In this document: positions 1 through 24,292 of the stretch, one piece after another
Numbering within the stretch: the first letter of the stretch is position 1
Layout: the number at the start of each line of letters is the position of its first letter
Virus record (IMG/VR): IMGVR_UViG_3300014202_000308
Location: 1 to 24,292 of that record
Length of the DNA stretch: 24,292 nucleotides
Direction: 5' to 3' (one strand)
Origin: a virus
Lineage: Duplodnaviria; Caudoviricetes
The notes under the pieces: generated by a model
Seen by the model: only the letters and a program-made list of their open reading frames with translations
Database searches by the model: none
Told to the model about the DNA's origin: nothing
Position numbers and translations under genes: made by a program

Positions 1-441
1 CTGCCATTCACACCGCACCATGCGCGATCCGTCGCTACAGCCGACCCGGTAGAACTCCACGCCATACTGCGAAGAAGCGAGCTCGGGAGTCGCGCAGCCG
101 GCGGCACTCGCCGCTTCGCCGGCGCTGTATTGCTGCTTCCCGATTTTGGGAGGCGCGGTGTTTGGCGGCACCAGGGCCGCCGCAGGTATGCTCCGATCTT
201 CTGGTAGGTGGGCCGGTTTGCACTCGATGGTCATGACGTAATCCACTAGCGAGGTTTGTTTTGGCTCGCCCAGAACGACATAGCCGTGTGGGCATAGGGT
301 GCTTGCCTTTTTGTAAGTCGACCCGGCGCTTATTCCATCGATGTAATGCACAGGTCTCCCGTTCGGTCCCGAATGATAGCCGCTAGTGATCGCGCAGCCC
401 ATGGCGAGCAGCGAAGAGAGAAGAATGTAGATTTTTTCCAT
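1..441 (-). CDS. Predicted lipoprotein downstream of cI (3' end truncated by the window edge); possible superinfection-exclusion or lysogenic-conversion protein
   Basis: Absent from the ORF track because it has no stop in the window. Manual translation from ATG 441 gives MEKIYILLSSLLAMGCAITSGYHSGPNGRPVHYIDG..., open for 147 codons to base 1. It has a short signal peptide, lipobox-like LAMG-C and a GGGGAG RBS upstream. Confidence 0.75.
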   Translation of the reverse strand, partial: MEKIYILLSSLLAMGCAITSGYHSGPNGRPVHYIDGISAGSTYKKASTLCPHGYVVLGEPKQTSLVDYVMTIECKPAHLPEDRSIPAAALVPPNTAPPKIGKQQYSAGEAASAAGCATPELASSQYGVEFYRVGCSDGSRMVRCEWQ

Positions 442-483
442 GGAGTTTCTCCCCGTGATCAGAGCAATCCGCTATCGGATCTG

Positions 484-1137
484 CTAAACCTGCTCTCCTT
501 TGAAAATCACGACGCCACAGATGCTGGCGGTATGGTTCACCTCGATCATCGGGGTTGGCCAGCCAGGATTCAACGCCTTCAAGTAAGAGTTCTGGCCATC
601 GATCACGAGCTGCTTGAACGTGGCCTCATTCGAGTCATGCAGCCTCACAATCACCAAAGATCTATGTTCGGCCGAGCGATCTGGGTCGACGAAGATCAAA
701 TCACCATCTTGGAAGGACGGGCGTCCATGTGGGTTATACATGGATTCGCCCCGCACTCGCAGGGCAAAGGTGCGTGGGCCATGGGGGGCCGGGCAAAGCA
801 GCCATTCATCTATTGCGTCAGTCCGCATCGGTTCGGCGATGTCGGTCCAATGACCGGCTTGCACCCAGGAGAGAACTGGAACGCCGGCTCTATTAACCCC
901 ATATGACCCGCGTGCATCACTGACGGCCTGCTGGTTCACATAGCCGGGCAGAAGCGAGGCTACTGGGATACGCAATGCGCTAGCGAGCACGGATATGTTT
1001 TCGCGCGACATCTTACCGGTTCGAATCCATTTCGATACGGCGGCTTCGGAAACCTCACATTGTTCCGCCAACCAGGCCTGCGTTCGACGCTCGCTGGCCA
1101 AGGCAGCGCGGATCACCTTGCCAATAGCAGAAACCAT
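484..1137 (-). CDS. cI: Phage CI-type repressor (N-terminal HTH, C-terminal S24/LexA-like autopeptidase)
   Basis: HTH TQAWLAEQCEVSEAAVSKWIRTG; cleavage-site context VQAG; catalytic motifs LRVRGESM and EATFKQL; divergent from a cro-like gene. Start placed at ATG 1137 rather than the track's 1362. Confidence 0.93.
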   Translation of the reverse strand: MVSAIGKVIRAALASERRTQAWLAEQCEVSEAAVSKWIRTGKMSRENISVLASALRIPVASLLPGYVNQQAVSDARGSYGVNRAGVPVLSWVQAGHWTDIAEPMRTDAIDEWLLCPAPHGPRTFALRVRGESMYNPHGRPSFQDGDLIFVDPDRSAEHRSLVIVRLHDSNEATFKQLVIDGQNSYLKALNPGWPTPMIEVNHTASICGVVIFKGEQV

Positions 1138-1213
1138 GGGTTGATTATGAGTGCGTGCCGCGGCGCACAGAAGTAACCCGGGGTTGACCGGCTTTATTAA
1201 CTTGTGGTTAAGT
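1131..1213. promoter_or_regulatory. cI/cro control region: three AAC-N5-GTT operators and divergent promoters
   Basis: AACcatggGTT at 1132-1142, AACccgggGTT at 1175-1185 and TTAACttgtgGTTAA at 1197-1211. Rightward -35 TTGACC 1184-1189 and -10-like TTAAGT 1208-1213. Leftward -10-like CATAAT lies 6 nt before the cI ATG. Confidence 0.75.
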
Positions 1214-1258
1214 CTCGCCATGACACAGCCTGAAGCCACTTTGATGAAGGAATCTCCC

Positions 1259-1516
1259 ATGCAGCGCGCAGTGCGCGCTGTCGAAGCCATTACGAATGAC
1301 GGCACTGCTGGCACCGTGCTGCTGGCGCGCAAATGCGGCGTCTCAGTGCAGGCGGTCCACAAGTGGCTGCGGGCTGGGTATCCGCCGCCGACACGTTGTC
1401 TGGATATCGAGGCACTTACGCATCAACAAGTCTCCCGTTATGAACTCAGGCCAGACGTTTACGGCACTGATCCTTTATGTGATGGCATCGAAAAACGCGC
1501 AGCTATCGGCGCGTAG
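1259..1516 (+). CDS. cro: Cro/YdaS-like HTH regulator
   Basis: HTH LARKCGVSVQAVHKW and C-terminal VSRYELRPDVY typical of Cro/YdaS proteins; AAGGA RBS before ATG 1259 (alternative ATGs at 1220 and 1244); divergent from cI. Confidence 0.85.
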   Translation: MQRAVRAVEAITNDGTAGTVLLARKCGVSVQAVHKWLRAGYPPPTRCLDIEALTHQQVSRYELRPDVYGTDPLCDGIEKRAAIGA

Positions 1517-1575
1517 CAGGTTTTATTTACCCCGAATTCATGGGGGAAAGTAGAGGAAAGTAGAGGAAACAAATC

Positions 1576-1914
1576 GTGCAATTAACGCTGAACTTTGAGG
1601 CCGGTTTGGTCACGGCCTACGCGAGTTGCCGCGAATACACGGCCGCGCGCATCCATCAGCAGGCGCGGCCACAGAAGCTGATCGCCGCCGATATGGATCT
1701 GTCGCCCTCGCAACTTTCCCGCAAGTGCGCCCAGTCCCCCGACGACAGTGCGCGCTTCACCCTCGACGACCTGGAGCGTTACATCGGGGTTACCGGCGAC
1801 ACCAAGCCGGTGCTCTATCTGGTCGAGAAATACCTCGCCAAGGCCGATCCAGCGGAGATTCGCCGCCAGATTCAGGCCCTGGAAGACCGCCTGCGCGAGC
1901 GCAGCGCGGCATGA
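1576..1914 (+). CDS. CII-like phage transcriptional regulator
   Basis: Follows cro; HTH-like QKLIAADMDLSPSQLSRK; C-terminal coiled coil; GTG start with AGAGG RBS. Confidence 0.7.
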   Translation: MQLTLNFEAGLVTAYASCREYTAARIHQQARPQKLIAADMDLSPSQLSRKCAQSPDDSARFTLDDLERYIGVTGDTKPVLYLVEKYLAKADPAEIRRQIQALEDRLRERSAA

Positions 1915-2035
1915 CGATCAATGGCCCCTCCCATCCGAGACAGAGTTCTGTTGGCTGCAGACTGCCGTCCGGGCACGCCCTACAACGATCCCGGGCGGGG
2001 GTGGGAGGGGCCTCCCTTTGTGAATGGAGTCCGGC

Positions 2036-2218
2036 ATGGATGATGGATTGCGGCGGCAACTGATCGTGGATTGCGAGCAGCGCGCGCGTCGCCTGACCGA
2101 GTGGGAAGGCGAGTTGATCCACAACCTGCGCCTGCGGCTGGAACACGGCTTGCCATTGACCGAAAAACAGGAAGCCGCCCTTGAGCGGACCTGGGAGCGC
2201 GTCACCGCCGATGGCTGA
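2036..2218 (+). CDS. Small helical hypothetical protein (paralogue A)
   Basis: GGAG RBS before ATG 2036; similar to the next ORF (LTEKQEAALERTWERV). Confidence 0.7.
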   Translation: MDDGLRRQLIVDCEQRARRLTEWEGELIHNLRLRLEHGLPLTEKQEAALERTWERVTADG

Positions 2219-2411
2219 CACCGACGCATTGCGCGCCAAGCTGGACGACTGCCAGCGGCTCTACAAGCGGATGACGCAGCGGGAGCACGAACTGGTCTAC
2301 GGCCTGGTGATGCGTCGGCAGCACGGCATGGACGTGACGGAACAGGAACAGGCCGCGCTGGAGAGAACCTGGCAGCGGATAGGAGCCGGCGATGGTGGCC
2401 GGCAAGATTGA
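2211..2411 (+). CDS. Small helical hypothetical protein (paralogue B)
   Basis: ATG 2211 overlaps the end of the previous gene; shares motif VTEQEQAALERTWQRI. Confidence 0.7.
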   Translation: MADTDALRAKLDDCQRLYKRMTQREHELVYGLVMRRQHGMDVTEQEQAALERTWQRIGAGDGGRQD

Positions 2412-2412
2412 C

Positions 2413-2487
2413 AGCGGGTTGGCGCAGCGGCAGCGCGTCGGGCTCATATCCCGAAGGTCGCAGGTTCGAGTCCTGCATCCGCTTCCA
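2413..2487 (+). tRNA. tRNA-Met (anticodon CAT) with initiator-like anticodon stem and encoded CCA
   Basis: Cloverleaf folds by hand: acceptor AGCGGGT/ATCCGCT, D stem GCGC/GCGC, anticodon stem TCGGG/CCCGA with loop CTCATAT, T arm GCAGG-TTCGAGT-CCTGC, 3' T-CCA. Confidence 0.93.
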
Positions 2488-2518
2488 CAAATCGAGACAA
2501 GAAGATCGGTGATGCGAC

Positions 2519-3580
2519 ATGAGCTTTGAAGCCGCCGCCTGGGCTATCAACCAGCAGACCCGATCGCAGACGGCGAAGCTGGTTTTGATCGCCCTCAGCA
2601 ACTGCCACAACCGCGACACCGGGCAGTGCAATCCCGGCAATGCCTACCTCATGACGGTAGCGCAATGTGGCGCCCGAGCGGTGAATTATGCGATCGCCGA
2701 GCTGGAAGAGCTCGGGCTGATCCAAGCCGAACGCGAGCGTGGCAAGCGCACCGACTACCGTTTGCTGCTCGCAAAAAGTAGCGCACCCAGTGCGCAGGTC
2801 AAGCGGAAAAGTAGCGCAGATAGTGCGCTACTCGGCGCGCCAAAAAGTAGCGCACTCAATGCGCTACTCGATTCCGACGATGAAGAAAACACTGTACAAA
2901 CAGACACCAAAAGTAGCGCACTCAGTGCGCTAGCGCATTCAGTGCGCCAGCGCACTGAATGCGGGGGAGTAGCGCACTCAGTGCGGGGGAGTAGCGCACT
3001 TTGCGACAATCCCTTCTCTATTGAATCAGTAAAGAACCAGGAAGGAACCTACCAACAACACCACCAACAGCGCGTGGGCGCGTGGGATTCTGACCCGTCG
3101 CCCCCACCGGTCGATCAGACCCCTTCGCAGACCGTAAAACCGGACGCTCCCGCCTGGCTCCGCGACGACCTCGACGCCTCGCTCGCCAAGACCGCCGCGG
3201 CGAACCCCGGCGCCGACCCCGAACCCGCGTATCGCATGCACGACACCTGGACGCCATCGCCAAAGCTCGCCGAGCGGTGTCAGGCGTCCGGCATCCCGCC
3301 AGAGCTCGACCCGGGCCTGCTGGTCGAGTTCCGGTCGTACTGGTCAGCCGAGTCGACCGCCCTGCGCCACAGCCAGTGGGAGCACAAGCTCCTGCGCCAG
3401 ATGCTCTACGCCCACCGCAACCAGCAAACCCAAACCGCACCGACACCCAGAGGATCCCATGCAACGGGCCGACACCCTCGTGCTGCAACCGCCGCCGACA
3501 TCGACTTTGCCGACACCAGCTGGCTCGACGAGCAAACCATCGAGCGATGCCGCAGCGCTGTTGGTCAACGCGGCGTTTGA
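2519..3580 (+). CDS. Phage replication initiator (O-like): N-terminal winged HTH, C-terminal DnaT-like domain
   Basis: N-terminus AKLVLIALSN...CNPG...AVNYAIAELEELGLI; internal iteron repeats; C-terminal MHDTWTPS...LVEFRSYW...QWEHKL resembles DnaT-type ssDNA-binding domains. Confidence 0.85.
   Translation: MSFEAAAWAINQQTRSQTAKLVLIALSNCHNRDTGQCNPGNAYLMTVAQCGARAVNYAIAELEELGLIQAERERGKRTDYRLLLAKSSAPSAQVKRKSSADSALLGAPKSSALNALLDSDDEENTVQTDTKSSALSALAHSVRQRTECGGVAHSVRGSSALCDNPFSIESVKNQEGTYQQHHQQRVGAWDSDPSPPPVDQTPSQTVKPDAPAWLRDDLDASLAKTAAANPGADPEPAYRMHDTWTPSPKLAERCQASGIPPELDPGLLVEFRSYWSAESTALRHSQWEHKLLRQMLYAHRNQQTQTAPTPRGSHATGRHPRAATAADIDFADTSWLDEQTIERCRSAVGQRGV
2773..3004. repeat. Iteron cluster, putative phage replication origin inside the initiator gene
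   Basis: About eight imperfect palindromic copies of (AAAA)GTAGCGCActcAGTGCGC(TAC), e.g. near 2774, 2807, 2843 and 2909, with further copies up to 3004. Confidence 0.8.
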
Positions 3581-4130
3581 GCGCATGACCTGCGTCTGCA
3601 CCGCCTGGAAGCAGGCCGCCGTCGGCGACCCGCGCGCCTGGGCCGCGAACTACAAGCGCGAACTGCTTGAATCCCTAGTCCGCGTGGGGGTGCGCACCGC
3701 CGACGAGATCGACAACGGCGTGCGCATGCTCAAGGCGCGACGGTCGGATTTTCTGCCCAATCCGGATCATTTCGCCGAGCTCTGCTTCGACCACCGCCGG
3801 CTCGGCATCCCCGCCACCGATGCCGCGTTCCGCATGGCGTGCGACTGGCCCCGGCTGGCGCGCGCCGAAAAACACCCCGCGGTGCTCGCGACACTCGACG
3901 CCGTGGGCCCCGCGCGCTTCCGCCGCCTCGATACCGAAGCCGCCGACAAAGCCTTCGCCCGCGCCTGGCGCAAAACCGTCCAGCGCGTGATGGCCGAAGG
4001 TCTGGGCTGGCTGCGCCCCATCCCCGCCGGCGAGCTCGCCGACGACATCAGCGCAGCCCCGGTGCCGCGCGCCGAGGGGCGCGAGCGCATGGCGGGACTG
4101 CGCGCGGAATTGTTTGGTGTGGTGGGCTGA
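3459..4130 (+). CDS. Replication protein P-like helicase loader
   Basis: Directly follows and overlaps the initiator; LVNAAF...AWKQA...KRELL...G...I.NG...DFLPNPDHFAELC pattern as in lambda P-like proteins; AGAGGA RBS. Confidence 0.72.
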   Translation: MQRADTLVLQPPPTSTLPTPAGSTSKPSSDAAALLVNAAFERMTCVCTAWKQAAVGDPRAWAANYKRELLESLVRVGVRTADEIDNGVRMLKARRSDFLPNPDHFAELCFDHRRLGIPATDAAFRMACDWPRLARAEKHPAVLATLDAVGPARFRRLDTEAADKAFARAWRKTVQRVMAEGLGWLRPIPAGELADDISAAPVPRAEGRERMAGLRAELFGVVG

Positions 4131-4624
4131 TGGCGCAGATTAATCATCGCCGCACGCCAGAATCGGGCGCAGGTTGCACAACGCAAGGAGAGCCCACGGC
4201 GGCGCGCGGGCTGCTGTATTTGTTGGCGCGATCGGCGGAACTGCTGGAGCAAAATGCGGAAGAGATCCGGGTATCGCACACCGTCAGAGGCCGTTGGCCG
4301 CGCCCAGACGAGACTGGAGCGAGAAGAGATTTCCGGGAGCTGCGCGACCTGGCGAAGCAGCTGAGGAGCGCGCACAAGTATCACCATCGCAACTGCCTTG
4401 GCGGTCCGGCCAGCATGTTCGACGCGATGGCAGACAGGATCAGGGGAGGGGAACCAGTGGCGTCATGCATGGAGGATTTCGGCCTGGCATGGCGCGCAAC
4501 AAGCCCCACTGACGCGATGGCGGCAAACATCACGCTCGCCGGTATGGCGCGGGGTCAGGAGCCGCTGGGAGCGGAGCTCGAGGCGGTATGGGACGCGAAC
4601 ACGGGGGCGCTGTACGAGCCATGA
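4130..4624 (+). CDS. Hypothetical phage protein
   Basis: TGATG coupling to the upstream gene and ATGA coupling to the downstream gene; start MAQINHRR. Confidence 0.6.
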   Translation: MAQINHRRTPESGAGCTTQGEPTAARGLLYLLARSAELLEQNAEEIRVSHTVRGRWPRPDETGARRDFRELRDLAKQLRSAHKYHHRNCLGGPASMFDAMADRIRGGEPVASCMEDFGLAWRATSPTDAMAANITLAGMARGQEPLGAELEAVWDANTGALYEP

Positions 4625-4902
4625 ACGGCATAATCTCGCAGGCCGGTGTGGGAGCCGTGCGCCGGGTCGTGGACGCCCACATGCGGCTGTACTACCGCAA
4701 ACCGCTGGCCGACATGGTGGCCATTGCCGGCGCGCCGGGCTGCTGGCACGACCGCACGGCCGTGCTGCACGGGTGCCTGTGCTGCGGCGGCGCGTTCAGC
4801 GTCCAATACCGGTATCTCGACCCTCCCCGCGACCCCATCACCGGGCGCTTCGCGAGCCCCTACCGATCCTGGCGCGTGCTGCGCGCCGCGGAGCCGTCGT
4901 GA
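4621..4902 (+). CDS. Hypothetical Cys-containing phage protein
   Basis: ATGA and GTGA overlaps with both neighbours; CLCCGG motif. Confidence 0.6.
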   Translation: MNGIISQAGVGAVRRVVDAHMRLYYRKPLADMVAIAGAPGCWHDRTAVLHGCLCCGGAFSVQYRYLDPPRDPITGRFASPYRSWRVLRAAEPS

Positions 4903-5591
4903 CCGCGCCCGCTCAACCAACCCGCCGCTCCTGGACCAGCGCCGAGGAAGCGGAGTTGCGCGCCCGCTACCCGCACGAGCCAACCGCCGCGCTCGCGCGG
5001 GCGCTCGACCGGACTGTCAAGAGCCTGTATCAGCGCGCCCAGGCGCTCGGGGTCCGCAAGAGTGACGACTACCTCACCAGCGCCGCCGCGTGCCGGTTGC
5101 GGCGGGGCGCCGACAACCCAGGGCGCGAGTATCAATTCCGCCCCGGCCATGTGCCCGCCAACAAGGGTCTGCGCCATCCGCCCGGCTGGGCGCCCGGCCG
5201 CATGGCCGCGGCGCAATTCAAGCCCGGACAGATTGCCGGGAAGGCGGCCCAGTTGTTGCTGCCCGTCGGCGCCGAAGTGATCGACCCCGAAGGCTACCGC
5301 AAGCGCAAGGTGCGCGACGACGCGCCGCCGAACCAGGCCCGCAAGAACTGGGCGTTCGTGCACGTGCTGGTGTGGGAAGCCGCGCACGGACCGGTGCCGC
5401 CCGGCCATGTCGTCGTGTTCCGCAACGGCAACAAGGCAGATATTCAGCCCAGCAATCTCGAACTGCTCACCCGCGCCGATCTGATGCGCCGCAACAGCAT
5501 TCACCGCTACCCGCCGGAGCTCAAAAGCACCATCCGAGCAGTCTCGAAACTCGCCAAAAAAATTCGCCACGCCGAGGAGGCCATCGCATGA
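4899..5591 (+). CDS. HNH_3-like phage protein with N-terminal Myb-like helix repeat
   Basis: WTSAEEAELRARYP; FRPGHVPANKG; VHVLVWEAAHGPVPPGHVVVFRNGNK...NLELL; GTG start overlapping the previous stop. Confidence 0.8.
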   Translation: MTAPAQPTRRSWTSAEEAELRARYPHEPTAALARALDRTVKSLYQRAQALGVRKSDDYLTSAAACRLRRGADNPGREYQFRPGHVPANKGLRHPPGWAPGRMAAAQFKPGQIAGKAAQLLLPVGAEVIDPEGYRKRKVRDDAPPNQARKNWAFVHVLVWEAAHGPVPPGHVVVFRNGNKADIQPSNLELLTRADLMRRNSIHRYPPELKSTIRAVSKLAKKIRHAEEAIA

Positions 5592-5869
5592 GCAACACCA
5601 TCACCGATCTGCGCAAACACCTGTTCGCCGCGCTCGACGGGCTGGCCGACACCGACAACCCGCTGGCGATCGATCGCGCCAAAGCCATCGCCGATGTCGC
5701 CCGGGAGATCATCGCCAGCGCAAAGGTCGAGGTCGATTTTCTGCGCGTGACCGACAGCCCGGTCGGCACCGGGTTCATCGATGCCCCGAACACGAACACG
5801 CTGCGCATCGGCAGCGCGCGCCAGCAGCAGAATCCGCCACCCCGAGCGACAGCCTGGAGCAAGCCATGA
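5588..5869 (+). CDS. Conserved small phage protein
   Basis: DLRKHLFAALDGL...RAKAIADVAREIIASAKVEVDF, a motif often seen next to this HNH family; ATGA overlaps. Confidence 0.75.
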   Translation: MSNTITDLRKHLFAALDGLADTDNPLAIDRAKAIADVAREIIASAKVEVDFLRVTDSPVGTGFIDAPNTNTLRIGSARQQQNPPPRATAWSKP

Positions 5870-6312
5870 CAGACTTGTCGAGACCCTCCCCCTTCGCCAG
5901 CCAGATCGGCGGCGATCATTACGCGCGCTGGGGATGTCAGCCGTTCGAGTTCGCCCTGCGCAACGGGCTGAACCCCGCCCAGACCAAGATCATCAAGTAT
6001 GTGATGCGGCACGACACCAAGGGCGGCGCCGAGGATATCCGCAAGGCAATTCACGTGTGCGATCTGTGGATAACCCTCACCGCCGACCTGCCCAACCTGC
6101 TGCCGACCATGACGCCGGCCGAGCTCGCGCTGCTGGAAATCCCGTATCTCTCATTCGATGATTTCTGCCGCCGCAATCCATCGCTCGGCGAGCGGGAGCG
6201 CGACATCGTGGCGCTGGCCTGCGCGGCGAGCGACTTGGATCGTATCCGCCGCGTGCGCGATGCCCTCGCCGGGCTGTTGGCCAGCGCCTATCCGGCATGG
6301 AGTGCGCTGTGA
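5866..6312 (+). CDS. DUF3310-like phage protein
   Basis: QIGGDHY...QPFEF...IIKYVMRH..KGGAEDIRKA motif. Confidence 0.78.
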   Translation: MTDLSRPSPFASQIGGDHYARWGCQPFEFALRNGLNPAQTKIIKYVMRHDTKGGAEDIRKAIHVCDLWITLTADLPNLLPTMTPAELALLEIPYLSFDDFCRRNPSLGERERDIVALACAASDLDRIRRVRDALAGLLASAYPAWSAL

Positions 6313-6599
6313 GCCACCCAATTCGCCCAGCCATCGTCGACACCATCGCCATCAGCGCGCCACCCTGCGACGAGTGCGACCAGGCGCGCAAATGCCGGGC
6401 CGAAAAGCTCGCCTGTTGCGCGTTCTCCGCCTACTCGCCGATGCAGGCGGTGGGCCCTGGTTACCGCGCCCGCGTCGCCGCCCGCTGGGAGCATCGCAAC
6501 CCGAGCCGGGCGTGGATGGCCTTTGTCGATGGGGAGGCCACCGTCACGCGCGGCAAGGGCCGCCCGCCCTGTCCGCAGTGCATGGGGGTGGACGCATGA
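6309..6599 (+). CDS. Cys-rich hypothetical protein (possible metal binding)
   Basis: GTGA/ATGA coupling; PCDEC...C...CC and CPQC motifs. Confidence 0.6.
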   Translation: MSHPIRPAIVDTIAISAPPCDECDQARKCRAEKLACCAFSAYSPMQAVGPGYRARVAARWEHRNPSRAWMAFVDGEATVTRGKGRPPCPQCMGVDA

Positions 6600-6787
6600 G
6601 CCAGCAGGAGCGCGCAGACTTGTCCCCGGACTTCCGCAATCTGCTCGCCAACTGGCGCGCCCTGCGCGAGATGGAATGCTCCGGCGACGAAATACGCCAC
6701 GGGCTGAGTTATCCCGAGGGCGGCTTCGAGCGCTGGTTGTTGCGCGAACGCGCGGACCAGCAGAACGCTGATCGGGTGGCGCCATGA
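6596..6787 (+). CDS. Small hypothetical protein
   Basis: ATGA overlaps on both sides; begins MSQQERADLSPDF. Confidence 0.55.
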   Translation: MSQQERADLSPDFRNLLANWRALREMECSGDEIRHGLSYPEGGFERWLLRERADQQNADRVAP

Positions 6788-7257
6788 CCACAGCAGCGCC
6801 TGTCCACCGCGCCCGCCGCGCCAACCGCGAGGATATCGCACAGCGCGCGGTGCTGAATTGGTTGCGCCTTACCTATCATCCGGTGTGGGAAATGACATTT
6901 CACGTTCCCAATGGCGGCCGGCGCGGCGCGGTCGAGGCCGCCATCCTCAACGGCCAGGGGGTGAAGGCCGGCGTTTCCGATCTGGTGACGCTCTACCCCT
7001 GGGGCGGCTATCACGGGATCCTGATCGAAATGAAAGCGGAAAAGCCCCACGCCTCGCCGGTGAGCGATGCGCAGCGCTGGTGGCTGGAACAATCCACCGC
7101 GCGCGGCTACTTCGCCCGGGCCTGCGCAGGCTACGAAGACGCGGTAGCGGCCTACGCCGAGCTGCTGGGCGATCCTGCCCAACACCGCGCGCCCTGCCAG
7201 TGCCCGCCGCCCGGCGGTTTCCGCCCCAAACCGACCCGGAGGCGCGCGCGTGGCTAG
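6784..7257 (+). CDS. VRR-NUC domain nuclease (PD-(D/E)XK, resolvase-like)
   Basis: FHVPNGG.R...GVKAGVSDL...IEMK...S.AQ..W motif set; lies upstream of Q. Confidence 0.9.
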   Translation: MTTAAPVHRARRANREDIAQRAVLNWLRLTYHPVWEMTFHVPNGGRRGAVEAAILNGQGVKAGVSDLVTLYPWGGYHGILIEMKAEKPHASPVSDAQRWWLEQSTARGYFARACAGYEDAVAAYAELLGDPAQHRAPCQCPPPGGFRPKPTRRRARG

Positions 7258-7906
7258 TCCGGAATCCTTGCTGCTGCGCCTCAACATCGCAAGCCCGGGG
7301 ATGGTGGGCGGGGGTGGAGCCTACGGCAACCTCACTCGGCAGGATATCGCCGCCGCGCTGGGCATGGGCGGGCTGGCCGATCACCTCTACTGGCTGGCGC
7401 AGGTGATGTACTGCGACGACACCAGCAACCGGTCACGGCTCGCCAAGGTCGCGTGGTTCGAGTTCGCCCAGGTCGCCAAGTCACAGGGCTGGCAGCGCAG
7501 TCACTACCAGCGCGGCCGGCAACTGTTCCGCGCCTGTGCCGTGGTGGCGCTGTTCGAGTTTCTGGGAGAGGCCGGGCGGCGCTGCCCGGCCTGTCAGGGC
7601 ACCGGACTGGCGCCCAAGCGCAAACGCGAAACCGCGGCCCCCGGAACCAGCGCACCGGCCGCGCCGCCGGCGCCCGGCAACTGCGCGCGCTGCAACGGAT
7701 GGGAAAGGGTGGAGCTGCTGCCGTCCGAGCGGCTGGCATTGCTCAACCAGGCGCTGAGCACCATCGGCGACGAAATGGCGTCATCGAGCTGGTACGAGAT
7801 CTGGCACAGCCGCTATTGCGAAGCGCTGATGATGGTCCAGGGCTGGCACGTCGAGCTGCAAAGGCATGTGCGGCGGTATACCAAAAACGCGGAGAACGTG
7901 GCGTGA
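7250..7906 (+). CDS. Q: Late-gene antitermination protein Q (lambda-Q-like zinc finger)
   Basis: LTRQDIAAALG N-terminus; CPACQGTG...CARCNG zinc finger; W...W..RY C-terminus; ends the early right operon. Confidence 0.8.
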   Translation: MASPESLLLRLNIASPGMVGGGGAYGNLTRQDIAAALGMGGLADHLYWLAQVMYCDDTSNRSRLAKVAWFEFAQVAKSQGWQRSHYQRGRQLFRACAVVALFEFLGEAGRRCPACQGTGLAPKRKRETAAPGTSAPAAPPAPGNCARCNGWERVELLPSERLALLNQALSTIGDEMASSSWYEIWHSRYCEALMMVQGWHVELQRHVRRYTKNAENVA

Positions 7907-7956
7907 CGTGTTAGCCGCGACACGTTGAAAACGCGGCATCACTACGAGGATCTACG

Positions 7957-8181
7957 ATGAAAGACCAGCACGAAAAGATTAAGGGATACCGCGACCTCTC
8001 CCAGGAGGAAATCGACCTGATGAACGAAGGCAAGGATTTGGCGGAACAGTGCGGCGCCTACATTGAGAAACTTATGGCGAACGAAGGGATAGACAAGCGG
8101 GCTGTTGCGCTCGGCAAAACGAACCTTCAGCAGGGATTTATGTGGGCCATCCGCGCCGTGGCGCAACCCACAACGTTCTGA
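7957..8181 (+). CDS. acb2: Acb2-like anti-CBASS cyclic-nucleotide sponge protein
   Basis: MKDQHEKIKGYRDLSQEEIDLMNEGK...R...LGKT.LQ.G.M..IRAVAQP..F matches the Acb2 signature as I recall it, including Y11 and K26; GAGG RBS. Confidence 0.88.
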   Translation: MKDQHEKIKGYRDLSQEEIDLMNEGKDLAEQCGAYIEKLMANEGIDKRAVALGKTNLQQGFMWAIRAVAQPTTF

Positions 8182-8223
8182 CGCATTCTCGAATCACCAG
8201 CTACCGAGTAAAGGGGAAACAAA

Positions 8224-8472
8224 ATGGACGTGAACACCGGACACCTCGTGCGTGTTCTAGCCAGCGCGCTAGAAAAAACTCGGCACCATTACACGCCAAT
8301 ACCAGCGTCATTGCTTAAAGATGCCGAACGCGAGCTCAAAGGTCGCGACGAAACCTATGTGAATCTGAACCAGGCTGGAGCACTTCCCGGATGGGCCAGA
8401 AATAAGAAGCGCAAGAACCGAGCAAGGGCAAAGCTCGCTAAGGCTAGCCGGAAACGCAACCGCACAGCCTAA
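8224..8472 (+). CDS. Hypothetical protein with basic C-terminal tail
   Basis: AAGGGG RBS; tail RNKKRKNRARAKLAKASRKRNR. Confidence 0.7.
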   Translation: MDVNTGHLVRVLASALEKTRHHYTPIPASLLKDAERELKGRDETYVNLNQAGALPGWARNKKRKNRARAKLAKASRKRNRTA

Positions 8473-8501
8473 TTGGACAAACAAACCTAGGAGAAACCTG
8501 G

Positions 8502-8798
8502 ATGAGCGACCGGATTCTTACATGTGTGTACTGCGGCCACGAATACCCGCAAGGCACCCCTGCTTGGGGCAATGTAGTGCTGACCGAGCACATCGCGAAG
8601 TGCGAAAAGCACCCGATGCGTCGGACAGTTGAGGAGCGCGACAGGCTGCGCGCTGCGCTCGTTGGGCTCGTGGGAGCGAGTGATCCGGCTGAGCTGCGCG
8701 AAATGGAACTGGCGATGCGGGTGCTGCCGGCGCCGGCCGAGGACAAGGCCGCAACGCTGGACGCAATACACGCTCTGATCGCAACGTGCGCGAACTAG
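8502..8798 (+). CDS. Zinc-finger hypothetical protein
   Basis: AGGAG RBS; CVYCG...LTEHIAKCEKHP motif. Confidence 0.75.
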   Translation: MSDRILTCVYCGHEYPQGTPAWGNVVLTEHIAKCEKHPMRRTVEERDRLRAALVGLVGASDPAELREMELAMRVLPAPAEDKAATLDAIHALIATCAN

Positions 8799-8856
8799 TG
8801 GACATCAAAGCGCGCGGATGAAGAAGGATTTGGCGGAACAGCGCGGCGCCTACATT
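8797..8856 (+). repeat. Chimeric intergenic patch copied from two neighbouring genes
   Basis: 8797-8825 is identical to 9812-9840 (29 nt); 8824-8856 matches 8032-8064 (32/33 nt). Confidence 0.9.
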
Positions 8857-8981
8857 TTGGCCTCCAGTTTCGTCAGCGGCGACATCGTATCCATCGATTG
8901 ATGGAACAGAACCATGAATATACCAGATCGAGCCAAAAAATTTGAGCCGATTGCGCGGCTCGAGAACGGGGGAACCGACCG

Positions 8982-9509
8982 ATGTTTAGCACGATGACAG
9001 AGCAGGCACTAGCGTTGAACTTGTCAAACGAAGCAGGCGCCGCTGGCCTTGTGACGATGACAGCCGAGGTGTATCGAGAACTTGTCGGCGCTGCGCGCGC
9101 TTGGGACGCCGTGTGCTCAGGAGCGAGGGCGCCGATGTGGGAGCCCATCAACTGGCGGCAGGTTGCTGAGCGCGATGAAGCCGGCGGGCGGACGCATGCG
9201 GAGCGCGAATACCTGCGCACGCTGCGCGAACTGCAAGAGCTTGCCAAGCGGGCGCCCTACGTGAGCCAGGATTGGGTGCGCGAAGTGGCGCGCATGGACG
9301 AGATGGACATGCGGCGCCGGCTGATCCGCAGCCACGACTGGCACGGCCACTTTGCGCACAGCCTGGACGGCATCCCGGAGATTCGGAACCTGCCGGGATC
9401 TGGCATTGACGGCTGCCGAAGCCACAAAGAAGTTCGCGCCGTGGTGCTGGCCCTGCTTCAGCAGATCGAGCGCCTGAAGACGCCCAACGCTAAGGTAACC
9501 GGCCCATGA
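8982..9509 (+). CDS. Hypothetical protein whose C-terminus reads into an attC-like remnant
   Basis: GGGGG RBS-like run before ATG 8982; 175 aa; ends TPNAKVTGP. Confidence 0.65.
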   Translation: MFSTMTEQALALNLSNEAGAAGLVTMTAEVYRELVGAARAWDAVCSGARAPMWEPINWRQVAERDEAGGRTHAEREYLRTLRELQELAKRAPYVSQDWVREVARMDEMDMRRRLIRSHDWHGHFAHSLDGIPEIRNLPGSGIDGCRSHKEVRAVVLALLQQIERLKTPNAKVTGP

Positions 9510-9520
9510 CGGAGTTGGTA
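9482..9520 (-). other. Internally deleted attC-like site
   Basis: The minus strand reads TACCAAC...CGGTTAC-CTTAGC-GTTGGGC, a perfect GTTRRRY with a 6-nt spacer and L'-like box; the L'' arm is missing. Confidence 0.5.
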
Positions 9521-9548
9521 TTTTTCGGATCTCTACCGGGAGTGAGCA

Positions 9549-9752
9549 ATGGGCTTGGAATTTAGGACAACGAACGCATGTGCTCAACTCACTCGCTACG
9601 GCGGTGCAGTGGCGACCCCAGAACTGGCTGACGTGTTGGAGGCTCTGACCGACATAAACGACGATCTTTGGCACGCGCGCGATCCGGCACTGATTAAGGC
9701 GCAAGTTGAGAAAGTAAAGGCGCTGCTGGATGCTGTTGCGGCTGGCGCATGA
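9549..9752 (+). CDS. Small hypothetical protein
   Basis: GGGAG RBS; 67 aa, predicted helical. Confidence 0.6.
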   Translation: MGLEFRTTNACAQLTRYGGAVATPELADVLEALTDINDDLWHARDPALIKAQVEKVKALLDAVAAGA

Positions 9753-9802
9753 GGGCGCCCAAATCAACTGGCGGCCGTTTCGGCCAACGATTGGAGACCA
9801 GC

Positions 9803-10351
9803 ATGGGACTGAGTGGACATCAAAGCGCGCGGATGAAGAACGACGAGTGGTTGACCCCTCCGGAGATTGTCTCTTCGCTCGGCCCGTTCGATCTTGACCC
9901 GTGCAGCCCGGTGGAACGGCCATGGCCCACTGCGGCGCAGCACTTCACCGTGCGCGACGACGGGCTGGTGCAGCTGTGGCATGGCCGGGTTTGGTGCAAC
10001 CCGCCTTTTGGCCGCCAGGCGGTCAAGTGGCTTCGGAGGATGCGCGACCACGGCAACGGCGTGGCGTTGATCCCGGCGCGCACCGAAACCGCGATGTTCT
10101 ACGAGACGGTGTGGGGGCATGCAGCCGGCGTCCTGTTCCTGCGCTCACGTCCGCATTTCCACTACGTGGACGGCCTCCGAGCGCCGTTCAACAGTGGCGC
10201 TCCGATATGTCTTGTGGCTTACGGCCCCGCGAATCTGGACGCCCTGATGGAAAGCGGGCTGGGATTCACCGTAGTGGGAGCTAACGCCTGGGTTAACGCG
10301 CGGCGTAGCCGTCGCGTTGAACCGCTGGCTATGCCGGCGAACTTGCAATGA
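9803..10351 (+). CDS. Phage DNA N6-adenine methyltransferase (Dam-like)
   Basis: DEWLTPP, FDLDPC, DGL..W.G.VWCNPPF and LIPART motifs; GGAG RBS before ATG 9803. Confidence 0.9.
   Translation: MGLSGHQSARMKNDEWLTPPEIVSSLGPFDLDPCSPVERPWPTAAQHFTVRDDGLVQLWHGRVWCNPPFGRQAVKWLRRMRDHGNGVALIPARTETAMFYETVWGHAAGVLFLRSRPHFHYVDGLRAPFNSGAPICLVAYGPANLDALMESGLGFTVVGANAWVNARRSRRVEPLAMPANLQ
10279..10334 (-). other. Integron attC-like recombination hairpin (56 bp), antisense to the genes
   Basis: The minus strand reads GCATAGC-CAGCG-GTTCAACG-CGA-CGGC-TAC-GCCG-CG-CGTTAAC-CCAGGC-GTTAGCT. This is R''/5 nt/8-nt L''/stem-loop/7-nt L'/6 nt/R', with two unpaired bases on one arm. Confidence 0.68.
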
Positions 10352-10361
10352 GGAATAAACG

Positions 10362-10658
10362 ATGAAGATGCTGACGGTAGAACAGAAGGACGGCTCCGTG
10401 TGGGGCGTGCCGGTGGATGTAATCGCGCGAGACCGCGCCAAGCACTACGCCAGGGAGTTCGATGGTGATGTGGAGCGCAGCCTTGCGGAAGACACGCTGC
10501 CGCTGTTTGAGGATGACCCATATGAGGTTGGGGACTGGGCTGCGAACCAAATGAATTGGAGCGACGTAGCCGCTCATGCTAGAAAACTGAAGGACGCACC
10601 GCCGCCTGATTTTCAGGATGCATGGATGAGCGGAGCGAAAGATGTTGTTGATGCCTAA
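10362..10658 (+). CDS. Acidic hypothetical phage protein
   Basis: GAGG RBS; DWAANQMNWSDV motif; D/E rich. Confidence 0.75.
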   Translation: MKMLTVEQKDGSVWGVPVDVIARDRAKHYAREFDGDVERSLAEDTLPLFEDDPYEVGDWAANQMNWSDVAAHARKLKDAPPPDFQDAWMSGAKDVVDA

Positions 10659-10671
10659 AGGAGAGCACCCC

Positions 10672-10896
10672 ATGAGCAACAAACTGACGTATGCGACATT
10701 TTGGTTTGTGTGGAACCCCAACGGTCGGAACCCGACATACAAACACACAAGCGAAGCCAGCGCAACGTCCGAATCCGAACGCCTGGCGCGACTGCACCCC
10801 GGGGAAACATTTGTGGTGCTGGAAAGCGTATGCGCTCGCCGAGTTGACGACATGCTGCGGATTGAGATGCGGCAAGATAGCGAGGTTCCGTTTTGA
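10672..10896 (+). CDS. Small conserved phage protein
   Basis: AAGGAG RBS; FW.VWNP.G..PT.KH.S...A..E.ERLA..HPG..F.VL motif. Confidence 0.75.
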   Translation: MSNKLTYATFWFVWNPNGRNPTYKHTSEASATSESERLARLHPGETFVVLESVCARRVDDMLRIEMRQDSEVPF

Positions 10897-10956
10897 TGAC
10901 GCCGAGCTGTAATCAGACGCCCGTCCGGACGCTTCCATGACCGCGCACGCACCCAC

Positions 10957-10985
10957 TTGCAGAACCCGGAAAAATGCCGTAGTCT
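10957..10985 (+). promoter_or_regulatory. Candidate late promoter (pR'-like)
   Basis: TTGCAG-17 nt-TAGTCT, followed about 70 nt later by an intrinsic terminator and then the lysis genes. Confidence 0.6.
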
Positions 10986-11055
10986 TTTTCCCATCGTGGG
11001 GGAGTTTGCCACATGCCGATCCCGGCATGGTATTGGCACTCCGTCCGCAGCGGAT

Positions 11056-11080
11056 AACCGGCCCTGGCGCCGGTTTTTTT
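11056..11080 (+). terminator. Intrinsic terminator (tR'-like)
   Basis: AACCGGC-cctggc-GCCGGTT followed by a T run. Confidence 0.75.
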
Positions 11081-11114
11081 GTGCCCGCCGTTCGCCGGCG
11101 GGAAGTTCCTCTTG

Positions 11115-11149
11115 GCACCCTCCCGCCACCCGTCGGGTTGGGTGCTTTT
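11115..11149 (+). terminator. Possible second intrinsic terminator
   Basis: GCACCC...GGGTGC followed by TTTT. Confidence 0.45.
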
Positions 11150-11271
11150 GTGTCCCCGGATCCACGGGGACACCTTTTTACACACTGGCCCGCCTGGATG
11201 CTCACATGGTGATGCTCCGCAAGGTGGTTTTGGATCGTGGGGCGGTGCTCAAACCGCGACAGGAGCGCAGC

Positions 11272-11610
11272 GTGCGAGATGTCTTGAACACCGCGATCGA
11301 GAATGTCGGCGTTGCGCTGAGCACCCTGGGGGGTGGCGTTGCGCTGGCCGCCGGCATCGCGCCCTGGGTGGTGGAGAACCATATCTTGATTTCCGCCGTG
11401 GTGGGGATGTGTGGTCTCTTGGTCGGCGTGTGCGGGCTGCGCATCCAGATCCGCCGCGATGCGCGCGAAGCGGCCGCGGTTGCGGCGACGGAAGCGCGCG
11501 AACGCGAGGCCCATGCACTGCGCCTGGCGGCGCACCAAACGCGCATGCAGATTCTGCAGGCCGGCTTGCCCATCCCGCGCGCCGGGGAGACATCGCATGC
11601 GGATGATTAA
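11272..11610 (+). CDS. Holin-like membrane protein
   Basis: AGGAG RBS then GTG 11272; two hydrophobic segments and a charged C-terminal tail; directly upstream of the endolysin. Confidence 0.7.
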   Translation: MRDVLNTAIENVGVALSTLGGGVALAAGIAPWVVENHILISAVVGMCGLLVGVCGLRIQIRRDAREAAAVAATEAREREAHALRLAAHQTRMQILQAGLPIPRAGETSHADD

Positions 11611-12028
11611 CACGCTCATCATTCATTGCGCCGACACCTACGCGCGCATGGATATCGGTGTACCGGAAATTGATCAGTGGCACCGTGCCCGGGGGTGGAA
11701 CGGCTGCGGCTATCACTTTGTCATTCGCCGATCCGGCCAGATCGAAAAGGGCCGCCCGGTGGCGACCGCCGGTGCGCACGCCAAAAATCACAATGCCGAG
11801 AGCATCGGCATTTGCATGGTGGGCGGCAAGGGCGACGACAACCGGCCCGCCGACAACTTCATGCCAGAGCAATGGGCCGCGCTGAAAGCCCTGGTGCTGG
11901 AAATGCATGAGGAATACCCCATCGAGAGCATCATCGGCCACCGCGATGTGGAGCCCTCGAAGACGTGCCCGAATTTCGATGTGGCGGGATGGCTGCATCG
12001 TGACCTTCCGGGGCTGGGCCATCCGTGA
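11597..12028 (+). CDS. Endolysin, N-acetylmuramoyl-L-alanine amidase (T7 lysozyme-like)
   Basis: IIHC, GYHFVI..G.IEKGR, GAH, SIGIC..GG and GHRD...KTCP zinc-amidase motifs. Confidence 0.95.
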   Translation: MRMINTLIIHCADTYARMDIGVPEIDQWHRARGWNGCGYHFVIRRSGQIEKGRPVATAGAHAKNHNAESIGICMVGGKGDDNRPADNFMPEQWAALKALVLEMHEEYPIESIIGHRDVEPSKTCPNFDVAGWLHRDLPGLGHP

Positions 12029-12354
12029 ACAAGGACGGCTGGCTGGACCTGGCCGAGGTGCTCGACGCGCTCCGGATCTTCCCGCGGCTGATTTTGTTCA
12101 GCGCGTTTTGTTTCACGGCCTGGTACGCCTGGTACGCATTATCACTCGCGGTCAGTGTCATCCAGTCGGCCGCCGACCCATCGCTCGCCAGCGGTATCGT
12201 GGGCGGCGCCATCGGCATCACGGTGCCGTTTGTGGGTTCGATGTTCGCGAAGGTGGCCGACATCTACATGAACACCGGGCGCGAATGGAGCCGGCGCCCG
12301 CCGAGCGAGCCGCAATCCGGAACGCTCACCACCACCCAGAGGGTGGCGCCGTGA
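12025..12354 (+). CDS. Two-TM membrane protein in the lysis cassette (second holin or antiholin candidate)
   Basis: GTGA overlaps on both sides; LDALRIFPRLIL plus two hydrophobic helices. Confidence 0.7.
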   Translation: MNKDGWLDLAEVLDALRIFPRLILFSAFCFTAWYAWYALSLAVSVIQSAADPSLASGIVGGAIGITVPFVGSMFAKVADIYMNTGREWSRRPPSEPQSGTLTTTQRVAP

Positions 12355-12815
12355 GCGCGATCTATATGCGCCTCGCCGTGCTCGCTGCGATGCTCGGGCT
12401 GTGCTGGGGGTTGTATTCCCAGATCCGCGCCAATGGCGTGATCAGCGCGCAGCTGGTGTCCGAGCAGGTCGGCGCGGCGCTCAATGCCGAGAAAGCCAAG
12501 GCCACGATCACCGCGCTACAAACCGATAGGGAGCTACGCGATGCGATCAGCACCAGCCTGCAAACGGCACGCAACCGGGCGGACGCGAACAGCGCGCGCC
12601 AGGCTGCGGCCATCAATACCGTCTACCGCGAGCCAGCGGTGGCGCCATGGGCGGCCACGGTGCCGCCTGATCGCATACGCGCTGCTGCTGCCGCTGCTCT
12701 TGATTGCTTGTGGCAGCACGGCCCCGAAGGCGCCGCCGGCGCCGGAGATTGTGCGCGTGTTACCGCCGGCGGAGCTGATGCAGGATTGCCCGCGTCCGGC
12801 GGTGGACATGAGTAA
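12351..12815 (+). CDS. Rz: i-spanin (Rz-like)
   Basis: Single N-terminal TM helix, Ala-rich coiled coil and C-terminal Cys residues; overlapped by a lipoprotein ORF. Confidence 0.8.
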   Translation: MSAIYMRLAVLAAMLGLCWGLYSQIRANGVISAQLVSEQVGAALNAEKAKATITALQTDRELRDAISTSLQTARNRADANSARQAAAINTVYREPAVAPWAATVPPDRIRAAAAAALDCLWQHGPEGAAGAGDCARVTAGGADAGLPASGGGHE

Positions 12816-12918
12816 CAACGGCGCGCTGTTGCAATCGCTGATGAGTTGTCACGGCAAGATCATCAAGTGCAACCTGGATCGCGCCGCGCTGCGGCAATGG
12901 GCGGCTGGTGCAAAATGA
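12541..12918 (+). CDS. Rz1: o-spanin lipoprotein (Rz1-like), overlapping Rz in another frame
   Basis: Lipobox LLIA-C, Pro-rich linker and CN.DRAALRQW C-terminus; AGGGAG RBS before ATG 12541 (start uncertain). Confidence 0.82.
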   Translation: MRSAPACKRHATGRTRTARARLRPSIPSTASQRWRHGRPRCRLIAYALLLPLLLIACGSTAPKAPPAPEIVRVLPPAELMQDCPRPAVDMSNNGALLQSLMSCHGKIIKCNLDRAALRQWAAGAK

Positions 12919-13013
12919 GAGCGCGCGTCGGCTGCACCAGCCTGCTGCGCGATGTTCCGGCGCTGTCTGCCCAGGGCGCGCGAGGCGAACACTGATCATG
13001 ATCCTGTGGGGGT

Positions 13014-13529
13014 ATGGCGGGCAGTGACGGCCGACAATCGTTGCCCCAGTTCAGCAAAGCGCAACTGGCGCAGCTTTTCGGGTTGCACCGCAACACGGTG
13101 TCGGCGCGCCTGCGTGATGCCGTGCCCGACGGGTACAGAAAAAAAACCGAGGCGACGTACAGCCTGCCGACCGTGGCGCACCTGCTGATAGATACGGTGG
13201 CGATAAGCCCCGCCGCCGATCCGGAAAACATGCCGCCGGACATGGCGAAGGATTACTGGGATGCGCAGCTCAAGGAGCAGCAATTCCGCCAGCGCGATGG
13301 CGAGCTGTGGCGCGACGCCGAAGTGCTCGATGTGTTCGCCGCGGTGTTCAAACCGCTCGCCAACAAGGTGCGCTCGATTTCGGATGCGGTGGAGCGTCGC
13401 GCGGCGCTGACGCCAAAGCAAGTCATCGCGGTACAGGATGCCTGCGATGGCGCGTTGCGTGAAATGTACGACGAGGTGAAAAAGGTCGTGGGCGGTATCG
13501 CGCTCGATGCGGAACCTGCCGATCCATGA
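13014..13529 (+). CDS. Terminase small subunit (Nu1/DUF1441-like)
   Basis: N-terminal HTH SKAQLAQLFGLHRNTVSARL; DPENMPP..AKDYW motif; overlaps the large subunit. Confidence 0.88.
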   Translation: MAGSDGRQSLPQFSKAQLAQLFGLHRNTVSARLRDAVPDGYRKKTEATYSLPTVAHLLIDTVAISPAADPENMPPDMAKDYWDAQLKEQQFRQRDGELWRDAEVLDVFAAVFKPLANKVRSISDAVERRAALTPKQVIAVQDACDGALREMYDEVKKVVGGIALDAEPADP

Positions 13530-15634
13530 GTGCGTACCGATCCCTCGGCGATATCGTGCTCGATGCGGCCCGGGTGCTGCTGCCTCCGGATCGTTTGTCG
13601 GTGAGCGACGCCGCCGCCAAATATCGCTACCTGAACAACCCGGGCGCCTACGTCGGACCCTGGCGCAACGAGACCGTGCCCTATCTGCGCGAGCCGATGG
13701 ACACGCTGGCGAGCCGGCAGTATCGCGAGTGGGTATATGTCAAGCCGGCCCAGTCGGGCGGCACGGAATGCGCGCTGAATCTGATTCTGCAAACGATCCT
13801 GCTGAACCCGGCCGATATCCGGTTCTACGAAAAGACCGAAAGCGCCGCGCGGGATTTCTCGAAAGACAAGCTGGCGAAGCTGTTTCGGTATTGCCCCGAG
13901 GCGAAGTCAGAACTGCTGACCGGCAAGAAAGGCGACACGACGCATACCAAGTATTTCCGGGCCGGTACGCACCTGCGGCTGAGCTGGCCGTCGGAAAACG
14001 AGCTGGCGGGACATTCCACCGGCATCAATTTTCTGACGGACTACGACCGCATGCCGCAGGACGTGGGCGGCGAGGGTTCGCCGTTCTCGCTGGCGCGCAT
14101 GCGCAGCACCAGCTTCGGCAGTTTTGCGATGACGGCGGCGGACAGTTCGCCCAGCTTCCCGGTACAGGATGCGAGCTGGCGCTGCCCGCGCGAGACGCCC
14201 CACATGGGGCCGCCGTGCGGCGGGATCATCACGCTCTACAACGAGGGCGACCGCCGCCGCTGGTACTGGCCGTGCCCGGATTGCGGCGCCTATTACGAAC
14301 CGTCGTTTCGGCTGCTTGTGCCGGGCGATCATCCCGAGCCATCGGATGCCGCGCGCGGGGTGGTGATGGCCTGCCCGAGCTGCGGCCTGGCCACGCCACC
14401 CAGCGCCAAGCACGAGATGAATCTGGCGGGCGTATGGTTGCGCGAGGCCGATCTGGTCGCGCTTGGCGGGGGTGCGGCCTTTGTCGACCAGGCCGCGACC
14501 CGCAAGAAAGCCTGGCGCATCGCGCTCGACAAGCCCGAGGCGTACAACACCCGGGCGAGCTTCTGGCTAAAAGGCCCGGCGGCCGCTTTCCAGAACTGGG
14601 AAGCCATGATGGCGAAGTGGCTGAGCGCGCAGCGCATCTACGCCGCCACCGGCGACGATGGCGCGTTGAAGGGTACCGTCAACACCGACCAGTGCGAAGC
14701 CTACAGCCCGCCGCGCAGCACCACGGATCGCTCGGCGGATGAGCTGGCCGAACGCGCCGAGGCGTTGGGAGAGCGCGTCGTGCCGACTGCGGTGCGTTGC
14801 CTGCTGGCCACGGTCGATGTGCAGCGGAACCGGTTCGAGGTACAGGTGCAGGGCGTGGCGCCGGGTGGCGATTTGTTCGTCGTCGACCGCTTCGCGCTGC
14901 GCAAGTCCACGCGCATCGATGCCGACGGGCACCCCTGGCCGGTGCGCCCGGCATCGCATGAAGAAGACTGGAATTTGCTTACCGAGCACGTCGTGGAGCG
15001 CACCTATCCGCTCGGGGACGGCAGCGGCCGGCGGATGGCGATTCGCGCGGTCGGCATCGATTCCGGGGGTGAAGCGGGGGCCACCGAAAAAGCCTACGCG
15101 TATTACCGCAAGCTGCGCCATGCAGGACTGCACACCCGCGTTCGGCTGCTCAAGGGCGGCTCTACCCCGAATGCGCCCAGGGTGCGGCTGTCGCACCCGG
15201 ACAGCAACCGGAAGGATCGCAATGCCGGCGCACGGGGAGAAGTGCCCGTGCTGCTGCTCAATGTGAACATGCTGAAAGATGCGCTCGATGCGCGTCTCGA
15301 TGTGCAGAAAGCCGGTGACGGGATGGTCCACTTTCCCGATTGGCTGCCGCTCGATTTTTTCGCGGAGCTGTGCGCCGAGACCCGCACCAAAAAAGGCTGG
15401 GCGAAAATCGCCGGGCGGAAAAACGAATCGACCGACCTGCTCGTTTACACGCTGGCGCTGATGATCGAGCTCAAGCTGGAAACCATGCCCTGGGGCAAGC
15501 CCTTCCGCTGGGCGGCGCCCTGGGACATGAATTCGCTGGTCACCGCGTCCGCACCGGCGGGTGATGCCACGGCCGGCGATAGCAAGCAAACCAAGAAACA
15601 GACGATGGCCGAGTGGGCCAAGCGGATGGGGTGA
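13526..15634 (+). CDS. Terminase large subunit, lambda GpA family
   Basis: GPW.NETVPYLREPMD, Walker A KPAQSGGTE, TDYDRM, CPDC/CPSC zinc motifs, nuclease motifs TVDVQ, IDSGG and NE..D. Confidence 0.96.
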   Translation: MSAYRSLGDIVLDAARVLLPPDRLSVSDAAAKYRYLNNPGAYVGPWRNETVPYLREPMDTLASRQYREWVYVKPAQSGGTECALNLILQTILLNPADIRFYEKTESAARDFSKDKLAKLFRYCPEAKSELLTGKKGDTTHTKYFRAGTHLRLSWPSENELAGHSTGINFLTDYDRMPQDVGGEGSPFSLARMRSTSFGSFAMTAADSSPSFPVQDASWRCPRETPHMGPPCGGIITLYNEGDRRRWYWPCPDCGAYYEPSFRLLVPGDHPEPSDAARGVVMACPSCGLATPPSAKHEMNLAGVWLREADLVALGGGAAFVDQAATRKKAWRIALDKPEAYNTRASFWLKGPAAAFQNWEAMMAKWLSAQRIYAATGDDGALKGTVNTDQCEAYSPPRSTTDRSADELAERAEALGERVVPTAVRCLLATVDVQRNRFEVQVQGVAPGGDLFVVDRFALRKSTRIDADGHPWPVRPASHEEDWNLLTEHVVERTYPLGDGSGRRMAIRAVGIDSGGEAGATEKAYAYYRKLRHAGLHTRVRLLKGGSTPNAPRVRLSHPDSNRKDRNAGARGEVPVLLLNVNMLKDALDARLDVQKAGDGMVHFPDWLPLDFFAELCAETRTKKGWAKIAGRKNESTDLLVYTLALMIELKLETMPWGKPFRWAAPWDMNSLVTASAPAGDATAGDSKQTKKQTMAEWAKRMG

Positions 15635-15657
15635 CCCGCCGCCGCGCCCCGGACCAA

Positions 15658-15677
15658 CTCGCTTCGGCGAGGTTTTT
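15658..15677 (+). terminator. Intrinsic terminator after the terminase
   Basis: CTCGC-TTCG-GCGAG-GTTTTT. Confidence 0.7.
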
Positions 15678-15679
15678 AT

Positions 15680-15748
15680 GCCCCAGCTTCATTCCGCGAG
15701 GTACCCATGCCCCTGACCCCAGACGAACAGGCACGCCTGACCAGCCTG
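15680..15748 (+). repeat. Direct repeat copy 1 (gpW leader and first 14 codons)
   Basis: 66/69 identical to 18350-18418; offset 2670 bp. Confidence 0.95.
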
Positions 15749-15814
15749 GTGGCGCGTGAGTACATCGAGCGGGCGCAACGGCGGGCTTCCGATGGGTCGG
15801 CAACATGGCAATAG
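15707..15814 (+). pseudogene. Truncated gpW 5' duplicate forming a 35-aa leader ORF
   Basis: MPLTPDEQARLTSL, then unrelated sequence; stop TAG at 15812-15814 overlaps the start of the next gene (ATG 15805). Confidence 0.7.
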
Positions 15815-16149
15815 CTAGCGCGCTGGGGGGTGAACTCAATATCCGGGTCCGGCACGGACACCCTGTCGGCCCGTTCCAGCTCACATGGAAGTCTGGCGGT
15901 GTGCCCTACGACTACACCGGCGCGGTGTTCGATTCGGTGATTCGCGCGGAGTGGGCCGGCCCTGTGGTGGATATGTTCGACATCACGCAACTATCACCCA
16001 CAACCGGCGTGCTGTCGTTTTTGCTGCCACAGGTGCGCGCGGAGAGCCTGGTCGAGGGCAAAAAATACGTTTACCTGATCAGCGTCACGCCGGCTGGCGG
16101 CTCGCGCGCGCCATTTATCTACGGCGTCCTGGACGTGCAGGGCGCATGA
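15805..16149 (+). CDS. Small beta-rich virion accessory or adaptor-like protein
   Basis: LNIRVRHG...YDYTGA...IR...G.L...L....YVYLI.V....G.L.V pattern, seen in Ig-like phage structural adaptors. Confidence 0.65.
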   Translation: MAIASALGGELNIRVRHGHPVGPFQLTWKSGGVPYDYTGAVFDSVIRAEWAGPVVDMFDITQLSPTTGVLSFLLPQVRAESLVEGKKYVYLISVTPAGGSRAPFIYGVLDVQGA

Positions 16150-16475
16150 CCACGCTGACGGTAGTGCCGCAGTTCTCGCAGGTCCAGGCCGTCGGTCCGG
16201 ATACGGACGTTACCGTCAGCATCGCCAACGCGCCGCAGATCAGCGTGGACGCGGGCATACCCGGCCCGCCTGGCGCTGGGGCAACATCCTACGATCACAC
16301 GCAGAGCAGCGCGTCGGCGGAGTGGGTGATTAACCACAACCTGGGCCGGCGGGTGGATATCACCGTGCTGTCGCCCGGCGGCGCGCTGGTGATCGCCGAC
16401 GTGGTGCTGATCAGCGACAACCAAGCGCGCATTTATTTCGTATCGCCGAAAACCGGCACGGCCCTTGTGAGGTAA
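16146..16475 (+). CDS. Fibre-associated protein with a short collagen-like motif
   Basis: ATGA overlap; GIPGPPGAG; C-terminal WVINHNLGR beta domain. Confidence 0.7.
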   Translation: MTTLTVVPQFSQVQAVGPDTDVTVSIANAPQISVDAGIPGPPGAGATSYDHTQSSASAEWVINHNLGRRVDITVLSPGGALVIADVVLISDNQARIYFVSPKTGTALVR

Positions 16476-16479
16476 CAAA

Positions 16480-17268
16480 GTGACGATTATCAGCAGCCAT
16501 CTGGATTTCAACAATGAGGCACGGATTCTCAATCTGCTGGATCCGACGCTCGCGCAGCACCCAGCCACGAAAGCCTATGTGGATGGCGCTGTCGAAGGCC
16601 TCGCATGGAAAGACTCGGTGCGAGTGGCATCCGTCGCCAATCTCACGCTGTCCGGCCCCGGCGCGACCATCGACGGCATCACGATGGCGACAAACGACCG
16701 GGTGCTGGTGAAAGACCAGACCACGCAGAGCCAGAACGGGCTTTACCTCTGGAACGGCGCGGCGGTGGCAATGACGCGCACGGCTGACGCCAGCACGTTT
16801 GCTGAGCTGGAGCAGGCGGTGGTGACCGTCGAGGAAGGCACCAGCGCCGGTTCGACCTTTCGGCAAACGCAGGTCAACGGCACGATCGACACCAACAACG
16901 TGCTGTGGTCCGCCTTCGGCACCAGCGCGCCTGCCGCCTCCGAAACCACGGCGGGGATCGCCGAGCTTGCCACTCAGTCCGAAACCGACACCGGCGCCGA
17001 CGATCTGCGGATCGTCACACCGCTCAAATTGGGGAACTGGTCCGGGAGAAAACGGAAATTCACGCAGACCTTCGGCGATGGCTCTGCAACCAGTTTCAAT
17101 ATCGACCACAACTTCGCCACGCGGGACGTGACGGTCGAGGTCTACCGCAACAGCGGGAGCTACGATTCGGTGATTGTGGATGTCACGCGGCCAACCACAA
17201 ACCGTGTGACGCTGACGTTTGTTTCCGCGCCATCGGCCAGCGCGTTTAATGTTGTTGTAATTGCGTAA
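16480..17268 (+). CDS. Fibre-like virion protein
   Basis: DP...ATKAYVD; KDSVRVAS...IDG...DRVLVKDQT...QNGLY; fibre repeat ASETTAGIAELATQSET; C-terminal IDHNF beta domain. Confidence 0.8.
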   Translation: MTIISSHLDFNNEARILNLLDPTLAQHPATKAYVDGAVEGLAWKDSVRVASVANLTLSGPGATIDGITMATNDRVLVKDQTTQSQNGLYLWNGAAVAMTRTADASTFAELEQAVVTVEEGTSAGSTFRQTQVNGTIDTNNVLWSAFGTSAPAASETTAGIAELATQSETDTGADDLRIVTPLKLGNWSGRKRKFTQTFGDGSATSFNIDHNFATRDVTVEVYRNSGSYDSVIVDVTRPTTNRVTLTFVSAPSASAFNVVVIA

Positions 17269-17278
17269 GCGTGAATCC

Positions 17279-17515
17279 GTGGCAATAGAGCTTCAGCCAA
17301 CTTGCGACCCGTCCGTCTGGATAGAGGAGCAGATGGTTGGTTATGTTCGCTATCGTAATGCTGCCGGAAGACGGTGGGAAGTGCATGGTATATGCGACCA
17401 GCGGGGCAACTGCTGGGAAGGCGCGGTGGGGTCGAAGCCTGATCTGGACTGCCCGGTGACGCCGGAGTTTCACGGCTGCTGTCCGTTCACCTACGTTGAG
17501 CTTGAGCCGGTCTAA
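17279..17515 (+). CDS. Small Cys-rich hypothetical protein
   Basis: TAATG coupling to the next gene; six Cys; start uncertain (17261 or 17279). Confidence 0.55.
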   Translation: MAIELQPTCDPSVWIEEQMVGYVRYRNAAGRRWEVHGICDQRGNCWEGAVGSKPDLDCPVTPEFHGCCPFTYVELEPV

Positions 17516-18237
17516 TGGCCACGAAGCTGTACTTCCATGATGCGGCATATGCTGGAGGTGGCACGCCCCCAAGTGGCGAGCAGGCCACGGCTACGCCGAG
17601 CTGGACGGCTACGGGCGGCGCAACCAACCGCACCATGAACACCGTTATCGGTGTGGCGCAGGCGTCTCTAGCCGGCACTACACTGAACAACACCGCAGCG
17701 CAAACCGGCCTGCTGGGGATGTTCATCTCCCCTCCGTTGTCTGGGGCGCAGACAGTCGGCGGCGGCACGATGGTGCTCAACACCGCCGACCAAGAAAGCA
17801 ACGCCGCCGCCAACTTCTGGATTGATGGGCTCAATGTCTACGTCTGGCGTCCGAGCACGGGCACCAAGGTCGGCACGCTGCGGGACGCCCGTAATTTAGG
17901 CGGCACCGAAGCCACTACCGGCGAGACCGTAACCCACATTTCGGGGATCACCTCGACCGGCATATCTGCCAGTGATGGTGATGTCCTTGTCTGTGAGGTG
18001 TGGGCTGAACACACGCAGAGCATGGCGACTGCGTACACGGCCACGTTCTACTACGACGGTACGACCGAGAACGCGACCGAAAATGCCACGGTCAGCAACC
18101 ACGCCAGCTACCTACAGCTGGCGGAGACACTCACGTTCAAGGAGTACGTTTACCAGGGCGCGGATTGGGCGGCGAAATATCTGGGAACGAAAACGGATGC
18201 ACAACTGTATTTGGGGGCGAAGACGTTGCACCCATGA
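17515..18237 (+). CDS. Thr/Gly-rich beta protein, possible receptor- or carbohydrate-binding virion protein
   Basis: 240 aa, T/G/A rich, no signal peptide; last gene of the inserted cassette. Confidence 0.7.
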   Translation: MATKLYFHDAAYAGGGTPPSGEQATATPSWTATGGATNRTMNTVIGVAQASLAGTTLNNTAAQTGLLGMFISPPLSGAQTVGGGTMVLNTADQESNAAANFWIDGLNVYVWRPSTGTKVGTLRDARNLGGTEATTGETVTHISGITSTGISASDGDVLVCEVWAEHTQSMATAYTATFYYDGTTENATENATVSNHASYLQLAETLTFKEYVYQGADWAAKYLGTKTDAQLYLGAKTLHP

Positions 18238-18282
18238 GTCAAACCCAGGAATAAATAGCATGCCCTGTTTGACCAAATTGCC

Positions 18283-18349
18283 CGTAAAACCCCGCCCTTC
18301 AGGGCTGGGGAGATAGAAGCCACAGGCTTTAGCCGTGGGGATCAGTTAC
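18283..18349 (+). mobile_element. Miniature non-autonomous IS200/IS605-family remnant (PATE-like: left and right end hairpins only)
   Basis: CGTAAAA-CCCCGCCC-TTCA-GGGCTGGGG (left-end-like hairpin) joined to GAAG-CCACAGGC-TTTA-GCCGTGG-GGATCAG-TTAC (right-end-like hairpin). No tnpA/tnpB. The left boundary is uncertain. Confidence 0.7.
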
Positions 18350-18418
18350 GCCCCAGTTTCATTCCGCGAGGTATCCATGCCCCTGACCCCAGACGAACAG
18401 GCGCGCCTGACCAGCCTG
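18350..18418 (+). repeat. Direct repeat copy 2 (intact gpW leader and 5' end)
   Basis: 66/69 identical to 15680-15748. Confidence 0.95.
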
Positions 18419-18604
18419 ACGGCGGCGCGTGATGCGATTTTGACGGGCCAGCGCGTGGGCAGCTTTCGGGATTCCGACGGCATGCAGACGAACTATGCCG
18501 ACATGACCGATGCCGACAAGCGTCGCCTGTTTGCGGAGATCGACCGGCTGCAAGCGCTGGCGACGACGCAGCGGCCCCGCGGGCCGGCGAGGGTAATGTG
18601 GTGA
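18377..18604 (+). CDS. W: Head-tail joining protein, gpW family
   Basis: 75 aa, A...ILTG..V...RD.DG....Y.....L...I..L pattern; immediately upstream of the portal; GAGG RBS. Confidence 0.85.
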   Translation: MPLTPDEQARLTSLTAARDAILTGQRVGSFRDSDGMQTNYADMTDADKRRLFAEIDRLQALATTQRPRGPARVMW

Positions 18605-20373
18605 GCGCCGCACCGGTCACTGCCGCCGACGAGGTAAAAACGCTGGTCGGGCCGCGTGGCGAAGTGCTGCGCCGGTTCAGTACCACGGGCGCGGGGGTGA
18701 GCGCGTTCAACGCCACCCGCCCGTCTGGCACCGAGCTGATGCGGTTTGCGCCCAGCCTGGCGTCCGCCGATGGTGATCTGCTGCCCGAGAAACGCGAGCT
18801 CGACGCCCAGGCGCGCGACAACGTGCGCAATGACGGCTATCTGTCGGGTGCGCGGCAGGTCCACGTCGACAACGTGGTGGGCAATCAATTCCGGTTGAAC
18901 GCGCGCCCGAACTGGCGCCTGTTGAGCCGCATCAACCCGGCGCTCGACGAAGCTTGGGCGGAGGAATTCGCGGCCACGGCCGAGGCGCGTTTCAACAACT
19001 GGGCGGAGGATGAAACCAACAACTGGCCCGACGCGCAGCGCATGCAGAATTTCACCGGGCTGGTGCGCATGGTGGCCATGCAGTTGTTCGATGTGGGCGA
19101 ATTTCTCGCCACCGCCGAGTGGCTCAACCGGGGTCCGTACCGCACCGCCCTGCAGGTGATCGATCCGGATCGGCTGTGCAATCCCATGGGACAGAGCGAC
19201 GGCCCCACGCTGCGCCGGGGAGTGATCCTGGGCCGACGGGGCGAGCCGACCGCGTATTCGATCCGCGTCAGTCACCCGGACGATACCCTGGGTTACACCA
19301 CCAACCAGTTCCTCACCAAGATCGTCCCGCGCTTTCGGCCCTGGGGGCGGCCGCAGGTCATCCACCTGTTTTCACGCGAGCGCCCGGACCAGAACCGCGG
19401 CGTGAGCCGGTTGGTGGCGGTGCTGCGCAACATCGATACGACCCGGCGCTATTCGGATCTGGTGTTGCAGAATCTGGCGGTGGGCGCGATGTACGCCGCG
19501 ACCCTCGAAAGCGATCTCGACCGCGAAATGGCGATGAGCTACATCGGGGTCGAAAACCCCGATGGCACAACCAGCGAAGTGAACTACTACGACTGGATGA
19601 TGGGGCAGATCGAGACCTACAGCGAGAACGCCCGGCTGCGCATCGACGGCGTGAAAGTGCCCTATCTGCCCATCGGCACCAGCCTGAAGATGAACACCGC
19701 GAAGAACGCGGGCGGCGTCGGCTCCGATTTTGAAGACAGCCTGATCCGCAAGATCGCCGCCGGTATCGGCATGAGCAAAGAACGCTTCATGCGTGACTGG
19801 AGCAAGACCAACTATTCCAGCAGCCGCGCGGGATCGCTCGAAGACTGGAAATACTTTCTGTCGGTGCGGCGGTTCGGTCCGCATCGCTTCGCGTGCATGG
19901 TGTACCAGCTCGTGCTGGAAGAGATGTGGTATCGCAAGGAACTGCCGATGCCGCGCGGCGCCCCGGATTTCTGGGAGATGCCGGCAGCCTACGCGGCTTG
20001 CACCTGGCGCGGTGCCGGGCGCGGCCAGATCGACCCGGTGAAAGAGACCACCGCGTCCGTGATGAAAAACGAGGCGGGGCTGTCGACGCTGGAACGTGAG
20101 GTATCGGAGCTGAACGGCGAAGACTGGCGCGACGTGATCGACCAGCGCGCCCGGGAACGCAAATACGCCGCCGACAAGGGGCTGCCGGCGATGAGCCTGT
20201 CGATCTCTGCGTCCAGTGCCGACAACAATCCCGAGAACGATCCGAGCAACCCGAACGATCCCAACAACGCCAATGGTAACGACGACGGCGTGAGCGGGAT
20301 CACCACGCGCGTCACTCTCACGTCTATCCCGCCCGCGAAACCGCGCGTGCGGGTGACCGGGGGGCCGGCATGA
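18601..20373 (+). CDS. Portal protein, lambda family
   Basis: ARD.VRND, VDNVVG, LQVIDPDRL, ERPDQ.RGVS, D.SK.NYSSSR and IDPVKE motifs; GTGA overlap with gpW. Confidence 0.95.
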   Translation: MSAAPVTAADEVKTLVGPRGEVLRRFSTTGAGVSAFNATRPSGTELMRFAPSLASADGDLLPEKRELDAQARDNVRNDGYLSGARQVHVDNVVGNQFRLNARPNWRLLSRINPALDEAWAEEFAATAEARFNNWAEDETNNWPDAQRMQNFTGLVRMVAMQLFDVGEFLATAEWLNRGPYRTALQVIDPDRLCNPMGQSDGPTLRRGVILGRRGEPTAYSIRVSHPDDTLGYTTNQFLTKIVPRFRPWGRPQVIHLFSRERPDQNRGVSRLVAVLRNIDTTRRYSDLVLQNLAVGAMYAATLESDLDREMAMSYIGVENPDGTTSEVNYYDWMMGQIETYSENARLRIDGVKVPYLPIGTSLKMNTAKNAGGVGSDFEDSLIRKIAAGIGMSKERFMRDWSKTNYSSSRAGSLEDWKYFLSVRRFGPHRFACMVYQLVLEEMWYRKELPMPRGAPDFWEMPAAYAACTWRGAGRGQIDPVKETTASVMKNEAGLSTLEREVSELNGEDWRDVIDQRARERKYAADKGLPAMSLSISASSADNNPENDPSNPNDPNNANGNDDGVSGITTRVTLTSIPPAKPRVRVTGGPA

Positions 20374-22118
20374 GCGCCCCCGAGCGCGTATTGATCGGCA
20401 ACGCTGAGTTGTGGCACGGCGAGGGTCTTGACGTTCTGCCTCTGCTCGATTCGGTATCCGCCGTGGTGACCGATCCGCCCTACGGCATCAGGTTTATGGG
20501 CAAGCGCTGGGACTACGACGTGCCATCAACCGAGCTGTGGGCGTTGGTGCTGGATCGCCTGCTGCCGGGCGGCCACCTGCTGGCATTCGCGGGAACCCGC
20601 ACGCAGCACCGCATGGCCGTGCGGATCGAAGATGCCGGTTTCGAGATTCGGGACATGCTGGCCTGGGTGTACGGGTCTGGATTTCCGAAAAGCCTGGACG
20701 TGGGCAAGGCGATTGACAAGCAGGCTGGCGCGAAGCGGGACGTTATTTCGTCCTGCGCGACTGGCTGGAGCGGCACCCTCGGCGGGAGATCGGCGTTTTC
20801 CGGGCTTGGTGGTGCGCCAGATGTGCGGACCGTTACGGCACCGGCAACCGACCTCGCCCGTCAATGGGATGGCTGGGGCACCGCGCTCAAGCCGGCCTTC
20901 GAGCCGATCACCTTGGCCCGCCGGCCTCTAAGCGGAACGGTCGCTCAGAACGTGCGGGCGCATGGCACCGGTGCGCTGAATATCGATGGATGCAGAGTGC
21001 CTACCGACGAAGTGCTGCGTGCCGGCACCGGCAACATTCCCTGCCGGCACGACCAGTCGCAGCCACGCGGGCGAACTGGCGAGGCCAGTGCGCAGCGCCG
21101 CTATACCGAAAACGGAGGCACCGACTTCGCAATGACGCCGGGGCCACGTGGCGGCGATCCCGCAGGCCGCTGGCCCGCCAACCTGATCCACGATGGCAGC
21201 GAGGAAGTGTTGGCGCTGTTCCCTGACTCGAAGGGGCAGCAGGGGGATCTGCGCGCGACGGGGCGTGCTCGCCCGTCATCAGGTCGATTCGGCGACATGG
21301 CGCCGCCGACCCCGCACCCTGCGCGAAACGATACTGGCAGCGCCGCCCGGTTCTTCAAACAATGTTCATTCAACGAGGGGGACGCATGCGACCTTGCGAA
21401 CATTGCGGTGCGCCTTTCCGACCAGCAAAAGCCATTCGACGCTTCTGCTCTCGTTCGTGCAGTCAGCACGGTGCTCCCCGAGGAATTGTGCGCGGCCGTG
21501 TCGCTCTCGGAACCACTCACTACGAGCGCCACGGGGCGGCAGTTAGAGACGCTTTGCGCCAGCGCTATGCAAGCGATCCAGACTTTCGGACCAAGGTTCT
21601 GGCGCGAGCCGCAGCCCGGCGAACTTTCCCTGACGCTCAACCGTGTGAACGTTGCGGCGCACCGAACGCCGACAGGCATCACGACGATTACGGTAAGCCA
21701 TTGGAGATCCGATGGAAGTGCAGAGCCTGTCACGTTCATCATCACGCCGACGAGCTCGGCAGTTGGGGCGAAGGACTCCGTGCCGTCTACGGCCGCTAGG
21801 CTGATGTACTGCGCCAAGGCGCGCGCCTCCGAACGTGGCGCAGGCAATGACCATCCGACGGTTAAACCGCTGGCGCTGATGCGCTGGCTGCTGACCCTGG
21901 TGGTGCCGCCACATGGGCTTGTGCTCGATCCATTCCTTGGATCTGGATCAACCGGTGTCGCCGCCATTGAGATGGGTATGCGGTTCATCGGTATCGAGCG
22001 TGATCGCAAGTCCTTTGAAATCGCCTGCGCCAGAATCGAAGCTGCCCAACGGCAAGGCCGGATGTTCAGCCCTGAGCCCCCAGAGATGCCGGAGCAGGCA
22101 AGTATGGGCCTGGCGTGA
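20370..22118 (+). CDS. DNA N4-cytosine/N6-adenine methyltransferase (beta class) carrying a ~137-aa in-frame insertion
   Basis: VTDPPY (motif IV), GFPKS, GTALKPAFEPI, GRWPAN, HPTVKP, VLDPFLGSGSTG (motif I) and FIGIE are all in one frame. Confidence 0.93.
   Translation: MSAPERVLIGNAELWHGEGLDVLPLLDSVSAVVTDPPYGIRFMGKRWDYDVPSTELWALVLDRLLPGGHLLAFAGTRTQHRMAVRIEDAGFEIRDMLAWVYGSGFPKSLDVGKAIDKQAGAKRDVISSCATGWSGTLGGRSAFSGLGGAPDVRTVTAPATDLARQWDGWGTALKPAFEPITLARRPLSGTVAQNVRAHGTGALNIDGCRVPTDEVLRAGTGNIPCRHDQSQPRGRTGEASAQRRYTENGGTDFAMTPGPRGGDPAGRWPANLIHDGSEEVLALFPDSKGQQGDLRATGRARPSSGRFGDMAPPTPHPARNDTGSAARFFKQCSFNEGDACDLANIAVRLSDQQKPFDASALVRAVSTVLPEELCAAVSLSEPLTTSATGRQLETLCASAMQAIQTFGPRFWREPQPGELSLTLNRVNVAAHRTPTGITTITVSHWRSDGSAEPVTFIITPTSSAVGAKDSVPSTAARLMYCAKARASERGAGNDHPTVKPLALMRWLLTLVVPPHGLVLDPFLGSGSTGVAAIEMGMRFIGIERDRKSFEIACARIEAAQRQGRMFSPEPPEMPEQASMGLA
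21386..21799 (+). CDS. Nested out-of-frame zinc-finger HNH-like endonuclease inside the methyltransferase gene
   Basis: GAGGGGG RBS then ATG 21386; N-terminal CEHCG..F...FCSRSC zinc finger; C-terminal CERCG...HHDDY.KPL.I.W.CRACH..HH beta-beta-alpha-metal-like motif. Confidence 0.8.
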   Translation: MRPCEHCGAPFRPAKAIRRFCSRSCSQHGAPRGIVRGRVALGTTHYERHGAAVRDALRQRYASDPDFRTKVLARAAARRTFPDAQPCERCGAPNADRHHDDYGKPLEIRWKCRACHVHHHADELGSWGEGLRAVYGR

Positions 22119-22147
22119 CCGGCACCCGACAACACACTGGAGCACCC

Positions 22148-23476
22148 ATGAACCACGACGCCCTGCGCGCCATGGCGGACCGCCTGAATCTGGCGCCGCT
22201 GCTGCTATCCGACATCGCCGCGCGCAATCTGCGCCTGCTGCGCCATGCCCGGTTCGAGCCGGATGCGCGCGGCGAGATCGCCGCCGACCAGCGCGTCGAT
22301 GCCCATGGCATGACCTCCCGGGGCAGTGAGCGCCCCTACGCGGTGCTGGAAGGCGGGATCGCCCTGGTGACCATCAGCGGCACCCTGCTGGCGAACTACA
22401 ACTATGCCGGCTCTTATTACACCGGGTACGAGTCCATCGAAACCCGCCTGGATGCGGCGCTCGCCGATCCCGATGTGCTGGGGGTGGCGCTGCTGATCGA
22501 TAGCCACGGCGGCGAGGCGGCGGGCTGCTTCGAGACCGCGGACCGCATTTATCGCGGTCGTGACACCAAGCCCGTCTGGGCGCTCGCCAAGCACGCCGCG
22601 CTGTCCGGTGGCTATGCGCTGGCATCGAGCGCCGACCGCCTGTATGGCACGCCCTCCGCGCGCCTGGGCAGCATCGGTGTGGTGGTGGTGCACATGGATG
22701 TCAGCGGCTCGCTGGATCAGTACGGCGTTGCGGTGACGCTGATCCACAGCGGCGATCATAAAGTGGACGGCAACCCGTTCCAGCCGCTGCCGCCCGCCGT
22801 GCGCGCGCGTATTCAGGCCGACCTGGACACCACCCGGCAGACGTTCGCCGGCGCCGTGGCCCGCAATCGTGGCCTGGGCGTCGATGCGGTGCTGGCCACC
22901 GAAGCCGCCGTGTATCGCGTCGAGGAGGCTGTGGCCCTGGGCCTGGCCGACGGCGTGCGCGACACCGATGCGTTTTTCGCCGAGTTCCGCGCGTTTCTGG
23001 AGACTCAGCAAACCGAGCAAACCAACCGGGGTTTCGTCGCCATGTCGGCGCCGGCCCCACTTCAACCCAGCACGACAGGAGTGCAACCCATGACCCAGCA
23101 GACCAATCCGGGTGAGGCGGCGCCTGCCGTTGCCCAGGTAACCACCCAGCAAGACCCCGCCGCGCTTGCGGCAGCCCGCACCGAAGGTGTCGTCGCCGAG
23201 CGCGAGCGCGTGGCGGCCATTCTCGGCAGCGAGGAAGCCAAGGGCCGCGAAGAGCAGGCGCAGTTTCTCGCCACCAAGACCAGCGTGTCCGTGCCCGAGG
23301 CGCTGGGCATTCTGGCCGCGAGCCCCACGGCCCGCAGCGGATCGCCCCTGGATGCCGCCATGTCCGCCGGTGGGCCGGACGTTGGGGGTGGGACGGGCGG
23401 CGATACCACGCCTGCGAAGCCGATCATCAACAGCGCGGACATTTACGCGCGCCGCGCCGCCGTCGCCAAGCACTGA
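22148..23476 (+). CDS. Prohead protease, S49 family (gpC-like), with C-terminal scaffold
   Basis: IDSHGGE, ALSGGYALAS (catalytic Ser), GSIGV and GDHKVDGNP (Lys); GGAG RBS before ATG 22148. Confidence 0.93.
   Translation: MNHDALRAMADRLNLAPLLLSDIAARNLRLLRHARFEPDARGEIAADQRVDAHGMTSRGSERPYAVLEGGIALVTISGTLLANYNYAGSYYTGYESIETRLDAALADPDVLGVALLIDSHGGEAAGCFETADRIYRGRDTKPVWALAKHAALSGGYALASSADRLYGTPSARLGSIGVVVVHMDVSGSLDQYGVAVTLIHSGDHKVDGNPFQPLPPAVRARIQADLDTTRQTFAGAVARNRGLGVDAVLATEAAVYRVEEAVALGLADGVRDTDAFFAEFRAFLETQQTEQTNRGFVAMSAPAPLQPSTTGVQPMTQQTNPGEAAPAVAQVTTQQDPAALAAARTEGVVAERERVAAILGSEEAKGREEQAQFLATKTSVSVPEALGILAASPTARSGSPLDAAMSAGGPDVGGGTGGDTTPAKPIINSADIYARRAAVAKH
23090..23476 (+). CDS. Internal in-frame scaffold protein (Nu3-like)
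   Basis: Strong AGGAG RBS before in-frame ATG 23090 (AGGAGTGCAACCCATG, nearly identical to the capsid leader AGGAGTACAACCCCATG); AERERVAAIL...EAKGRE motif. Confidence 0.7.
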   Translation: MTQQTNPGEAAPAVAQVTTQQDPAALAAARTEGVVAERERVAAILGSEEAKGREEQAQFLATKTSVSVPEALGILAASPTARSGSPLDAAMSAGGPDVGGGTGGDTTPAKPIINSADIYARRAAVAKH

Positions 23477-23520
23477 GCTGCGCCGGCACACGCTCCCACA
23501 CTTTGTAGAGGATTACCGAC

Positions 23521-24177
23521 ATGACGACTTTAACCGAAGCCCTCCACCCGTTTGAATTCCTGCATTCGCAAGCCAATGGCTCGCGATCGCTCGAAAACAT
23601 CACGGTGATGGATGGGCAAAACCTGAAAGCGGGTGACGTGCTGGGCCTGGTGGCCACCGGCGCCGCTACCTCCGCCGCCAAAGCGGGCGGCAATACCGGC
23701 ACCGGCACCATGGGCGCCGTCACCGTGGGCGCTGCCGCGAAGGTGGGCGCCTACGTGCTCACCATCACGGCAGCGGCCGCCAATGCCGGGACGTTCTCGG
23801 TGGTGGATCCGGACGGCGTGGCGCTGGCGAGCGGCACCGTTGCGGTGGCGTACTCGCAGGGCGGGCTGAGTTTCACCCTGGCGGATGGCGCCACCGATTT
23901 CATCGTCGGCGACGGCTTTGTCATCACGGTCGCATCCGTCCCTGGCAAGCACGCCATCTACAACAACGCGGCCACCAATGGCACCCAGGCCGCCGTCGGC
24001 ATTCTCGCCTACCCGACGGACGCCACCGCTGGCCACACCGGCGCTGTGATGGTTGCGCGCGACGCCGAGGTGAATGCCGGGCAGCTTGGCTGGAACGGCC
24101 AGGACGGCGCCGCCATCGCCGCCGGCACCGCGGATCTTGCGGCGCTCGGCATCATCGCGCGCGCCACCTATCCCTGA
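23521..24177 (+). CDS. Head decoration protein (gpD-like) with an internal Gly/Thr-rich domain
   Basis: EFL.S.ANG.RS.E.IT......L.AG.VLG and G...AVGIL...DAT...ARDAEV motifs; lies between the protease and the capsid gene. Confidence 0.88.
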   Translation: MTTLTEALHPFEFLHSQANGSRSLENITVMDGQNLKAGDVLGLVATGAATSAAKAGGNTGTGTMGAVTVGAAAKVGAYVLTITAAAANAGTFSVVDPDGVALASGTVAVAYSQGGLSFTLADGATDFIVGDGFVITVASVPGKHAIYNNAATNGTQAAVGILAYPTDATAGHTGAVMVARDAEVNAGQLGWNGQDGAAIAAGTADLAALGIIARATYP

Positions 24178-24196
24178 CGCAACCCAGACCCGCAAC

Positions 24197-24221
24197 AAGC
24201 CCGCTTCGGCGGGCTTTTTTT
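24197..24221 (+). terminator. Intrinsic terminator between the decoration and capsid genes
   Basis: AAGCCCGC-TTCG-GCGGGCTT followed by a T run. Confidence 0.85.
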
Positions 24222-24247
24222 ATGCCTAAATTCAGGAGTACAACCCC

Positions 24248-24292
24248 ATGTTGAATATCTTTGCCAACAACGCGTTCAGCGAGGTCCGGCTC
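24248..24292 (+). CDS. Major capsid protein, 5' end only (gpE-like)
   Basis: AGGAG RBS; MLNIFANNAFSEVRL; expected position after the decoration gene. Confidence 0.75.
   Translation, partial: MLNIFANNAFSEVRL

What the first reader, a model, noticed from the sequence alone, without database searches (positions are those of the whole stretch)
10279..10334. Integron attC-architecture hairpin in a phage anti-defence block, oriented antisense to its genes
Seen on the minus strand: GCATAGC (R''-like, AAC changed to AGC), 5-nt spacer, 8-nt GTTCAACG, CG-A-CGGC-TAC-GCCG-CG, 7-nt CGTTAAC, 6-nt spacer, GTTAGCT (R'-like). The fold leaves one extra base in the L'' box and a second unpaired base nearer the loop, both on the same arm. 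Known: this spacing and these extrahelical bases define attC sites recombined as folded ssDNA by integron integrases. Here the Dam-like gene reads through the site, so its tail ANAWVNARRSRRVEPLAMP is hairpin-encoded. No integrase is in the window. Inference: the phage's accessory genes may be acquired or shuffled as cassettes by a host or phage IntI-like recombinase, in the orientation opposite to standard cassettes.
Basis: partly seen in the sequence, partly recalled or inferred. Interest (0 to 1): 0.8.

Follow-up and report, generated by a model that had tools for sequence, protein, structure and literature searches.

The report
Relic of a backwards phage integron
This DNA hairpin matches a bacterial integron gene-swapping site, is likely disabled by one mutation, and is likely left over from a phage version of the integron in which the genes face backwards and many phages carry their own swapping enzyme.

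Summary
Confirmed: 10279-10334 is an attC site. It scores 44 bits (E 3e-8) on a model built from 31 attC sites of bacterial genome contigs, and is the only significant hit in the window. Its top strand is antisense to the genes.

It is not an isolated oddity. Homologues of the Dam gene break at the same crossover into different attC sites. In phage contigs, cassette genes are inverted (56 antisense, 13 sense); in bacterial contigs they are not (19, 187). 63 of 70 viral IntI proteins form one clade with three genome-borne ones (two in clear prophages); it has 19 inverted arrays, no standard one, and a shared attI motif. A Dam-family inverted cassette also sits in a chromosomal integron.

This copy is likely dead: R'' is mismatched, neighbouring sites survive only as fragments, and no integrase is on the contig (41% complete). 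A sister phage has other genes here and rejoins the window at an attI-like site.

Phage attC sites are published (Qi 2023). My searches found no paper on systematic inversion or a phage IntI clade. This scan noted inverted arrays before, in at least 14 other genomes. No recombination was tested.

The parts
10279..10334 (-). attC site, top strand on minus. R' intact (GTT), R'' triplet AGC instead of AAC, L boxes and both extrahelical bases intact. Crossover 10284^10285. The hairpin belongs to the cassette on its right.
9803..10351 (+). Dam-family N6-adenine methyltransferase gene. It has no stop of its own before the crossover and reads 22 codons on, through the neighbour's attC. Its own attC, found upstream in relatives, is not detectable here.
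10362..10658 (+). 98-aa gene of unknown function (phrog_17928); owner of the attC. 3 of 16 homologue loci (L396, L397, L404) have model hits on both sides, with intact GTTATGC where the window has GCTATGC.
10672..10896 (+). 74-aa gene (weak phrog_17352). In two runs it is preceded by what looks like an attC right end; here none is left.
10900..10927 (.). attI-like site. The sister phage rejoins the window at 10906^10907. Three relatives have three different sequences ending in YTAA before the constant part; the window has GAG in place of TAA. Spacing is 3 nt shorter than the phage attI motif.
7957..8181 (+). Acb2/Tad1-family anti-defence gene; an attC-led cassette in its closest homologues (L417-L421)
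7903..7916 (-). Remnant R'' end of the Acb2 cassette's attC; best right-end score in the window with the 14-nt matrix (15.5; next 11.2), weak with the 22-nt matrix (3.5)
9482..9505 (-). Possible truncated attC half (R', spacer, L'). Not significant by matrix score (2.0); one relative continues here with an attC-like left half.
8224..9752 (+). Four further small accessory ORFs (8224-8472, 8502-8798, 8982-9509, 9549-9752) without PHROG or Pfam match; cassette origin not shown

Best explanation
The hairpin matches an integron attC site and is likely the last whole site of a decayed, inverted cassette array in the accessory block of a lambda-like phage, likely built by IntI recombination and now likely frozen by its R'' mismatch. 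In this kind of array each unit reads, on the gene strand, hairpin, ribosome site, gene, YYYAA. The coding strand is therefore the strand that folds and is cut. IntI would excise units as circles and insert them at an attI at the downstream end of the operon (inferred). Many phages carry their own IntI right behind that attI, in the same direction as the cassette genes (shown). This lineage has the lysis genes there, so it would have borrowed IntI from the host or another phage (inferred). The inversion would let a phage operon promoter read the promoterless genes, and would leave phage cassettes silent in host integrons and host cassettes silent in phage arrays (inferred).
For: Model score 44.2 bits. 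14 of 113 Dam loci (12 distinct) have YAAC at the window's crossover; 9 have a model hit starting there, each a different hairpin. Nearest homologue L001: 28/30 identical before, 13/29 after. Orientation with one search pattern: viral 56 antisense, 13 sense, 5 unclear; bacterial 19, 187, 37. R'' matches the cassette's own far end in 32 of 48 viral inverted cassettes but the array neighbour in 3 of 48 (p 4e-6); bacterial control 128 and 51 of 147. Around 80 viral IntI loci, 175 of 179 model hits lie upstream-type on the strand opposite intI, and cassette ORFs there are 31 antisense, 0 sense, 9 unclear. Tree of 223 IntI: one clade (support 0.995) of 63 viral and 3 genome-borne proteins, 19 inverted and 0 standard arrays. 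Shared attI motif. Dam-family cassette in a prophage array with intI, xis-like gene and int (L131) and inverted inside a chromosomal integron after ftsK-lolA (L083). Loss of activity: predicted R-box pairing 0.0007 against median 0.61 in 164 intact viral sites; a non-complementary middle position cut IntI1 recombination from 2.2e-3 to 6e-6 (PMC2811028).
Against: No recombination was measured. 99 of 113 Dam loci lack the site, so the gene family is mostly not cassette-borne. The fall in identity at the crossover coincides with the end of the conserved protein. Against the sister phage, the breakpoint at 7905-7907 is a short microhomology and the one at 8184 is ambiguous. The attI-like site is 3 nt shorter than the motif, and two runs of one study diverge right after it. 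No IntI in 5 of 5 complete array-bearing phages, and over cut-off in only 2 of 41 further records. Orientation calls rest on my own ORF scorer trained on window genes, and cassettes of one contig are not independent. The intact comparison set was selected for AAC/GTT. The published mismatch was T:T with IntI1, not C:A with a phage IntI. The tree is FastTree, midpoint-rooted, on best-80 samples.
Confidence: 0.72

Rival explanations
1. Same origin, but the site still works as a lone landing pad for incoming cassettes, used by a host or phage IntI that tolerates the mismatch.
For: L boxes pair at 0.90 and both extrahelical bases are kept. The middle base of the triplet is tolerant when both sides stay complementary, and attI1 with GCT is unaffected (PMC2811028).
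Against: R box predicted unpaired, lower than all 164 intact viral sites. A close relative seen in two runs of one study breaks the same triplet at the next base. 472 of 481 detected sites keep AAC/GTT.
Confidence: 0.12
2. The hairpin came from an integron long ago, but this block was assembled by ordinary phage mosaic recombination. The hairpin persists only as Dam tail or as an RNA structure.
For: Microhomology joins at 7905-7907 and 8797-8856. The Acb2 remnant is the same in the sister phage in another context. The stem is kept while R'' is broken in two ways.
Against: Dam and 98-aa homologues break exactly at the crossover. Three relatives differ right up to the AA^C of the attI-like site. 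This rival likely explains the recent decay, not how the array arose.
Confidence: 0.1
3. Phages only pick up pieces of host chromosomal integrons; the inversion is an accident of capture and there is no phage system.
For: Such capture is published (PMC9892861). One viral record has a standard array with IntI (G039). The L087 site is 92.5% identical to a plasmid stretch annotated between aacA34 and aadA2.
Against: Capture of a block keeps gene and attC in the same relative orientation, so it cannot give 56 to 13. The IntI clade holds only viral records and three genome loci with inverted arrays.
Confidence: 0.05
4. A chance GC-rich hairpin.
For: Folding z-score only -2 to -2.5.
Against: Model E 3.4e-8; the same hairpin core occurs with intact R'' before a different gene in another run.
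Confidence: 0.01

Closest known systems
Integron attC sites and gene cassettes (class 1 and sedentary chromosomal integrons)
   Same: Box spacing, extrahelical bases, crossover, complementarity of a cassette's own ends, IntI of family TIGR02249, and intI on the strand opposite the attC top strand.
   Different: Genes lie on the bottom strand. The hairpin leads its gene, and 18 of 56 ORFs read on into the neighbour's attC. A LexA-like box (pattern recalled) is upstream of 2 of 63 viral against 14 of 72 genome intI genes.
CALINs and integrons in phage genomes (Qi et al. 2023, PMC9892861; main text read, supplement not)
   Same: attC sites in phages, often without integrase, with DNA methyltransferase cargo; five of six recombined with IntI1.
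   Different: That paper reports 17 CALINs in 10,705 phages, requires two sites, and does not describe genes inverted relative to attC, a phage IntI clade or a shared phage attI. The window has one whole site.
Inverted-integrase integrons (passages in PMC13323075 and 10.1101/2022.02.06.479319)
   Same: intI and cassette genes point the same way.
   Different: There intI is flipped relative to attC. Here intI and attC keep the regular geometry and the genes are flipped.

Membership tests
attC site | R''-5-L''(8)-stem-L'(7)-6-R' spacing with paired L boxes | tested here: met
   L-box pairing 0.90
attC site | Extrahelical bases on the R''-L'' arm | tested here: met
   10319 and 10312
attC site | Complementary AAC/GTT core in the R box | tested here: not met
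   AGC against GTT; predicted pairing 0.0007; homologues have AAC. Filed as a mutated attC, not a working one.
attC site | Recombined as folded bottom strand by IntI | not testable with these tools
   needs a recombination assay
CALIN | Two or more attC sites close together without intI | tested here: not met
   one model hit in the window; met in relatives such as L002 and L007
Complete integron | intI next to the array | tested here: not met
   none on the contig, lysis genes follow the block; met in L131, L498, L739
Complete integron | attI at the top-strand 5' end of the array | tested here: inconclusive
   attI-like site at 10900-10927 with varied upstream sequence in relatives, but altered spacing and GAG for TAA
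Standard gene cassette | ORF on the attC top strand, followed by its attC | tested here: not met
   ORFs are on the bottom strand in the window and in 56 of 74 viral cassettes
Standard gene cassette | Own ends complementary, as in the excised circle | tested here: met
   for viral inverted cassettes as a class, 32 of 48, and for 98-aa homologues L397 and L404; not for the window's own decayed units
Inverted-integrase integron | intI on the same strand as the attC top strand | tested here: not met
   175 of 179 hits lie on the strand opposite intI

The most novel reading that the evidence does not exclude
Temperate phages of proteobacteria run their own integron system: a phage clade of IntI with a conserved attI, integrase-less satellite arrays served in trans, and a separate pool of back-to-front cassettes carrying counter-defence genes (Acb2/Tad1, methyltransferases). 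The pool trades units with host integrons, where each side's cassettes lie silent.
Probability: 0.65. Interest if true: 0.85.

Novelty: new variant of a known kind. Interest (0 to 1): 0.7.

Why it matters
Small accessory genes in phage genomes are usually put down to illegitimate recombination. If phages shuffle them by site-specific recombination with their own integrase, the counter-defence side of the arms race has the same tool that bacteria use to stock defence genes. The sites then mark gene boundaries for mining anti-defence genes, and the question of how cassettes move between phage and host can be tested with a standard assay. This particular copy shows the end state, a decayed array.

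Tried and rejected
Rfam: no match at the site. IntegronFinder's own model was not available, so I built one. My first detector missed the window site, and a looser one found it among five likely false hits; detector counts use stricter settings, with 1 hit in 290,932 shuffled bases. The exact attI-pattern match at 10719-10737 was rejected: it lies inside an ORF, lacks the AATT core, and the one-mismatch count is at chance level. The idea that AGC is compensated by the GCT at 10906 was rejected: relatives keep that end with a different R'', and 0 of 286 cassettes show such a pair. The relaxed scan was too strict (13 pairs) and was redone. No relative of the 8982 ORF was found; those of the 8224 ORF were weak and had no model hit in the two loci searched. 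No RNA holder was listed. The first tree run returned nothing; trees come, which dropped 3 short and 15 duplicate sequences of 241 loci. Paper searches with no report of inverted phage cassettes: (listings) and passages. Subscription journals are not covered, and the supplement of PMC9892861 was not read and may show orientations.

Full report
Setting. The window is a whole 24,292-base virus record, about 41% complete. It reads like a lambda-type phage: repressors, replication initiator and helicase loader, Q-like antiterminator, amidase, terminase, portal, protease. Between the Q-like gene and the lysis genes lies a block of small plus-strand ORFs (7957-10896), among them Acb2/Tad1 and a Dam-family methyltransferase.

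The observation. Folding alone is only mildly unusual. I aligned 31 attC-type sites from bacterial genome contigs, checked that the stem covaries and built a covariance model. It scores 10279-10334 on the minus strand at 44.2 bits, E 3.4e-8; nothing else in the window passes 10 bits. Sites of this kind in phage DNA can be nearly identical to integron ones: the L087 site matches a plasmid stretch annotated between aacA34 and aadA2 at 92.5%.

Breakpoints at the crossover. Of 113 loci with a Dam homologue, 14 have YAAC at the position of the window's crossover; 99 do not. In 9 of them a model hit starts there, each a different hairpin. The nearest homologue is 28/30 identical before and 13/29 after. 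The conserved protein also ends near here, so the drop in identity is not proof by itself; the swap of whole hairpins at one base is the stronger point. The gene to the right owns the hairpin: 3 of its 16 homologue loci have hits on both sides, with GTT where the window has GCT. The five closest Acb2 homologue loci are led by an attC whose right end survives in the window at 7903-7916. L002 shows the intact layout, with one plus-strand ORF between successive minus-strand sites.

Inversion is the rule in phages. I scanned viral and bacterial collections with one attC pattern (the bacterial scan covered 4 of 64 parts). Between successive sites the best ORF was antisense in 56, sense in 13 and unclear in 5 viral cassettes; 12 of the 13 come from one record with a standard array and its own IntI. 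Bacterial contigs gave 19, 187 and 37. The ORF scorer is my own. In model searches, 68 of 71 hits in 96 sources (94 of the 113 Dam loci plus two overlapping regions) and 46 of 46 hits in 98 loci were antisense to the anchor gene. The units carry the mark of circles: the first four bases of R'' match the cassette's own far end in 32 of 48 viral inverted cassettes, and the array neighbour in 3 of 48.

The enzyme. Five complete array-bearing phages have no IntI, and only 2 of 41 further records pass the family cut-off. But L131 is a prophage end: about nine inverted cassettes including Dam, one standard cassette, then intI in the same direction, an excisionase-like gene, a phage integrase and host genes. 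A search for such proteins found 282 viral stretches, of which 80 were kept. Around them 175 of 179 model hits keep the regular geometry towards intI, and the ORFs between those sites are inverted, 31 to 0 with 9 unclear. A motif YAAC-N10-CGACA lies within 260 bases upstream of 26 of 59 viral and 3 of 73 genome intI genes. It also ends two arrays without an adjacent intI in the fetched stretch (L010, L081). In a tree of 223 IntI proteins, including genome hits nearest to the phage type, 63 of 70 viral proteins group with three genome-borne ones at support 0.995, with 19 inverted and no standard arrays. Two of the three lie in clear prophages; L774 is too short to tell. Samples are best-80 lists and the root is the midpoint. 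L083 shows traffic the other way: a chromosomal integron after ftsK-lolA, with IntI outside the phage clade, standard cassettes, and an inverted Dam cassette.

This lineage. A sister phage (L660, 97-98% identical in late genes) has other genes in the block and one different inverted attC (33 bits). It rejoins the window at 10907. There it reads TAA^C followed by a stretch like the phage attI but 3 nt shorter. Contigs from two other studies show two more upstream sequences ending at the same point. The window has GAG^C. Two runs of one study carry the window's version but diverge right after it, so the site's identity is not settled. The two other block breakpoints against the sister are a short microhomology and an ambiguous point after Acb2. 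No tyrosine recombinase is on either contig.

State of this copy. In Frumerie et al. (PMC2811028; parts 2 and 3 of 5 read) a non-complementary middle base in the cleavage triplet lowered IntI1 recombination from 2.2e-3 to 6e-6. The window has a mismatch at that position. Its coding-strand fold keeps the L boxes (0.90) but mispairs the spacer, leaving R-box pairing at 0.0007 against a median of 0.61 in 164 intact viral sites, a set chosen for intact triplets. A close relative breaks the same triplet at the next base. With no second whole site, neither neighbour could be excised by attC x attC recombination.

How it likely works. Shown: anatomy, inversion, breakpoints, own-end complementarity, IntI clade, attI motif, shared Dam family in phage and host arrays. 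Inferred: IntI cuts the folded coding strand and inserts circles at the attI at the downstream end of a phage operon; an upstream phage promoter reads the genes; phage intI is read with the array and not through SOS (LexA-like box, pattern recalled, 2 of 63 against 14 of 72); integrase-less arrays borrow IntI. If the origin lies in the O-like gene as in lambda (recalled), the folding strand here would be the lagging-strand template, which favours recombination (PMC5371416, abstract and passages).

What is known. Qi et al. (PMC9892861; parts 1-4 of 7, the main text) found 17 CALINs and 3 complete integrons in 10,705 phages and showed IntI1 activity for five of six sites. They do not describe inversion relative to attC or a phage IntI clade. 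Inverted-integrase integrons flip intI, not the genes. Eight searches found no paper on the inverted layout. Earlier notes of this scan report it in at least 14 other genomes; none covers relatives of this stretch. They are unchecked and are not counted as support.

Verdict. A real attC, likely inactive, from a phage variant of the integron with good comparative support and no experimental test. New variant of a known kind; interest 0.7.

Noticed in passing
window 8797-8856: A chimeric stretch: a 32-base copy of the Dam gene start (9812-9843) joined to a 33-base copy from the Acb2 gene (8032-8064). Contigs from two studies span it, so it is likely a real rearrangement scar.
   Followed up: partly
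window 15676-15754 and 18346-18432: An intergenic repeat of about 80 bases, after the terminase gene and before the head-tail gene, also present in the sister phage.
   Followed up: no
window 20370-22118: A second methyltransferase (PF01555) between portal and protease genes, with a long unmatched middle part and an overlapping ORF at 21362-21799.
   Followed up: no
window 2413-2484: A tRNA gene just upstream of the replication initiator.
   Followed up: no
L553:4845 and L553:8219: Two near-identical attI motifs on either side of one viral intI, each with attC hits upstream.
   Followed up: no
L131:1630-2199: One standard-orientation cassette (membrane-like protein) inside an otherwise inverted prophage array; the IntI there has a 9-residue tandem duplication.
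   Followed up: partly
L755: A bacterial array with mixed orientation calls (three sense, two antisense).
   Followed up: no
L660:3111-3710: The sister phage has a second, 70%-identical Dam-family gene between the Q-like gene and Acb2, led by what looks like the right half of an attC.
   Followed up: partly
L529:6138-7839: A viral intI outside the phage clade with attC hits downstream on its own strand and one sense cassette call.
   Followed up: no

Follow-up and report, generated by a model that had tools for sequence, protein, structure and literature searches.

The window, i.e. the whole 24.3-kb virus record analysed here, carries in its methyltransferase (MTase) gene what is very probably a ShiLan-type mobile insert, likely a homing element that does without splicing: a 450-nt cassette at RFF/YCAKA that encodes a predicted HNH-type nuclease in the -1 frame and leaves the MTase frame free of stop codons. 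The cassette has a length divisible by three, occupies one site, is missing from close relatives and moves among divergent MTase alleles. Sequence statistics indicate that the HNH frame is under purifying selection, and that the MTase frame is selected against stops and, weakly, for conservative residues. A preliminary description of this DNA had read the MTase frame as uninterrupted and had placed a complete gene in its -1 frame, from ATG 21386 to TAG 21799. Both frames were confirmed (582 and 137 aa; PF01555 E 6e-24 for the former). The accompanying proposal, that the element survives by keeping its alternative frame stop-free and is tolerated by the host enzyme, gains support, with occupied alleles scattered over the MTase tree.

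Table 1. Coordinates of the features discussed (window positions unless a locus is named)
Feature	Position	Strand	Basis or remark
Lambda-family portal gene (context)	18598..20373	+	PF05136 E 4e-80
Beta-class N6/N4 DNA methyltransferase (MTase) gene, 582 aa	20370..22118	+	PF01555 N6_N4_Mtase E 6e-24; phrog_67 E 1e-61
DPPY catalytic motif IV, residues 35-38, 5' of insert	20472..20483	+	sequence; at least 90% conserved in MTase alignment
5' half of presumed homing site, GSAARFF	21336..21356	+	DNA-level conservation in 63 empty and 62 occupied alleles
Mobile insert, 450 nt = 150 aa (K330-M479) in MTase frame	21357..21806	+	absent from nearest alleles; contig joint 21356 to 21807
Shine-Dalgarno-like GAGGGGG, from Glu-Gly codons of the insert's acidic 5' loop	21375..21381	+	4 nt before ATG; anti-SD duplex -10.9 kcal/mol
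Predicted nested zinc-finger/HNH-type endonuclease gene, -1 frame, 137 aa	21386..21799	+	phrog_2340, phrog_1271, dN/dS 0.30, model
Last three MTase-frame codons of insert, R-L-M, degenerate copy of pre-site RFF	21798..21806	+	HNH stop overlaps Arg codon
3' half of presumed homing site, YCAKA	21807..21821	+	empty-allele comparison; DNA-level conservation
HPTVKP through DPFLGSG, SAM-binding half, 3' of insert	21852..21947	+	PF01555 best stretch residues 485-552
S49 head-maturation protease gene (context)	22148..23476	+	PF01343
Nested HNH-type genes, three further MTase sites	L187:444-1259; L098:820-1401; L110:1546-2064; L129:770-1279; L022:3469-3894; L175:2469-2903		some in +1, not -1 frame

The methyltransferase gene and its setting

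The MTase gene lies among lambda-like head genes, and its ATG overlaps the stop codon of the portal gene (ATGA). Its frame is open across the whole insert (20370-22118), with DPPY before the FxGxG SAM motif, the order of a beta-class amino-methyltransferase; DpnA and CcrM are the closest solved structures. Both patterns occur within one ORF in 41 of the 62 occupied loci, the remainder being contig edges, motif variants or split genes. A contig from soil DNA run X7 that passes from portal directly into protease (joint 20375 to 22127) makes the MTase gene look accessory. Within 20300-22200, neither a sigma-70 promoter nor a terminator pattern was found. An antisense ORF (21101-22156, 351 aa) was rejected as a gene: it has no Pfam match, and among 62 relatives even the least interrupted reverse frame is open in just 10.

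Two observations concern other parts of the window. A second, small ORF at 9749-10351 has an NPPF motif and resembles a phage adenine methyltransferase. Translations of minus-strand ORFs at 15540-15680 and 18300-18420 have a stretch of ~25 residues in common, probably reflecting a DNA repeat that precedes two head/structural gene blocks.

Boundaries of the insert and the empty site

The nearest MTase alleles, P0016, P0033, P0049 and P0056, lack the insert. Because empty alleles read GSAARFF-YCAK without interruption, the insert can be delimited as 21357-21806. Among the best 120 matches to MTase residues 300-582, which are ranked matches and not frequencies, 29 have nothing between the two halves of the site, and 91 have a long homologous insert there, the window's own being present in two of the latter. 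Insert-less alleles had been predicted from the window sequence, and they are found both in these 29 proteins and in a contig of X7 that skips exactly 21357-21806. This contig is short (depth 2.5; shorter side 83 letters, aligned at 85% likeness). A second X7 contig spans 21559-22091 with one difference from the window, and the empty and occupied forms are thus both in this run, among the 4 of 20 listed runs that were compared.

The insert had been placed at 21387-21797 (411 nt) in the preliminary description, with its boundaries at the start and stop of the nested gene. This boundary falls 39 nt short of the mobile unit; the 13-residue loop that would result does, however, resemble the natural loop of L294/L309, KQCDYTEEDARFF. 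We take 450 nt as the moving unit because the 5' loop travels with the HNH gene in close pairs. At the 3' end of the insert, an Arg stands three residues before the Tyr in 55 of 62 cases, written by six different codons, and Phe takes the next position in 51 of 62.

The segment is not a conserved native MTase domain, since the closest relatives lack it, and in the MTase frame it has no Pfam match. An insertion sequence was also rejected, with no terminal repeats found and only weak zinc-ribbon matches to TnpB/Cas12f, far below curated cut-offs.

A third allele class carries a loop of 4-15 residues at the insertion site. It accounts for 16 of 64 pattern matches (L294, L309, L280, L283, L286, L288, L291, L299, L303, L314, L324, L327, L329, L334, L336 and L337), and its loops are mostly acidic and end in F-x. 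The loop starts of these 16 MTases resemble the 5' ends of occupied inserts, and ShiLan gp65 has a 4-residue loop at the same site. Close relatives of the short-loop alleles were absent from the compared set. The short loops may be ancestral targets, or remnants after loss of the HNH gene.

The predicted nested nuclease and its family

The nested ORF of the window runs from ATG 21386 to TAG 21797-21799, with another in-frame ATG at 21362, and matches phrog_2340 'endonuclease' at E 7e-8. The aligned family members match phrog_2340 in 14 of 14 cases and phrog_1271 'HNH endonuclease' in 11 of 14. The preliminary description had noted two CxxC zinc modules and an HH.DY.KPL...W.C..CH..H motif; both are conserved in the family, as an N-terminal CxxC..CxxxC and as CxxC..HHDDY.KPL..W.C..CH..H. 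In a model with pLDDT 82, the protein has a zinc finger and two long helices, and it ends in a strand-strand-helix unit that bears the invariant H98, H99, H116 and H120. The conserved Asn of the HNH motif appears to be replaced by Glu, Asp or Ser in the nested family.

General searches returned little. Pfam HNH matches one of 14 family members (E 0.005), the best hit of the HNH profile to PDB sequences reaches only E 0.046, and the top Foldseek match of the model, the phage GVE2 HNH (5h0m), is not significant (E 0.57). In the ESM Atlas the HNH protein falls into unnamed clusters (0.95) and the insert frame has sub-0.9 matches only; a cluster look-up gave no informative names. Annotated phages contain no close HNH relative, the best identities being below 60% with E about 1e-7. 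From the PHROG profiles and the motifs, the nested protein is likely an HNH-type nuclease. A distant relative of it, L277:2351-2779 (142 aa), is annotated as 'baseplate wedge protein' in several phage records, probably a mis-annotation.

Loci from viral, metagenome and genome collections were scanned with an HNH profile that took no account of context, and the best 80 of each scan were retained. All 88 matches scoring at least 140 among those listed (the window plus 87 loci, of which some recur in more than one collection) are nested in the -1 frame of this MTase, with its own frame stop-free. The insertion point is RFF/Y in 81 of the 81 listed loci that could be scored, the other seven of the 88 being cut by contig ends (5) or missed by the junction pattern (2). 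None of the weaker listed matches (score below 90) is nested in an MTase. Dereplication at 90% leaves 62 distinct inserts of 420-729 nt, every one with a length that is a multiple of 3. The only named host of a nested HNH gene among the matches listed is Paraburkholderia phenazinium (L249).

In the HNH tree, a starred branch separates the 62 nested representatives from 51 free-standing relatives, a split that is partly circular because the profile was built from nested members. One origin from a free-standing gene fits this separation.

Selection on both reading frames

For the window alone, synonymous recoding gives a probability of about 0.2-0.37 that the MTase frame is open under the HNH gene. 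Therefore a single locus proves little and the family carries the proof; chance openness is plausible for one locus, and not for 62. Over the HNH gene, the 62 inserts contain no MTase-frame stops, compared with 113-134 expected from synonymous recoding, and the frame is open in 62 of them compared with 8-9 expected. The third frame of the same inserts has 531 stops, and among free-standing HNH relatives of at least 110 codons the frame equivalent to that of the MTase is open in only 2 of 76. An internal control is provided by Leu, Ile and Val codons ending in TA, which are found in 0 of 484 positions before A or G, where they would create a stop, and in 56 of 430 before C or T. The insert sequences share ancestry, so these counts are not independent events.

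Across 19 disjoint pairs, dN/dS was lowest for the HNH frame (0.30) and higher for the MTase frame (1.18) and the third frame (1.60), implying that the HNH frame dominates selection. By this measure ordinary purifying selection is absent from the MTase frame of the insert. The 264 differences that are silent in the HNH frame are nevertheless more conservative in the MTase frame than the matched possible changes that serve as the null (BLOSUM -0.66 vs -0.95, sd 0.06; 0 of 2000 draws), and this signal is absent from the third frame (p 0.28) and from 17 single-coding control pairs (p 0.17). The result is supportive and not final, because the null ignores mutation context, and it points to an amino-acid-level constraint on the insert in the MTase frame that is weaker than stop avoidance. 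Stop avoidance together with conservative residues suggests that the insert is very likely translated within the MTase and not spliced out. The earlier expectation that both frames would be maintained across relatives thus holds, with no MTase-frame stop in 62 inserts and an HNH dN/dS of 0.30.

Mobility of the insert

The alleles closest to the two halves of the window's MTase are empty. Identity to P0016 is 80% across 300 N-terminal residues, 88% downstream of the site and 96% in the final 67 residues; for the best occupied allele it is about 60%. In a tree of the N-terminal half of the MTase (157 rows), the window shares a starred clade with 13 empty alleles. The occupied or empty label changes 20 times on this tree, at least 6 of the changes being forced by starred branches, and the occupied alleles are more clustered than in shuffles (51 changes). 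Monophyly of the occupied alleles is rejected (AU p 9e-5) for 24 rows picked after the 157-row tree had been seen.

Comparison of close pairs points in the same direction. L113 and L116 have HNH DNA that is 96% identical and C-terminal exons that are 76% identical. Of 10 pairs with more than 86% HNH identity (89-98% at the DNA level), 7 show a drop in flank identity both upstream and downstream within about 30-60 nt; in some pairs the downstream drop is mild, and the upstream one is inflated by the general hypervariability of the sequence before the site. A correlation between HNH and MTase C-terminal identities persists (r2 0.22). Compared with window 20370-21356, P0001 and P0002 have swapped N-terminal variable modules, with an identical insert and C-terminus, and recombination among the MTases is therefore active. 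Homing would be the simplest cause of the patchiness, with a contribution from general recombination.

It is also conceivable, if improbable, that the two frames form a domesticated module, in which the HNH protein and the longer MTase act as a compact nuclease/methylase pair or the insert is a useful extra domain, spread by selection and ordinary recombination. The amino-acid-level constraint in the MTase frame and the free recombination among these MTases would agree with this. So would the AlphaFold model of the MTase, in which the insert core has helices and four strands (block pLDDT 56-84), although the model comes from a 76-sequence alignment and covariation imposed by the HNH frame may contribute to the core. 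However, intact empty alleles are common and lie scattered among the occupied ones, and the whole MTase gene can be missing between portal and protease. Different HNH lineages likewise occupy other sites of the MTase gene, and selfish invasion therefore fits better than domestication. The nuclease/methylase pair, which the preliminary description had offered as its alternative, is likewise disfavoured by the patchy distribution.

Intron, intein and bypassing

Neither intron nor intein signatures were found, in agreement with what had been read from the window at the outset. No register with U at the 5' splice site and a terminal G exists in more than 12 of the 62 inserts, and no Rfam match appears at E <= 1; outside the HNH ORF only about 30 nt (5') and 7 nt (3') of the insert are left. 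Group I and group II introns were rejected on these grounds, with no ribozyme core match and no consistent splice-site register. The first residue of the insert is K, F, Y or A, a His-Asn end is absent from all 62, and Tyr follows the insert. An intein, with its Cys/Ser first residue, His-Asn end, Cys/Ser/Thr at +1 and Hint domain, has no counterpart here in any of these features.

There is accordingly little room for an unrecognised RNA or protein splicing reaction, or for ribosomal bypassing, that would yield a mature MTase without the insert, and we regard this as very unlikely. The degenerate RFF copies at both ends do look like matched take-off and landing sites. Against this stand the rarity of the U and terminal G register, the lack of an Rfam match, the few nucleotides beyond the HNH ORF and the insert ends, which are not intein-like; moreover, an insert removed by RNA splicing or skipped by bypassing ribosomes would have no need to stay stop-free.

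Expression of the nested gene

A start codon occurs inside the insert before the first CxxC in all 62 cases (ATG 51, TTG 6, GTG 5), mostly 24-36 nt into the insert, and 29% of the preceding codons encode Asp or Glu. SD pairing of -3.5 kcal/mol or better is present in 35 of 62 inserts and lacking in 27, and for the 46 inserts with a single candidate start the SD energy is better than for 590 control ATGs (p 4e-4). No unusual RNA fold was detected around the internal start (z 0.35). The preliminary description had attributed the ribosome-binding site to Glu-Gly codons of the host gene; the sequence is indeed there, but its codons lie inside the insert, travel with it and are missing from empty alleles. 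The HNH protein is presumably made by internal initiation.

A fusion produced by -1 frameshifting from the MTase, which we consider very improbable, would be consistent with the window's -1 frame, open from upstream of the junction, and with the 27 inserts that have no clear SD. A frameshift at the junction cannot be general, however, because in 54 of 81 loci a stop closes the -1 frame between the junction and the HNH gene, although a shift after the last stop would be compatible with this, and a start codon, ATG in 51 cases, lies just upstream of the first CxxC in 62 of 62.

A possible life cycle

In the reading that we prefer, a mobile cassette with an out-of-frame nuclease, ribosomes would start the HNH gene internally, in many cases after an SD-like site that acidic codons of the MTase frame provide. 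The nuclease would cut or nick the empty allele near the conserved RFFYCAKA DNA during co-infection or phage-prophage encounters, and repair of the cut allele would copy the cassette in. The occupied allele would be immune, because the cassette splits the site. The 3' end of the cassette would rebuild R-F-x-Y before CAKA. The MTase may tolerate 150 extra residues because the insertion point falls in a variable linker that connects the DPPY half to the SAM-binding half; the region is naturally plastic, with loops of 0-15 residues, and ShiLan gp65 ends just after the site. In the AlphaFold model of the MTase, both catalytic halves are confident (86-98 by block), and low-confidence linkers (below 50; residues 335-353 and 462-481) mark the junctions.

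Nested nucleases at other sites of the methyltransferase gene

Other out-of-frame nucleases are nested in an open MTase frame after the DPPY region (L187), after GFPK (L098, L110, L129), at the ShiLan site (L082, L131, L188) and between CAKA and HPTVKP (L022, L175). The MTase gene thus has five sites with nested nucleases, the window's included; our selection statistics cover the window's site. In three loci from other viral and metagenome contigs, an HNH_3 gene at the ShiLan site accompanies a window-type element in the same gene (L082:1475-2047, L131:1412-2068, L188:939-1475).

Several loci show different arrangements. Out-of-frame nuclease ORFs in long insertions before SGFPK (L139:1120-1911, L169:138-1085, L130:4-744) have ends that look intein-like. 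In L113:1552-2199, L183:746-1393 and L129:1535-2218, the MTase frame is broken directly behind the WPAN motif by an HNH-like gene, which may represent a split gene or an intron. In L098 (3111-3887) and L172, the MTase frame stops ~60 codons past the RFF/Y site, followed by a DUF559-type endonuclease gene and then by a separate ORF for the SAM-binding half; L098 has four nuclease genes in one MTase locus. In ShiLan (L276:4786-8059), gp65 ends before HPTVKP and a small gene annotated as DNA methylase (gp67) follows, possibly a naturally split enzyme.

A more far-reaching combination is that the shadow frame is a selected, folding domain born by overprinting, that alleles pass through a full cycle from empty to invaded to a 'mini' acidic loop of 4-15 residues immune to cutting, and that at least five sites were invaded by different nucleases. 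We offer this joint proposal only tentatively and think it rather unlikely to hold in full. If it were true, read-through homing would be a general third route beside introns and inteins.

Comparison with known systems

HNH homing endonucleases of phages, whether encoded in group I introns or free-standing (for example I-HmuI and the T4 mob genes), combine a zinc finger with an HNH-type nuclease and spread laterally in a site-specific manner. The window's element has the zinc finger and the HNH-type nuclease in common with them, and its lateral spread would be a further likeness. It differs in that it has no ribozyme scaffold, is not intergenic, and leaves the host protein neither split nor spliced.

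Inteins with out-of-frame homing endonucleases are closer, as far as their accessible descriptions go, in that a nuclease is overprinted and the host frame stays open (bioRxiv 10.1101/2025.01.02.630785; 10.64898/2026.09.14.751524). They have splicing domains and excise themselves (bioRxiv 10.1101/2025.01.02.630785), whereas the window's insert has no such domain. The Pacc40 gp60 insert (PMC11855218) and Applejack gp54/gp55 (PMC12613952) are likewise described as an out-of-frame HNH-like gene inside a phage methylase. Free-standing relatives are reported for the Pacc40 insert, as we find for the window's family; by its published description, the Pacc40 insert is in a divergent methylase at a different position (PMC11855218).

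The closest precedent is the ShiLan domain, described as an out-of-frame HNH gene in an open phage methylase frame (Arsenault, Gosselin, Gogarten 2025, PMC11855218; Gosselin et al. 2023, PMC9957025). The newness of design implied by the preliminary description therefore does not stand, because the same inference was published in 2025 for this domain in the same MTase family. The accessible account presents about ten mycobacteriophage sequences, without selection analysis or experiment (PMC11855218), and in it no RBS is found and leaderless GTG starts are proposed (PMC11855218). Our search of accessible full texts found no paper on the present insertion site or HNH family; the hit lists that accompany the ShiLan paper might include members of the family.

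The likeness to ShiLan is extensive. The window's insert sits at a fixed site in a phage methylase and is missing from close homologues; it has a length that is a multiple of 3, an open host frame, an HNH-type ORF whose start and stop lie near the insert ends, and a patchy distribution. The host family is the same (ShiLan gp65 is PF01555 and matches the MTase profile at E 1e-93). To the extent of the published description, both also have a zinc-finger HNH gene in the -1 (third) frame under an open host frame, no intron or intein signs, a patchy distribution, insert ends that resemble flanking host sequence, and evidence that is computational only.

The window's element is nevertheless not a ShiLan orthologue, since the site is different and the zinc finger alone aligns, over 33 columns. 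The ShiLan site lies at TALKP..EPI near window residue 175, ~155 codons upstream, whereas the window's follows residue 329. ShiLan-site relatives match Pfam HNH_3, which the window's family does not, and the window's HNH protein has 137 aa compared with 195 aa in ShiLan. The window family starts mostly with ATG, over half with an SD-like site, in contrast to ShiLan as described, with GTG starts and no such site. On these comparisons of sequence, the window's element is a separate, widespread lineage of a known kind, at a different site.

The kind of element was thus published in 2025, and what is new here is the lineage, the site and the nuclease. Copies of the lineage number in the dozens and are diverged, its empty and occupied alleles can be nearly identical, and its junction is exact; it adds a candidate internal ribosome-binding site and controlled evidence of selection on both frames. 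It makes directly testable whether a homing endonuclease can persist in a gene without splicing or gene splitting, and provides a tractable case of a new protein segment arising via overprinting. It also means that many long phage 'DNA methylase' annotations conceal nucleases.
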